Assembly (NCBI GenBank): GCA_963707025.1 | Contig: CAVPOM010000005.1 | Coordinates: 1 to 64,000 of the forward strand | Reading direction: 5' to 3' | Length of the DNA stretch: 64,000 nucleotides | Origin: an uncultured Verrucomicrobiae bacterium | Lineage (GTDB): Bacteria; Verrucomicrobiota; Verrucomicrobiia; Limisphaerales; Palsa-1400 | The notes under the pieces: model-generated | The model's input: the letters and a program-made list of their open reading frames with translations, nothing else | What the model was told of the DNA's origin: nothing | The model's database searches: none | Program-made: the position numbers and the translations under genes | Shown: positions 1 through 64,000 of the stretch, one piece after another | Layout: each line of letters begins with the position of its first letter | How positions within the stretch are numbered: the first letter of the stretch is position 1

Positions 1-154
1 ATTGGCTTTGATGGGCGACGCTTGAGGTAATATGTAAGTGGTTCATGAAAAGACATTTCTGATTGCGAGCGGCGAAAGTGCTGAAAAGGCCCGGACTGGC
101 GCGAATTTCACGCATAATTTCGGCCGCTTTCATGGTCAAGGTTCAAAAAAAATG

Positions 155-2111
155 GTAGAGTAGGCGAAGTGGAAGGAGGCGGATTGAACTGACCGCAGTT
201 GTCAGTCTCGCGCTGCCACTTCGCCCCTCATCGAACCGAACGGACGGATTTCCCATATTCGGCTCTCCGAACTCATTCATCGGGCCGCCTTCCACTTCGC
301 CGTGGTCGGCAGTTCATAGAGTCCATAACGCTGGTGCAACTGCTCGGGAACGTAGTGTTCCCACAGGCTGCGGCGGCAACCGTGTTTGCGCCACAGCCAG
401 CGCCGAAAACGGTTTTGGCTGTAGTGTTTCATCCGGTTCATCACCGAGACGCTGTTGCCGTAGTGGAAGTAGCCCGCCCATCCGCGCAAGACTTGGTTGA
501 CCTCTTTGACCACCTCCTGTATCGGACGCCCCTGCGTCCAGTGGTTGAGGATGCCGCCCAGTTTCTCGCGCAGGGCCCCCGGCTTTTCTGGCTGGGTTGA
601 ACGTGCAGGTAGCCGCGCCCTCCAAAGGACTTGCGCCAGGTCAGGTTGAAGCCCAGGAAGTTGATCCCTTCCTTGCGAATGTTCACAATTCGGGTTTTGA
701 CTTCGTTGAGGGTCAGCCCTTTGGCTCGAAGCCATTTCTTGAGCCGCGCTATCAGCCCTCCGCCGCACCCCGCCGCGCACGCGATGACAAAGTCATCGGC
801 GTAGCGCACCATGCGGGCTTGGCCGGAGGTTTTCTCGTTCACCCCGTGATCCAGCGGGTTGAGGTAGAGGTTGGCCAGCAGCGGCGAGATGACCCCGCCT
901 TGCGGCGTGCCGCGCCGGTTGGGGATCACTCGCTTGGTGCCGTCCTGGTCTTCCTCCGCGACCGGGGCGCGCAGCCAGCTCTTGAGGAGCCGCAGCACGC
1001 TGCCGTCGCTGACCCGCCGGGCCACGGCCTTCATCAGTTCCCGGTGCGGAATCGTGTCGAAATATTTCGTCAGGTCCGCGTCGATGATTTCCACGTAGCC
1101 TTGCTGCACTGCTTGTTGGATTTCCGCAATGGCTTGGTGTGCCCGGCGTTTGGGCCGAAAGCCGTAGGAGCGCGGATGAAAGTCCGCCTCCAAGATCGGC
1201 ATCAGCACCAGATACACCGCCGTTTGCACCACCCGGTCCTTGACCGTCGGGATGCCCAACGGCCGTTCCCCTCCGCTGCTCTTGGGAATCATCACCCGCC
1301 GCACCGGGCTGGCCCGATACGTCTTGGCTTTGAGTTCTGCTTGCAGGCGGTCGAGCCATTGCTGGCGCAGGGCCGGGTCGGCGGTGATGGACTCCATACT
1401 CTGTCCGTCCACTCCCGCGGCCCCGCCGTTGCGCTGTTGCGCTGCCAAGGCGGTTTCGAGCACGTCCTTGCGCAGCAATTCCCCATACAGGCTCCAGAAC
1501 CGATACTTCGGCTCTGCTTTGGCTTTCCGATAGAGCGCGATTTGAAGCTGCCGAACTTTCTCCGGGGTTGCTATCCGGGTCGCCCCGGCCATCCCCGCAT
1601 CCTTCGCTTCGCCTCCACGCATTGAGCAAGTGTTCCCCCTTTGCGTTCGCTCGCGCAACTCCCGGCGGAAATCCGCCTGGAGCGCAAACAAGTCCACGCT
1701 ACTATGAGGAACTCCGACTTCTCCGGCAGGGCCGCTCGCCTGACTGGTCTTGCCAGCTTGCGCGGGCGGTTGGGCTGGCCGCCCGCCGCCGGAGTTCTCC
1801 CAGCTTACCTTGGTTGAACTTCCAGACGTGCCGTCCACGCCGACCCCGCCGGAGCGTTGAGAAGGCTCTGACTGTTGCCCTGCCTCCTCCCTGCGGCCTT
1901 CGCCGGTCAAACAGCGGCTCGGCTTGTCTCCGGTTCTAAACTTATCGAGGCTCATTGGATGTGGTTCATTTTCATTACGGCCCGTCTGTTCATCTCCCTC
2001 AGCTTCCAACCCCGCCTCGCGGCGGCGCTGTTGAGGTCGTGTTCCGTCGTGAACAGCCTAATTCGACGGGCGGGACTTTCACCCGCGTTCCAACCAACTT
2101 CACTGGCGCAA
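155..2111 (-). mobile_element. Group II intron (retroelement), apparently full length
   Basis: The minus strand begins TTGCGCCAGTG...GGGTGAAAGTCCCG at 2111. Domain V, GAGCCGAATATGGGAAATCCGTCCGTTCGGTTC, is at 265-233. Domain VI ends ...CCTACTCTAC at 155. There is an internal RT ORF, and EBS1/EBS2 match the 5' flank. The 5' boundary could be 2112. Confidence 0.93.
277..1592 (-). CDS. ltrA: Group II intron reverse transcriptase/maturase, no C-terminal endonuclease; one frameshift near 576-580
   Basis: Motifs GAAGVDG, RPLGIPTVKDRVVQ, SYGFRP, GTPQGGVISPLLANLYL, RYADD and INFLGF in ORF 441..2009. Maturase domain X (NQVLRGWAGYF) is in ORF 277..780. Adding one G to a G5 run joins the two frames. The start at 1592 is chosen by family resemblance. 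Confidence 0.92.
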
Positions 2112-2112
2112 C

Positions 2113-2142
2113 GTTTGACCAAGTTTGACCAGGTTTGACCAG
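2113..2142. repeat. Three tandem 10-bp units GTTTGACCA(A/G) at the intron insertion site
   Basis: gtttgaccaa gtttgaccag gtttgaccag read directly. Confidence 0.95.
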
Positions 2143-2353
2143 CGACGATTTGGAACGCGCAGTGGTTGTGAGTAAGTGGTTCATGGACAGGCACTTGGAT
2201 TGATTTGCCGCAAGAAGAGGCTGAAAGGAGTGTTGGATTGATGGAGTGGTGGGCATTGTGGTTCAAGAAATCACACGATTAGGCACGATTGTGAGGGGCG
2301 GAACCTCCGCGGTCCCGGCAGGGCCGGGATTCGACATGGAACCCCTACGGCTT

Positions 2354-2436
2354 TGGAGTGTGCCGACAGGCCGGCGCCGCTTTGCCCTTTCTAAATCGTT
2401 CCCGATGCAAAAGCGGGAGCAAGCTCCCGCGCTCCA
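2354..2436. repeat. REP-like inverted doublet (TGGAGTG...CGCTTT / AAAGCGGGAGCAAGCTCCCGCGCTCCA)
   Basis: Two short palindromes in inverted orientation with complementary TGGAG/CTCCA and GCTTT/AAAGC ends. Confidence 0.7.
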
Positions 2437-2649
2437 CAGTGCCCTCATAACTCAGGCAAGAATAGCATTTAAGTACCAGTTGTCAACGGGAAAATCAGGA
2501 TCTTTGCAAGGGCCTCATCATTAGACACTTCGAGTCTGCGCGACTTGGCGTTGAATGTCCTGCTGACGGATGCGAAGGCCCAGTATTTGTAGCCGAGGCG
2601 TAAATGGTTGACCGGGCCAGAGTACACTGCTAAACCCCAGGCCATAAAC

Positions 2650-3072
2650 ATGATGGTGCGCCATTCATTTCCCTGCATCGGATTGCTCGCATTGCTGATT
2701 CTATCTGCTGGGTGCTGGGGGGGCGAACGGATGGAGCCTCTGTCTATGTTAGCATCAGTGGGTGGTCGGCATAGTGATGTGACGGGTGGAGATGGGTCAT
2801 CATACAGTACGGCTTTTGTAGTTAACACCACCCCGGCTGAGGCTGCTGAGGCAGAGACTTTCTTGATCCGGGAGATTGAGATGCGGCCTCCCCCGGGCAG
2901 TTCAATTATTCCCGAACTCCGTGGCCGTTTGCAGCGTTCAAAGGCGTTCATCAAACGAACGACTTACGACATCGTCATATTGACGAGACCTGATGGCACG
3001 ACACGAACCTTTTATTTCGACATCTCACACCTCAGATTGCAAAGTCCAAGAACAAGCGATCTTCCCCTTTGA
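2650..3072 (+). CDS. Hypothetical lipoprotein, lower GC than the flanking genes
   Basis: Hydrophobic N-terminus with a lipobox-like LSAGC. GGDGSS...YD...G...YFDI pattern. Start uncertain. Confidence 0.6.
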   Translation: MMVRHSFPCIGLLALLILSAGCWGGERMEPLSMLASVGGRHSDVTGGDGSSYSTAFVVNTTPAEAAEAETFLIREIEMRPPPGSSIIPELRGRLQRSKAFIKRTTYDIVILTRPDGTTRTFYFDISHLRLQSPRTSDLPL

Positions 3073-3154
3073 GTGAGCGATTGAGAATCAGCGCGGGCCG
3101 AACCTTTTGAATCATTCCTAAATGCACCAGGTAAACTTCACCGCGACTGGGCAC
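3055..3154 (-). pseudogene. 5' fragment of a PemK/MazF-family toxin gene
   Basis: GTG start at 3154 preceded by AGGAGG. Translates PSRGEVYLVHLGMIQKVRPALIL, the typical MazF N-terminus, and resemblance is lost after about 33 codons. Confidence 0.7.
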
Positions 3155-3346
3155 GGCTTTCCTCCTGGTCAAACAAGGCAAAGGTTTCAGCGGCAATTGC
3201 GGTTTGGTCCTTAACTGAGAGTGGCCCATAGCCATCGGTTAAGGGGAGAATGGCGCAGAGGAAGAGCGTTCGGCGGGCGAGACGACCGCGCTCCCCAAAC
3301 ACCCACGTTTCGCCGGTTGAGTAGCAAGTGTATCATACGGTAAGAA

Positions 3347-3393
3347 GCGGTCAGCGAGGGCGCTGACCGCCACATCCCGATTCGGAATCGGGA
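3347..3393. terminator. Two perfect hairpins downstream of nnr (terminator or REP-like)
   Basis: GCGGTCAGCG-aggg-CGCTGACCGC (3347-3370), followed by TTCTT on the minus strand, and TCCCGATTC-g-GAATCGGGA (3375-3393). Confidence 0.5.
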
Positions 3394-3430
3394 CGTGTGC
3401 TCCCCGAAACGTTTCACGCCGGGAATCATT

Positions 3431-4859
3431 CTAATCGCCGGGGCGGACCGAGCCAAGGTCCTGCGCCATATCCTCGACGGTCAGGTTGCAGCGCCATGGG
3501 AGATTTTGATCGGCGCAGGCGCCGTGCTGCCAGACGGCGAAACGGATGGCGGCGAGGGGATCATTCTGGCAGGCAGGCTGGGCCAGCAGACCGGCCAAAT
3601 AGCCGGCGAGTAAATCGCCGCTGCCGCCTTGAGCGAGAAGCGGATTGCCGGAGCTGTTGATGAAGATGTGGCCGTCGGCGCGGCCAACCAGGGTGTGATG
3701 GCCTTTGAGCACAACATGGCAATGGCCGAAACGCCGCGATAATTGGCGCAAGGCCGTGACGCGGTCGGCCTGCACTTCCCTGGCCGTAACGCCCAGCAAA
3801 CGGGCCGCCTCTCCCGGATGGGGAGTGATGACGCGCACAACCTGCGCCGGGGTGGCGTCCGGTTTGAGCCAATCCAGCGCGCTGGCGTCCACCACCATCG
3901 GTCCGGGGAAAGTTTTCCAATGGAAGCGCAATTCCTTTTTGAGCGTGGCGGGGAGTTTGTCGGCGGCGAGGCCGGGGCCGAATAAAATGGCGGTGGCATT
4001 TTTTGGAGGGGCGGCCGGCCCGCCAAGGACGGACCATGGCGGCCTGGAGTTGAGTGGCCACGGGGATGTAAACGGACGGTTGCGGCTCAACCGTCACCAG
4101 GCCCGGCTGCGCCCGCAAGGCGCCGCGCGCCGCCAGCACGGCCGCGCCATGATAGCCGGCGCTGCCGGCAATGATGGCGGCATGACCAAAGGTCGCCTTG
4201 TTGCTTTCCACCGGGCGGCGCGGCGGCCAGGCGGCGAAATCTTCCGGCAAGGTCCAATTGAGTTCGCCCGCCAGCGGACACGCAATCAAGCCGATGTCCG
4301 GCGCGACTTCCAAACGGCCCACCCATTGCGGGGCCTGGAGCAGGCCGCGCTTGGGCGCGCCGACCGTGAGGGTGAGATCGGCCCGGATGGCGGCCCCTTG
4401 CACCTGGCCGTTGTCGGCGTCCAGGCCGGAGGGAACATCCACGGACAAAACCGGCAGGCCGGATTGATTGACCCTGTCAATGAGAGTTTTCCAGGGTCCG
4501 TCCAGCGGACGGTTCAAGCCAATGCCAAACAAGCCGTCAATAATCCACTTGGGCCGGGCGCGTCCGGGGGCGGACAGAATTCTGCGGGAGAATTCCCTGG
4601 CGGCGGTCCTGGGATCAACCGCCTCGACCAGCGCCACCTCGCGCCGGGACAGGTGGCGGCGGGCGGCGCGGGCGTCGTCGCCGTTGTGGCCGCGGCCGGC
4701 CAGGATGAGGAGGGTGTCGCCGGGCTGGGTGAGATCGAGGGCGCGGCGGGCGAGGAGGCGGCCGACGTTCTTAATGACAGCGGCGGGGGAGCGGCCCGCG
4801 GCCCAGTTGGCGTTCTCCCATTGGCGCATTTGGGCGACCGAAATGACCGGAACAGGCAT
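3431..4859 (-). CDS. nnr: Bifunctional NAD(P)H-hydrate epimerase/dehydratase (YjeF); frameshift near 4000-4015
   Basis: GHNGDD, IIDGLFGIG and VDVPSG in the N-terminal ORF; VVDASAL, ITPHPGEAARL, VLKG and GGSGDLLAG in the C-terminal ORF. Confidence 0.92.
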
Positions 4860-4908
4860 GAGAGAGTTTAAGGTTTAAAGATGCGCGATTGAAGCCTAAA
4901 GTGCGGGG

Positions 4909-5766
4909 ATGCTGGCAAGCGATGAAATCCTGCGGGCGGTGCGGGCGGCGCTGGCGGAGGACATTGGCTCCGGGGACGCGACCACGCTGGCGACGGTGCC
5001 GGAAGAAACCACCGTCACCGCGCTGCTGGTGGCGCGCGAGCCGTTGGTGGTGGCCGGGCTGGAGCTGGCGGCGGCGGCCTTTTTGGAATTGTGCCCGCAG
5101 GCCAGCGTGCAGCGCGCCGCCGCGGACGGCGAGCGGTTGGCGGCGGGAGGCGCGCTTTTGAAAATTGTCCAGGCCCCGGCGCGGCCGGTGCTTTCGGCGG
5201 AACGGGTGGCGCTGAATTTTGTGCAAAGGCTCTCGGGGGTGGCCACGCTGACGGCGCAGTATGTGGAGGCGGTGGCCGGGACCAAGGCGAGGATTCTGGA
5301 CACGCGCAAAACGACGCCCGGCTGGCGGCGCCTGGAAAAATACGCGGTGGAATGCGGCGGGGGCCTGAACCACCGCTTCGGCCTGTTCGACCGGATTTTG
5401 ATCAAGGACAATCATCTGGCGGCGCTGCGGCAGGAGGGGCCCGATGCCATCGCGGCAGCGGTGCGGCGGGCCCGGGCCCGTTATCCGCAACTGGCGCTGG
5501 AAGTGGAGGCGGACACGCTGGAGCAGGTGGCGCAGGCGCTGCGGGCGGGGGCGGATGTTGTTTTGCTTGACAATATGGCGGTGGAGCAGGTGCGCGCGGC
5601 CGTCCGGCTGGTCAACGGGCGGGCCAAAACCGAGGCCAGCGGCGGGGTCAATTTGGCCACGGTGCGGGCCATCGCGGAAACGGGAGTGGACTTTATCTCG
5701 GTGGGGGCGCTGACCCATTCGGCCCGGGCGGTGGACATCGGGCTGGATTTTGCCGCCAACCCCTGA
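4909..5766 (+). CDS. nadC: Nicotinate-nucleotide pyrophosphorylase (quinolinate phosphoribosyltransferase)
   Basis: ALAEDIGSGDATT, LDTRKTTPG, HRFGL, LIKDNH, LLDNM, EASGG, ISVGALTHS. Confidence 0.97.
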   Translation: MLASDEILRAVRAALAEDIGSGDATTLATVPEETTVTALLVAREPLVVAGLELAAAAFLELCPQASVQRAAADGERLAAGGALLKIVQAPARPVLSAERVALNFVQRLSGVATLTAQYVEAVAGTKARILDTRKTTPGWRRLEKYAVECGGGLNHRFGLFDRILIKDNHLAALRQEGPDAIAAAVRRARARYPQLALEVEADTLEQVAQALRAGADVVLLDNMAVEQVRAAVRLVNGRAKTEASGGVNLATVRAIAETGVDFISVGALTHSARAVDIGLDFAANP

Positions 5767-5772
5767 GGCGCG

Positions 5773-6762
5773 ATGACCGTGGACACGCATATTTTACGCG
5801 CCTTGCGCGAGCCGTCCGGCGGGTCGGTGTCCGGGGCGGACCTGTCGCGGCAACTGGGGGTGAGCCGGGCGGCGATCTGGGCGCGGATCGAGGCGCTGCG
5901 GGAATTGGGCTACGACATCGAAGCCAGCCCGCACCTGGGCTACCGGCTGGTGAGCGCGCCGGACCTGCTGCATGCCGACGACCTGCAATCCCGGCTGGGC
6001 AGGACGCGGATCATCGGGCGGGAGATCCGGGTTTTCGAGGAGACGACCTCGACCAACGACCTGATGGCGCGGCTGGCCAGCGACGGGATGGAGGAGGGGG
6101 CGGTGGTTTTTGCCGAAAGGCAAAGCCACGGGCGGGGCCGGCTGGGGCGCCGATGGATTTCGCCGGCGCGGCAGGGGCTGTGGTTTTCCATTTTGTTGCG
6201 GCCGGATCTGGCGCCGCAATCGGCCACGCAATTGACGGTGGCCGCGGCCACGGCGCTGGCGCGGGCCATCGCGCGGCAAAGCGGCCTGGTCCCGGAAATC
6301 AAATGGCCCAACGACATATTGATTCACGGGAAAAAAGTGGCCGGCATCCTGACCGAGCTGACCGCGGAATTGGATCACGTCAAGGAGGTGGTCCTGGGCA
6401 TTGGCGTGGATGTGAATCTGGAGGCGGCGGCCTGGCCGCCGGAACTGCGCAAAACGGCCACGTCGTTGAAAATCGAGTGCGGGCAGGCGGTGGACCGGGC
6501 CGAGCTGGCGGTGGCGATCTTGCGCGAACTGGATGAGGATTATGAGCGGATACGGCGGGGTCAATTTGAGCTGGTGGCTGGGGAATGGCAGCAGCGTTGC
6601 GGCACGCTGGGGCGCGAAGTGTCCATCCGCATCGGCGAGCGGGTGATCCGGGGCCGGGCCGAGGCGCTGGACGGGGAAGGAGCGTTGCTCTTGCGCACCC
6701 AGCACGGGCACCTGGAGCGGATCATCGGCGGGGACGTGACGATGGAAAAGGAGGGCGGCTGA
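5773..6762 (+). CDS. birA: Biotin-[acetyl-CoA carboxylase] ligase with N-terminal HTH
   Basis: HTH SGADLSRQLGVSRAAIW; STND, GRGRLGRRW, KWPNDI, KKVAGIL, GIGVDVN. Confidence 0.96.
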   Translation: MTVDTHILRALREPSGGSVSGADLSRQLGVSRAAIWARIEALRELGYDIEASPHLGYRLVSAPDLLHADDLQSRLGRTRIIGREIRVFEETTSTNDLMARLASDGMEEGAVVFAERQSHGRGRLGRRWISPARQGLWFSILLRPDLAPQSATQLTVAAATALARAIARQSGLVPEIKWPNDILIHGKKVAGILTELTAELDHVKEVVLGIGVDVNLEAAAWPPELRKTATSLKIECGQAVDRAELAVAILRELDEDYERIRRGQFELVAGEWQQRCGTLGREVSIRIGERVIRGRAEALDGEGALLLRTQHGHLERIIGGDVTMEKEGG

Positions 6763-6834
6763 GGAGAAGACCGAGTGAGACCTGCCTGCGCGGAGGAAGG
6801 CTGGAATTGCCATAAACCCAAGAGTGGAATTGGA

Positions 6835-6870
6835 GATTAAGATTAAGATTAAGATTAAGATGAGGATTAA
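6835..6870. repeat. Hexamer microsatellite (GATTAA)4 GATGAG GATTAA
   Basis: Read directly; intergenic. Confidence 0.9.
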
Positions 6871-6945
6871 TCAGGATTTGAGAAAGGAATGCGGGCTTGC
6901 TCCGGGCGCGGGCGAGGGATTAAGGTGGCGGGCGATTTTGCAACC

Positions 6946-8725
6946 ATGAAAAAGCCTTGTTTCTTTTTGTTGATGGCGCTGGCGGGGTGTTCCACCAGCG
7001 GGCCGGTCGCGCCAGCAGGGGCCGCGGAGAGCGGGGACGCGGCCTTCCAGCAGCTCGCCGATGAATACTTGACAGGATATCTGGCCTGGCGTCCGCTGGA
7101 GGCCATGCAACTGGGGTTCCACCAGTACCGACGGCAAGCTGACCGATTACAGCCGGGCGTCCCTTGACGGGGAATTGGCGCGGCTGAAGGAGTTTGACCG
7201 GCGGCTGGGCGGGGTGAAGGAGGCGGCGCTGAGCGCGCAGGGGTCGTTCGACTGGCGCGATTTGCGGGCGGGGGTTCGGCGGGAATTGTTCCGGTTTCAG
7301 GAGATGGGGAGTTACTCGCGCAATCCCATGACTTACGCGGGGGCGCTGGATGTCAGCCCCTACATCAAGCGGGACTTTGCCCCGCTGGAGCAGCGGGTGC
7401 GCGGGATCATCGCCATTCTCAAGCAGGCGCCGCAGGTGACGGCGGCCGGGCGGGCCAACCTGGGGGAGGCCCTGCCCAAACCGTGGGTGGAAACGGCCAT
7501 TGAAATCGGGGACGGGTCGGCGGATTTTCTGGAAAAGGACCTGGTGGAGGCGCTCAAGGAGGTGCAGGACCCGGCGCTGCGCGCCGAATTCACGGCGGCG
7601 GACCAGCGGGCGGCCTGGGAGATGCGCGAATTTGTCAAGTATTTGAAGGTGGAGAAATTGCCCAAGGCGACGGGCCGCTTCGCGCTGGGGCGGCAGAACT
7701 TCGCGAAAATGCTGCGGGACGGGGAGCTGATCACCCAGTCGCCGGAGGAGGTGTTGAAAATCGGGCTGGCGGAACTGCGGCGGGAGCAGGCGCAGTTTGC
7801 GGAGACGGCGGGCCGGATTGATCCGACGCGCCCGCCGATCGAGGTTTTCAAGGCGATCCAGCACGACCATCCGACGGCCGAAGGACTGATCCCGGACACA
7901 CGGAAGGACCTGGAAGCGATCCGGCAATTTGTAATTGACCATCACATTGTCGCGATCCCCTCGGAGGTGCGGCCGCGGGTGGAGGAAACGCTGCCCTTCG
8001 AGCGGGCGAGCAGCTTCGCCTCGATGGACAGCCCCGGCCCGTTTGAGACCAAGGCGACGGAGGCCTATTATTATGTCACACCGGTGGAGGCGGGCTGGAC
8101 GGCGCAGGAGAAGGAGGACTGGTTGTGCGCGTTTAATTATTACACGAGCGACGTGGTGTCCATTCATGAAGTGTATCCGGGGCATTATGTGCAGTTTTTG
8201 TGCATGAACGCCTCGCCGGCCACGCGGCTGGAGAAGATTCTGGGCAGCTACGCCTACATCGAAGGGTGGGCGCATTACTCGGAGCAAATGCTGATGGACG
8301 AGGGATACGGCGAGGTTGGGCCGGCGGCGGGCAACCAGCCCGTCGCGCTCAAGGCGGCCAAATACCGCCTGGCCCAATTGGACGAGGCGCTGCTGCGGCT
8401 GTGCCGGTTGTGCGCGGCGATCCAGATGCATTGCCACGGGATGATGGTGGACAAAGCGGCGCAATTTTTCCGCGACAACTGTTACTACGGAGAGAAGCCG
8501 GCGCGGGAGGAGGCCAAGCGCGGCACGTTTGATCCGGGCTACGCCAATTATACGCTGGGCAAGCTGATGATTCTGAAATTGCGCCAGGATTATCAGGCGC
8601 AGGAAGGGGCCGGCTATTCGCTGGAAAAATTCCACCATGAATTGCTCCAGCACGGGACGCCGCCGGTGCCGCTGCTGCGGGAGGTTTTGCTCAAGGACCG
8701 GACGTTGTGGGAAAAGGCGCTTTGA
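6946..8725 (+). CDS. DUF885-family lipoprotein (putative metallopeptidase); +1 frameshift at about 7128
   Basis: Lipobox LAGC; HEVYPGHYVQ, EGWAHYSE and YTLGKLMI. Removing one C gives HQYDGKLTDYSRASLDGELARL and joins ORFs 6889..7167 and 7175..8725. Confidence 0.88.
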
Positions 8726-8728
8726 GGA

Positions 8729-8759
8729 AATGCAGAATGCAAAATGCAAAATGCAGAAT
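8729..8759. repeat. Heptamer tandem repeat (AATGCAR)4
   Basis: aatgcag aatgcaa aatgcaa aatgcag aat, overlapping the start region of the next gene. Confidence 0.85.
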
Positions 8760-9689
8760 TTAGGAAGACGGCTTTGTTGCGGCGTGGTTTTGGCGGTTTG
8801 GCTGGCGCACGGGGCGGTGGCGGGCGCGCAGGTGTTCCGGGTGGCGACTTTTAATGTGGAGAATTATGTGGAGGAGCCGGGGAGCCGGCGGGCGCTCAAG
8901 CCGGAGGCGGGGCGGGCCAAGGTGTGCGAAAGCATTGTGGCCCTCAAACCGGACGTGATCGCCTTGCAGGAAATGGGGTCCACCAATGCGCTGCTGGAAT
9001 TGCAGGGGGCGCTGAAAAAAGCCGGGCTGGATCTGCCCTTCTGGGACCATCTCACCGGCTACGACACCAACATCCACCTGGCGCTGCTCAGCCGGTTTGC
9101 CATTGTGGCCCGGCATCCCCATACCAATGAAACGTATCTGCTGGGGGGACGGCGTTTTTACGTGAGCCGCGGTTTTATGGAGGCGGAAATCCGCGTCAAT
9201 ACGAATTATAAATTCACCCTGATTGCCGGGCATTTGAAATCCAAGGTGCCGTCGGAGGCGGCGGACGAGCAGGAATGGCGCGAGGAGGAGGCGGTGGTGT
9301 TGCGGCGGATCGTGGATGCGCGGCTGGCGTCGAATCCGGAGGAGCGGCTGGTGGTGCTGGGGGATTTCAACGACACGCAGGATTCCCGGACGATGAAAAG
9401 CATTCTGGGCCGCGGGAGGACGGGGTTGTTCGACACCCGGCCGGCGGAGCGGCCCCGGTCGGGCAACGGCCCGCAGGCGACGGGCGATCCGGCGCAGGCG
9501 CGCCGCACGACTTGGACGGATTTCTATGCCAAGGAGGATTCCTACAGCCGGTTTGATTACATACTCATCAGCCACGGCATGCAACGGGACTGGCGGAGCG
9601 AGGAGACTTACGTGTTGAATTTGCCCGATTGGGGAGTGGCGTCGGATCATCGTCCGCTGGTGGCCGGGTTCATGGCGCCGGAGAGGTGA
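8751..9689 (+). CDS. Secreted endonuclease/exonuclease/phosphatase (EEP) family protein
   Basis: Signal peptide; ATFNVEN, PDVIALQE, HLKSK, GDFND, FDYIL, SDHRP. Alternative start at 8730. Confidence 0.9.
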   Translation: MQNLGRRLCCGVVLAVWLAHGAVAGAQVFRVATFNVENYVEEPGSRRALKPEAGRAKVCESIVALKPDVIALQEMGSTNALLELQGALKKAGLDLPFWDHLTGYDTNIHLALLSRFAIVARHPHTNETYLLGGRRFYVSRGFMEAEIRVNTNYKFTLIAGHLKSKVPSEAADEQEWREEEAVVLRRIVDARLASNPEERLVVLGDFNDTQDSRTMKSILGRGRTGLFDTRPAERPRSGNGPQATGDPAQARRTTWTDFYAKEDSYSRFDYILISHGMQRDWRSEETYVLNLPDWGVASDHRPLVAGFMAPER

Positions 9690-9771
9690 ACGGCCACTTC
9701 GTCTGTCACATCGCCGGCATGATATCGGAGAGGAGATCTCGGTTGCGCTCCCGAGCATTGCTCCGTAACAG

Positions 9772-9864
9772 CCGTTACATCGTTACAGTTGTTGATTATC
9801 AAGGGTTTACGAAAAGTGGCCTCGTTACACCCCGTTACATTTTGTTTCATCCAACTTACCGCCC
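9772..9864 (+). repeat. 93-bp direct repeat, copy 1 (GTTACA-rich, IHF-consensus core)
   Basis: 86/93 identical to 9989-10081 by manual alignment. Confidence 0.95.
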
Positions 9865-9988
9865 ATCCTGAGATTGGTGAGGTCTTCGATGAGTTGCTCT
9901 CTGTCATTTGATACCCGGGCGGCCTGCCAGTGTGGGGGGGCGACTTGTTCGACGCGCACTCTTGCAGGCAGGGTGAAGTGCGCTACAC

Positions 9989-10081
9989 CCGTTACACCGT
10001 TACAGTTGTTGATTATCAAGGGTTTACGAAAAGTGCCCCCGTTACATCCCGTTACATTTTGTTACATTCAGCTTACCGCCC
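9989..10081 (+). repeat. 93-bp direct repeat, copy 2
   Basis: Same as 9772-9864; period 217 bp. Confidence 0.95.
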
Positions 10082-10368
10082 TTCATCAGCTCGGTCAACT
10101 GAGCAATCACGCCCCTCCCCGTTCTTCAGAGGCACGCTTTTTCCCTCAAAGCGAAAAAGCCAAAGTTGCGAGACCATAGCTTGGTCCAATAAAATGCGTA
10201 ACAGCCTGTAAATCATTGAGTTATAGATGGGTCTATACAGGCCCATTATACCCTCTCACCATGGGGCCCGTGCGATGCCAGCGCCCTGAGAAAGCGCGCC
10301 CCAAGGGCCTTCCGCCGCACTTCCTGGCATTTATCATTTGAGACCTTCGCAAAACGCGCGTCCACGAT

Positions 10369-10441
10369 TGCAGCGGCGGTCTTTGACCGCCGCAAACCAG
10401 GGGAAATAACGGCATGGCGACGGTCATAGACCGCCGCTACA
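10369..10441. repeat. GTAG-type REP inverted doublet
   Basis: TGCAGCGGCGGTCTTTGACCGCCGC and, inverted, TGTAGCGGCGGTCTATGACCGTCGCC. Confidence 0.8.
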
Positions 10442-10599
10442 CGGGTTTTGCAGAGGTCTCCATTTATCGTTTCGCATTCAAAATTTCCTCTGCCGCCATT
10501 CCCCTCCGTGTCCTCCGTTTCCTGTTCAAAACCCTGGGATCGCGCAAAAATAAGTTCCTGACAGGAGGCGTAAATCAAAGATTTTCAAAGGAAGTCGAG

Positions 10600-10693
10600 G
10601 TCAGAAAAATGGAGTCAGAAAAATGCGATTGGCCCGTTTCCCTCTGAACGGGTGGGCGGGGTGCATTATGTTTTTGACCCGGATGTTTTTGAC
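10600..10693. repeat. Inverted doublet repeat GTCAGAAAAAT x2 ... ATGTTTTTGAC x2
   Basis: Two tandem units facing two near-complementary tandem units. Confidence 0.7.
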
Positions 10694-10738
10694 ATTGTCT
10701 TCGAGAAAAATCGGGAATAGTTTTTGCGCACGCCCTTC

Positions 10739-10900
10739 GCCAATGAGGATTCCTACTGCCGGATTGATTACATACTGATCAGCCACGGTTTGCAACGGGA
10801 CTGGCGGAGCGAGGAGACTTACGTGTTGAATTTGCCGGATTGGGGAGTGGCGTCGGACCATCGTCCGCTGGTGGCGGGGTTCATGGCGCGGGAGAGGCGA
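10739..10900 (+). pseudogene. Orphan duplicate of the last 54 codons of the EEP gene (9528-9689)
   Basis: 151/162 nt identical, no indels; the stop TGA is CGA here. Confidence 0.92.
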
Positions 10901-10921
10901 TTCGCAAAGAGTCGTGGGAAT

Positions 10922-12592
10922 TCAGCGGGCGGAAGGAGCGGGGCGAAAGGTTCCGCGCGGTTCCAGAAGGCCTTCGCGGAATCGGCTGAGGAGGTTGAAT
11001 CTGCCTGCCGCGAGGACTATCAGGTCGGCGGTGAGCGAAGGGATGGCCCAAAGCAAGGCGAAGAGGGGCGCCGGGTTGGCTTGATTGGCCAGCAGGTGCA
11101 GGTGCTCAAGCCAAGCGGGTGTATGGTTTATTTGCCAAACGGCACAGAAAATGGAAAGGGCCAGGGAGACCAGGCCGGGCAGGAGAACGGCCCACCAAAA
11201 TGAAAGCATGATAACCCGGATGGGTTTTCGCCCGGTCAACCCCAGCCGCATGCTCAACCAACTGATCGCATACGAGTCGGCCACGAGGAAGGCGCCGGTG
11301 ATCGGGTAAATAAAGAGATCGGCCTGGCGACTGTCCGGATCGGTCTCATGGCGCAAAGCCATGCTCATAAAAAGAACATCCACGAGCAGAACGGCGGCGA
11401 CCGGCGCGGCGAACTGGCGCCACAAGGCCTTGCGCTGGCCCCGGATAATTTGCTTCGCGCTCAACGGAGTGGTGAGGAGCAGTTCCAGCGCGCCGCTGCG
11501 GCGGTCCTCGGCGAAACAACGGCAGGCTTCCGAGGCGATCCAGACTTTCAAGACGAAATGGACCGCCGCCGCGCAGAAGAAGTCGGTTGACTCATCAAAC
11601 AGGTAGCGGTTCTGGGCCAATTTGCCGCAAACGAACCAGCCGGCGGCGGCGACGGCCAAGAACACCCAGGGCGCAATCTGCTTGGCGCGGGAATGACCGG
11701 CGCGCCAAAGAAAGGGATTGATGGCGAGCAATTTTTGGCGCGCGGCGGCGCGCGCGGCGGCGCTGCCCCGGCAAAGCATGCGCCAGCGGTCGCGCCACTT
11801 GCCCCGCTTGGGGGCGGCGGCCGGTTCCTGCCAGGAACGGGGGACGATCCAGCAGGCCAGGAGCAAATATGTCCAGGAATAGGACTGGGTGACGAGGGCA
11901 TTGCACCAAAAAAGCGCAGGCCAGCCTTTTTGGTTGTAGTTGTCAGCAAAGGCCGCCACGCAGCCCAAGGCCGGACAGGGCAGCCAGATCCAGTCGGAAT
12001 CGAAATGGGGATTGCGCAGGGTCAGAAAGGAGTTGAGCACCGACGAAGCCAGCAGAGTGGCCAGGCCGATGAAAACGGACAGGGCCAGCGCGCGTTGTTC
12101 CTGGCGGCAAACCGCGGAGGAAAAAATGCCGGCACTCAAAAAAAAGAAAAGGAGGTTGGCCGCAACCAGAGCGACGCGCCAGACTTCGGCGTTGGCCACG
12201 CCGCCCAGCAGGAGGGGAACGGCCAGGACGGGCAGGAGCGAGAGGATGCTGTAGAAGGCATGGAGGGAGGTGGCCGCCAGTTTGCCGAACACGATGTCAT
12301 AGCCGCGCAAATCGGTGAGAAAGAGCAGGCCGAGTGTTCCCTCCCTTCTTTCGGAGCTCAAGCAATCGCAGGTCAGTTGTGTGCCCGCGATGGCGACGTA
12401 AAAGAAGATGAGCAGGGCCAGGGTGAGGAACAAGGCAAGACCGGTTTCCTTTTGATCGGACGAATCCACCAGGAGCAAAACGACCCCTGAGGCCAGGAGG
12501 GCGAGGAGGGCGGCGCTGAAGCGGCCCCAATAGGTCCAGCGCCGGCGCGAGGCGACGCGCAGTTCGCGCGCGACGATGGGGAGGAAGGTCAT
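10922..12592 (-). CDS. ABC-2-type transporter permease-like membrane protein (two repeated halves)
   Basis: MTFLPIVARELR; ERREGTLGLLFLTDL and EDRRSGALELLLTTPL repeats; many transmembrane segments. Confidence 0.85.
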   Translation of the reverse strand: MTFLPIVARELRVASRRRWTYWGRFSAALLALLASGVVLLLVDSSDQKETGLALFLTLALLIFFYVAIAGTQLTCDCLSSERREGTLGLLFLTDLRGYDIVFGKLAATSLHAFYSILSLLPVLAVPLLLGGVANAEVWRVALVAANLLFFFLSAGIFSSAVCRQEQRALALSVFIGLATLLASSVLNSFLTLRNPHFDSDWIWLPCPALGCVAAFADNYNQKGWPALFWCNALVTQSYSWTYLLLACWIVPRSWQEPAAAPKRGKWRDRWRMLCRGSAAARAAARQKLLAINPFLWRAGHSRAKQIAPWVFLAVAAAGWFVCGKLAQNRYLFDESTDFFCAAAVHFVLKVWIASEACRCFAEDRRSGALELLLTTPLSAKQIIRGQRKALWRQFAAPVAAVLLVDVLFMSMALRHETDPDSRQADLFIYPITGAFLVADSYAISWLSMRLGLTGRKPIRVIMLSFWWAVLLPGLVSLALSIFCAVWQINHTPAWLEHLHLLANQANPAPLFALLWAIPSLTADLIVLAAGRFNLLSRFREGLLEPRGTFRPAPSAR

Positions 12593-12617
12593 GGAGGCAG
12601 AGTGGACTGGCCGCAAT

Positions 12618-13100
12618 TCATTCCCTGGCGAGATCGAGAATGTTTCTCACAGTTTCGGGTGTGAGCCGGAATCCCAATGCGGCCAATTGGTTGAGCACAG
12701 GACGAAGCGCTTGGAGATGTCCTGCCTTTTTGGCGCGGAGAAGGATTCCTGCCGTGCCGAGCAAGGGGAGATTCAAATGAACCGCCGCCTGCCGCGCCAT
12801 TTTATCGTCCAGAACGACCCACGATCCTGGATTCTCCAACGCGAGCGACAACACCGCTGATTCGCCCGCGCCAAGCTCCCAGGAGAGCAGTCCGCCGACC
12901 GGACTGGCCGGGCTTCGGAGGTCAATCCACGCAAGAGCCTCCGGTTCGGGCAGCGAAACGCCAAGTCGGCGGCCGGCGGCGATCTCCGCGACCACAGCTT
13001 CGGGGACAATGATGCGGCCAAACAGTTTTGGAAAAAGATGCAACTGCCCAACCTGGTGCAGATATTGGAGCGGCGAGCTATTGACGATGACATCAGCCAA
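12618..13100 (-). CDS. DUF3368 / PIN-domain protein (putative toxin)
   Basis: IVNSSPL, VPEAVVAE, LGAGESAVL, LDDKMAR, GTAGIL. Confidence 0.88.
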   Translation of the reverse strand: MADVIVNSSPLQYLHQVGQLHLFPKLFGRIIVPEAVVAEIAAGRRLGVSLPEPEALAWIDLRSPASPVGGLLSWELGAGESAVLSLALENPGSWVVLDDKMARQAAVHLNLPLLGTAGILLRAKKAGHLQALRPVLNQLAALGFRLTPETVRNILDLARE

Positions 13101-13344
13101 GAGTCAACTCCCGTTGCAGTTCCTCTTTCTTCAGATCAAACGTGCAGGCCCCGTAGACAGCGAGCTTGGCCAGAAAAAGGGGCTTGGGCAGGCCGGCAAG
13201 TTCCGCGGCAGCGCCGGAAGAAAGCCTGCCGAGTTCGTAAAGTTTGACGGCAGCCGCGAGAAGCAGTTCCCCGCCCAATGCCTCGTCCGGCACTTTCAGC
13301 GCCAGCGAGGCCGTCTCCGGCAGATTCATCGTGATCTTCGACAT
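13093..13344 (-). CDS. UPF0175-family protein (putative antitoxin)
   Basis: AAVKLYELGRLSSGAAAELAG; overlaps the start of the PIN gene. Confidence 0.88.
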   Translation of the reverse strand: MSKITMNLPETASLALKVPDEALGGELLLAAAVKLYELGRLSSGAAAELAGLPKPLFLAKLAVYGACTFDLKKEELQRELTLG

Positions 13345-13409
13345 GCCCCAAAGTTACGCCGCAATGGGGTGACCGTCAAACATTCCTCCATGCGGCCGAA
13401 TTGAGAATT

Positions 13410-15287
13410 CTAAGCAACCTTGGCGGCCAAAGGTTGCTGCTTGAGTTGGTTGAGGCGCGCCTTTTTTTGCAGGAGATCGAGCGTCGTGGCATCGTCCAAC
13501 TTACCCGATTCGAACCGCTGATTGAGGGCGGCCAGTTGACGGTCAATGTAGTTGTCGCGCAGGTTTTTGACGACGCCGTCCCTAGTGGGGGAACCTCGAA
13601 CTGACTCTTCCGGATTGCGCATCGGACGCTTATCCACCAGCAGTTCTGTAACCAAATTCTGCCATCCCGGATTTTCCAATTCGGAAATCCAAGGGCCAAC
13701 GCCCGGCCAAGATTGGGTTTCTTCAATTCGTATCCGCTCCGTCACAATAGCGCGGACAACCGGGTGCGCGATCCATTCCAAATCCAAATGGGCGGCAATC
13801 CATTCGACGAAGGAATCGTTTTCCAGCAAAAGGCGGAGGAGGCCGGCTTCCTGGGGCGAAGGCTGGTCCATGGTCGAAGTAGGATTGAACATCTCCCGAA
13901 TCATTCTTAGGAGGCCCTCTTTCTGGGGCGAGGGGCGGCCCATGTCCCCGCCTTTCTGATCGGGGCCTTCTTCCTTGGTGGAGGCGGAGGAGCGGGCTGT
14001 CTTTTTGAATTCCTTGCGCACGGATTCGGCGGCAACTCCGAGGCGCAAGGCGGTTTTTTGGGCGTAAGTGTCAAGCAGAACGGCGCTGCCGGTTTTGTGG
14101 ACGGCTTCGGACATGGCCTGGGCCACGGCGCGGCGTCCGCGGTCGGCGGCCAGGTCGTTGGAAGCGCACAATTGGTCCAAATAGAAATCAAAAAAGCCGG
14201 GGGCCTTCTGGATTAAATCCGCGAAGGCCGGCCCGCCAAATTCCTTGACGTAGCTGTCCGGGTCGTGCGGCGCGGGAATGGAAGCGACGCGGACGGCCAG
14301 GCCGGAGGCGAGCAGGCAGTCGAGGGAGCGCACGGCGGCGTTGCGGCCGGCGTTGTCGGAATCGAAGCAGAGGACCACTTCATCGGCGTAGCGTTTGAGG
14401 ATGCGGGCGTGGTCGGCGGTCAGGGCGGTGCCCTGGGGGGCGACCATGTTCTTGACACCCGCCATGAAAGAGGCGATGAAATCGAGCTGGCCTTCGCAGA
14501 TGACGGCGCAGCGGGCGTCGAGGATGGCGCGCTTGGATTTGTCCAGGCCGAACATGACGCGGCCCTTGCTGAAGATGGGGCTTTCCGGGGAATTGACGTA
14601 TTTGGCGGTCTTCTCGTCGCCGCTGAGCACCCGGCCGCTGAAAGCGATGACGCGGCCCTGTTCGTCGCAGATGGGAAAGATCAAGCGGCCGCGAAAGCGG
14701 TCGTAATAATGATCGGACCCTTCCTTGCGAAGAATCAGTCCGGCCTGTTCGACGGTGGCAGGCTCAAAGTGTTTGCTTTTGGCCCAGTTGACCGTGTCGT
14801 CCCAGAGGTCGGGGGCGTAGCCGAGGCGGAAGAGTTGGACGGCCTCCGGGGAGACGGCGCGTTTGGCCAGGTAATCGCGGGCCAGGGCGGCGGCCGGATC
14901 GGCGGCGAGGGCGGATTGCCATCGCTGGGTGATTTGCTCGTGAATGAGGAGGAGCTGGTCTTTGAGATGGCGCGATTGGGTCTGGCCGGCCGGGGAATCG
15001 GTTTCCAAGGGGATGCGGGCGCGTTCGGCCAGGCGGCGGAGGGCGTCCATAAAATCAATGTTCTCATATTCGCGAACGAAGGTGAAGACGTCGCCGCCCT
15101 TGTGGCAGCCGAAGCAATGAAAGAACTGGCGTTGTGGGCTGACGTGGAAGCTGGGTGATTTTTCCTTGTGGAAGGGGCAGAGGGCGACGAAGTTGGCGCC
15201 GGCGCGTTTGAGTGGGATGTAGGAGCCGATCACGTCCACAATATCGCTGGCGGCCCGGATTTGTTCTTTGGTGGCTGGGGAAATCAT
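13410..15287 (-). CDS. dnaG: DNA primase
   Basis: CHC2 zinc finger CPFHKEKSPSF...CFGC, DRFRGRLIFPI, KYVNSPES, TOPRIM EGQLD and CFDSD. Confidence 0.97.
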   Translation of the reverse strand: MISPATKEQIRAASDIVDVIGSYIPLKRAGANFVALCPFHKEKSPSFHVSPQRQFFHCFGCHKGGDVFTFVREYENIDFMDALRRLAERARIPLETDSPAGQTQSRHLKDQLLLIHEQITQRWQSALAADPAAALARDYLAKRAVSPEAVQLFRLGYAPDLWDDTVNWAKSKHFEPATVEQAGLILRKEGSDHYYDRFRGRLIFPICDEQGRVIAFSGRVLSGDEKTAKYVNSPESPIFSKGRVMFGLDKSKRAILDARCAVICEGQLDFIASFMAGVKNMVAPQGTALTADHARILKRYADEVVLCFDSDNAGRNAAVRSLDCLLASGLAVRVASIPAPHDPDSYVKEFGGPAFADLIQKAPGFFDFYLDQLCASNDLAADRGRRAVAQAMSEAVHKTGSAVLLDTYAQKTALRLGVAAESVRKEFKKTARSSASTKEEGPDQKGGDMGRPSPQKEGLLRMIREMFNPTSTMDQPSPQEAGLLRLLLENDSFVEWIAAHLDLEWIAHPVVRAIVTERIRIEETQSWPGVGPWISELENPGWQNLVTELLVDKRPMRNPEESVRGSPTRDGVVKNLRDNYIDRQLAALNQRFESGKLDDATTLDLLQKKARLNQLKQQPLAAKVA

Positions 15288-15315
15288 GGCACCGGGGGCG
15301 GGGCGGCGCGCCGGT

Positions 15316-15999
15316 CTATTTCTTGACCGGCCCCAGGGAATTATCAATGGCGTCCTGCAATCTTTTCTTGGGGGATTCGACCTTGGGGCGTTCGGATGGG
15401 GTGACGGTGGGGATGAGGAAGTCGGACAGATTTTCCTGGACGAACTTGCCGGAGAAGGATTGGTAGAAAACAGCCTGCTCGATGCTGCCGTAGATGTAAC
15501 GGGGAGGATGAATGTCCTCCAAATTCTTTTTCATTTGGGCGTTGATGTCGTCCAGTTCGGCCCTGGTGACGATGCGGGAATGCATGAAGGCCAGGAGGAC
15601 GAGCAACATGGCGGCAAAGCGCACCAGGCCGGCGAGCATTCCCAAATAGTACTCCCATCGCCCGAACAGGTCGCTGCCGGTGAGTTTGTCGCCCAACAAA
15701 TGCTTGAGCAGGGCAAAGCACAGGGCCAGGGTGAAAGCGATGAGGGCGTAGCCGATGAGGAAGGACCACTGCACGTTAAAGGCGCCGCCGGTGTATCCGC
15801 GGATGAAGCCGCCCAAAGGCTGATTCAGATAGCCGGCCAGGAAGAAGGTGGCAACCCAATAAAAGACGGGCAGAAGTTCCTGGGTCATGCCCTGCTTGCG
15901 CCCGCGCAGCAAGCCGACGATCAGCCAGATGAGCACAATCACATCAACGTAGTTGAAGGAGAGATTCCTAAAGAAATCCTGGACTTGATTGGCCATCAT
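15316..15999 (-). CDS. CvpA (colicin V production) family membrane protein
   Basis: NYVDVIVLIWLIVGLLRGRKQGMTQE and LGMLAGLVR; four transmembrane segments. Confidence 0.8.
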   Translation of the reverse strand: MMANQVQDFFRNLSFNYVDVIVLIWLIVGLLRGRKQGMTQELLPVFYWVATFFLAGYLNQPLGGFIRGYTGGAFNVQWSFLIGYALIAFTLALCFALLKHLLGDKLTGSDLFGRWEYYLGMLAGLVRFAAMLLVLLAFMHSRIVTRAELDDINAQMKKNLEDIHPPRYIYGSIEQAVFYQSFSGKFVQENLSDFLIPTVTPSERPKVESPKKRLQDAIDNSLGPVKK

Positions 16000-16071
16000 G
16001 GAAGTGAGTATAGCAAGAATCCTGCCGGAATGGCGAGATTAAAATCGAAGGCCTGAAATCAACCCGCCGGA

Positions 16072-17910
16072 CTAAGGCTCCGGGTTGTGTTGCAGCCAGG
16101 CGCGCAGGGCCGGCGCCTGGGCGTTTTGCGGGTCCTTTTCCAGGACTTTGAGGTAATGGCCGCGCGCGAAGTCGGCCTGGCCGAGTTTTTGGGCGTAAAG
16201 ATTGCCCAGGAGCAGATGGGCCCGGGTCTCATCGGGATGCTGGGCCAGCAGTTTTTCCAGTTCGTTGGCGGCGTCCTGGGGATAATCCATCTTCTCCAGC
16301 GCCCAGGCATAGCCGTAGCGGGCATTGGGGGATTCGGGCTGGAGGGCCAGGGCGTGGTGCAAGGCCTCCAAGGCGATGGCATATTCTTCCGACTTAATGG
16401 CCGCCAGGCCCAGCGCCTCGCAGGCGTTGTAATCGGCCGGGTCCGCCCTGACCGCCTTGCCATAGCTGTCCACCGCATCCTGCCAGCGGGATTCCTTGGC
16501 GGCGGCGTCGCCTTGCCTGGCCAGGCGCTCGGCTTCGGCGCGATTGCCCTGATTAGTGCTCGCCGGCGGCGCGACATAGTGGGCGGCGGGATGCGGCGCG
16601 GGCAACGGGGTGACACCCGCCGGATTTCCGGCGGGGGCGGGCGCGGATTGGGCGGGCGGTTGCGCCGGCTTGGTTTTTCCACCAAACAGCCTGGACAACA
16701 GAGAAGGCTTGCGGACGACGGTGGGGGCCAGAACAAGGTGTGTTGCCGGGGCGGTCTTTTCCGGCACGACCGCCGTGTCGGAGCCACCCGGGGACGGGGC
16801 GCCGCGTGCCGGCAAAACCGGCACGTTCGACTGGGCGCCGCCCGCGGCCAGGCGGGTTGGCGCCGGCTGCTCCGGAATGGCCGCGGGAACGGTGGCGGGC
16901 GGGGCAGGATTGGCCACTGCGGGCGCGGGCGCGGGTGCGGGTGGCGGGGCGGGAACGGGCGCGCCCGCGCGCTGGGGCGCATTGCTTGATTTCTGCATGT
17001 AGAATCCATTGCTGGAGGGGGTCACGGCTGGCGGCGCTTGCTCCGGCGCGCGAGCGGGACGCTGCGCGCTGAATCGCTTGGTCTTGTCCAGATTTGTCAC
17101 GAGGAAGGCTACTTCGCTGGCGTGAGGAGGAGGCGGATCCAGCGCGAGATAATTGCGATAGGCGTCAATGGCCGACTGGACGTCGCCATACTTGTAGAGG
17201 CCGGCCGGATCATAGACGACGGCGAGATTGAACAAGGCCGGCGCATAGCGGCGGTCGAGGAGCAAGGCACTCCTGAACTTGACGACGGCATTGGAGATGG
17301 CCTCGCGCGAAGGGGGGGGCTTGCGCAACAGGTCAATCATGGCCAGGTAATTCCAGGCTTCGGCGGTGGCCTGGATGCGTTGGGAGACATCAAAGGCTTT
17401 GCGGGCGTTTTCGAAATAGAACTGGCGGTTTGCGGGCGTCACGCCAGAGCTGGCGGTGGCCAGGCGGTAATTGACCACACCCAGCTTGATATATCCGTAA
17501 CAATCCCGCACGCGCACGCTGGTGTAGGTGGTCAAGGCATCCTTGGCGCCGGCCAAATTGTTCTGCTCCAGGTCCAGGCAGCCCAGGTTGTAATTGGCCT
17601 CCGCCGCGGCGTTCCGGTCCAAGGCCAGGGCCTGCCCATAACACTCCCGGGCCCGGGCCGCGTTGCCCGCGTGGTGAAAGGCCAGTCCGAGCAGATTGCG
17701 CGCTTTGGCCTGCACCGGCAAGGCCTCTTTGCCGAGCAAGTTGGTCGCCAACTGCAGCGTCTGGATGGCCTCGTCATACTTGCCGGATTGAACCAGGCGA
17801 TCCCCCTTGTGCAGGGCGCGGAAACCCGGAGGCCCGCAGCCGGTCAGGACCAAACAGGCGGCGACGACGATGGCCGGCGCAAGGCGCCCCCCTTTTTTTA
17901 TCGTCAGCAT
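16072..17910 (-). CDS. Tetratricopeptide-repeat lipoprotein with Pro/Ala-rich linker
   Basis: Lipobox LTGC; TPR motifs (ARNLLGLAF, ANYNLG, AHLLLGNLY). The upstream part of ORF 16072..18801 is antisense to the DUF362 gene. Confidence 0.85.
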   Translation of the reverse strand: MLTIKKGGRLAPAIVVAACLVLTGCGPPGFRALHKGDRLVQSGKYDEAIQTLQLATNLLGKEALPVQAKARNLLGLAFHHAGNAARARECYGQALALDRNAAAEANYNLGCLDLEQNNLAGAKDALTTYTSVRVRDCYGYIKLGVVNYRLATASSGVTPANRQFYFENARKAFDVSQRIQATAEAWNYLAMIDLLRKPPPSREAISNAVVKFRSALLLDRRYAPALFNLAVVYDPAGLYKYGDVQSAIDAYRNYLALDPPPPHASEVAFLVTNLDKTKRFSAQRPARAPEQAPPAVTPSSNGFYMQKSSNAPQRAGAPVPAPPPAPAPAPAVANPAPPATVPAAIPEQPAPTRLAAGGAQSNVPVLPARGAPSPGGSDTAVVPEKTAPATHLVLAPTVVRKPSLLSRLFGGKTKPAQPPAQSAPAPAGNPAGVTPLPAPHPAAHYVAPPASTNQGNRAEAERLARQGDAAAKESRWQDAVDSYGKAVRADPADYNACEALGLAAIKSEEYAIALEALHHALALQPESPNARYGYAWALEKMDYPQDAANELEKLLAQHPDETRAHLLLGNLYAQKLGQADFARGHYLKVLEKDPQNAQAPALRAWLQHNPEP

Positions 17911-17967
17911 CTCCCCAGCGTGGTAGCATTGCGCGCCGTTGGTGTCAAGATGCGCTGACGGCGGAGT

Positions 17968-19002
17968 GTGAGAAAAACCTGTGTTTTTTGGATGATTTGT
18001 CTCGCGGCGGCGGATCCTCTCACCGGCCGCGGCGGCGTGGCCGGGGGGAGCGGGCCGCCGGTCCGGTCCCGGGTGGTGATGGTGGAAGACGCCCAGGCGA
18101 CCTCGGCCTTCGAACCGCAGCCGGCCATCGTGCAGGACATGGTGGGCCGCGCCCTGTTGAAGCTGACCGGCAAGGAGGATGTGGTGCAGGCCTGGCGCAC
18201 GGTTGTGGCCACGCAGGATGTGGTGGGCCTGAAGGTTTATTGCGCGCCGGGACCCACCAGCGGGACGCGGCCCGCCGTGGTCAGCGCGGTGGTGCGGGGA
18301 CTGCTGGCGGCCGGACTGCCCCCGCATCACATCATCATCTGGGACAAGCAACTGGCGGACTTGCGCGCGGCCGGTTTCGACGACGTGGCGCAGCGCTACG
18401 ACGTGCGGGTGGCCGGCAGCGCCAACCGCGGCTACGACGAAAAGACCTTTTACGACAAGGAACTGCCGGGCGAACTGGGGTCGGGCGATCTTGAGTTTGA
18501 CAAGTACGGAGCGAAAACCGGGCGCAAATCCTACGTGAGCAAATTGTTGACCGGGGACATGACCAAGATCATTACCATCACGCCGCTGCTCAACCACAAT
18601 TTGGCGGGAGTGACCGGGAACCTCTACAGCCTGGCGACCGGCAGCGTGGACAATGTAGGGCGGTTCGAGTCGCAGGCGGCGCGGCTGGCGGAGGCGGTGC
18701 CGGAGATTTACGCCTTGCCCGCCTTGAGCGATCATGTGGCGCTGTGCATCACCGACGCGCTGATTGGGCAGTATGAAGGGGAGAATATGAGCCTGCTCCA
18801 CTACTCCACCGCCTTGAACCAGATCTGGATGAGCAAAGATCCGGTGGCGTTGGACGTGCTGGCCATTCAGGAACTGGACCGGGAGCGGCAGGCCCGCAAA
18901 ATGAGCGCGGGCAAACCGAACGCGGAGCTATACCACAACGCCTGGGAGTTGTGGCTGGGCGTGAGCGATCCGGCCAAAGTGCAGGTGGATCTGGTGAAGT
19001 AA
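17968..19002 (+). CDS. DUF362-domain protein
   Basis: DVVGLKV, IIIWD, ITPLLNHNLAGVTG, SKDPVALD. Confidence 0.78.
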   Translation: MRKTCVFWMICLAAADPLTGRGGVAGGSGPPVRSRVVMVEDAQATSAFEPQPAIVQDMVGRALLKLTGKEDVVQAWRTVVATQDVVGLKVYCAPGPTSGTRPAVVSAVVRGLLAAGLPPHHIIIWDKQLADLRAAGFDDVAQRYDVRVAGSANRGYDEKTFYDKELPGELGSGDLEFDKYGAKTGRKSYVSKLLTGDMTKIITITPLLNHNLAGVTGNLYSLATGSVDNVGRFESQAARLAEAVPEIYALPALSDHVALCITDALIGQYEGENMSLLHYSTALNQIWMSKDPVALDVLAIQELDRERQARKMSAGKPNAELYHNAWELWLGVSDPAKVQVDLVK

Positions 19003-19171
19003 GCAGGCCGCGTTGGTGAAGCAGCCTGGCGAAACATCTTTTTGCGGGGCCGCTTGATTTAGGCTTTAAATTTTGGCAAAATCGGACGATGATATATAGG
19101 GCTGCCCGTTGGGGCGGCCGGAAGAGCGCGCCGGCGGCGGGAAAGCAGGAAGGGGCCATCGGACTTCGCGC

Positions 19172-19199
19172 TTGAGCATAAATTTTTTTCCGGTAAGAT
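19172..19199 (+). promoter_or_regulatory. Putative sigma70-type promoter for rpoN (leaderless geometry)
   Basis: TTGAGC-16 nt-TAAGAT ending 7 nt before the ATG at 19207. Confidence 0.5.
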
Positions 19200-19206
19200 C
19201 GAAGCG

Positions 19207-20706
19207 ATGTCACAGGGCTTACATTTATCGCAACGCATGTCGTTGTCGCAGGTGCTGGCGCCGCAGTTGCAGCAGTCGCTGGCGCTGTTGCAGGCGCCCA
19301 CGCTGGAATTGAAGGCGTTGGTGGAGCAGGAGGTGCAGATGAACCCCTGCCTGGAGGAGGTGCCGACGGCAGAGATGGAGCAGTTGGACCGGAACCGGGA
19401 CGAGGGCAGCCCGGCCAATGATCCGGCCGACCTGGCCGAACCGCCGGCGGATGTGATGTTTGATCCGGCGACGGAAAAGCCGAGCAGCGCGCCGGTGGAC
19501 GATTTTCAGGCGGAATTTGAGAAGTTTGTGCAGCAGGACCAGGAATGGCGGGACCATTTTTCGCAAACGAACCTGCCGGCGCGGCAGGGGCCGGAGGCGG
19601 AGGAGCGGCGGCAGTTTATGTTTGACTCGCTGGTGGCGGGGACCTCGCTGCAGGAGACGCTGCTGGAGCAGATGCGGTTTTCAGAGATGACGGAGGAGGA
19701 GCAGCGCATCGGGGAGATGATCATCGGCAACGTGGATGAGCGCGGGTATCTGAAGGAGAGCGTGGACTCCCTTTCCTTTGCCTCGGGCGAGCCGCTGGAC
19801 AAGATCGAGGGGGTGCTGAAGGTCATCCAGTCTTTTGACCCGGCCGGGGTGGCGGGGCGGGATTTGCGGGAGTGCATGATGCTGCAACTGGAACGGGCCG
19901 GGAGCCAGAAGACGGTGGAATACCGGATCGTGCGGGACTTCATGGAGGCGTTGTCGAAGCGGAAGATGCCGGAGATTGCGCGGGGACTGGGACTGACGGT
20001 CGAGCAAGTGCAGGAGGCGGTGCAACGGATCACCTGCCTGGAACCGCACCCGGGCCGGGCCTATTTGCCGGATGACGACTGCTATATCCTGCCGGAAGTT
20101 TTCGTGACCAAGGTGGGGGACGATTATGTGGTCACGACCAACAACGAGCAAATCCCCCATCTGCGCATCAGCAACCATTACAAGGATTTGATGGCGCAGG
20201 CCAATGCCCCGGCCGAGGCGCGGGAGTGGGTGCGGGAGAGAATCCGGGCGGGGAAGTTTTTGATCAAGAGTTTGCAGCAACGGCAGCAGACCATTCTGAA
20301 CATCGGCCGGGAGATCGTCAAACGGCAGCGGGAGTTCATGGACAAAGGCAGGGCCTATCTCAAGCCCATGACCATGGTGCAGGTGGCCGAGGTGGTCAAA
20401 GTGCATGAGACGACGGTCAGCCGGGCGGTGTCGAACAAGTACATGGACACGCCCCAGGGGATTTATGTGATGAAGTTTTTTTTCACCTCGGGCATCCAGA
20501 CCGAAAGCGGCAACGGGGTGTCCAACACCAGCGTAAAGGACATGGTGGCGGCGATGTTCGCGGGGGAGAATGCGGGCAAGCCGTTGTCGGACCAGGAAAT
20601 CGTCAAGATGCTGAAGGAAAAGGGCATCGTGATCGCGCGGCGCACGGTGGCCAAGTACCGGGCGGAGCTGAACATCCTGCCCTCCAATTTGCGCAAGGTT
20701 TATTGA
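19207..20706 (+). CDS. rpoN: RNA polymerase sigma-54 factor
   Basis: PQLQQSLALLQ, HETTVSRAV, RpoN box ARRTVAKYR. Confidence 0.98.
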   Translation: MSQGLHLSQRMSLSQVLAPQLQQSLALLQAPTLELKALVEQEVQMNPCLEEVPTAEMEQLDRNRDEGSPANDPADLAEPPADVMFDPATEKPSSAPVDDFQAEFEKFVQQDQEWRDHFSQTNLPARQGPEAEERRQFMFDSLVAGTSLQETLLEQMRFSEMTEEEQRIGEMIIGNVDERGYLKESVDSLSFASGEPLDKIEGVLKVIQSFDPAGVAGRDLRECMMLQLERAGSQKTVEYRIVRDFMEALSKRKMPEIARGLGLTVEQVQEAVQRITCLEPHPGRAYLPDDDCYILPEVFVTKVGDDYVVTTNNEQIPHLRISNHYKDLMAQANAPAEAREWVRERIRAGKFLIKSLQQRQQTILNIGREIVKRQREFMDKGRAYLKPMTMVQVAEVVKVHETTVSRAVSNKYMDTPQGIYVMKFFFTSGIQTESGNGVSNTSVKDMVAAMFAGENAGKPLSDQEIVKMLKEKGIVIARRTVAKYRAELNILPSNLRKVY

Positions 20707-21314
20707 CGGCTTTTCGTTTTCAAGGCGGCTTTGGTGGCGGCCTGGAGTTCCTCCAGTTTGGGTTTCAGTTCGGCCTTGATGTCGCGGCTCATGCGGTCAA
20801 TGAAGAGGATGCCGTTGAGATGATCGAGTTCATGCTGGATGGCGCGGGCCAGCAGGCCGCCGCAGGAAAAGGCGATGGCCCGGCCTTGCAGGTCGGTGGC
20901 GCGGACTTCGGCCAGGAAGGGACGTTCGATGTCGCCGTAGATTTCCGGGAAGCTCAGACAGCCTTCGGAGGCGGTGACGGGCTGGCCGGCGGGTTGGATG
21001 GCGGGATTGATCAAAACCAGCGGCATGATGGAGGCGGGATCGGCGTCCTTGCCATCCAGTTTGAGGGTGGAGGGCCGGTCGGTGACGCCGCGGAGGTCGA
21101 GCACTGTCAACTGCAAGGCTTGGCCGACTTGCTGGGCGGCCAGGCCGATGCCTTTGTTGGCGTGCATGGTTTCCAGCATGGCGGCGGCCAGCGCCTGGAT
21201 TTCCGGGGTGATCTTTTCGACGCGCGCCCCTTTTTGCCGCAGAACGGGGTGGCCGTATTTGACGACTTCCAATGTCTTCGGGGGGCTGGCGACGGGGTGA
21301 GGGGCAGCGGTCAT
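20700..21314 (-). CDS. def: Peptide deformylase
   Basis: GIGLAAQQVG, EGCLS, QHELDHLNG. Confidence 0.96.
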   Translation of the reverse strand: MTAAPHPVASPPKTLEVVKYGHPVLRQKGARVEKITPEIQALAAAMLETMHANKGIGLAAQQVGQALQLTVLDLRGVTDRPSTLKLDGKDADPASIMPLVLINPAIQPAGQPVTASEGCLSFPEIYGDIERPFLAEVRATDLQGRAIAFSCGGLLARAIQHELDHLNGILFIDRMSRDIKAELKPKLEELQAATKAALKTKSRQ

Positions 21315-21322
21315 GGGCGGGG

Positions 21323-22438
21323 TCACCAGCCGCGGGCGAGGAAATCGGCCAGGGGGGCGATGGCGGGGCTTTGGGCGGTGCGCACATAGAAACCACTGGT
21401 GGCGACGCCGGCCAGCAGGCTCATCTCGTTGTCCAGACCAAGGAGTTTGCCCAGGCAAAAGCCGGAATTGAAATGGTCGCCCGCGCCGGTGGTGACTTTG
21501 GGCTTGGGTGTCCAGGGACCCTGGACCAGGCTGAGTTGGCCGGCGGTGACGGCCAGGGCGCTGGCCACGGGATGGACGACCAAGGTGGCGATGGGCAATT
21601 GGGCGGCGATGCGGCAGGCCGTTTCAGCCAGGGCGGCCGGGGTGGCGGAGGAAGGATGGAGGCCGCAGACATCGGCAATGGCCAGGGCCTCCTTCTCGTT
21701 GAGGCCGAGGATCACCTCGAAATAGCGGTTGAAGCGGGCGATCAAATCCAGGGCGCGCAGGATGTCCGCGGGGGTGCGTTTTTCCGGATCGGCCAGGTCG
21801 AAGAACAGGAGGCGGCGCGGGCCGGTCAGGGCGGGGCAAACGTCGCGGAGGATGGCTTCCCAGAGGCCGCTCATGTAAGGGAGCATGGTCCAATTGACGA
21901 AAGCGACCAGATCGGACCGGCCGAATTTGGCGGTGAATTTATCCAGTCCGTAGCGGGCCTGGATGTTGGCCCAGGTGACTTCCTTGAGCGGGGCATGCTT
22001 GCCCAGCATGATTTTTCCATCCTCGAATTCCAGGGCGTCGGTGGCGCCGGGGTGGGCGATGCTGTGGACTTCAGCGCGGGCGGCAAAATCGCTAAAGACG
22101 GGATGGAGGCTGGGATAGCCGAGCGCGCCCAGGTAGGTGACTTGCAAGCCGAAGCTGGCCAGGGCGTTGGCCATGATGGGGCCGTTGCCGCCCAGTTTGG
22201 TGAGCTGGGGAACCAGTTCGAGGTTGCCGCTGCGGCCGGCGGCCGCGGCCAGGCGCTCGGCCAATCTGGCAATGGTGGGCAGGCGCTGATAGGATTCGGC
22301 GTTTTCCCGCTTGTCCACGACATGGAGGATTTCATCCACAAAACCGTCCAGGCCGACAAAGGCGCTGAGGGTGGCGGCGCGGGCGGAGTTGGCGAGGAGT
22401 TGTTGGGCGCAGGCGGCGCGGGGTTCCGGCGGGGTCAT
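21323..22438 (-). CDS. PfkB-family carbohydrate kinase-like protein
   Basis: KLGGNG, GLNEKE, TTGAGDHFNSG. Confidence 0.85.
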   Translation of the reverse strand: MTPPEPRAACAQQLLANSARAATLSAFVGLDGFVDEILHVVDKRENAESYQRLPTIARLAERLAAAAGRSGNLELVPQLTKLGGNGPIMANALASFGLQVTYLGALGYPSLHPVFSDFAARAEVHSIAHPGATDALEFEDGKIMLGKHAPLKEVTWANIQARYGLDKFTAKFGRSDLVAFVNWTMLPYMSGLWEAILRDVCPALTGPRRLLFFDLADPEKRTPADILRALDLIARFNRYFEVILGLNEKEALAIADVCGLHPSSATPAALAETACRIAAQLPIATLVVHPVASALAVTAGQLSLVQGPWTPKPKVTTGAGDHFNSGFCLGKLLGLDNEMSLLAGVATSGFYVRTAQSPAIAPLADFLARGW

Positions 22439-22470
22439 GGCTGTTTGTCAATAAGTTTAATGGGGCGCGG

Positions 22471-23361
22471 CTAATCGAGGTCAATGCCGGCCAGTTTCAA
22501 GAGGCGTTCCAGATCGCCGTCGCTGAAGAATTGGATTTCCACGGAACCTTTGCCCTGGTGGTAACGGAGACGGACTTTGGTGCCGAAGCGCTGCTGGAGA
22601 CGGTTTTGCAGGGCGGCCAGATGGGCGTCGGCGGGGGCGGGTTCATTTTTTGCGCCGGTTTTTTGGCCGGGCGGGTTTTGCAGGGAGGCGACCAGTGCCT
22701 CGGTTTGGCGGACGTTGAGGGATTTTTGCAGGACGCGTTCGGCGGCCCGGCGCTGTTCATCCGGGGAAGCCAGGCCGAGAATGACCTTGGCGTGGCCGAC
22801 GGAGAGGCGACCTTCGCGCAGCCAGGCCTGCAATTCGGGGGCCAGCTTCAAGAGGCGCAGGGCGTTGGCGACGACGACGCGGCTTTTGCCGACTTTGGCG
22901 GCGGCCTGCTCCTGAGTCAAGTCGAATTGGCCGATGAGCTGGGCGTAGCCGCCGGCTTCCTCGATGGGGTTGAGGTTTTCGCGCTGGAGGTTTTCGATGA
23001 GGGCCAGCTCCAAAACGGCGCGATCATCGGCCTGGCGGACGATGACGGGGACCTCGGCCAGGCCGAGCATTTGGGCGGCCCGCCAGCGGCGCTCGCCGGC
23101 AATCAACTCGAAATGATCGTCTTTGAGGCGGACTATGAGCGGCTGCACGATGCCCTGTTCCCGGATGGAGTCGGCCAGTTCACGGAGGGATTCGGCGGAA
23201 AAATCCTGGCGCGGCTGCAATGGGGAGGAGCGGATGCGGGCGACGGGGACGCGCTGGACCACTTCGGCCGACGCCCCCTGGTCCGGCCCAGCGGGCGGGC
23301 TGGAGGGGCCAGACCCGGCGAGCAAAGCGTTGAGTCCGCGTCCTAAAATGGGTTTCGCCAT
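22471..23361 (-). CDS. parB: ParB/Spo0J chromosome partitioning protein
   Basis: LGRGLNALL, QPRQDF, IAGERRWRAA, ENLQRENLNPIEEA, HTH. Confidence 0.96.
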   Translation of the reverse strand: MAKPILGRGLNALLAGSGPSSPPAGPDQGASAEVVQRVPVARIRSSPLQPRQDFSAESLRELADSIREQGIVQPLIVRLKDDHFELIAGERRWRAAQMLGLAEVPVIVRQADDRAVLELALIENLQRENLNPIEEAGGYAQLIGQFDLTQEQAAAKVGKSRVVVANALRLLKLAPELQAWLREGRLSVGHAKVILGLASPDEQRRAAERVLQKSLNVRQTEALVASLQNPPGQKTGAKNEPAPADAHLAALQNRLQQRFGTKVRLRYHQGKGSVEIQFFSDGDLERLLKLAGIDLD

Positions 23362-23435
23362 GGCGCAGAAGTTACGGGCAAACCGGGGATGGGGAAAGGG
23401 AAAAATATGCCGCTGGCATTGCGACAGTCATGGCT

Positions 23436-23543
23436 GGCAGGGCGGGTCCCGAATTATCGGGACCCGCCGCACGACGGTGGTGGGAAGCCGCTTCCCCTGC
23501 CAAGGCCCGACGGCGGGCAGTCCCGGCGTGCCGGGACCCTGCC
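23436..23543. repeat. REP-like inverted pair of GC-rich hairpins
   Basis: GGCAGGGCGGGTCCCGA-atta-TCGGGACCCGCC and GTCCCGGC-gt-GCCGGGACCCTGCC, with complementary GGCAGGG/CCCTGCC ends. Confidence 0.6.
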
Positions 23544-23683
23544 TTTCCAGGACCACGCATGACGGACGCGTTACGTCCGGCGCGGTGGCAGATGGGGGGC
23601 GTGTCGTGACGGGAAGAGACTTGCGCGGGGCGGGTCGGCGCGTACACTTTGGCCCATAACTTTAAGGATTTGTTCAAATCGTT

Positions 23684-24667
23684 ATGGAATATCGCGAACT
23701 GGGACGAACGGGTTGGAAGGTTTCGGCCATCAGCTTTGGAGCCTGGGCCATCGGCGGCGCCTGGGGAGAGGTGGATGACCGGGATTCCCTGGCGGCATTG
23801 CATCGCGGCCTGGACCTGGGCGTGAATTTTTTCGACACGGCGGATGTTTATGGGGACGGCCGCAGCGAACGGTTGCTGGCCCGGCTGCGCAAGGAACGCC
23901 GCGAGCCGTTCTATATCGCCACCAAAGCCGGCCGGCGCCTTGAACGGCAGGAAGCCGGCGCCTACAACCGGGAAAACTTGACGGGCTTTATCGAGCGCAG
24001 CCTGCAGAATCTGGCCACGGACAGCATTGACCTGCTGCAATTACATTGCCCGCCCCAGCAGGTTTTCTACATGCCCGAGGTGTTCGACATCCTGGATGAT
24101 CTGGTCAAAGCCGGCAAAATCCGGCACTACGGCGTGAGCGTGGAAAAGGTGGAGGAGGCGCTCAAGGCGATTGAATATCCGGGCGTGCAGTCCGTGCAGA
24201 TTATCTTCAACATTTTCCGGGAGCGTCCGAGCGAGTTGTTTTTTGGCCAGGCCCGGCGGCGGCGGGTGGGGATTCTGGCGCGCTTGCCGCTGTCCTCCGG
24301 CATGCTCACGGGCAAATTGACCCGGGCCAGCGTCTTCCCGCCGGATGACCACCGCGCTTTCAACCGTCAGGGCGAGGCTTTTGATCGCGGGGAAACCTTT
24401 TCCGGCCTGGATTACGAGACCGGGCTGGAGGCGGTGGAAGCCTTGCGCCCGCTGACGCCCGCGGGAGCGACGCTTGGGCAAATGGCCTTGCGCTGGATCT
24501 TGATGTTCCCGGAAGTGACCTGCGCCATCCCGGGCGCAAAACGCGCCAGCCAGATGGAAGAGAACATAGCCGCCGCCAGGCTGCCGGCCTTGTCCGGCAA
24601 AACGATGGCCGCCATCGCCGCCATTTATGCCCGGCAGGTGCGGGCGCAAGTGCATCAGCGGTGGTGA
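23684..24667 (+). CDS. Aldo/keto reductase
   Basis: VSAISFGAW, FDTADVYGDGRSE, IDLLQLH, GKIRHYGVS, AIPGAK. Confidence 0.94.
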   Translation: MEYRELGRTGWKVSAISFGAWAIGGAWGEVDDRDSLAALHRGLDLGVNFFDTADVYGDGRSERLLARLRKERREPFYIATKAGRRLERQEAGAYNRENLTGFIERSLQNLATDSIDLLQLHCPPQQVFYMPEVFDILDDLVKAGKIRHYGVSVEKVEEALKAIEYPGVQSVQIIFNIFRERPSELFFGQARRRRVGILARLPLSSGMLTGKLTRASVFPPDDHRAFNRQGEAFDRGETFSGLDYETGLEAVEALRPLTPAGATLGQMALRWILMFPEVTCAIPGAKRASQMEENIAAARLPALSGKTMAAIAAIYARQVRAQVHQRW

Positions 24668-24902
24668 GGGGCGGAGCCATTTTTATCTCGCGGTTGGAAG
24701 ATTTTTGCCTTTGATTTGAGGGTAATATGAAATGGGATTTTGCGTTTCGACCGAAATGGGTTGATCCGCTCACGAATGATTGGCGGCGCGACGCCTGGCA
24801 GGACGCGGCGGCCGGTGTGGCGGCTGGCAACGCGGCGCTGCCGCGGGCCGGGGCTGTTGCTTTCGTCGCAGGCCTGCAGCCGCCTGCCGGGCCAGCCACG
24901 CC

Positions 24903-26951
24903 ATGATGCTTCCGCCCGTCACACTGCTTATTGCGTCGCTCTGCGGATATGCCATCGGAGCGGCGGCGGGTTTGCTGTTCCTGCGCCGCGAAAAACTGGC
25001 GGCGGTTTTTTCCTTCGGCCTGGCGGCGCTCTCCGCGTGCAGCGGCCTGCTGGCCGGGCTTTTGATTTTGGCGGGCGCGCCTTCGGGCGCCGATGGGCCG
25101 CTGGATTTGCTCCCCCCGCCCCTGCCCTACCTGAGGTACACCATCCGGCTGGAGGCGTTGGGGGCGTTTTTCCTGGTGCTTGTCTCTCTGCTGGGGGTGG
25201 CGGTCTCGATTTATTCACTCGGCTACGTGCGGAGTTTCTTCGGGCGCAAGAACGTCGGGGTGCTGGGCGCATTCTATAACGCGCTGTTGCTGGCCACGAC
25301 GTTGCTCTTCGTGGCGGACAACATCTGGGTCTTCCTCTTCGCCTGGGAAGTGATGGCGCTGGCCGCCTTCTGCCTGGTCAGCTTTGAGCATGAAAAGCCG
25401 GAGACGCGCCAGGCCGGGGTGCTCTTTTTCATCATGTCGCACATTGACGCCGGGTGCGTCGTGGCCGGGTTCCTCCTGCTCTTTCAGGCGTCGGGCAATT
25501 TCAGTTTCAGCAGCCTGCACCACATCGGCGCGACCATGTCCTCCGGCCACCGCAACGCCGCCTTTCTTCTTTTCCTGCTCGGTTTTGGCATCAAGGCCGG
25601 CGTCATCCCGCTCCATGTCTGGCTGCCGGTGGCTCATCCGGTCGCGCCCAGCAACGTCTCGGCGCTGATGTCCGGGGTGCTGATCAAGACCGGCATCTAC
25701 GGGCTGACGCTGGTTTGTTTTGATTTTCTCGGCCCGCCGCCGTTCTGGTGGGGCGTGACCATCCTGGCCGTTGGGACCGTCTCGGCGGTGCTGGGGGTGC
25801 TTTACGCCTTGATGGAACACGACCTCAAACGGCTCCTGGCCTATCACAGCATTGAAAACATCGGAATCATTCTGATGGGTTTGGGCGCGTCGCTGATTTT
25901 TCTGCACACCGGACATTCGCTGCTGGCCTCGCTCAGCCTGATTGCGGCGATGTATCACACCCTCAACCACGCCTCCTTCAAAGGGCTGCTTTTCCTCGGT
26001 GCGGGGGCGGTGGTTCAGGCCACCCATACACGGAACATGGAAGAAATGGGCGGCCTGGTCAAACGCATGCCGGAGACGGCCTTTTATTTTCTCATGGGCG
26101 CGGTCGCCATTTCCGCGCTGCCGCCGCTCAACGGTTTTGTCAGCGAATGGCTCACTTATCAGTCCTTGCTCCAAGGCTTTGGCGTGACGGAGAGTATGTG
26201 GCGGCTGGTGTTTCCTTTGAGCGGGGCGATGCTGGCCTTGACAGGCGCGCTGGCGGCGGCCTGTTTCGTCAAGGCCTTCGGCATCACCTTCCTGGCCCAA
26301 CCCCGCAGCGAACACGCCGCCCAGGCGGTGGAGGCCCCGCCCTCCATGCGGATCGGCATGGCCGTGCTGACGGCGGTTTGCGTGCTGCTCGGGCTTTTTC
26401 CGACCGCCTTCATCCGCCTGCTTGATCCGCTGACCCTGCAACTCACCGGCGAGCAAATCAGCGGACAACTCGGTCTGGCCAACGGTCTGGCGCTGGCCTC
26501 GCTGTCGGAACATCCCGGAACCATCTCCATGCCCGGGCTGGTGCTGACGGGGGTTTGTCTGCTGCCCATTCCGCTGGCCCTTTGGCTGATGTTTGGGCGG
26601 CAGGCCAGGACGCGGCGCGGGCCGACCTGGGCGTGCGGGCAGCCCGGATTGACGCCGCAGATGGAATACACCGCCACGGGTTTTTCCAAGCCGGTGCGGA
26701 TGATTTTCAAGGCGCTCTTCCGCCCGCGGCGCGACGTGCAGCGCGAGTACGATTTCTCGCCGTACTTTGCGACCAACATCCGCTTTGAAAGCCACATCGA
26801 GGAGGTGTTTGTGGAACGGCTTTACCGGCCGTTGCGCATTTGGATTCTGCGCGTCTCGCGCCGGATTCGCGCCCTCCAGGCCGGCAGCATTCACGCCTAC
26901 CTGCTCTACATATTCGTCACCTTGCTCTTGTTGCTCCTGTTCGCCTTATGA
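24903..26951 (+). CDS. hyfB: HyfB-like antiporter-type membrane subunit
   Basis: WEVMAL, KAGVIPLHVWLPVAHP, DLKRLLAYHSIENIG, PPLNGFVSEW, MEYTATGFSKP. Confidence 0.9.
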   Translation: MMLPPVTLLIASLCGYAIGAAAGLLFLRREKLAAVFSFGLAALSACSGLLAGLLILAGAPSGADGPLDLLPPPLPYLRYTIRLEALGAFFLVLVSLLGVAVSIYSLGYVRSFFGRKNVGVLGAFYNALLLATTLLFVADNIWVFLFAWEVMALAAFCLVSFEHEKPETRQAGVLFFIMSHIDAGCVVAGFLLLFQASGNFSFSSLHHIGATMSSGHRNAAFLLFLLGFGIKAGVIPLHVWLPVAHPVAPSNVSALMSGVLIKTGIYGLTLVCFDFLGPPPFWWGVTILAVGTVSAVLGVLYALMEHDLKRLLAYHSIENIGIILMGLGASLIFLHTGHSLLASLSLIAAMYHTLNHASFKGLLFLGAGAVVQATHTRNMEEMGGLVKRMPETAFYFLMGAVAISALPPLNGFVSEWLTYQSLLQGFGVTESMWRLVFPLSGAMLALTGALAAACFVKAFGITFLAQPRSEHAAQAVEAPPSMRIGMAVLTAVCVLLGLFPTAFIRLLDPLTLQLTGEQISGQLGLANGLALASLSEHPGTISMPGLVLTGVCLLPIPLALWLMFGRQARTRRGPTWACGQPGLTPQMEYTATGFSKPVRMIFKALFRPRRDVQREYDFSPYFATNIRFESHIEEVFVERLYRPLRIWILRVSRRIRALQAGSIHAYLLYIFVTLLLLLLFAL

Positions 26952-27892
26952 ACCTGTCGCTCCCAGCCATCCTCGCGCAAACCGGCCTGCTGCTCCTGCT
27001 GGCGCCGCTCCTCAGCGGCCTGATCCGCAACTGGAAGGCCAAGCTGCAGAACCGGCGCGGCCCGCGGGTCTGGCAGCCTTACTTTGATTTGATCAAATTC
27101 TGGCGCAAGGACATGGTCATTTCCGAGCACGCCTCGTGGATCTTCGCGGTCACGCCGTACGTCCTGTTTGTGACGGCGCTGGCGGCCGGACTGATGTTGC
27201 CGATGGTGACGGCGCCCGCGCCGCTGGGCTTGTTCGGCGGGGTGCTGGCGCTGGTGGGAGTGCTGGCGCTGGGCCGCTTTTTCCTGGCGTTGGGGGGACT
27301 GGACCCGGCCAGCGCCTTCGGTGGGATGGGGAGCAGCCGGGAAATGACCATTGCCGCCATCGCCGAACCGGCGATGATGCTGGCCATCTTCACGCTGGCC
27401 ATCGCGGCCGGTTCGACCAGCCTGAGCCAGATCGTCCTGGCGAGCCAGGCGCCCGGCTGGAAGTTTCTGGATCCGTCGCACGCGCTGGCCTTTACCGCAA
27501 TGTTCATCGTGTTGCTGGCGGAGACGGGACGGATTCCAGTGGACAACCCGGCCACCCATTTGGAACTGACCATGATTCATGAAGCGATGTTGCTGGAGTA
27601 CTCCGGGCGTTATCTGGCGCTGATCGAGTGGGGTGTGTCCATCAAACAGTTGGTTTTGATGGCGCTGCTGGCGAATATCTTCTTTCCCATCGGACTGGCG
27701 GCGGAAACGACGCCGGCGACCATTGCGCTGGGGCTGCTCTGGCTGGGGGCCAAACTTCTGGTGCTGGCCGGCGCGGTGGTGCTGGTGGAAACTTGCAACG
27801 CCAAGCTGCGGCTGTTTCGCGTGCCGGACCTGTTGGGCGCCGCTTTTGTCCTGGCGATGCTGGCCCTGGTCTCCACCTTTTTATTTAAATAA
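26948..27892 (+). CDS. hyfC: HyfC/HycD (NuoH-like) membrane subunit
   Basis: QNRRGP, FGGMGSSRE, ETGRIPVDNPATHLELTMIHEAMLLEYSG. Confidence 0.9.
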   Translation: MNLSLPAILAQTGLLLLLAPLLSGLIRNWKAKLQNRRGPRVWQPYFDLIKFWRKDMVISEHASWIFAVTPYVLFVTALAAGLMLPMVTAPAPLGLFGGVLALVGVLALGRFFLALGGLDPASAFGGMGSSREMTIAAIAEPAMMLAIFTLAIAAGSTSLSQIVLASQAPGWKFLDPSHALAFTAMFIVLLAETGRIPVDNPATHLELTMIHEAMLLEYSGRYLALIEWGVSIKQLVLMALLANIFFPIGLAAETTPATIALGLLWLGAKLLVLAGAVVLVETCNAKLRLFRVPDLLGAAFVLAMLALVSTFLFK

Positions 27893-27894
27893 CC

Positions 27895-28563
27895 ATGAAC
27901 CCGCCCGCCGTCCAAACCGCCTCGAACCTCATCACCCTGCTGGCCTCCTTCATGCTGGTGCTCCAACTGCTGCTGGCCGTGCAGTCCATGCTCGTGACCA
28001 ACATCCGGCTCTTCGCCCTGCAATCGCTCCTCCTCGCGGCCATCGCCGCGGTGGTGGGCTATGCTTACGGCGCCTGGCATGTCTATGTCGTTGCCCTCCT
28101 CACCATCGTCGGCAAGGTCTTTTTTCTCCCCTGGCTGTTGGAACGGCTGGTGCGCCAGATCAAGATCGAACAGGAAGTCCGCCCTTTCGTCAACATGCCC
28201 GCCTCCATGCTCATCTGCGGCGCGCTGACCGTGCTGGCTTACGTTGTCGCGCGCCCCATCACCTCGCTCGAACGGCTGGGCAGCAACACGCTGGCCGTGG
28301 CCATCGCGCTCCTGCTCACTGGCTTTTTTCTCATGATAAACCGCCGCAAAGCGATCACCCAGGTGCTCGCCCTCCTGACCATGGAAAACGGCGTCATGCT
28401 TGCCGCCATCGCCCTCACCACCTACGGCATGCCGCTGGTGGTGGAAATTGGCATCTTCTTCGACGTGGTCATCGCGGTCATGGTGTTGGGCATCCTGGTC
28501 TTCCGCATCCGGGAAACCTTTGCCTCGATGGATGTGAGCAAACTCAACCAACTCAAATGGTGA
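27895..28563 (+). CDS. hyfE: HyfE membrane subunit
   Basis: ENGV, GMPLVVEIGIFFD; operon position. Confidence 0.9.
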   Translation: MNPPAVQTASNLITLLASFMLVLQLLLAVQSMLVTNIRLFALQSLLLAAIAAVVGYAYGAWHVYVVALLTIVGKVFFLPWLLERLVRQIKIEQEVRPFVNMPASMLICGALTVLAYVVARPITSLERLGSNTLAVAIALLLTGFFLMINRRKAITQVLALLTMENGVMLAAIALTTYGMPLVVEIGIFFDVVIAVMVLGILVFRIRETFASMDVSKLNQLKW

Positions 28564-28567
28564 TCTG

Positions 28568-30046
28568 ATGCTGCTGACTTCCATCCTCTGCCTGCCCCTG
28601 CTGGCCGGGCTGCTCTGCCTGTTCGTCCGGCGGCGCGCGCTGGTGGAGATGCTCAACCTCGCCGCTTTCGGCGGCGTGTTGATCCCCGGCATAAGACTTT
28701 TCCACACGGTGGTGGCCGCCCCGGGCAGCGCCCGGACCGAGTGGGGCGAATTCCTGCGGGCCGACGCCTTGAGCGCGTGGATGGTGCTGCTCATCGCGGC
28801 CGTCTCGCTCGTCACCTCGCTTTACGCCGTGCGCTACTTCCGGCGCGACCTGGCCGCGGCCGTCGTGAGCGAGCGGCGCTGGCGTCAGTTTTACGTGCTG
28901 ACGCCGCTGTTTGCCACCGGCATGTTGCTCGTCGTGCTGGCCAATAACCTGGGGGTCATGTGGATTGCGGTGGAAGCGACCGCGCTTTCCTCCGTGCTGC
29001 TGGTGGCGCTCTACAACCGCCAGACCTCGCTGGAGGCGGCCTGGAAATACGTCATGCTCGGCGGCTTGGGCCTGGTGCTGGCCTTGTTCGGCACCATCTT
29101 CACCTACGCCGCGGCCATCGTCCACGCGCGCAGCGAGATGATTAGCTTTAACTGGTCCTCCCTCCTGGCCAAAGCCCCGCTCATGGATCACCACTTGATG
29201 ACGCTGGCCTTCCTTTTCGTCCTGGTCGGCTACGGCACCAAGGCCGGCCTGGCCCCGATGCACACCTGGCTGCCCGACGCCCACAGCGAAGCGCCCTCCC
29301 CCACCAGCGCCATGCTTTCCGGCGTGTCGCTGAAAATCGCCCTCTATGCCCTGCTCCGCTTCCACATTCTCACCTGCGCCTGTGTGGGCTCCGGCCTGAG
29401 CTGCCGCCTGCTGCTCGGCTTCGGCCTGTTTTCCATGCTCCTGGCCGGGCCTTTTATTCTCATGCAAAAGAATCTCAAGCGCATGCTGGCTTACTCCAGC
29501 CTGGAACACGTCGGCCTGATTTGCGCGGCGGTGGGCATGAACGCCCCGCTCACCGTCTTTGGCGCCATGCTGCACATGGGCTGCCACGCGATGGCCAAGC
29601 CCGTCCTGTTTTTTGCCGCCGGCAACATCCATCAGCAATATCACACCCTGGATTTCCGGCGCATCGGCTCCGGGCTGGCGCGCGTCATGCCGGTCACCGC
29701 CCTGCTCCTCGGCCTGGCCGCGGTGGCCGTGGGCGGCCTGCCGCCCTTTGGCCTGTTCGTCAGCGAGTTGACCGTCCTTGCCGGCGGCTTCACCTCCCAA
29801 CAATCCTGGGTCAGTGTTGTCATCCTGGCCTCGCTCATCGTCGTCTTCTGCGGCCTGCTCAACAAGTTCTCCGGCCTGCTGCTCGGTCCGGGCCAGGGCG
29901 GCGCCCCGCGGGAAGCCCTCTCCCTCTGCAATGTCGCGGCCATGGGCCTGCCGCTGGGGGCGCTGCTGCTGTTGACGGTCCGGCTGCCCGACTCCCTCTA
30001 CCAATTGCTGAATCAGGCCGCCGATATTATTCGAGGATCGCGATGA
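28568..30046 (+). CDS. hyfF: HyfF-like antiporter-type subunit, copy 1
   Basis: SLEAAWKY, GYGTKAGLAPMHTWLPDAHSEAP, KRMLAYSSLEH. Confidence 0.88.
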   Translation: MLLTSILCLPLLAGLLCLFVRRRALVEMLNLAAFGGVLIPGIRLFHTVVAAPGSARTEWGEFLRADALSAWMVLLIAAVSLVTSLYAVRYFRRDLAAAVVSERRWRQFYVLTPLFATGMLLVVLANNLGVMWIAVEATALSSVLLVALYNRQTSLEAAWKYVMLGGLGLVLALFGTIFTYAAAIVHARSEMISFNWSSLLAKAPLMDHHLMTLAFLFVLVGYGTKAGLAPMHTWLPDAHSEAPSPTSAMLSGVSLKIALYALLRFHILTCACVGSGLSCRLLLGFGLFSMLLAGPFILMQKNLKRMLAYSSLEHVGLICAAVGMNAPLTVFGAMLHMGCHAMAKPVLFFAAGNIHQQYHTLDFRRIGSGLARVMPVTALLLGLAAVAVGGLPPFGLFVSELTVLAGGFTSQQSWVSVVILASLIVVFCGLLNKFSGLLLGPGQGGAPREALSLCNVAAMGLPLGALLLLTVRLPDSLYQLLNQAADIIRGSR

Positions 30047-30098
30047 GGGGCTTTGTGAAAAATCCACCCAGCCGGCCAACCATGGAGAGGAGCGCGCC

Positions 30099-31652
30099 AT
30101 GCTGCTGATGCTTTTGGTCCTCGTGCCTCTGCTGGCCGGCCTGCTCTGCTGGCGGCTGCGGGAACCCGCCGCCCTGGAGCGGGTCAACCTTTTCGCCTTT
30201 GCGCTCAATGCCGCGCTGGCGGTGTGGCTGGGCGCGAAAGTCCTCGCGCAGGACACGGTCGAAGCCTTCGGCGGATTTCTGCGGGTGGATTCTCTCAGCG
30301 CGCTGGTCGTGGGACTCAACGCCTTCGTCGCGCTGGCCTGCGGCGTTTACGCGGTGGGCTATCTGCGCCAGGAGCAGCGCCTCGGCAAAGTTAACCCGGC
30401 CCTCTTGCGCCGGTACTATGTGCTGACGCCGGTTTTTGTGGGCACGATGATGGCCGCGCCGCTGCTCAACAACCTGGGCCTGCTTTGGGTGGCCATTGAA
30501 TCCACCACCCTGGCCTCGGTGTTGCTGGTGCGCTTTTACAATCAAAAAAGCTCCCTGGAAGCGGCCTGGAAATACATTATTATTGGCAGCGCGGGCATCG
30601 CCCTGGCCCTGTTTGGGACGGTGCTGGTCTATTCCTCGGCCGTGCAAGTCGTCGGCCTGGAGGCCGGGAACGGCTTCAACTGGTCGGTCCTGCGCGGGGT
30701 GGCCGACCAATGCCAGAAGGCCCCGATGCGCCTGGGGTTCATCCTCGTGCTGGTCGGCTACGGCACCAAGGCCGGCCTGGCCCCGATGCACACTTGGAAA
30801 CCGGATGCTTACGCCGAGGCGCCCGTCCCCTCCGCCGCCCTGCTGGGCGCGGCCTTCATCAATTGCGCCATCTACGGTATCATGCGTTTTTACGCGCTGG
30901 CCACCCAATGTCTTGGCCGCCAATACACCGGCCATCTCCTGGTCCTCTTCGGCGTCGCCTCCATTCTCATTGCCGCGCCATTCGTGGTGATCCAAAGAAA
31001 TTTCCGGCGGCTGCTCGCTTATTCGAGCATAGACCACGCCGGCATCATGGTCGCGGCCCTGGGCTTTGGCGGCGCGCTCGGCGCCCTGGCCGCCATGCTC
31101 CACATGGTCTTTCACTCAGTTACCAAACCGCTGCTGTTCTTTTGCGCGGGCAATGTGCAGCAACATTACGGCTCCCCTCATTTCCGCAAGATCAGCGGCG
31201 TCATCCACACTCTGCCCTTGACGGGCGGGCTGTTTCTGGTGGCCGCCTTCGCCGTCACCGGCCTGCCGCCTTTCAGCCTGTTCCAGAGCGAATTCCTGGC
31301 CCTCAGCGCCGCCCTGGCGGCGGACCGCCCCTGGGCGGCGGGATTCTTTATTGCGGGCGTCGTGGCCATTTTCGCCGGGTTCCTCGTGCGCATCTCCCGG
31401 CTCAGTCTCGGCCAGCCCGCCCCCGTCATGTCCCCCATTCCCAATCCTGATCTTAATCCTAATCTCAATCCTCATCTTAATCCCTATTCCCCCCAGCCGG
31501 CGCGCGACGCGGCCCCCGGCGCGGAAGGTCCCTGGAAGCTGGGGGCGATGCTGCTGGTGGCTGCGCCCGTCTTCACCTTGGGGCTGTACCTGCCTGCCCC
31601 GCTTTATGAACTGGCGCGCCGCGCCGCCCAAACGATAGGAGTCGCTCCATGA
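30099..31652 (+). CDS. hyfF: HyfF-like antiporter-type subunit, copy 2
   Basis: SLEAAWKY, GYGTKAGLAPMHTWKPDAYAEAP, RRLLAYSSIDH. Confidence 0.88.
   Translation: MLLMLLVLVPLLAGLLCWRLREPAALERVNLFAFALNAALAVWLGAKVLAQDTVEAFGGFLRVDSLSALVVGLNAFVALACGVYAVGYLRQEQRLGKVNPALLRRYYVLTPVFVGTMMAAPLLNNLGLLWVAIESTTLASVLLVRFYNQKSSLEAAWKYIIIGSAGIALALFGTVLVYSSAVQVVGLEAGNGFNWSVLRGVADQCQKAPMRLGFILVLVGYGTKAGLAPMHTWKPDAYAEAPVPSAALLGAAFINCAIYGIMRFYALATQCLGRQYTGHLLVLFGVASILIAAPFVVIQRNFRRLLAYSSIDHAGIMVAALGFGGALGALAAMLHMVFHSVTKPLLFFCAGNVQQHYGSPHFRKISGVIHTLPLTGGLFLVAAFAVTGLPPFSLFQSEFLALSAALAADRPWAAGFFIAGVVAIFAGFLVRISRLSLGQPAPVMSPIPNPDLNPNLNPHLNPYSPQPARDAAPGAEGPWKLGAMLLVAAPVFTLGLYLPAPLYELARRAAQTIGVAP
31443..31484. repeat. 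In-frame hexamer microsatellite (NATCYY)7 inside the second hyfF
   Basis: aatcct gatctt aatcct aatctc aatcct catctt aatccc, encoding NPDLNPNLNPHLNP. Confidence 0.9.
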
Positions 31653-33244
31653 ACCTGCTCCCCGGTCTGCAAATTGTGCTGGACGAATTGGCGCATCGTT
31701 TCGGCGCGCAAATCGAAGACGCCCTCGCTCCCCAACCCAACGAGCTTTATCTCCACACCAAACTGGAACTGGCCGGCGCCTTTTGCTCGGCGCTTTACAA
31801 AAAGCACAACGGCCGCCTGGCCGGCCTCTTTGCCGAGGACGCCCGCGCCACTCACAATGTGTTCTTTGTCTATTACCTTTATGTGCTGGACTCCGCCCAC
31901 GGCTTCGTCCTGGTGCGTGTTCCCATCCCGGGGGACAAACCGGAACTGCCGTCGCTGACCAACGCCGTTCACGCCGTCAACTGGCAGGAGCGGGAAATCC
32001 AGGATTTGTTTGGCATCAAATTGATCGGGCATCCCAACCCCAACCGCTGCGTGCTGCACGACGACTGGCCGGAGGTTTGGCCGCTGCGCAAGGACTTCGA
32101 GGCGCGGGCCAAGCTGCCGCCCTTCACCGGCACGCGGCACAAGTTCCGCCGCGTCGAAGGCGAAGGGGTGTTCCAGGTGCCGGTCGGCCCCGTCCATGCC
32201 GGCGTCATTGAGCCGGGCCATTTTCTGTTCAGCGTGGCGGGCGAACCGGTGCTCTACCTGCAATTGCGGATGTTTTACGTGCATAAGGGGATTGAGAAAC
32301 TGTTTGAGACGCTGCCCATTTCTCATGGGGTGCGGCTGGCGGAGAGCATTTCCGGGGATTCCAGCTTCGCGCATGCCACCGCCTTCTGCCACGCGCTGGA
32401 ACGGGCCGCGGCAAAGGAAGCGCCGCCGCGGGGGCGGGCGTTGCGCACCATTTGCCTGGAATTGGAGCGGCTCTACAACCATGTCGGCGACATCGGGGCG
32501 ATCTGCAACGACGTCGCGTTCGTCACCGCCAACATGCATGCCCTGCGGCTGAAGGAGAGCGTCCTGCGCCTGAACGAGGAATTGACCGGCAACCGCCTCC
32601 TGCGCGGCATGGCCTGCCCGGGCGGGGTGCGTTTTGATTTCGACGCCGGCCAACTGGGCGCCCTGGCCGCGCTGCTGGACCGGTTCGAGAAAGAGTTCAA
32701 GGTGCTGGTCGAATTGATCCGCTCCAATTCCGGCACCCGGGACCGGCTGGAAACCACCGGGGTGCTCAAGCCGGAAGTGGCGGCCAACCTGGGCATCGTG
32801 GGCCTGGCGGGGCGCGCCTCCGGCTTCGATCACGACCTGCGCCGGGATTGCCCCCACGCCTTTTATGACCAGGTGCAATTCAGCGTGCCGGTGTTCACCG
32901 AGGGCGACGTGCAGCGCCGCATGGTCGTGCGCCGCGAGGAACTGTTCCAATCCTGCGCCATCCTCCGGCAAGTGCTGGGGAAGCTGCCCGCCGGCCCCAT
33001 CGCCGCCCCCATCGGCGAAGTCCCGCCCGGCCGGGTGGCGCTGGGCTATGTGGAAGGCTGGCGCGGCGAGATTTTTCACTGGATCCACACCGCGCCCGGC
33101 AACCGGCTGGCCCGCTGCAAAATCAAGGATCCGTCCCTGCAAAACTGGCCGGCCCTGACCGAGGCCATTTTGGGCAACGTCATCCCGGATTTTCCGGCCG
33201 TCAACAAGAGTTTCAACCTGTCCTATTCGGGGACGGACCGCTGA
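31649..33244 (+). CDS. HyfG/HycE-like (NuoCD-like) large subunit lacking NiFe-binding CxxC motifs (Ehr large subunit)
   Basis: EREIQDLFG, WPLRKDF, GPVHAGVIEPGHF, HKGIEK, EGWRGE. The L1 position reads ESISGDS and the L2 position reads NLSYSGTDR, with no cysteines. Confidence 0.9.
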   Translation: MNLLPGLQIVLDELAHRFGAQIEDALAPQPNELYLHTKLELAGAFCSALYKKHNGRLAGLFAEDARATHNVFFVYYLYVLDSAHGFVLVRVPIPGDKPELPSLTNAVHAVNWQEREIQDLFGIKLIGHPNPNRCVLHDDWPEVWPLRKDFEARAKLPPFTGTRHKFRRVEGEGVFQVPVGPVHAGVIEPGHFLFSVAGEPVLYLQLRMFYVHKGIEKLFETLPISHGVRLAESISGDSSFAHATAFCHALERAAAKEAPPRGRALRTICLELERLYNHVGDIGAICNDVAFVTANMHALRLKESVLRLNEELTGNRLLRGMACPGGVRFDFDAGQLGALAALLDRFEKEFKVLVELIRSNSGTRDRLETTGVLKPEVAANLGIVGLAGRASGFDHDLRRDCPHAFYDQVQFSVPVFTEGDVQRRMVVRREELFQSCAILRQVLGKLPAGPIAAPIGEVPPGRVALGYVEGWRGEIFHWIHTAPGNRLARCKIKDPSLQNWPALTEAILGNVIPDFPAVNKSFNLSYSGTDR

Positions 33245-33246
33245 TT

Positions 33247-34140
33247 ATGTTTGACATCATTCGGCAAAGTTTGAAAACGGGGGTCGTGACCAGCCCTTAC
33301 CCGGCGGCCCCGGCGGAAGTCTCCGCGCGCGCGCGCGGCCGGCCGGAAATTGACTGGGCCAACTGGCAGGACGCCCGGCCCGCCGCGGCGGTGTGTCCCA
33401 CCGGCGCCATCTCCTTGGAGGACGCCAAGGGAGGGCAGGTCGCCCGGCTGGATCTGGCCAAGTGCATCTTCTGCGGCCTGTGCGCGGAAGCGGGCGCGGG
33501 CATCCGCATGACCAACCTGTGCGAATGCGCCGCCCGCCGGCGCGCCGACCTGGTGACCAGCGCCGGCTACAGTCTCAAGAACGACGGCTCGCACGAGCGG
33601 CTGGTTTCGCCGCCCGAGGCGGAAACACCCCGGCCCAGCGGGTCTTCCCCGGCGTCCGGCGAGTCCTTTGAAGCTCTCGGACGCCGCCTCAAGGAGCGGG
33701 CGGAGCAAATGTTCGGCCGTTCCCTCCATATCCGCCAGGTGGACGCCGGTTCCTGCAACGGCTGCGAAGTGGAAATCGCCGGGCTGAACAGCCCGGTTTA
33801 TGACATTGAGCGATTCGGCATTCATTTCGTCGCGTCGCCGCGCCATGCCGACTTGCTCCTGGTGACCGGCCCGGTCACGCGCAACATGGAACTGGCTTTG
33901 CGGAAAACTTACGAAGCCACGCCCGAGCCGCGACTGGTTGTGGCGGTGGGTGCGTGCGGCTGCAGCGGCGGCATTTTCGGCCAGAATTACGCCACTTGCG
34001 GCGGGGTGGATTCCATCCTGCCGGTGGATGTCTATATCCCCGGCTGCCCGCCCAATCCGCAGGCGTTGCTGCACGGAATCCTGACGGCCATCGGGCGGAT
34101 GGAACCGGCCGCGAGCCTCAGCCGCCGTCCGCGGGTGTGA
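33247..34140 (+). CDS. Ferredoxin-NuoB/HyfI fusion (Ehr small subunit)
   Basis: CIFCGLC; GSCNGCE, SPRHAD, AVGACG, IPGCPP. Confidence 0.9.
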   Translation: MFDIIRQSLKTGVVTSPYPAAPAEVSARARGRPEIDWANWQDARPAAAVCPTGAISLEDAKGGQVARLDLAKCIFCGLCAEAGAGIRMTNLCECAARRRADLVTSAGYSLKNDGSHERLVSPPEAETPRPSGSSPASGESFEALGRRLKERAEQMFGRSLHIRQVDAGSCNGCEVEIAGLNSPVYDIERFGIHFVASPRHADLLLVTGPVTRNMELALRKTYEATPEPRLVVAVGACGCSGGIFGQNYATCGGVDSILPVDVYIPGCPPNPQALLHGILTAIGRMEPAASLSRRPRV

Positions 34141-34353
34141 AATATCCACGGCAGGATAAGGACAGGATTGCTTTGCCAGCGGGTCCGGGCGCCCGCAACT
34201 TCGCTCACAACTGGATTAGTAATCAAAGTTGAGCCTGAGTTCTCCTGGCCACGGGATGGCCTTGACAAGGCCCGCGGGAGGAAAAAGCATGGCTTGCCGT
34301 CTAACTGGGCAGAGCGCCTGGCAGGAATGTCTTGCTGGCGATGCGATTGGATT

Positions 34354-37300
34354 ATGAAACGAATGATTAAGTTCCCGGTCTTTGCGCTGATGATGGCAAT
34401 ACAATTCTCATTGTGCGCGGGCCAGCGGGACGATTTGTGGCGGCAGGTCAATGACGCGGTGCAAAAGGGCCTGCCGAAAACTGCCATTACCAACCTGGAA
34501 CCGATCATCGCCGGCGCGCTCCAGGACAAGGCTTACCCCGAAGCGGCCAAGGCCATCGCAAAAAAAATCGCGCTGCAAGGAACCGTCGAAGGCAACAAAC
34601 CCGAGGAAAGGATTGTCCGGCTGGAAGCGGAAATGGCGCGCGCCCCCAAGGAAATGACGCCGGTGCTGGAAACCCTGCTGGCGCATTGGTATTGGCAGTA
34701 CTTTCAGCAGAATCGCTGGCGGTTCGTGCAGCGCACGGCGACGGCCCAGACGCCGGGAAAAGATTTTAGGACCTGGGACTTGCCACGGCTTTTTGCCGAA
34801 ATTGACCGGCACTTCCAACAGTCACTCGCGGCGGAAAAAATTCTCAAAGCCACGCCGATTAGCGCCTGGGATGACCTGATCGAAAAAGGCACGATGCCGG
34901 ACAGCCATCGGCCCACCCTCTACGATTTCATCGCCCAGGAGGCGCTGGAGTTTTACACCTCGGGCGAACAGGCGGCGGCCAAGCCCCAGGACGCCTTCGA
35001 GCTGGCGGCGGACAGTCCGATTTTTCTTTCGGCGGCGGAATTTCTAAACTGGGTGGATCGTCTGGCCGGCAATACGAACGCGGCGGCGGTGAGGGCCATG
35101 GTGATTTATCGCGATCTGCTGCGCTTTCATCAGAACGACCCCGCACCGCGGCTGGCGTTCGCGGCGGCGGATTTGGAGCGGCTGACCTGGGGCTGGAACG
35201 CGGCCTTCGGCGAGGACAAGAACGCGCGTTACAAGGCCGCGCTCGAAGCTTTTATCCGCGACTACGCCGATTTCGACATCTCGGCGCTCGCCAGCGAACG
35301 CGAAGGCCGCGTGCTTCAGCAGGAAGGCGATCTGGTCGCGGCCCATGATCTGGCCGGTCGCGGCGCGAAACTTTTTCCAAACTCGCCCGGCGGGAAACTT
35401 TGCCACAATCTGGCCATCGAAATCGAAGCGAAGTCGGCGGGGATCACCACCGAGCGGGTCTGGAACGCGCCGTGGCCGAAGATTTCCGTTCACTACAGGA
35501 ATGTGGAGGCCGTTTATTTTCGCGCCATTCCGGTGGATTGGGAAATGTTCCTGCAACGGAGCCATAATCGTCCGGAAAATCTGAGCGACGCGGAGCGCCG
35601 GGAAATTCTGGCCAAAGCTCCCGCGCTGGCCTGGTCGGCGAAATTGCCGCCGACGGCCGATTTCAAGGAGAAGACCTTCGCGGCGGACGCGCCGGAAAAC
35701 CTGAAACCGGGCCATTACTTTATCGCCGCAAGCCACGACGAGGGATTCGGCGAAAAGGACAACTTCGTTTCGATGGCGGAGGTTTGGGTGAGCGAATTGG
35801 CGCTGATCACGCGCACGCGCGGCGGCAATATCGAAGGCTTCGTCCTGGAGGCCAATTCCGGCGAGCCCGTCCGCGGCGCGGAAATTTCCGTCTGGCATCT
35901 GGACAATAACAACGGCAACCGCGTGGCCGATCCGAATCTGGCGACGGACACGAACGGATTTTTCTCCATGAAGCCGGAGCCAAATCGCGCCTACCTTTTT
36001 CGCGCGCGACACCACGGGAGGGAACTGGCCACGGCCCAGGACACCTGGTGGTATCCGTGGAACCAGCGGGAGGAACGGGGCCCGTATGCGGCGACCCTGT
36101 TCTTCACCGACCGGGCCATTTATCGGCCCGGGCAAATGATCCAATACAAGGGCATTTGTGTTTGGACGGATCCGACCAAGGACAACTATGAAACGCTCAA
36201 AGGCGAGCAGGTGACCGTGCTGTTCCGCGACGCCAACGGCAAGGAAGTAGCGCGGCAAAGCCAGCGGGCCAACGACTATGGGTCCTTCGCCGGGAGCTTC
36301 ACCGCTCCGCGCGACCGGCTGATGGGCGCGATGACATTGTCTGCCGAGGGGCGCGCGTCCGGCGCCGCCCATTTCCGGGTCGAAGAATACAAGCGTCCCA
36401 AGTTCGAGGTCACGCTGGAGGCGCCAACCACGGCGGCGAAGCTGAACGAAACGGCCAGCCTCACCGGCCACGCCATGAGCTACACCGGCGCGGCGGTGGA
36501 CGGCGCGGAAGTCAAATATCGCGTGGTGCGCGAGGTGCGGATGCCATGGTGGTGGGGTTGGTGGGGGCGCGGCCCGCAAAATCAGAGCCAGGAAATTGCC
36601 CACGGCACGGCGCGGACTGGCGCCGACGGCTCGTTCAAAATAGAATTCACGGCAAAACCCGACCCGAAGGTATTGGAAAAGGACGAGCCGACTTTTGTTT
36701 TCCAAATCAGCGCCGACGTGACGGACGGCGCGGGCGAAACCCGCTCGGCGGAGCGCGGCGTGCGGGTTGGCTACACCGCGCTGGAAGCCATGCTTTCGGC
36801 GGACGATTGGCAGACGGCGGACAAGCCGGTGGAAATGAGCATCGCCACAAAGACGCTGGACGGCGAGCCGCAGCCGGCGGAAGGCAGCGTGAAAATTTAC
36901 GAGTTGCAACCGCCGGAAAAAGTGCAGCGCGGGCCGCTGGCCGGAGGATATTCTTATTGGGGCGGACAGCCCGGCAATGGCAGCGGGGACGAGAACGATT
37001 TGGCAGATCCCAACCACTGGCCGCTGGGCAAGGTCGCGGCGGAACACGCCTTCAGCACGGACACCAATGGCGCGGTGAAGCTGTCCTTCGCTCTCGGCGC
37101 GGGCGCCTATCGGGCAGTGTTGGAGACGCAGGATCGTTTTGGCAAACACGTTACCGGCAGGCTGCCGCTGCGCGTGCTGCAGCCGGACGCGGCGAAGCTG
37201 GCGATCAAGATTCCGCATCTGCTGACGGCGCCGCATTGGGAGGCGCAGCCGGGGGAAGAGTTCCTGGCGCTGTGGGGGACGGGCTACGACGAAGGCCGCG

Positions 37301-40300
37301 CCTTTGTCGAGATCGAGCAGCGCAACAAAATCATCCGTCATTTTTGGACGGAACCGGGCCGGACGCAGCAGCAAATCAATTTGGCCGTGACGGAGGCCCT
37401 GCGCGGCGGCTTCACGCTGCACCTCACGCAGGTGCGCGAAAACCGGGCGTATCTGGATTCACGCAGAATCTCCGTGCCGTGGAAGAACAAGGAACTGGCG
37501 CTCACCTGGGAACATTTCACCTCGAAATTGCAGCCGGGCCAGAAGGAAACCTGGACGGCGGTCGTCACCGGCCCGGGCGCGGAGAAATCGGTCGCGGAAA
37601 TGGCGGCGGCGCTTTACGACGAATCGCTGGACGCCTTCGCGGCGCACGACTGGCAGCACGGGTTCGCTTTTCGCGAGGATTATTCGACGGCGCAGGCGCA
37701 GTTTATGAATTTCGCCAGCCAGTTCAACCGGGTTTTTGAGGCGTGGAATGCGGGAGGCGAAAGGGTGGAAATCACTTACCGGCATTTTCCGCAAGACCTG
37801 ACGGACAATTTCTGGGGCTATGCTTTCTTCAGGACAAGAGCCTTGGGCGGCGTCGCCACGCTGGGTGGCAACGTGGAGGGAATAATGGCGGACAGGTTGG
37901 CTGATGCCAACGCGCCGATGCCAACATTAGCCCCAGCCGCATCATCAGCATCGGCGGTACCCGCGGGGATTCCCCCCGGGGCATGGCAGGGATGGCATGG
38001 GGCGAGGTGGCTGCCCAGAAAGAAGGCGGCGGCGGCGGCGGCGGCGGTGGCGAAGCCGGGCGGCCTCCGGCGCGGCCGGTTGACTGGAGCAACGTCAGCG
38101 CGCGAAAGAATCTGGAGGAGACCGCCTTTTTCTTCCCGCAGTTGATGTCGGATTCCAACGGGATCGCGCGCATGACGTTCACGATGCCGGAGGCGCTGAC
38201 GAAATGGCATTTCCTGGGTTTCGCGCATGATCAGAAACTGCGCGCCGGTTTTCTCGAGGGCCACGCCGTCACCGCCAAGGACATCATGGTGCAGCCCAAT
38301 CCGCCGCGCTTCCTGCGCGAGGGCGACACGGTGGAGTTCACCGTCAAAGTGTCCAATCAAAGCGGCCAGCGGCAGAGCGGCCGCGTGCGGCTCACCTTCG
38401 GCGACATGGCCCGCGGGGAGAGCGCCGACAAACTCCTGGGCAACGCCAAACCGGAGCAGAGCTTCGACATTCCGGCGAAGGAATCGCGCAGCTTCGCCTG
38501 GCGCATCGCCGTGCCGGACGGCGCGCCCTTCCTGAGTTACAAAGCCGTGGCGGCGACGGGTGAACTTTCCGACGGTGAAGAAGGCGGTCTGCCTGTTTTG
38601 TCGCGGCGCATTTTTGTCACAGAGTCGCTGCCGCTGGCGGTGCGCGGGCCGGCCACGAACAAATTTGAGTTCAAAAAACTGGCCGAGTCCGGCCAATCGA
38701 AAACGCTGCAGAGCCAGAGCGTGACGGTGGAGATGGTGTCGAACCCGGCGTGGTACGCGGTGCTGGCGCTGCCGTATTTGATGGAATATCCCTACGAATG
38801 CAGCGAGCAGACCTTCAACCGGCTGTACGCCAACGCGCTGGCGCGGCACATCGCCAATCACGATCCCAAAATCCGCGCCGTGTTCGAGCAGTGGAAAAAC
38901 ACGCCGGCGCTGGACTCGCCCTTGGAAAAGAACCAGGATCTCAAAGCGGTCATGCTGGAAGAGACGCCCTGGCTGCGCCAGGCGCAGAGCGAAAGCCAGG
39001 CGCGGCGCAATGTCGGAATGCTCTTTGACGACAACCGGCTGAATTACGAAACCGACGCGACGCTGCGCAAATTGACCGAGATGCAACTGGCGGACGGGCG
39101 CTGGCCGTGGTTCCCCGGCGGGCCGGGCAACGATTACATCACCCTTTACATCGTCACCGGTTTCGGCCGGCTGCGGCATCTGGGCGCGGACCTGGCGGCG
39201 GCCCCGGCGCTGCGCGCGCTGGCGCGGCTGGATGAATGGATGACGGAGCATTACGCGGACATCCAAAAGAACATGGCGCAGCCGGACGAGTACGTGCCGG
39301 GCGCGACGGACGCGCTGTATTTGTATGGCCGGAGTTTTTTCCTGAAGGACAGGCCGGTGGCGCCGCCGCACCGGACGGCGATGGAATTTTTCCTGAAACA
39401 GTCGCGGAAATTCTGGCTGCAAACCAACTGCCGCCAGTCGCAAGGGCAACTGGCCATTGCGCTGCAGCGCTGGGGCGGCGAGGAAAACCTGGCGGTGGGG
39501 CAGGCCATCATGCGCTCGATCAAGGAGCGCAGCGTGAGCAACCCGGAGATGGGCATGTTCTGGCGCGATACCGAACTGAGCTGGTGGTGGTATCGCGCGC
39601 CGATTGAAACGCAGGCGCTGATGATCGAGGCGTTTGACGAAGTGATGCACGATCAGCCGGCGGTGGAGGATTGCCGCGTCTGGCTGCTCAAGCAAAAGCA
39701 GACGCAGGATTGGAAGACGACCAAGGCCACCGCGGATGCGGTTTACGCCCTGCTCTTGCGCGGGGCGGATTTGCTTTCCAGCACCGCGCTGGCGGAGGTG
39801 ACCCTGGGCGGAATCAACGTGACCCCCGGCCAAAATGATTTGCCAGGCCGAACGCCGAAAGCCGAAAGCCGCAATAAACCGGAGCCGGGCACCGGGTATT
39901 ACGAAGTCCGTTTTGCGCCGGCGGACATCAAACCGAAGCTGGGCGAGATCATCGTGAAGAAATCCGACGCGGGCGTGGCGTGGGGCGGCGTGCATTGGCA
40001 ATACCTGGAAGACATGAGCAAGGTTACGCCTTACGAAGGCACCCCTTTGCAGTTGAAGAAGACCTTGTTCACAAAAAGCAACACCGCGCGCGGCCCGGTG
40101 CTGCAGCCGGTCAATGGAGCGATGGCCGTGGGCGACGAACTGGTCGTGCGCCTGGAGTTGCGCACGGATCGCGACATGGAATTCATCCATCTGAAAGACC
40201 AGCGCGGCAGCGGCACCGAGCCGGTCAATGTGCTGTCGCGCTACAAATATCAGGACGGACTGGCCTATTACGAGAGCACGCGCGACACGGCGAGCCATTT

Positions 40301-40457
40301 CTTCATAGATTACCTGCCCAAGGGGGTTTACGTGTTCGAGTATTCGACCCGCGTGCAGCTTCGGGGCGAATATCAGACCGGGGTGGCGGAAATTCAGTGC
40401 ATGTACGCGCCCGAATTCAACAGCCACAGCCAGAGTCTCCGTCTCACGGTAAAATGA
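34354..40457 (+). CDS. Bacterial alpha-2-macroglobulin family protein; frameshift near 37972-37982
   Basis: FTDRAIYRPG (MG2), VEEYKRP, ARKNLEETAFF, PRFLREGD, thioester-type YECSEQ, MYAPEF. Split between ORFs 34168..38145 and 37983..40457. Confidence 0.92.
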
Positions 40458-40684
40458 AAGCCTCACCAAGGTGGTTCCATCGCGGCTGCTGAAAACCGTC
40501 AACATCCCCGCAAAAGCCTTCGGGGTTCGCGGACCTTGCGCCGCGGCTTTTCGAAACAATTTCACTTGTTTGCTGTTCCTGAGCGCCAAATATCCGGGCA
40601 AATGATGGGGCAAACAGGCGCAGGCTCAAGTGGGGAATCGCGGGCGCGCTTGTAACCCCAACCGACTTCTGCTTCACTGCCCGC

Positions 40685-42452
40685 ATGCATTGGCGGCGGC
40701 TAAGAAACATGGCGTGGCTGGTGTGCGCCTTGACACTTCCCGTTCCAGCCGGGACTTACGAAGTGGCGCAACGGCATCCGCAGGCCAGCGACGATGGGGA
40801 CGGAAGCCGGGAACGGCCTTGGAAGACCATCACCCAGGCGGCCGGGAAGGCCGGGCCTGGCGACACCGTGGTGGTTGGCGATGGCATCTACCGGGAACGG
40901 GTTGTTGTCAAGCAAAACGGCACGGCCCAGGCGCCCATTATCTTCGAGGCCGCTCCGGGCGCCCACGTGGTGCTGACCGGGGCCGACCTGCTGACCGGCT
41001 GGCAGAAAGCCGGGGGCGCGCGGCCCATTTACCGGGTGGCGTGGACGCACCGGTTCATCGGCTGGGCCACCAACATGACGCACCCGGATGACCTCTATCA
41101 CCGCCTGATCGGACGGTGCGAACAGGTGGCGATTGATGGTTGCCTGCTTCGCCAGGTGCTGGAGGCCGAGCACCTGGCTCCCGGCACGTTCTTTGCGGAC
41201 ATGACCAACCAGACACTCGCGGTCTGGGATCTGGCAAATCGGGATGTGAACAAATTACCGGTGGAGGCGTCGGTCCGGCAGGAAATTCTGCGCATGGAAG
41301 GCGACTACGTGGAGGCGCGCGGGTTGCACTTTCGATTGGCCGCCAACATGGCCCAGCATGGGGCGGTGGTGCTGGCGGGCCGGCATGACTTGCTGGAGGA
41401 CTGCACGCTGGAAGAGATGAACAGCATCGGGGGGACCTTTGCCGCGGCAGACCTGGTGGTGCGGCGGTGCGCCTTCCGGGACAATGGCCAGATGGGGTTT
41501 GGGGCCAATGGCGCCCACGATCTGCTGTTCACGGAATGCCTGGTCGAGAACAACAACACCAAAGGCTTCAACCGCGGTTGGGAGGCCGGCGGCGACAAGT
41601 TGGTGTTGTGCCGCGCGGCTGTCCTGGAGCGAAGCCGGTTCCTCCGCAATCGCGGCCACGGCATCTGGTTCGATATTGGCAACGAGCACTGCGTCGTGCG
41701 CCAGTGTCTGATCGCCGACAACGAGGACTGCGGGATTTTCGACGAGATTTCCTACGGATTGCAAGCGCATGACAATGTAATTGCCGGCAACGGCTACGCC
41801 GAGACTGCCGGGGGCTGGGGCGCGCGGGCCGGCCTTTCCCTTTCCAGCAGCCCCGACAGCGTGATCGAGCGGAACCTGATTGTGGGAAACCGCGAAGGCT
41901 TCAACTTTCGCGAGCAGACCCGCACCACCCCGCGGATCGGCGGGAAGGCGGAGGAGCCGGTCTGGAATCATGATGAGACCATCCGCCGGAACATGATCGC
42001 TTTTAACCGTGATGCCCAAATCTGGGGCTGGTTTGACATGAAGGACGACCGCCACTGGCCGGCCAACGCCAGGGAACAACCCTCTGTGCCAGGGGACGAT
42101 ACGGCCAAGCCCGGCGAGACGGCGGCTCCCGGCGCGGCCAGGAATCGCGCCGGCCGCCGAGGGCCTGACTTTGGAAAAGCTGCGGCTGCGCTTTGTGGAA
42201 AACGTTTATTTTGCCGGGGCAGGGCAGGGTTGGTTCGAGTGGGGAGTAAGCTGGGGACGACACAAAAGCTATGCGACATGGAGCGACTTTCAAGCCGACC
42301 TCGGCATAGACCAAGGCAGCCGCGTGTTGGACCCGGCTTTCGTCAATCTGAACGCGCTGGATTGCCGCCTCAGACCCGGGGCGATGGCCGCCTTGAGGCG
42401 GTGCTATCCAACGGAGCCTGTGCCTGGAGTGATGCTGGGTGAACAGCCTTGA
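40685..42452 (+). CDS. Secreted right-handed parallel beta-helix protein (pectate-lyase-like fold); frameshift near 42150-42160
   Basis: GDGSRERPWKTI, PGDTVVVGDGIYRE, GIWFD, GIFDEIS; the C-terminus continues in ORF 42171..42452. Confidence 0.8.
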
Positions 42453-42507
42453 CCCTGCCTGGAGCCAGGGGAGCAGCCGGCAAATAAACTGAGCCGGCGC
42501 GGTTTCT

Positions 42508-44049
42508 TCACTGGGGCGGTTTTGGCTGCAAGCCGAACGCCTTGGGGTCGTCCTTTTCCGGTTCCTTGAGCTGGTTCCGCAGCCGGGCCACTACCTGCAT
42601 CAGGTTGGTCTGCACTCCCGCGTAGGAGGGGTTGCCGAAAACGCTGCGCATTTCGCCGGGATCTTTGTCCCGGTCGAAGAGTTCCCAGTAGTCCACGTCG
42701 GGCCAGTAGAAATGGGCCAGGGTGTAGCGCTCGGTGATGACGCCGTAATGCGGGCGCACATGGTGGTCGGCGGGGTATTCATAATAATGATAGTAAAACG
42801 CGGTGCGCCAGTCGGGGGGCGTCGCGCCTTGGAGCAAGGGAAGGAGGCTGCGTCCCTGCATGCCGTCGGGGACAGGGAGGCCGGCGGCCTGCAAGAAAGT
42901 CTCGGCGAAATCGAGATTGGAAACCAAATCCTGGTTCGTGCGACCGGGCCGGATGGTGCCCGGCCAGCGGATGAGCAGGGGCGCGCGCGCGGATTCCTGG
43001 AAAATCCAGCGCTTGTCGAACCAGCCGTGTTCGCCGAGGAAGAAGCCCTGATCGGAGGAGTAGATGACGATGGTGTTGGTGGCCAGGCCGGTGTCGTCGA
43101 GGTATTGCAAGAGGCGCCCAACGCTGTCATCCAAGCCTTTGATGCAGGCGAGGTAGTCGTGCATGAAGCGGTTGTACTTCCATTCGGTCAGCGCCCGGCC
43201 GGTGAGCTTTTGTTTCAGGAACGCCTCGTTGCGCGGCGCGTAGTAGGAGTCCCAGGTTTTTTTCTGTGCCGGCGTGAGGTCCGGCGGGTCGGAGAGTTTG
43301 CTGTCCTCGTTCAACCGCATTGTTTTGGCGATGGTCATGTTCTGGTCCGCCTCGGCCAGGCCGCGACCGGTGTAATCGTCGAACAGAGTGTCTGGCAGCG
43401 GATAGGCGCGGTCATGGTCGAAATCAAGATCGCGCAAGGCCGGTTCCCAGCCGCGGTGCGGGGCCTTGTGCCAGCAGAGGAGCAGGAACGGTTTGGACGG
43501 GTCGCGCTGTTTCAACCAGTCCAGCGACAGGCCGGTGATGAGGTCGGTGACGTAGCCGGGATGTTGCACCTTCTGGCCGTCGCGGATCATGGTTGGATTG
43601 TAGTAAACACCCTGGCCCGGCAGAATTTCCCAATGGTCAAAGCCGGTCGGGTCGCTTTCCAGATGCCACTTGCCGATCATCGCGGTCTGGTAGCCGGCGT
43701 TTTGGAGCAGTTTGGGGAAGGTGGTTTGGGAGCCGTCGAAGCGGCAGTTGGAATTGTTGTAAAAGCCGTTGATGTGGCTGTAGGCGCCGGTAATGATCGC
43801 GGCACGACACGGGCCGCACAGCGAATTGGGCACCAGACAGCGGTCGAAGCGGAGGCCTTCCCGCGCCAGCCGGTCAATGTTGGGCGTCTGGATTAACTGC
43901 CGCGATTCCCCGTAGGCACTGACCGCCTGCCAGGCGTGGTCGTCCGCCATGATGAACAGAATGTTGGGACGGTTGTCCGCGGCCCGTCCGGAAGCGACCG
44001 GCAGCAGAAACAGGACGGCGGCGAAAAGACAGGCGGGGATTTTATTCAT
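42508..44049 (-). CDS. Formylglycine-dependent sulfatase (S1)
   Basis: PNILFIMADDH, CGPCR (CxPxR), GKWHL, SDQGFFLGEHGWFDKR. Confidence 0.95.
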   Translation of the reverse strand: MNKIPACLFAAVLFLLPVASGRAADNRPNILFIMADDHAWQAVSAYGESRQLIQTPNIDRLAREGLRFDRCLVPNSLCGPCRAAIITGAYSHINGFYNNSNCRFDGSQTTFPKLLQNAGYQTAMIGKWHLESDPTGFDHWEILPGQGVYYNPTMIRDGQKVQHPGYVTDLITGLSLDWLKQRDPSKPFLLLCWHKAPHRGWEPALRDLDFDHDRAYPLPDTLFDDYTGRGLAEADQNMTIAKTMRLNEDSKLSDPPDLTPAQKKTWDSYYAPRNEAFLKQKLTGRALTEWKYNRFMHDYLACIKGLDDSVGRLLQYLDDTGLATNTIVIYSSDQGFFLGEHGWFDKRWIFQESARAPLLIRWPGTIRPGRTNQDLVSNLDFAETFLQAAGLPVPDGMQGRSLLPLLQGATPPDWRTAFYYHYYEYPADHHVRPHYGVITERYTLAHFYWPDVDYWELFDRDKDPGEMRSVFGNPSYAGVQTNLMQVVARLRNQLKEPEKDDPKAFGLQPKPPQ

Positions 44050-44146
44050 ACATTACGGTGGCCCCTGGCACGGTTGATTGGTTCGGTCCGCTGGGAATGT
44101 TTGGATCTGGTCATCGTCCTCAACTGGGCACACTGGTCCCGTTTGC

Positions 44147-46090
44147 TCAAAGCTTGTTTTGCCGGCCCAGATCAAGGCGTGAGGGCGTCAAGCGGAAGGC
44201 GCCGATGCGGCTGGAATAGTTTGTGCCGCCTTTCTTGAGGTAATCGCCCACGTACCAAATGGTGTGATCGTCCGTGGGATCCATCGCCGTCTGGGCAAAG
44301 TCTTCCCAGCGCAGGCCGTTCTGCTGGGCCGCCTGGCCTTCGGCGAGAACGGCTTCCTGCAAAGTGAGCAGGCCAGGGGGATCACCGGCGAGCCGGCCCG
44401 CGAAACGCTGGCCGGGGAAGAAGTTCGTGCCACCGAAGGAGTAGCCGATGCCGATGTTGCCTTGGTTGTCCATGGCCGGACTGGCCAGCCAGCGGTAAGA
44501 TCCGGCCGGCGCGTAGGTGCCCTGCTGGTAGAGTTGGACGTCGCGCTTGGAGTTGATCCGGAATTCGTACCAGCGGACTCCGCCGCCGCCGGCGGTGGTG
44601 TTGATGGAATGCACGGCGACAATGGATTCGTGGCCGCCGAGGCGCCGGTAAACCAGCCGTTGCATGATTTTGTCGCCCTGGGAATCCAGGCGCTGGCCGG
44701 TCCCGGGCTGGGGCACCGAACGGGTCAACTGGCCGCCCCCCAGATAGTGGTAGGGGGCCACGGAAATTTTCACCGGCCCGTCCAGCCTGGTCCTGGCTGG
44801 ATCGCGCCAGTCCACATGGTATTTCCAGACGTAGATGCCGTCGTCTTCCAGGATGTGTTTTAACTGCGCGCCCCCCGCCGCCATCATGATGTTGGGCGCG
44901 CCCGCCGGGGGAGGCCGCGGGCCGTCCACGTCGGCGTTATTGAGAAAGTTCACACCGTCAATAATAATGCCCTGTTCGGCCGCGTCCTGGCCTTTGAGCA
45001 TTTTTTTGCGTTCCACCACAAAAGCTTGTTTCTGAATGACGTTGTCGCCGGTGCTGGTGGGGACGTAGTAGCCGTCGGGCCAGACGGCCGGCCGCGGATA
45101 ATCGGGAAAGAGCGGGCGAAGGAATTCATAGCGGTAGTAGGAACCGAGCGGATCGGAGCTGGTGCTGACGGCATAGCACATGGCATAGGAGCCGCGCGTT
45201 TCGGCCGGCCCGCTCCCCTGCCCTGGTCCCCGCCGCCGGCCCCGCGCCGCGGCCGTTTCCTCCTCCGGAGTTGGACGGGGCGGTTGGTAGAGAGGTTGCG
45301 CGGCGCCCGGTTTTCCCGGCAGCGCAGGGAGGCTCAGTTGGGCCGGCCCGCCCGATCTTCCCGCCGGCGGAGTGTTCGTTCGATTGGCAAGACGGCGGAA
45401 GACCGGCATGACGATCAACCAACGGTCCGCCAACTGGTCGTACCGAACCACCGCGTCCCCGTTGTTGATTTCCCCGGCGTCGGCAAAACCTTTGAAGACC
45501 TTTCCGGTTTCGACCGGGCCGTAGAGCACTCGCCCGGTCGTGTCAAACTTCGAGCCTTTTTTCGTGAAGACCGCCATCCGGGTGTTGACGATTTGGACGA
45601 TATGGTTGGGTCCAACGGCATGGGAGTTGTCGGAAGGATTCCGAAATCTGGCGGTGCCCTGAGGTCCGGCGAAGCCTTCGCCGAGTCCGTCGAAGCTCAG
45701 CACCAATTCGGGCGCGGGCTTGCTTCCGAAGACAGTCTGTTCCACCGCGGCCGATCCGAACGGGGTGCCCGTGGCTTCGGCCAGCGCGGACAAGTTGGTC
45801 GCCTCACCGCCAGCGGACCCGGGCGAGAGCGACTGGGACGGAAGCTCATCCTCGGCCGCGTCAGGGTCAGATTCCGATGATTCTGCGGCGTCTTTATCCC
45901 CATCCCGGCTGGAGGCGAGCGAGGAGAGCGGAGGAGAGACATCATGCGCCACCGCCTTGAAGACGGTGACGGCGCGGCCGCTCCCGCGCGCCGCCCCATC
46001 GTCCTGGAGAACTCGACCCCCACCCGAAACCAGGAGGCCGGCAAGAAAGAGAATGGCGACGACGGTAAGAAAACACGGCTGGAGGTTCAT
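44147..46090 (-). CDS. Secreted hypothetical protein, beta-rich
   Basis: Signal-like N-terminus; PSDNSHAVGPNHIVQ, YDQLADRW, FPDYP, RWEDF. Co-oriented in the operon. Start uncertain. Confidence 0.75.
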   Translation of the reverse strand: MNLQPCFLTVVAILFLAGLLVSGGGRVLQDDGAARGSGRAVTVFKAVAHDVSPPLSSLASSRDGDKDAAESSESDPDAAEDELPSQSLSPGSAGGEATNLSALAEATGTPFGSAAVEQTVFGSKPAPELVLSFDGLGEGFAGPQGTARFRNPSDNSHAVGPNHIVQIVNTRMAVFTKKGSKFDTTGRVLYGPVETGKVFKGFADAGEINNGDAVVRYDQLADRWLIVMPVFRRLANRTNTPPAGRSGGPAQLSLPALPGKPGAAQPLYQPPRPTPEEETAAARGRRRGPGQGSGPAETRGSYAMCYAVSTSSDPLGSYYRYEFLRPLFPDYPRPAVWPDGYYVPTSTGDNVIQKQAFVVERKKMLKGQDAAEQGIIIDGVNFLNNADVDGPRPPPAGAPNIMMAAGGAQLKHILEDDGIYVWKYHVDWRDPARTRLDGPVKISVAPYHYLGGGQLTRSVPQPGTGQRLDSQGDKIMQRLVYRRLGGHESIVAVHSINTTAGGGGVRWYEFRINSKRDVQLYQQGTYAPAGSYRWLASPAMDNQGNIGIGYSFGGTNFFPGQRFAGRLAGDPPGLLTLQEAVLAEGQAAQQNGLRWEDFAQTAMDPTDDHTIWYVGDYLKKGGTNYSSRIGAFRLTPSRLDLGRQNKL

Positions 46091-46232
46091 GGACCGCATA
46101 GTCAAAAAATTTTCGTTTCCGTTCTCATTATATGCCGCGATGTTGAGAACATTCAATCATTAGAAGATCCAGCCGCGATGTTTTCCAATGATCGGAAATT
46201 AAAGGATGATGGCAGGCTTGGCGAATGGCGAC

Positions 46233-47570
46233 TCAGGATAATCCTGGCACGCTCCAGCCGGCGCGATATTGGCGGCGAAGATGCTGGTTGGCCTCGGCCG
46301 CGTTGTCGAATTTGAGGTCGCGCGCGTTCCAATGGAGGGTGGTTTGCGGGAACCGGCAGGCCACGCTCCCCAGCAGGACGGCTTCGGTCAGGGGACCGGC
46401 GTAGTCGAAACCGGCCGAGGCGCGGCCCTGGCCGAGGCAGGCATCCACAAATTGCCGCCAGTGGTCCTGCTCCTGGACATGGGGGCGTTGATAGCCGGCA
46501 AAGTCGTTGTCCGGGTAAAGCTGGGCGAAATCGTAGTGCGGGAGGAGCATGACGCCTTTGGCGCCGATGAAAATGGATCCCTCGCCGGGCAGCGTGTCGT
46601 CTTCGAGCAGCGCCTGCACGTCCTTGGGCGGCCGCTCGTCGCCGTCGTACCAGGTGACGCTGACCGTCTGGCCGGCGGTATAAGGAGTGCCGGGAAAAAC
46701 GTAGTGAACGATGGAGTTGACGGCCCAGTTCCACGAATCGGGCGCGGGACCCTCGGAACGGACGGAGATGGGGGCGGTGAGTTGGAGCGCGTTGAAGACC
46801 GGATCGTAAATGTGGCAGCCCATGTCGCCAAAAGTGCCGGTGCCGAAGTCGAGCCGCTTGCGCCAGTTGCCCGGATGGTAGTAACTGTGGCCCAGGAAAG
46901 CCCGCCGGGCCGCGATGCCCAACCAGCCGTCCCAGTCGAAATTGGCCGGCACCGCATCGGCGCGGTCGGGGCGCGGGTTTGGGTCGCCCCACTTTTTCTC
47001 ACTCCAGGCGTGGACTTCCTTGACCTTGCCAATGGCGCCCTGCTGGATGATGCGCACGGCCTGTTGATAAACCCCATTGGAATGAATCTGGATGCCCATC
47101 TGCGTCACCGATTTCCCGGACCGGGCAAACTCGGTCAGCCGCCGCGTCTCATAAATGTCGTGGGTGAGCGGCTTCTGGCAATAGACATGTTTGCCCAATT
47201 GCAGGGCGGACATGGCGATGGCCGCGTGCATGTGATCGGGCACGGTGACGTTGACCGAGTCAATGGCTTTCTCCTTGTCCAGCAGCTCGCGCCAATCCTG
47301 ATAAACCTTCACGTCCGGGAATTTTTTCTTGACTGTGTTGGCGCGGTCCAGGTCAACGTCCGCGACGGCCACCAGCTTGAGGGCGGGGTGGCGGGTCAGG
47401 TTCTCGATGTCGCTGGCCGCCATGCCCGTGGCGCCGAAGCTGGCGTGGAGCAGGGTTCCATTGGCCGGGGCCGCGCGCAGAGGCCGGGTCAGGGCGGGCG
47501 CGGCCCACACCCCGGCGGCGGCGAGAGCGGCGCGACGGAGGAATTGGCGGCGGGTGAAGGGTGTTGGCAT
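46233..47570 (-). CDS. Tat-exported Gfo/Idh/MocA oxidoreductase
   Basis: TRRQFL twin-arginine motif, PDHMHA, HVYCQKPL, GDMGCH. Confidence 0.92.
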   Translation of the reverse strand: MPTPFTRRQFLRRAALAAAGVWAAPALTRPLRAAPANGTLLHASFGATGMAASDIENLTRHPALKLVAVADVDLDRANTVKKKFPDVKVYQDWRELLDKEKAIDSVNVTVPDHMHAAIAMSALQLGKHVYCQKPLTHDIYETRRLTEFARSGKSVTQMGIQIHSNGVYQQAVRIIQQGAIGKVKEVHAWSEKKWGDPNPRPDRADAVPANFDWDGWLGIAARRAFLGHSYYHPGNWRKRLDFGTGTFGDMGCHIYDPVFNALQLTAPISVRSEGPAPDSWNWAVNSIVHYVFPGTPYTAGQTVSVTWYDGDERPPKDVQALLEDDTLPGEGSIFIGAKGVMLLPHYDFAQLYPDNDFAGYQRPHVQEQDHWRQFVDACLGQGRASAGFDYAGPLTEAVLLGSVACRFPQTTLHWNARDLKFDNAAEANQHLRRQYRAGWSVPGLS

Positions 47571-47584
47571 GGCGCGGCGGTGGG

Positions 47585-48934
47585 TTATTCGAGGGCTTTG
47601 ATGGAGAGGTTGCGGAACATGACTGGGTCGTCGTGGCCCGCCAAACCGAAGTGGCCGCTGGTGCGATCCTTGCCGGGGTGTGATTTGTTGTCCAGGAATT
47701 GCGTGACCTTGCTCAGGTCGCAATCGAGGATGACGAAGCCATTGAGTTCGACTTTGATTTTCGGGCCGACGACGGTGACTTCCTCGTAATTCCATTGGCC
47801 GATGGGGCGCTGATAGCCGCGGGCGGCGGCGACCATGCCGTAAGCGGAGCCGTGGGCCTGGCGCGGGTCAATTTTCTCGCCGGTGGCTTTTTCGTAGTTG
47901 TCATCGAGCACCTGGCTTTCGCACATGCCGACGTAGGCGGTGTCGCCGTAGCCGGGATAGCGGATGGCCAGGCCGTTGTTGCCGCCCGGGGGCAGCTTGA
48001 ATTCGAGGCGGACGATGAAATTGGTGTATTCGGCCTTGGTGTAAGGGGTGCCTCCCTTGCCCCGCTGCCAGACAATGGCGCCGTCCTGGACTTTGCAGCA
48101 ATCGAGCGGCCCGGCCCAACCATCCAAGTCCTTGCCGTTGAAAATGGGCTGGAAACCGGCCGGGTCGGCGCCGCGCAGGAGTTGATTGGCCTCGGCGATG
48201 GGAATCTCGCGCACGGCCAGGTTGCGCCAGCGGATTTCGCCGCCGTGGGTCTGGAGTTGAATCGGGCCGGCCGGCGGGATGGGCAGCTTGCGGTTGAAAT
48301 AATTCTCCAGAATGGCGTTGTCCACGACCAGTTTGTCATTGAGCCAAACGGTGGTGCGGCTGCCAAGTTGGCGCACGCGGACATGGTTCCACTGGCCGAA
48401 CGGCTTGTCTGCCAACACCAGCGGATCCTTGCCGGGCGCGCCGGGAGAGTTGTTCCACAGGCCGCCGGAGCCTTTGTCGGCGCCGTTCTTGAATTCCTTG
48501 GGGTTGGTGTGGTCCCAGATTTGCACCTGCGGGCAGCCTTTGAGATAAATGCCGCTGTCGGCCAGGGGCACGGTTTTGTAGTCCGCCAGCAGTTCGATGT
48601 CGCCGTAGTTCTTTTCGGTGGTGAGGTAAAGACCCTCGCCGTCGTTGACCAGTTGGCCGTTTTCCACGCGCCAATGTTGGCGGATGTCTGCGAGGCTGGC
48701 GTCGTGCTTTTTTTGAAATTCCGCGGGCGGCAGAGCCATCCATTGGCGCGGGTCTTCGGTGGACGCCCCCCACCAGCCGCTGAGAGTCCGGCCATCGAAC
48801 AGCGGGGTGAAGCCCGGCTTAATCCGGGAACCGGGCCCGGCACAAGCGGTGCAGAACACCAGGCCGCCCAACAGCAGGGTTTTGGAGGCCCGCAGGAGAA
48901 GGCGCGGATTGATCTGGAGATGCGGCAGATTCAT
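47585..48934 (-). CDS. Tandem DUF1080 protein (3-keto-glycoside-processing family)
   Basis: Two repeats: LFDGRTLSGW...DSGIYL...GQWNH...IQLQTHG and IFNGKDLDGW...NNGLAIR...GQWNY...GLAGHD. Confidence 0.9.
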   Translation of the reverse strand: MNLPHLQINPRLLLRASKTLLLGGLVFCTACAGPGSRIKPGFTPLFDGRTLSGWWGASTEDPRQWMALPPAEFQKKHDASLADIRQHWRVENGQLVNDGEGLYLTTEKNYGDIELLADYKTVPLADSGIYLKGCPQVQIWDHTNPKEFKNGADKGSGGLWNNSPGAPGKDPLVLADKPFGQWNHVRVRQLGSRTTVWLNDKLVVDNAILENYFNRKLPIPPAGPIQLQTHGGEIRWRNLAVREIPIAEANQLLRGADPAGFQPIFNGKDLDGWAGPLDCCKVQDGAIVWQRGKGGTPYTKAEYTNFIVRLEFKLPPGGNNGLAIRYPGYGDTAYVGMCESQVLDDNYEKATGEKIDPRQAHGSAYGMVAAARGYQRPIGQWNYEEVTVVGPKIKVELNGFVILDCDLSKVTQFLDNKSHPGKDRTSGHFGLAGHDDPVMFRNLSIKALE

Positions 48935-50250
48935 ATTTGTCTTTCGATTTGTGGCGCGCGCGGCGGACGGAAGAATAGCACCAGCGCCACCGCGGCGGCA
49001 ATGGCGGAAATCATCGGCACGAGGAACAAGCCGTGAAAGTCGGTGGCGGGCAGTCCGCCGTGTGTGAAAACTTTCTGGATGAGATAAGGACAGAGCGAAT
49101 TGGCCAGCAGGGCGCCGAGGCCGAGATACATCACGTTGAACAAGCCTTGCGCGCTGGCGCGGGCGTCTTTGGGAAAGCAGGCATCCACGAAAATGTAAAC
49201 GGTGGCGAAGAAAAAGGCGTAACAGATGCCGTGGAGCATTTGCACCAGGATGATCAGTTCCTTGTGCTGCGGAAAAAACGCATAGACGGCAAAGCGGGCC
49301 GCCTGGCCGGCGATGCCAATGGTCATGGTGACGCGCCAGCCCAGACGTTTCAAGCTCGCGCCGAGGACGAGCATGGTGAGGATTTCGGCAATTTGGCCCA
49401 CGCTCATGACGGGCATGATCCAATTGCCCGCAATGCCCACCCCGCCCGCGTTGCTCGCGGCGCCCAGGAACGTTCCCGTCCAGTTGAAGTAAGAGTATTG
49501 CACGAACGAATCCACCAGCGTCACCAGCCAAAGCGCCAGGACGAACGGATGCCGGAGCAGCTTGGCCGCTTCCAGCCAGGCCAGAGGCTCGGTCGCGCCC
49601 TCGTCCGCCTTTTTCGGCGGCGTATGCGGGAGCAAAAAGCTGAAGCCGGCCAGGGCGAGCGAGGCCACGCCGGCCACGGCGTAGGTCCAGGCGGTGGCGG
49701 CCTTGAGCGCGTCGCCCGTCAAGCCGGAACTAAGCACCGTGCCGAGCCAGTTGGCCAGGCCCTGCGGATGGGCGGCGTGGACTTTGCCCCAGTCCACCAG
49801 GATGAAGGTGAACGGCCAGGCGGCCAGAATCCAGCCGATCGAGCCGCCCATGCGCACCAGGCCGAATTCCTTCTGCGGGTCTTTCAGGTTGGCGAAGGCG
49901 ATGGAATTGGTGATGGAAAGCGTCGGCACGTAAAGCAGGCAGTGCAGCAGCATCAAACCGAAAAACGGCCAGAAACTCCGCGTGAAGGCCAGTCCGGTCA
50001 TCGCCAGTCCGCCCACAAGCTGGCTGAAGGCGAGAAATTTTTCCGCCGCGAAATTCCGGTCCGCGAACTGGTTGCTGAAGAACATGCCGACGATGGCCGC
50101 CACGGGAAAGGCACTGAGAATGCAGGTCTGTTGCGCCGGAGAAAAACCGAGGGTGGGCAGATAGCCGTAAATGAGCGGCAGCCAGGCGCCCCAGATGAAA
50201 AACTCCAGCACCATCATGAGGAACAGTTTGCCGCGATGGGAGGTATGCAT
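48931..50250 (-). CDS. MFS transporter, nucleoside:H+ symporter (NupG-like) family
   Basis: LEFFIWGAW, ADRNFAAEK, RMGGSIGWI, GQIAEI, LHGICYAFF. Confidence 0.9.
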   Translation of the reverse strand: MHTSHRGKLFLMMVLEFFIWGAWLPLIYGYLPTLGFSPAQQTCILSAFPVAAIVGMFFSNQFADRNFAAEKFLAFSQLVGGLAMTGLAFTRSFWPFFGLMLLHCLLYVPTLSITNSIAFANLKDPQKEFGLVRMGGSIGWILAAWPFTFILVDWGKVHAAHPQGLANWLGTVLSSGLTGDALKAATAWTYAVAGVASLALAGFSFLLPHTPPKKADEGATEPLAWLEAAKLLRHPFVLALWLVTLVDSFVQYSYFNWTGTFLGAASNAGGVGIAGNWIMPVMSVGQIAEILTMLVLGASLKRLGWRVTMTIGIAGQAARFAVYAFFPQHKELIILVQMLHGICYAFFFATVYIFVDACFPKDARASAQGLFNVMYLGLGALLANSLCPYLIQKVFTHGGLPATDFHGLFLVPMISAIAAAVALVLFFRPPRAPQIERQI

Positions 50251-50494
50251 GTAGTTCTGGTCGCTGGAATCTGAGCCTTTTTCGGGCGGAGCCGCAAGTC
50301 AAAATTCATGGAGGGACAGAATCCCAGGCGGCCAGCCGCAACCAAAAATGAATTGACCACAGAGATGGCAAAGACCGCAAAGCATTCCTTGTCCAGGGGC
50401 CATGCAGGACCGGCAACAGCACGCCCTTGACCAAGGCCACCAACAACATTACCTTTTCCCCAGGTTTAAACCAGAAAGAGAAAGCGCCAAATAT

Positions 50495-50842
50495 ATGAAT
50501 GAACAAACACAAGAAATGAGCCATGACATGGGCCAACTGGCCAAAGATGCGCAGGCGTTAATGACCGCCACGGCCGACGCCACCGGAGAAAAAGTCAAGG
50601 AAGCCCGCGGTCGTCTTGCTGCCGCCCTGGAACGCAGCAAGGAAATCTGTGGCCGCGTTCGCGAGAAAGCGGTCGCCGGCGCCAAGGCCGTGGACCAGGT
50701 CGTGCATGAGCATCCCTATCAAGCCATCGCCATCGGCGTCGGCCTCGGGGCGCTCATCGGTTATCTCCTTGGCCGCCGGAGTCTCCCGGGGCCGGGATTA
50801 ATCTCATTATGGAAGAACCCACTGCCAGCTTTGCCAGCCTGA
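50495..50842 (+). CDS. ElaB/YqjD/DUF883 family protein
   Basis: VHEHPYQAIAIGVGLGALIGYLLGRR. The tail beyond about 50780 may be an extension or a frameshift. Confidence 0.88.
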   Translation: MNEQTQEMSHDMGQLAKDAQALMTATADATGEKVKEARGRLAAALERSKEICGRVREKAVAGAKAVDQVVHEHPYQAIAIGVGLGALIGYLLGRRSLPGPGLISLWKNPLPALPA

Positions 50843-51198
50843 CCACGGCCTCGAAGCAATTGGCGCAACGGCTGCTGACCATCGGAGAAAACCGGCTCGA
50901 ATTGTTGGCGGTGGAGGTGCAGGAGGAGCGCGAGCGTCTCCTCCATGCCTTCCTTCTGGCTCTGGGCGCGGCGGCCTTCGCTCTGCTCGCCGGGCTGGCG
51001 CTGACGGCTGCCATCGTGGTGTTGGGGTGGCCTTACTCCCATTTGGCCGTCCTCCTCGCCTTAACCGGTCTCTACGGCGCAGCCGGGATTTGGCTTTACC
51101 GGCGCCTCGCCGGATTGCTGCGGGACTGGCAGACCCTTTCCGAGTCGCTGGATCAACTCCGCAAGGACCGCGCATGTTTGGAAAAAATCCTCAGATGA
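50809..51198 (+). CDS. YqjE-like (phage holin family) membrane protein
   Basis: RLELLAVEVQEER, two transmembrane segments, QLRKDR. Confidence 0.85.
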   Translation: MEEPTASFASLTTASKQLAQRLLTIGENRLELLAVEVQEERERLLHAFLLALGAAAFALLAGLALTAAIVVLGWPYSHLAVLLALTGLYGAAGIWLYRRLAGLLRDWQTLSESLDQLRKDRACLEKILR

Positions 51199-51503
51199 AC
51201 GCGCTGCAAGCGCGCAAACAATTGTTGGTTGCGGAAAGCGAACTCAACCGCGCGCAACTGGTCCGGGACACGGCGGAGTTGACGGCGGGCGTTCGCACGC
51301 TGACCGACCGCGCCAAATCCTTCGCCTCGATCGGCTCGGCCGCCGCGGCACTGGTGTCAGCCCTGGCGGCCTTCCGGCGCGACAAGCCCGCGGACGCCGG
51401 CGCCAAGCCTTCCCGCCTGCGAACCATTCTCAAGGCGGCGGGCCTGGTCTCCGCGCTCTGGCGGGCGCTCCGTTCGCAGGGGCGCGATCAGGAAGACAAA
51501 TAG
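51195..51503 (+). CDS. YqjK-like protein
   Basis: RKQLLVAESELNRAQL; ATGA overlap with the yqjE-like gene. Confidence 0.7.
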   Translation: MNALQARKQLLVAESELNRAQLVRDTAELTAGVRTLTDRAKSFASIGSAAAALVSALAAFRRDKPADAGAKPSRLRTILKAAGLVSALWRALRSQGRDQEDK

Positions 51504-51504
51504 A

Positions 51505-51531
51505 AGCCGGCCAGAAAGGCGGGCTTTTCTT
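51505..51531 (+). terminator. Putative intrinsic terminator between convergent genes
   Basis: Imperfect stem AAGCCGGCC-agaaa-GGCGGGCTT followed by TTCT. Confidence 0.4.
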
Positions 51532-51545
51532 GCGCGAAGGGCCAG

Positions 51546-52604
51546 TCAAAGTTTTACCGGCAATCCGGTTCGAATGGATTTTTCCTCGGCCTCGCAGATT
51601 TCCAGCGCGGTCACGGCGTCGCGCGCGGTGACGATGGCCGGGGGACGGTGTTTGGCCACGCATTCCATAAAGTAGCTGATTTCCGCGCCGTAACCGTCCG
51701 GTTCGTCGAAATGAAGGGAGCGCGCGGGTTGGCCCGGCTCACTGATTTGCGTGGCGTCCGGGCCGCGTGCGAAGTCGAAATCCAGGGTGGCGCGTTCGCA
51801 ATAAATGGTGAACTCCATGTTGAAGCCCGCCGCTTGCAGCCAGCTTCCCTCCGCCGAAACCGCCGGGCCGCCGGGATAAATATATTGCGTCACCACATGG
51901 ACGATCGAACCGGCCGCATCGGCCACGCCGGTGGAAAAGACAGCCTTGGGCCGGCCGCAAAGAAAGTGCGCGTAGTCGGTGTCGTGAATGTGCAAATCGA
52001 ACAAGGCTCCGCCCGAATGCGCCGCGCCAGCGCCGGCGCCCTGCCGGCTCCAGCCGGGCCTCTCCGACACGCGGCGGAAATGCGCGGCCAGCATTTTTCC
52101 GTAAGCGCCTTGTTGGACGGTTTGCCGGAGCCGGCTCCAGCCCGGCCAGAAGCGCATGCACATGGCGGGCATGAGAAAGCCCGGCGACGATTCCGCCACT
52201 TTCAGAACCGCCCGCGCCGCCGCGGCCGTGCCGGCCAGCGGCTTTTCGCAGAGAACATGTTTGCCGGCTTTGAGGGCGGCGATGGCCTGTTCGGCATGCC
52301 GCGGCGTCGGGGTGCAAAGGTCCACCAGATCCACTTCCGGGTCGGCGAGAATTTCTTCCAGTTTCCGAAACACTTTGACGCGCAGGCCCAGATTAACGCC
52401 GCCGGATTTTTTGATGTTCCCCGCCACGCCGGGCAGGACGCCGCGGACCGGCAGCCGGACGGGGTCGCACACCGAGACAATCCGCGCGGATGGAAGGTCC
52501 AAATAGGCGCGCAGATGGGTCACACCCATGAAGCCCAGGCCGACGACGGCGACGTTGACTTTGGCCGGCGCCTTGCAAGGCGATTTTCCAGAGGGTGCTG
52601 TCAT
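51546..52604 (-). CDS. Cytoplasmic Gfo/Idh/MocA oxidoreductase
   Basis: VGLGFMG, HVLCEKP, DLHIHD. Confidence 0.92.
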   Translation of the reverse strand: MTAPSGKSPCKAPAKVNVAVVGLGFMGVTHLRAYLDLPSARIVSVCDPVRLPVRGVLPGVAGNIKKSGGVNLGLRVKVFRKLEEILADPEVDLVDLCTPTPRHAEQAIAALKAGKHVLCEKPLAGTAAAARAVLKVAESSPGFLMPAMCMRFWPGWSRLRQTVQQGAYGKMLAAHFRRVSERPGWSRQGAGAGAAHSGGALFDLHIHDTDYAHFLCGRPKAVFSTGVADAAGSIVHVVTQYIYPGGPAVSAEGSWLQAAGFNMEFTIYCERATLDFDFARGPDATQISEPGQPARSLHFDEPDGYGAEISYFMECVAKHRPPAIVTARDAVTALEICEAEEKSIRTGLPVKL

Positions 52605-52617
52605 GACAAAATTCGCT

Positions 52618-53454
52618 TCAAGCAAAGTTCTCTTCAACCACTGCCCTGGCCGCGATGATGTCAGCAACGCGCCGTGTCCCGGCTTCGCGTTCGACGACCA
52701 AATTGCCTGCAAAGTTCAGTTGTTGGAGCGTTGCAAAAAAAGCGCGCCAATCCACCTCGCCGGCGCCGGCCGCCACTTCCTCACCCCATGTCCCGGGCAC
52801 TTTGGGGCGCGTGGCGTCCTTGATGTGAACCTGCCGGATCCACCGGGCCAGCACGGGCAACGCTGCAACCGGATCGCCCTGATTGTAAAGAATCATGTTC
52901 GCCGGATCGAAGTTCACTCCCAGGTTCGGACGGCGCAGCTTTTGCAGCAGCGCGGCCAGGGCGGGCGCCGTCTCCTGTCCGGTCTCCAAGCCGAGAGCAA
53001 TGTGGGCCGCGGCGAACAGGCCGGCCACTTCCGCCAGCCGCGGCAGCAGCCTGGCCTCAGGCGCGTCGGTGGCCTGGCTCGGAAGAAAGCCGGCGTGGAA
53101 CGTCACCAGTTTCAATCCCAGCCCCGCCGCCAGGCCAACGGTGGCCTTGATGATTTTGCGATTCTGCTCCCAGGTCGCGTCCGGCGCCAGGCCGCCGGTC
53201 AGACGGATGCTTTCCAGCGTTGCGTAATCTTCGCCAATACAGCCAAACATTCCCGAAACCAGGGTGATGTGGTTCCGGCGAAAAAGCGTTTCGGTCCGGC
53301 GCCAGATCCGCGGCGATTCGCGCAGCGGGTCCAGCGCGAGTTGAACGCGGCGGACACCGCAGGCCAGCAATTTGGCCACGAGGTCTTGGGGATCGGCCGG
53401 CTGCAAAGACCAACTGCACACGGCCAGACGTTCCGCCACAAGATGGTTGTTCAT
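52618..53454 (-). CDS. Sugar phosphate isomerase/epimerase (xylose-isomerase-like TIM barrel)
   Basis: LETGQE, NFDPANM, VHIKD, GEVDW, VERE. Confidence 0.9.
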   Translation of the reverse strand: MNNHLVAERLAVCSWSLQPADPQDLVAKLLACGVRRVQLALDPLRESPRIWRRTETLFRRNHITLVSGMFGCIGEDYATLESIRLTGGLAPDATWEQNRKIIKATVGLAAGLGLKLVTFHAGFLPSQATDAPEARLLPRLAEVAGLFAAAHIALGLETGQETAPALAALLQKLRRPNLGVNFDPANMILYNQGDPVAALPVLARWIRQVHIKDATRPKVPGTWGEEVAAGAGEVDWRAFFATLQQLNFAGNLVVEREAGTRRVADIIAARAVVEENFA

Positions 53455-53542
53455 GCTGGCTTATGTTAATACGTTCAACCCGCCGATTCAATTTCCTGGA
53501 ACTTGCGAATTTATCGCAGCCACGGTTGACCGCGCCTCGGAT

Positions 53543-56500
53543 TCAGCGCGGGGTGATGGTTTCCGCGGTCTGGATGGTCACTGGCCCAAGCAGACCGGAT
53601 TTCAGCAGCGGCGAGTCCTTGGTGAAAGGCTCATAGGAACTCCAGGTGAACCGTTGCGCCACCGGCAGGGCCGCGTCGCCAATCATGCGGTTCGGCCAGA
53701 GATTGGCCACGCGGATTTCCAGGGTGTTGCCGCCGGGCTGCAACGCTCCGGCGATGTCCACGCGGAAGGGCGGCTTCCACAAAATGCCCAGGTCGCGGCC
53801 ATTGAGTTTGACCTGCGCCATCACCTGCACCTCGCCCAAGTCGAGCTGGATGGCGGCTTTTTGCCCGCCGTTGTTTGGCGCCGGATTCCAGTCGAACAAC
53901 TTGGTGTAGGTTGCCGTGCCGGAAAAATACTTGACGCCGGCATTGGTGGAATCGCTCAATGAGGCCAGGCGATCCAAGGTGATTTTGTCCGGCGCACCCC
54001 AGTTGGGCGGAAAGCGCACCTCCCACGGCCCGGTGATTTCCAGCGGCGCAGGGACGGCCGCGATTTCAGCGCGCAGCGTCCTGCCCTGCGCCGTTTTCAA
54101 TTCATAGTGACCCGGCTGCGAGGCCACGATACTGAGCCGCCCCGCGGCGTCGCAACGAAGTTCCGCCGCGGGGCTGACAGCCGCCACTGGCGCGACCAGG
54201 CGGATGGTGTCCGGGTCGCGTCCGCTGATTTTGAAGGGCTGCTGGTCGGCGGTGTATTCCACGACCAGAGTTTTGACGATGCCGTAGGCCGGATCATCGC
54301 CCTCGGCCATTTTGCTGACCTGAAAACTGAGTTCGCCACGGTCGGCCAGTCCCTGCACTTTGCTTTGCACGTCGCGTGTGCGCGGCGCGTCGCCCGGCAC
54401 GCCGTAGGCCGCTTTCGCAATCTTTATCACCGGTGACTTTGTCAGTGGCAGCGCCGGCTGGCCGTCATGCGTAAAACTTGCCACTGGATCAAACCGTTGC
54501 TGTTGCGGGCGAAAAACCACGAAAGTCGAACCGCTGGCCTCCAAGCGCAGCGGGACGGAAATGCCAGCCGTGTTTTCCTCGTAAACCGCCAGCGGAGAAA
54601 TTTCGCCGGTTTCGGGATTCCATAATTCGGGGCGCAAACCTTTCACCCGGAAATGGCATTGGGCCTGCACGGCGGCCGCCGTCTGGTTGGCCACAAAATA
54701 AAGCTGCGTATCGCCGGCCTGGCGGTGAATCCAGTTCAATTTCACCCCCGCCGAAAAGTCCGCCGGCGTCTGCAATTTCCCCAGAACCGCGTCCAACGGC
54801 TGGCCCCAAATCACCCGGCCCTTGCCGAAAGCATGTTCCGTCACGGTCCGGCCGTCGCAGTCGCCCCAAAGTTCCGCCGCCAGTTTGGCCACTTCCCCGT
54901 CGCCTTTTGGAAAATCCGAAAGGCTGGGTGAAGCGGTGGGAGGCGGGCCCAGCGCGGTGGCGCCGGCTTGGACGAGTTGTTTGATTTTTCGGACGAGCGC
55001 CGGCGTCATCAAAGCCGGCTTTCCCGGCAAGACCAACAGCCGGTAACTCATGCCCCCCGGCAGCACGAGGCGGCCGTTCTTCACACTCATCCGGGCCATC
55101 AGAGCTTCGGCGCTGCATTCATCGTATTTGTAACCGGCGGGCGCCTCGGGGACGGGCGTGAAATAGGTTTGGTCAGGCAACTGCGGACGCAGGCAACAGA
55201 GGTCGGCGACGAACCAGCCTTGCCGCAGCAGATACTGGCAGCGCGCCAGATATTCATGCCAGGCGCCGGACATTTCCCACCAAGTCTGGGTGCGTTCATA
55301 GTGCAAGCCCCACGGCCCCATCGTCGCGCCGGGCGCGCGGTCCAGATACGGCTGGTGCGCGTAACGGTGGATGACGAAACGGTTGATGCCCTCGCAAAAT
55401 TCATAATCGCCCAGCGCCTTGATCGTCGCGGGATGCTCTTTCCATTGCTCCCTGTCCCCCGAGGTGAACGCCTCCGCGCCGATGACCGGCCGCCCGTAAA
55501 TGTGCCCGACCGACGCCATCTGCCTTGCCTTGAGCTGCGTGACGGCCGCGCTGCTCTGTGTCCAGAACTCGCTCATCGGTTCGTCGGCGCGCGCGGTGTA
55601 AGTCGCCTCGTCGCCGAACGGCAGGTCGTAGCCTTCCAGGGTCAGGCGCATCCCATGGCGATGGGCCAGTTCCGCCAGCCGCCCGGTGTAATTCTCCGCG
55701 AGCAACTCGGCCAGCGTCTCCTCAAAATCCCAGCGGAAACGGGCCGCCGTGGTTTCGTCGCCGATGGTGTGCGAGGCGGGCGCGCGACCTCCCTGGTTGG
55801 CGATGCCGCCCACCTTGTTGAAGACGTCCGGCAGAAATGGAATCGGATCGTAGCCGCGCCGCTTCAGAAATTCCTGGCGAAACTTCGGCGTCCAGTTCTG
55901 GCCGCCAACCTCCCAACTGTCAATATGCGTCGCCACCAGCGCCTGGCCGTCCACCGGACCAGCCTGCGCGATGAGCTTGCCCATCATGCCGGCAAACTGG
56001 GCATCCATCCCCTCGCGGCTCAACTTGTCGCACTCCAGTCCGTTGCCGCCGAGCACCGTCGGACGCGTGCCCGCACCCGTCGTCGTGTGGCCGACGCGCT
56101 CAATCATCCAGCGGCCCGCCGGCACCCGCCAATTCAGGTGGCCGCCCGCGTCCAGCTTCGCCGTCAAATCCAGCACCGCCTCGCGCGGGACTACGCGGTT
56201 GGTCGTGTCGGGTATCGCCAGGACCGCGATGTCCCGATAGAAATCAGCGTATTGGATCGGGATGTCATTCCGCTGGCGGGAAGGCAGCGCGGGCCGGGGC
56301 AAGGCGGCGGAAAAATCGGCCGGGCCGGCGACCGCCAGGTTGGTCCAGACCAGCATCTGCATGGAAAGTTCCGGCGTGATCCACGGCCCGCTGCTGCCGC
56401 ACCAACCCGGGCCGTTGGTCATGTTAATCTCCAGACCCAGCCGCCTGGCCTCCGCCACCGCGAAGCGGAAAAGCTCCCGCCACTCCGCGTTCATGAAGGC

Positions 56501-56743
56501 CGCCGTGCCGCGCGGCGGCGCAAAGGGCTGCACCACGTCCATGATGATGACCCCGCCGATGCCCGCCCGCCGCATGGCTTCGAGGTCGGCGGTGATGCCG
56601 GCCTTGGTGACGTTGCCGTTGTTCCAAAACCAATAAACCCACGGCCGGGCCGAGACGGGCGGAGTGACGAATTGCGCGGCCAGGCCGCCGGCCAGCGCCG
56701 GCGCGGAACAAAGCGCCAGCATCAGAGCAATCAATAATTTCAT
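53543..56743 (-). CDS. Secreted glycoside hydrolase, GH106 (alpha-L-rhamnosidase-like)
   Basis: RPWVYWFW, ITADLEAM, SGPWITPE, HIDSWE, PMSEFW, AEAFT, NLWPNRMIGD, SGLLGPV. Confidence 0.88.
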   Translation of the reverse strand: MKLLIALMLALCSAPALAGGLAAQFVTPPVSARPWVYWFWNNGNVTKAGITADLEAMRRAGIGGVIIMDVVQPFAPPRGTAAFMNAEWRELFRFAVAEARRLGLEINMTNGPGWCGSSGPWITPELSMQMLVWTNLAVAGPADFSAALPRPALPSRQRNDIPIQYADFYRDIAVLAIPDTTNRVVPREAVLDLTAKLDAGGHLNWRVPAGRWMIERVGHTTTGAGTRPTVLGGNGLECDKLSREGMDAQFAGMMGKLIAQAGPVDGQALVATHIDSWEVGGQNWTPKFRQEFLKRRGYDPIPFLPDVFNKVGGIANQGGRAPASHTIGDETTAARFRWDFEETLAELLAENYTGRLAELAHRHGMRLTLEGYDLPFGDEATYTARADEPMSEFWTQSSAAVTQLKARQMASVGHIYGRPVIGAEAFTSGDREQWKEHPATIKALGDYEFCEGINRFVIHRYAHQPYLDRAPGATMGPWGLHYERTQTWWEMSGAWHEYLARCQYLLRQGWFVADLCCLRPQLPDQTYFTPVPEAPAGYKYDECSAEALMARMSVKNGRLVLPGGMSYRLLVLPGKPALMTPALVRKIKQLVQAGATALGPPPTASPSLSDFPKGDGEVAKLAAELWGDCDGRTVTEHAFGKGRVIWGQPLDAVLGKLQTPADFSAGVKLNWIHRQAGDTQLYFVANQTAAAVQAQCHFRVKGLRPELWNPETGEISPLAVYEENTAGISVPLRLEASGSTFVVFRPQQQRFDPVASFTHDGQPALPLTKSPVIKIAKAAYGVPGDAPRTRDVQSKVQGLADRGELSFQVSKMAEGDDPAYGIVKTLVVEYTADQQPFKISGRDPDTIRLVAPVAAVSPAAELRCDAAGRLSIVASQPGHYELKTAQGRTLRAEIAAVPAPLEITGPWEVRFPPNWGAPDKITLDRLASLSDSTNAGVKYFSGTATYTKLFDWNPAPNNGGQKAAIQLDLGEVQVMAQVKLNGRDLGILWKPPFRVDIAGALQPGGNTLEIRVANLWPNRMIGDAALPVAQRFTWSSYEPFTKDSPLLKSGLLGPVTIQTAETITPR

Positions 56744-56818
56744 GTTCGTCTTTCTGAATGATGTGCGACGAGCCGGCCGCCGATGCAGCCCGCGCCGCCG
56801 TTGAGGAGAATCTTCATT

Positions 56819-57898
56819 TCAAAGACTCTCCACCAGCCGGTTCATGGCCGGTTCCTGCCGCTCGATGGACTCGACCAGTTTGAACTGGGTGCGGCAGCGG
56901 TCCAGGTTGTGGCCGTCGCGGTGGACCTTGAAATAGGTGTCGCCCGCCAGAAAATCGGTGAGGAAGCGCAGGCCAATCTCAAAGGTGATGAGCTTGCCGG
57001 AGAAGGGCAGGAGCTTCTTCTCGGCCGGCGTCAGGAATTCCGCCGCCGCGCTCCAGTAGCCGCGCGCCAGCGCCTCGAACATGGGCAACTGCAAGGTCAC
57101 TTTCGACAAATCGCGCTCGTCCTCCCGGGCCGGGCTGGTGGTGGTGCGCACCATGTCGCCAAAATCGTAGAGCGCCAGGCCGGGCATGACCGTATCCAGG
57201 TCAATCACGCAAATGCCCTCGCCCGTGGCGTCGTCGAGCAGGACGTTGTTGAACTTGGTGTCGTTGTGCGTCACGCGCTCCGGCAGTTTGGCATCGAGCA
57301 GGACACTGCAAATCGCCTTGCGGCGCAAGGCAAATTCAATTTCCGGCCGCGCCAGCCGGGCGCGGTTGACGGCGTCAGCCTCGATCGCCTTTTCCAGGGC
57401 GGCGAAGCGTTTGGGGGTGTGATGAAAATCAGGAATGGTGTCGTGCAGGCGCGGCAGGGGCAAATCGGCCAGCAGTTCTTGGAACCGGCCGAAGGCCTGG
57501 GCCGCGGCCAGCGCCTGCGCCGGATTTTCCACCGCGTCGTAGGCGCGCGCGGCCTCGATGAAAAGGTAGGCGCGCCAGTGGTTGTCCGCGTCGTCCCGGA
57601 AAAAGGCCGCGCCGGAGCGGGCCGGGATGAGGGTCAGGACGCGGCGGCTTGCGCCGGGTTCGCCCGCCACCTTGCCGCCCAGATGCGCCGTGACGCGCCG
57701 GACGTTTTCCATGAGTGCCACGGGCTGCCGGAAGATGTGGTGGTTGATGCGCTGAAGAATGTAGCGGACGCGCGCGCCGCCCGCCTGGAAAACGACGCAA
57801 TAGGTGTCGTTGATGTGACCGCTGCCGTAAGAGGCGGCCTCCAGAAACTGGCCGTGGATTTGGAACTGCCCGGCGATGGCGCGAAGGTCGTATTGCAT
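56819..57898 (-). CDS. Aminoglycoside-phosphotransferase-fold sugar kinase (N-acetylhexosamine 1-kinase-like)
   Basis: GSGHINDT, LQRIN, HNDTKFNN, IDLDTVMPG, YDFGD, RFLTD. Confidence 0.88.
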   Translation of the reverse strand: MQYDLRAIAGQFQIHGQFLEAASYGSGHINDTYCVVFQAGGARVRYILQRINHHIFRQPVALMENVRRVTAHLGGKVAGEPGASRRVLTLIPARSGAAFFRDDADNHWRAYLFIEAARAYDAVENPAQALAAAQAFGRFQELLADLPLPRLHDTIPDFHHTPKRFAALEKAIEADAVNRARLARPEIEFALRRKAICSVLLDAKLPERVTHNDTKFNNVLLDDATGEGICVIDLDTVMPGLALYDFGDMVRTTTSPAREDERDLSKVTLQLPMFEALARGYWSAAAEFLTPAEKKLLPFSGKLITFEIGLRFLTDFLAGDTYFKVHRDGHNLDRCRTQFKLVESIERQEPAMNRLVESL

Positions 57899-57915
57899 GT
57901 TCAGGTTCGGAATTT

Positions 57916-58710
57916 CTAGTTTTCCTTGAAGTGCTGCCACTCCGGTTCACTGTCAAATATCCAGCGGTAGTATTCGACCTCTTCCAGGTTGGCGGCGGCG
58001 GCCTCGTCCACCACCACGGTGCAATGGGCGTGGAGTTGCAGGGCCGAGGCGGTCACGCGGCTGGTGATGGGGCCTTCCACGGCCTGGGCGATTATCCCGG
58101 CCTTCTCCTGGCCGGTGGCCAGAAGAAGACACCGCCGGGATTCCAATATGGTGCCGACACCCATGGTGATGGCCCGGCGGGGCACCTGGCCCGCATCCCC
58201 GCCAAACATTCCGGCGTTCTGTTCCAGGGTGGAGCGCATCAGGGTCTTGTCGCGGGTGCGCGAGCGCAGGGCGGACATGGGTTCATTAAACCCGATGTGC
58301 CCGGCGCGGCCGATGCCCAGCAGTTGCAGATCAATGCCGCGGCATTCCACGATCCAGCGCTCGTAACGGAGACATTCCGCCCCCAGATCCGGGGCGGTCC
58401 CGTCGGGCAGATGGGTGTTCTTGAGGTCAATGTCCACCTTGGAAAACAGATGCCGGTTCATATATTGCCGATAGGAGGCAGGATGCTCCGGCGGCAGGCC
58501 GATATACTCATCCAGGTTGAAGGTTCGGCAGGCGGCAAAGCTCACCCCCTCTTCGCGGTGCAAACGCGCCAGATGCGCATAAACGGCTTCCATCGTCCGG
58601 CCCGTGGCCAGGCCCAAAACGAGATTGGGTTTGCGCCGAATCTCGCTGGCGATAACCCGGGCGACCAACAGGGCCGCGGCGGCGGCATCGGGTTGGAGAA
58701 TAACTTCCAT
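57916..58710 (-). CDS. nagB: Glucosamine-6-phosphate deaminase
   Basis: LGLATGRT, FNLDEYIGL, LGIGRAGHIGFNEP, ITMGVGTI. Confidence 0.96.
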   Translation of the reverse strand: MEVILQPDAAAAALLVARVIASEIRRKPNLVLGLATGRTMEAVYAHLARLHREEGVSFAACRTFNLDEYIGLPPEHPASYRQYMNRHLFSKVDIDLKNTHLPDGTAPDLGAECLRYERWIVECRGIDLQLLGIGRAGHIGFNEPMSALRSRTRDKTLMRSTLEQNAGMFGGDAGQVPRRAITMGVGTILESRRCLLLATGQEKAGIIAQAVEGPITSRVTASALQLHAHCTVVVDEAAAANLEEVEYYRWIFDSEPEWQHFKEN

Positions 58711-58711
58711 G

Positions 58712-59788
58712 TCAGGCCCCATACTCCCTGGCGTTGACTCCGGAGGAAACCAACACCTTGCGATCAGGGAGGGACTGCCTCAGGGCAGCGAGTTCGTCCA
58801 TGCCGGCGCCCAGCGGCAGCGCGATCTGCCCGCCGCAAGCCGCCGCTCGTTGCATGGCCAGCATGATTTCGGCGCCCTGGCAGGCGCTCTCGAACCGGCA
58901 CGGATGCGGTTTGGCATTGTCATCCAGCCAGTCGGCCATGTCTTGGATGTAGGGCGGCATGTCCAGGTCGTAATTCATCGCCCCCTCGCCGGTCTGATAT
59001 CCCCCGCTCTTGGTAACGGCCCGCCAGCCGCCGTTGGTCAAAACTTCGGCGAATCCTTCCGTGCCCTGCGCGCCCATCCGGCATTTGCCCCACCACTTGG
59101 CCACTTCCGGCTGGTCGGGGGCGCCGGCGCCGCATTCATAAATCCCGCGCACGCCGTTGGCGTATTGCACAAATCCGGCAATGTAGTCGGGGGAGGGATG
59201 AACGTCGTTGAGCTTGCCGCGTCCGGCCGCCGAAGCCATCACCCATTGCGCCTCCGCTTCGCCATTGAACCAGCGGGTGTAGTCAATGAGGTGTGACAAC
59301 ATGTGCGTCATCCAGCCGGTCGCGTTGCCGTAAACGGTGTGGATGCGCCCCAGCGCCCCGCTGGCAATGATCTCCCTGACCTTGCGATAATGGGCGCCAT
59401 AGCGATGCTGGTGGCTGACCACCGCCTTGACTCCGGCTTTCTGGATCAGGTCGCGCACGGCGAAGAGTTCGCGGCTCGTCAGGGCCACGGGTTTTTCAAA
59501 GGCGATGAGCTTGACCCCCGCGCTCACGGCAGCCTGGATCATCGGGGTGCGCAGGTTCGGCAGGGTGCAGAAGCAGAAAATGTCCGGCTTCACCTCCGCC
59601 GCCAGGGCGGCCGCGTCCGTCCCGGTCTTGACGCCGCCGCCGAGTTTGGCGGCGGCCGCCTCCAGCCGGGCGGCGTCAATGTCGCACAAGGCGGCAATGC
59701 GAAAGCGGGGATTGGCCTTGAAGCCTGTGGCGTGATGAAGACCGCGTTTGCCGATTCCGACAATCATGGTTGAATACTGCTTGGTCAT
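58712..59788 (-). CDS. Gfo/Idh/MocA oxidoreductase
   Basis: VGIGKRG Rossmann motif, FEKP, HQHRY. Confidence 0.88.
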   Translation of the reverse strand: MTKQYSTMIVGIGKRGLHHATGFKANPRFRIAALCDIDAARLEAAAAKLGGGVKTGTDAAALAAEVKPDIFCFCTLPNLRTPMIQAAVSAGVKLIAFEKPVALTSRELFAVRDLIQKAGVKAVVSHQHRYGAHYRKVREIIASGALGRIHTVYGNATGWMTHMLSHLIDYTRWFNGEAEAQWVMASAAGRGKLNDVHPSPDYIAGFVQYANGVRGIYECGAGAPDQPEVAKWWGKCRMGAQGTEGFAEVLTNGGWRAVTKSGGYQTGEGAMNYDLDMPPYIQDMADWLDDNAKPHPCRFESACQGAEIMLAMQRAAACGGQIALPLGAGMDELAALRQSLPDRKVLVSSGVNAREYGA

Positions 59789-59823
59789 GCGTGTACCGGC
59801 TAATGGCGCCGTATTGAAAAAAA

Positions 59824-60957
59824 CTAGCTGTTGGCCTTGTCCCATTCCAGGCACTTCTGCGTCACGTAATCCACCTCCCCGGCGGTCAGCTCGCCGTACA
59901 TGGGCAGGCTGATGCAAGTGGCGGAAATGCGTTCGGCGTTGGCGACCGTGCCGGCGATGCGGGCGCTCTTGCCCCACGGATAGCCGGCCTGCTGGTGAAT
60001 GGCGATGGAATAGTGCGTTTTGGCGTCAATACCATTTTTAACCAGCCAATCCACGAAGGCGTCGCGCTTGCCGGCGTCCTTGGCTTCGATGACATACAAA
60101 TGCCAGACATGCCGGTAACCGGGCTGGTGATACGGCAACGTAAAGGTTGCGGCTTGCTTGAGGCCGGCCGTGTAGCGCGCGGCCCACTTGATGCGGTTGT
60201 CGTTCCACTCGTGGATATGTTTGAGCTTGGCGCTTAATATGCCGGCATGAATGTCGTCCAGGCGGCTGTTGTAACCAAAGCTGTGAACGTTGCGGGCCGG
60301 GGAACCGTGGTTGCGCAGCAGCCGGGCGGTGCTGTTGATTTTGTCATTGTTGGTGACAATCGCGCCGCTGTCGCCGAACGTGCCCAGGTTCTTCTGGACG
60401 ATGAAGCTGATGGTGATCGCGTCGCTCAATTCGCCCACCTTGAACGTGTCGCCGGCGGCGTCAATGCCCTGGGCGTTGTCTTCGACGAGGAAAAGCTGGT
60501 GTTTGACTGCAATCTTTTTAATGGCGGGCATGTCGGCGCATTGTCCATAAAGGTGAACCGGGATGATGGCCTTGGTCTTGGGCGTGATGGCCGCCTCGAT
60601 TTTCGCCGGATCAATGCACTTGGTCTTCGGCTCGCAATCCACGAACACCGCCGTCGCCCCCGTGATCCAGATCGCTTCCGCCGTCGCGAAAAAGGTGTTC
60701 GGATGGGTGATGACTTCGTCGCCGGGGCCGATGCCCAGCCCCATCAGCGCCAGCCAGATGGCGTCGGTGCCGTTGCCCACGCCGATGGCGTATTTCATGC
60801 CGTGGAACCCGGCCAGCTCCTTTTCGAACTGCTTGTTCATCGGCCCCTGCACATATTCGCCGCTCTCCAGCACCCGCTTGATGTTCGCGTCAATCTCCGC
60901 CTGGATATTGTGGTACTGGCGGACGTGACCGTAAAATCTGACTTTCATTTGACTCAT
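59824..60957 (-). CDS. DegT/DnrJ/EryC1/StrS PLP-dependent sugar aminotransferase
   Basis: GNGTDA, PVHLYGQ, EDNAQ, SFIVQKNLG (PLP lysine), NSRLD, HVWHLY. Confidence 0.94.
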   Translation of the reverse strand: MSQMKVRFYGHVRQYHNIQAEIDANIKRVLESGEYVQGPMNKQFEKELAGFHGMKYAIGVGNGTDAIWLALMGLGIGPGDEVITHPNTFFATAEAIWITGATAVFVDCEPKTKCIDPAKIEAAITPKTKAIIPVHLYGQCADMPAIKKIAVKHQLFLVEDNAQGIDAAGDTFKVGELSDAITISFIVQKNLGTFGDSGAIVTNNDKINSTARLLRNHGSPARNVHSFGYNSRLDDIHAGILSAKLKHIHEWNDNRIKWAARYTAGLKQAATFTLPYHQPGYRHVWHLYVIEAKDAGKRDAFVDWLVKNGIDAKTHYSIAIHQQAGYPWGKSARIAGTVANAERISATCISLPMYGELTAGEVDYVTQKCLEWDKANS

Positions 60958-61102
60958 TTTTGTTTCCTCTATCTTTTGGTTTGATTCGTTTTCATGGCCC
61001 GCGCTTTTCGCGCAGGCAAAGAATGTCTTTCGTCGGGTTCTTCAGGGCGCCAGCCTGCGGACTGGCCGCAGGGTGGTCTATAGCTGTCATTTGCCCCACC
61101 GC

Positions 61103-61957
61103 TCATCTGCCCAACCGACTGAACAATTTCTTGCGCACATCGCTTTCGAGCGCCTTGATGAAGGTGACGACATACTCAACCAGGTCGCGCGAATTATCCA
61201 CCACCAAAGGCGTCAAATCCATGCCGAAAATGAGCTGGTTGGCCTTGTCCGTGGCGTGCGACTCGAAGAAGGTCGCGTTGGCTGCGCGCCGGCCCAGCGT
61301 CGCCAGATCGTAGCGTTTGCCGCCGGCAATCTGCGAATCAAAAACGCCGTTGAGCGCCGCCGCCAGGTGGTCGTGCCCGCTCACGTCCATCACCACTTTG
61401 GCCGCGTCCGGCAGCCAGTCGAGATTGCGCCAGACCTCGCAGCCGATGACTTTTTTCGGGCGCTGTTCGCCCGGCAGTTCGCGCATCGCCTGCAAGGCCG
61501 CGACGACCACTCCGAGGTGCGTGTCGTGCTTGTCCGCCAGATTGTGCGTATAGACCACTGCCGGGCGCGTCACCGCCAGAATTTCCTTTAAATCATTTTT
61601 GAGGGCCGTGTCGCTGGCGCTTTTGACCGCGCTGCTCGGATAATCCAGTTGGAACATCACGCCGTATTGGCCGACGATGGCGGCGCTGTTCTGTTCCGCG
61701 CGGCGGACGGCCATCATCTGCGCGTCGGAAAATTTTTCATACGCGCCCGTGCGGGAGCTGCCCGAACCGTTCGTGCAAGTCACGCCGCCAAACCATTTTT
61801 TATCGTTGGCGTAACATTGCAAAATGCCGTGAAACGCCATGAACTCCAGATCGTCCTGATGCGCGCCGATGCCCAGATGGGTGATGCGCCGGAGCGCGTC
61901 CGCGACCGGTTTTCCGTCCGGCACAAAAACCCGCGCCGTTGCTTGATGCAGCTTCAT
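61103..61957 (-). CDS. PIG-L/LmbE family deacetylase
   Basis: AHQDDLE, RRAEQ, THNLADKHDTH. Confidence 0.9.
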   Translation of the reverse strand: MKLHQATARVFVPDGKPVADALRRITHLGIGAHQDDLEFMAFHGILQCYANDKKWFGGVTCTNGSGSSRTGAYEKFSDAQMMAVRRAEQNSAAIVGQYGVMFQLDYPSSAVKSASDTALKNDLKEILAVTRPAVVYTHNLADKHDTHLGVVVAALQAMRELPGEQRPKKVIGCEVWRNLDWLPDAAKVVMDVSGHDHLAAALNGVFDSQIAGGKRYDLATLGRRAANATFFESHATDKANQLIFGMDLTPLVVDNSRDLVEYVVTFIKALESDVRKKLFSRLGR

Positions 61958-61961
61958 AATT

Positions 61962-63335
61962 CTATTTCTTTAATTCCGGCAGGCTGGCCGCCGCCACCGC
62001 CTGGCCAACGCGCCGTGATGCTTCGTCCGGCACATGCAGCGCAATTTTTTCCGCCACCGCCGGGAACTCTTTGTTCAAAACCTGCCGCGCCTTGTCGAGC
62101 ACAATGTCGCCGCCCTGCCCGGTGGTGACGCGGCCCAGAATGAGGGCATGTTGGAAATCGTAAAAGTCCGCGTAGTGGGCCAGGGCGCAGCCGAGATAGA
62201 CACCGATGGTCTCGTAAACTTTCGCGGCGCGGGGATCCCCCTTCGCCAGCAGCGCCTGCACTTCCTGCAGACGTTCGGGCAGGCCCATTCTTTCCGGCAG
62301 CGCTATTTTGGCGGCGGGCAGAAGTTTGTTGACCGCCTGCTGCGAAAAATAAAGCGCGCCCACGCCCCGGTCGCCGGACCATTCATCGGCGGCGGCGCCG
62401 GGATTGTAATCCACCGGCGCGAAGGCCAGCTCGTTCAGCCAGCCAAGGATGCGGCCCTGCCGGTCCATGAAGCCCGCCGCCTGGCTCGAACCCATGGCGA
62501 TGCCCAGCAGGCCTTTTTTGCGGAGCGAAAGCGCGCCCGCCAGCGCGGTCACGTCGCCGTCGTTCATCACCATGACCGGGACGTTCCATTCGCGCTGGAT
62601 GCGTTTGAAAAGGCCCGCCGCCTTTGGAAAATCTTTTTTCGGAATGGCGCGCAGGAGCGAGGCCACGCGGATTTCATTGTCCACAATCACGCCGGCCGAA
62701 CTGCCGCCGATGGCGTCCACGCGCGGCAGATGGGCGGCGGCGCGATGGAGCGCGGCGGAAAGGTGATGATAATGATAATCCGAATTTGCCTGGCTCTTCG
62801 GGTCCCAAGGCGCTTCCTCGGTAAAAATGGCCGCGCCCTCCACGACCGCCGAAACCTTGTAATCGCTGGCCCCGAGGTCAAAGCCGATGCGGCAGCCCTT
62901 GAGATGGCCGCCCGCCGCCACTTCCATCTCGCGGTTGGCGGGAACTTTTTCCGGCACGGTAACGACCACCTGGAATTTTTTGCCGTAAGCCGCGCCCATC
63001 AAGTCACAGTCGAATTTCCTTGCGCCGGTTGGCGAGTAGGTTTTGCGGATGAATGCGCCGGCGGCCTTCGGCCCGCCGATGAATACTTTCCAGCCGCCGC
63101 GGGCCCACAACAGAAATTTCACGGTGCGCTCGACATGCTGGAGCGTGGCGGGGCCGGCGTCAGTAAGCACGCAAGTTTCATAACGCGATACCAGGCCGCG
63201 TTCGCGTTCCAGACCGATGACCAGCGGCACGGCCCGGCCGGTTTTTTTCGCGGCGGCGAGATAATGGCGATGGAAGAGCACTGCCGGCTGGAATCCAGGG
63301 TCGAGCGGTGGAAGGAAGCTTGCTTTGATGTCCAT
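61962..63335 (-). CDS. ROK-family sugar kinase-like protein
   Basis: IGFDLGAS, GGSSAG, NDGDVTAL, MGSSQAAG, ELAF. Confidence 0.85.
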   Translation of the reverse strand: MDIKASFLPPLDPGFQPAVLFHRHYLAAAKKTGRAVPLVIGLERERGLVSRYETCVLTDAGPATLQHVERTVKFLLWARGGWKVFIGGPKAAGAFIRKTYSPTGARKFDCDLMGAAYGKKFQVVVTVPEKVPANREMEVAAGGHLKGCRIGFDLGASDYKVSAVVEGAAIFTEEAPWDPKSQANSDYHYHHLSAALHRAAAHLPRVDAIGGSSAGVIVDNEIRVASLLRAIPKKDFPKAAGLFKRIQREWNVPVMVMNDGDVTALAGALSLRKKGLLGIAMGSSQAAGFMDRQGRILGWLNELAFAPVDYNPGAAADEWSGDRGVGALYFSQQAVNKLLPAAKIALPERMGLPERLQEVQALLAKGDPRAAKVYETIGVYLGCALAHYADFYDFQHALILGRVTTGQGGDIVLDKARQVLNKEFPAVAEKIALHVPDEASRRVGQAVAAASLPELKK

Positions 63336-63362
63336 GGCTGCTTGGAGTGGAACGGTGCCGCG

Positions 63363-64000
63363 TTATTTTCCTTCGAAATGCGCCTCGATTTCCTCGAGCG
63401 TCTTGCCTTTGGTCTCCGGCAGGAAGAACGCGGCGGTGATGAAATAAACGACGGTGCAGCCGGCGAAGATAAAGAACATGGCGGCGTAGCCGTGCTTGCC
63501 GACCATGGGCAGGAAGACGGCGGCGATGGTGGTGGCGACGGCTTGATTAATGAGCAGAGCGATGCTCATGCCGTTGGAGCGGATGCGGGTGGGCATCAAC
63601 TCGGAGAGGGCCAGCCAGACGCACACCCCGGGGCCGACGGCGAAGAAGGCCACGAAGACAAAGGAGCAGATGGCGACAAGCCAGCCGTTCTGCGCGCTGG
63701 GCACGGGGGTGATGAGGGCGTTCTCAATACGCAATGGCGCGGCGCGCGATTTTTCCAGGTTGGCAAACGGGTTCTTGAAGAAAGCTTCCACAGAGGTGGT
63801 CGGCAGGCTGGCATTGCGGCTGATGGAAACTTCCGCGCCGGCATCCGTGGACCGCACCACGGCGGAGGCGGAGGTGAAATCACCGCAGGAATAAATGACA
63901 CTGATGGTGACCGGCTGGCCGGTGTCGGCTTTGCCGCCAGCGCCGGAGCCGGCCAGCAATTCAGCGGCCTTGGCCCCGTCAAATACGAACTTAACGATCT
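63363..64000 (-). CDS. MFS sugar porter, 3' part (runs off the window)
   Basis: FAVGPGVCVW, SELMPTRIRS, LPETKGKTLEEIE. Confidence 0.92.
   Translation of the reverse strand, partial: IVKFVFDGAKAAELLAGSGAGGKADTGQPVTISVIYSCGDFTSASAVVRSTDAGAEVSISRNASLPTTSVEAFFKNPFANLEKSRAAPLRIENALITPVPSAQNGWLVAICSFVFVAFFAVGPGVCVWLALSELMPTRIRSNGMSIALLINQAVATTIAAVFLPMVGKHGYAAMFFIFAGCTVVYFITAAFFLPETKGKTLEEIEAHFEGK

What the first reader, a model, noticed from the sequence alone, without database searches (positions are those of the whole stretch)
1902..2142. Group II intron whose EBS1 and EBS2 both read a 10-bp tandem repeat: a repeat-homing intron
Seen: the 5' flank (minus strand) ends GGTCAAACCT GGTCAAACTT GGTCAAACG, then the intron begins. 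Domain I has a hairpin GCCG[CTGTTTGAC]CGGC (1918-1902) whose loop pairs with the last 8 exon nt, GTCAAACG, with one G-U pair. Just 5' of it, AAGTTT (1943-1938) pairs with AAACTT in the previous repeat unit (2126-2121). Known: EBS2 before EBS1 is the canonical order, and introns that target repeated structures exist (terminators, attC sites, IS elements). Inference: this endonuclease-less intron is specialised to home into a dispersed non-coding phased repeat rather than a gene. I do not recognise this target class.
Basis: partly seen in the sequence, partly recalled or inferred. Interest (0 to 1): 0.82.

Follow-up and report, generated by a model that had tools for sequence, protein, structure and literature searches.

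The report
Mobile intron homing into tandem repeats
A self-splicing mobile intron has copied itself sixteen times in this bacterium, nearly always into a short repeated DNA motif that its RNA guides base-pair with; aiming at repeats is ordinary homing, but the whole lineage also starts one letter earlier than standard introns of this kind while staying mobile.

Summary
The group II intron (window 155-2112, minus strand) has 16 near-identical copies in this genome. 15 of 16 sit in a dispersed 10-bp repeat (GGTCAAAC units, usually followed by an inverted TGACC arm), and 14 of 32 strict repeat loci are occupied. So the intron starts GUUGCG, EBS1-IBS1 is 7 of 7 Watson-Crick, and there is no G-U pair. 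Across relatives EBS1, EBS2 and EBS3 covary with their flanks, and 83 of 115 sites lie in short tandem arrays of different units. The mechanism is ordinary EBS/IBS retrohoming by an endonuclease-less, class-F-like intron whose cognate site is almost confined to the repeat. This scan has noted introns in dispersed repeats before in other genomes. The less expected result is a clade of 56 loci with a one-nucleotide-longer 5' end (GUUGCG, GCUGCG, CCUGCG) that keeps RT, EBS2 and the branch A. The shifted-splice-site introns in the papers I read had lost these. Splicing and mobility were not tested.

The parts
155..2112 (-). Group II intron, 1958 nt, class-F-like IIB ribozyme; one of 16 near-identical genomic copies
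2107..2112 (-). Non-canonical 5' end GUUGCG (one nucleotide longer than GUGYG)
2113..2140 (-). 5' part of the target repeat: three GGTCAAAC(NN) units
2113..2119 (-). IBS1 GTCAAAC, 7 of 7 Watson-Crick with EBS1
2121..2126 (-). IBS2 AAACTT (core AAAC 2126-2123) in the previous repeat unit
2053..2058 (-). alpha (GGCUGU)
   Evidence: 6 of 6 pairs with alpha' in 58 of 59 loci where both were located, with compensatory forms
1952..1952 (-). Probable delta' (A) in the coordination loop
   Evidence: inferred from the Rfam alignment; not tested by covariation because delta is invariant
1938..1943 (-). EBS2 AAGUUU (core GUUU 1941-1938)
   Evidence: register test
1902..1918 (-). EBS1 hairpin; delta U1913, EBS1 GUUUGAC 1912-1906
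   Evidence: the isolated fold does not favour this hairpin on its own; support is comparative
1870..1875 (-). alpha' (ACAGUC), between the arms of a stem downstream of the EBS1 hairpin
1841..1841 (-). EBS3 (G), pairs with the first 3' exon base C154
   Evidence: 30 Watson-Crick, 3 G-U, 1 mismatch in 34 loci; +1 is C in 16 of 16 copies
277..1592 (-). RT-maturase ORF without endonuclease domain; frame interrupted in this copy at the G run 576-580 (frame stops at 441); intact 438 aa in 7 of 16 copies
233..265 (-). Domain V with AGC triad and a 5-nt terminal loop
158..229 (-). Long domain VI with bulged branch A at 161
134..154 (-). 3' part of the target repeat: IBS3 C154, T-rich spacer and inverted arm TTGACC (139-134)

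Best explanation
A recently expanded, endonuclease-less group II intron with a class-F-like IIB ribozyme spreads by ordinary retrohoming. Shown by sequence comparison: EBS1 (7 nt) pairs with the last repeat heptamer, the EBS2 core (4 nt, sometimes 5-6) pairs 10 nt upstream, which in a 10-bp array is the same place in the previous unit, and EBS3 pairs with the next base. That roughly 12-nt site is nearly confined to a dispersed, mostly intergenic repeat, so the repeat is a multi-copy safe harbour. In relatives the three EBS elements have been re-set many times to other 7-10-bp arrays. The mobile unit begins one nucleotide upstream of a YUGCG motif, a derived trait of one clade. Inferred, not tested: transcription from host promoters, lariat formation at the D6 bulged A, reverse splicing into single-stranded DNA at replication forks with nascent-strand priming as in RmInt1/RmInt2, supply of RT in trans to frameshifted copies, and some added contribution from protein contacts to the distal exon or from selection against insertions in genes.
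For: 16 copies at 99.8-100% identity with the same junctions. Of 535 perfect IBS1+IBS3 sites, 14 of 45 in tandem context and 1 of 490 elsewhere are filled; with the full EBS2 core 12 of 41, without it 3 of 494 (sites are not independent); 0 of 176 non-tandem intergenic sites are filled. For 32 distinct EBS1 sequences, own-exon pairing is 6.38 of 7 versus 2.49 +/- 0.25 shuffled; for 33 distinct EBS2 regions 3.52 versus 1.91 +/- 0.19 at the proposed register, 0 of 3000 shuffles. The one genic insertion keeps IBS1, IBS3 and 4 of 6 IBS2 pairs in the same register without any repeat. 83 of 115 relative sites have a >=5/7 copy of IBS1 7-11 nt upstream, versus 8.5% of 3632 intergenic control positions and 1 of 22 distant introns. 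The 56 extended-end loci form one clade on a domain I tree built without the extra base (support 99).
Against: No splicing, lariat or mobility data; the RNA runs held only relatives as contigs. 32 of 115 relative sites show no tandem copy, and only 12 of 24 canonical-start sites do. Some pairings are imperfect: in G301 the GGUUGAU allele faces a G or A mismatch at -2 in 3 of 3 sites with flanks. EBS2 pairs with only 3-4 bases at 15 of 16 sites, and neighbouring registers also show a weak excess (8 and 2 of 3000 shuffles). Related introns are not independent samples. Only 5 non-tandem sites carry the full EBS2 core (0 filled), too few to separate sequence from structure or selection.
Confidence: 0.85

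Rival explanations
1. Structure-directed targeting: the intron or its protein recognises the hairpin formed by GGTCAA and the downstream TTGACC arm, as class C introns recognise terminators and attC sites.
For: 27 of 32 strict repeat loci carry the inverted arm; 13 of 37 tandem sites with an arm are filled versus 1 of 8 without.
Against: The arm lies downstream of the insertion point, whereas class C introns insert after the stem (PMC4424553, PMC7306698 passages). The intron has a full 7-bp EBS1 and a covarying EBS2. The C11 and C4:333215 insertions are outside the hairpin repeat. Many relatives target direct arrays of other units. The arm difference rests on 8 sites.
Confidence: 0.08
2. Survivor bias: the intron inserts widely at IBS1-like sites and only insertions in dispensable repeat DNA persist.
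For: 314 of 490 non-tandem sites lie in predicted genes, where insertion would be costly; the single genic insertion is 29 nt from a stop codon.
Against: 0 of 176 non-tandem intergenic sites are filled; EBS2 covaries with the upstream unit across lineages. Selection probably shapes which EBS alleles persist but does not replace targeting.
Confidence: 0.07
3. The extra 5' base is not in the excised RNA. The intron splices at YUGCG and the base is added at each insertion, for example by non-templated addition by the RT, or it is an exon base paired by an 8-nt EBS1.
For: Group II RTs add non-templated nucleotides (own knowledge; listings touch on it). Delta U could wobble with G in the G-start forms.
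Against: The base is heritable by lineage: G in 16 of 16 copies, C in 10 of 10 loci of one subclade where delta U cannot pair. Empty sites never have it. Delta is U in canonical relatives too, with EBS1 in the same position. One contig joins an intron 3' end directly to GTTGCG (L190).
Confidence: 0.08

Closest known systems
Bacterial class F / g2-g4 endonuclease-less group II introns (Toro and Martinez-Abarca 2013, PMC3552965; Nagy et al. 2013, PMC3753933), e.g. Ni.ha.I1 of Nitrobacter hamburgensis (g3)
   Same: RT-maturase without En, about 440 aa and about 1.9-2.0 kb; 5-nt D5 loop, long D6, EBS1/EBS2/EBS3 recognition; 45% identity to Ni.ha.I1.
   Different: Separate clade on the RT tree (support 100; relation to g3 unresolved); Ni.ha.I1 starts GTGCG and is listed in an IS4 transposase; here the start is GUUGCG and the target is a short tandem repeat.
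RmInt2 and RmInt1 of Sinorhizobium meliloti (class D; PMC4615759, passages read)
   Same: En-minus, multi-copy, home into repeated non-essential DNA; RmInt2 tolerates a 4-bp EBS2-IBS2 and can form head-to-tail copies.
   Different: Their targets are insertion sequences or IS inverted repeats, not 7-10-bp arrays; different ORF class; a lagging-strand bias is shown for them but was inconclusive here.
Thermosynechococcus elongatus TeI3/TeI4 families (PMC2882425, passages read)
   Same: Proliferation by diversification of EBS sequences into families with different targets, many intergenic.
   Different: IIB1 introns with an En domain and many ORF-less copies; targets not described as tandem arrays in the passages seen.
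Introns with a shifted 5' splice site: C.te.I1 (PMC4024640, abstract and passages) and fungal mitochondrial rRNA introns (Li et al. 2011; not read, known through PMC4024640 and PMC4424553)
   Same: IBS1 is not directly next to a GUGYG motif; the splice site follows EBS1-IBS1.
   Different: Those introns lost the RT frame, EBS2 and the branch A and splice by hydrolysis. This clade keeps all three and is multi-copy. The shift here is only 1 nt and can also be read as an insertion after G1.
Class C (IIC) introns at terminators and attC sites
   Same: Multi-copy, harmless target with an inverted repeat nearby.
   Different: IIC introns use a short EBS1, lack EBS2 and insert after the stem; this one has a 7-bp EBS1 and an EBS2 and inserts within the 5' arm.

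Membership tests
Group II intron retroelement | Domains I, V and VI with catalytic triad | tested here: met
   Rfam RF02005 62.2 bits and RF00029 42.6 bits; D5/D6 fold z -3.6
Group II intron retroelement | RT-maturase ORF in domain IV | tested here: met
   RVT_1 and GIIM, YADD motif; intact in 7 of 16 copies, interrupted in the window copy
Group II intron retroelement | 5' GUGYG boundary directly after IBS1 | tested here: not met
   Starts GUUGCG; a boundary variant, which does not exclude membership (PMC4424553 lists altered splice sites)
Group II intron retroelement | Self-splicing and retrohoming activity | not testable with these tools
   Inferred from 16 near-identical copies at exact junctions
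IIB-type exon recognition | EBS1-IBS1, EBS2-IBS2 and EBS3-IBS3 pairings | tested here: met
   Covariation
IIB-type exon recognition | delta-delta' pair inside the intron | tested here: inconclusive
   delta is U in 75 of 75 and does not pair with +1 C; delta' A inferred from the Rfam alignment; no variation to test
Class F / g2-g4 (IIF) | No endonuclease domain | tested here: met
   ORF ends shortly after the maturase domain
Class F / g2-g4 (IIF) | 5-nt D5 loop, long D6, alpha' at a stem-loop end (features taken from PMC3753933 passages; the D5 loop and alpha' are shared with class E) | tested here: met
Class F / g2-g4 (IIF) | RT falls inside a named clade | tested here: inconclusive
   Only Ni.ha.I1 (g3), Sr.me.I2 (g1) and Rh.sp.I1 were available as references; own clade, deep branches open, quick tree only; g2, g4, basal F, D and E references not included
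Class C (IIC) terminator/attC introns | Short EBS1, no EBS2, insertion after a stem-loop | tested here: not met
Shifted-5'-splice-site introns (C.te.I1 type) | [quoted passage not shown] | tested here: met
   1 nt; 19 extended-type EBS1 classes give 6.42 pairs at this boundary versus 1.95 if shifted by one
Shifted-5'-splice-site introns (C.te.I1 type) | Loss of EBS2, branch A and RT | tested here: not met
   Bulged A in 27 of 27 extended-type loci where the end of D5 was found (29 others lacked that region); EBS2 covaries; RT present
REP/BIME-type repeat (target) | Dispersed, mostly extragenic, imperfect palindrome | tested here: met
   32 strict loci, 30 outside predicted genes, 27 with an inverted arm
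REP/BIME-type repeat (target) | Associated RAYT transposase and its terminal tetranucleotide | not tested
   No search for a transposase linked to this repeat was run; the feature is recalled

The most novel reading that the evidence does not exclude
A lineage of actively mobile bacterial group II introns, Verrucomicrobial where the host is named, has a remodelled 5' splice site (N-Y-UGCG, including forms that begin with C) yet still branches and reverse-splices. It has repeatedly re-programmed EBS1 and EBS2 to track the 9-10-bp tandem arrays of its hosts, whose period matches the EBS1-EBS2 spacing. This would contradict the published speculation that mobile introns need IBS1 directly next to GUGYG, and would add short tandem arrays as a clade-wide target class.
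Probability: 0.6. Interest if true: 0.68.

Novelty: new variant of a known kind. Interest (0 to 1): 0.55.

Why it matters
The target choice gives a large natural re-targeting series: 32 distinct EBS1 sequences with matching flanks, useful for deriving homing rules of a little-studied endonuclease-less class and for showing how introns spread without hitting genes. The 5' end is the more testable point. McNeil and Zimmerly (PMC4024640) suggested that mobile introns may need IBS1 directly next to GUGYG, and the shifted-site introns they discuss had lost mobility features. Here a multi-copy clade carries one extra nucleotide, in one subclade without a first G, with branch A, EBS2 and RT intact. 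Deleting or swapping that base is a simple test of how the 5' splice site is positioned for branching and reverse splicing. It also means boundary callers that assume GUGYG will misplace these introns by one base.

Tried and rejected
Strand bias relative to replication: a third-codon GC-skew proxy was noisy on this 18-contig assembly; 10 of 16 copies, 8 of 14 filled and 5 of 18 empty repeat loci scored as leading-like, so inconclusive. Link of the repeat to a gene family: the unknown ORF whose tail holds two insertions has only 4 hits in the genome, 2 next to repeat loci, and no Pfam match, so it does not explain the 32 loci. Orthologous empty allele of the window's own site: not found in 5 related genomes, only dispersed repeat pieces. 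RNA evidence: the best runs held at most 0.14 of the words and are contigs of relatives, so no splicing, strand or circle can be claimed; the 3'-to-5' joints in X2 and X7 contain flank letters and may be tandem copies or assembly cycles. The 5'-end pattern had 0 hits in viral contigs and hit only the own genome among 401 genomes of the class. The careful RT tree did not finish and the quick tree is reported; no one-clade test was run. A g2 reference accession was not held. A first D5 regex failed and was replaced. The branch-A count was circular, since ends were found by that motif, and is superseded. Whether the G5/G6 run is a real slip or a sequencing error is unresolved: it does not follow the other SNP patterns. 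Literature: ten searches listed no paper describing this clade, a GUUGCG start, or homing into short tandem arrays. The library lacks most subscription papers; Simon et al. 2008, Li et al. 2011 and the intron database were not seen, nor supplements other than Table S2 of PMC3552965.

Full report
1. Observation. The minus strand shows the three repeat units, the EBS1 hairpin and the AAGTTT segment at the coordinates given. Rfam places domain I at 2079-1834 and domains V-VI at 267-155. D5 has an AGC triad and a 5-nt loop; D6 is long with a bulged A at 161. The RT-maturase ORF starts at 1592 and has no endonuclease domain. In this copy the frame is interrupted at a G run at 576-580.

2. The genome holds its own experiment. 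The assembly (18 contigs, 6.96 Mb) has 16 full-length copies at 99.8-100% identity, differing at 7 alignment columns; 7 encode the intact 438-aa protein and 9 share the one-base-shorter G run. All 16 are preceded by G and followed by C. 15 have GTCAAAC before that G and one has GCCAAAT. 14 lie in GGTCAAAC arrays, one in a related AAGCCAAAT array and one near the end of a 120-codon gene.

3. Empty-site reconstructions with the G have no exact match in the genome for any of 16 sites; without the G, 10 of 16 match. The intron-free orthologue of the interrupted gene in same-genus G268 (98% identical protein) reads AAAC|CA, FVKPAP. In RNA-library contigs of relatives, homology stops at 2112, and one joint has exactly ten letters between the two intron ends (contigs only). 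So the intron starts GUUGCG, IBS1 is GTCAAAC with 7 Watson-Crick pairs, and U1913 is delta.

4. Target preference. After removing the introns in silico there are 535 GTCAAAC|C sites: 14 of 45 tandem and 1 of 490 non-tandem sites are filled. With the full AAAC core at -11..-14, 12 of 41 are filled; otherwise 3 of 494. 36 of those 41 are tandem, and 0 of 176 non-tandem intergenic sites are filled. By locus, 14 of 32 strict repeat loci are occupied and 27 of 32 have an inverted TGACC-type arm. With a rough gene model of my own (73% coding), 13 of 16 copies are outside genes, 2 are in the low-complexity tail of an unknown ORF and 1 is 29 nt before a stop codon. The window's 6-bp EBS2 match is unique among the 16; most have 4 pairs.

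5. Relatives. For 32 distinct EBS1 sequences the own flank gives 6.38 of 7 Watson-Crick pairs against 2.49 +/- 0.25 shuffled. EBS2 gives 3.52 against 1.91 +/- 0.19 at the proposed register. EBS3 pairs in 33 of 34 loci. Examples: GUGUGAC with EBS2 core GUGC on GTCGCAC arrays, CCUUGAU on ATCAAGG, CUUCGUU on AACGAAG, ACCCGAA on TTCGGRT arrays. Of 115 distinct sites, 83 have a copy of IBS1 (at least 5 of 7) 7-11 nt upstream, mostly at period 10 (53) or 9 (21); at 6 of 7 the count is 49. Controls are 8.5% and 1.4% of 3632 intergenic positions and 1 and 0 of 22 distant introns. Weighted per distinct IBS1 (47) the shares fall to 58% and 33%. Kin are not independent, so these figures overstate significance. 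One truncated locus (L186) may be misclassified.

6. The 5' end. Of the 75 loci, 19 start with canonical GUGCG and 56 have one more base: 38 GU-, 8 GC- and 10 CC-UGCG. On a domain I tree built without that base the 56 form one clade (support 99). The quick RT tree agrees: 21 rows at 95, and 87 with L007 and the unclassified L083. Canonical forms lie outside, so the extension is derived. All 27 extended-type loci in which the end of D5 was found have a flanked bulged A seven bases from the 3' end. [quoted passage not shown] This clade is a mild counter-example by sequence. It was not tested biochemically.

7. Mechanism. Shown: boundaries, EBS1/2/3 pairing, copy number and target bias. Inferred from RmInt1/RmInt2 (PMC4615759 passages): lariat reverse splicing at replication forks and nascent-strand priming; my strand test was inconclusive. 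In class F introns EBS2 had no role in in vitro splicing and was proposed to serve homing (PMC3753933 passages), which fits its covariation here. The 9-10-bp period matches the spacing between EBS1 and the EBS2 core, so one guide word can read two adjacent units; this is a property of the target, not a new recognition mode.

8. Comparison. The nearest named element found is Ni.ha.I1 (g3, former class F) at 45% (PMC3552965 main text and Table S2 read). The clade is separate and its group is unassigned. [quoted passage not shown] Passages of PMC12584367 and bioRxiv 10.64898/2026.10.21.760802 added nothing. Ten searches listed no description of this clade or target, with the library limits noted. 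Earlier notes of this scan report introns in dispersed repeats in eight findings from other genomes (unchecked); none matched this sequence or a shifted splice site query.

9. Verdict. Real, well supported and mechanistically ordinary as to targeting; a new variant as to the clade-wide use of short tandem arrays and the extended 5' end. Interest 0.55.

Noticed in passing
L211, L221 (300 nt upstream of the pattern match); L190: An intron 3' end is followed by exactly one 10-nt repeat unit and then another G-started intron; in L190 the 3' end abuts GTTGCG directly. Head-to-tail copies or assembly cycles.
   Followed up: partly
G301 (L115, L118, L121 versus L123-L126): One genome carries two EBS1 alleles, GUUUGAU in 3 copies and GGUUGAU in 4; the second mismatches its flanks at -2.
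   Followed up: partly
L186: A truncated intron after GTCAAAC starts AG-TGCG, possibly a fourth extended 5' type; EBS1 is missing so it cannot be checked.
   Followed up: no
L140, L146: L140 has domain V only about 660 nt after the 5' end, so it looks like an ORF-less derivative of the canonical-start group; L146 has the same EBS1 and may be similar.
   Followed up: no
G000 repeat loci: The GGTCAAAC repeat points toward a same-strand downstream gene in 23 of 30 loci with a downstream gene, mostly 100-480 nt away; unexplained.
   Followed up: no
window 2113-3500: The flank is a mosaic of dispersed repeat pieces (52 matches in G268), with a CATGAACCACTTAC-type motif on both sides of the intron (window 34-58 and 2172-2196).
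   Followed up: partly
L001:5-1156 (G000 C4 and C6): Two identical copies (over the 210 aa compared) of an ORF with no Pfam match whose low-complexity tail contains the repeat and an intron.
   Followed up: partly
G000:C11:46162 (L002:2331-2660): The only insertion in an ordinary-looking gene: a 120-codon ORF without Pfam match, next to a DEAD-box-like helicase gene (name from recalled motifs).
   Followed up: partly
G000:C15:110865-111623: A distant group II RT fragment (48% identity), unrelated to the 16 copies.
   Followed up: no
L013: A relative at 53% RT identity appears to start GAGCG after a perfect IBS1.
   Followed up: no
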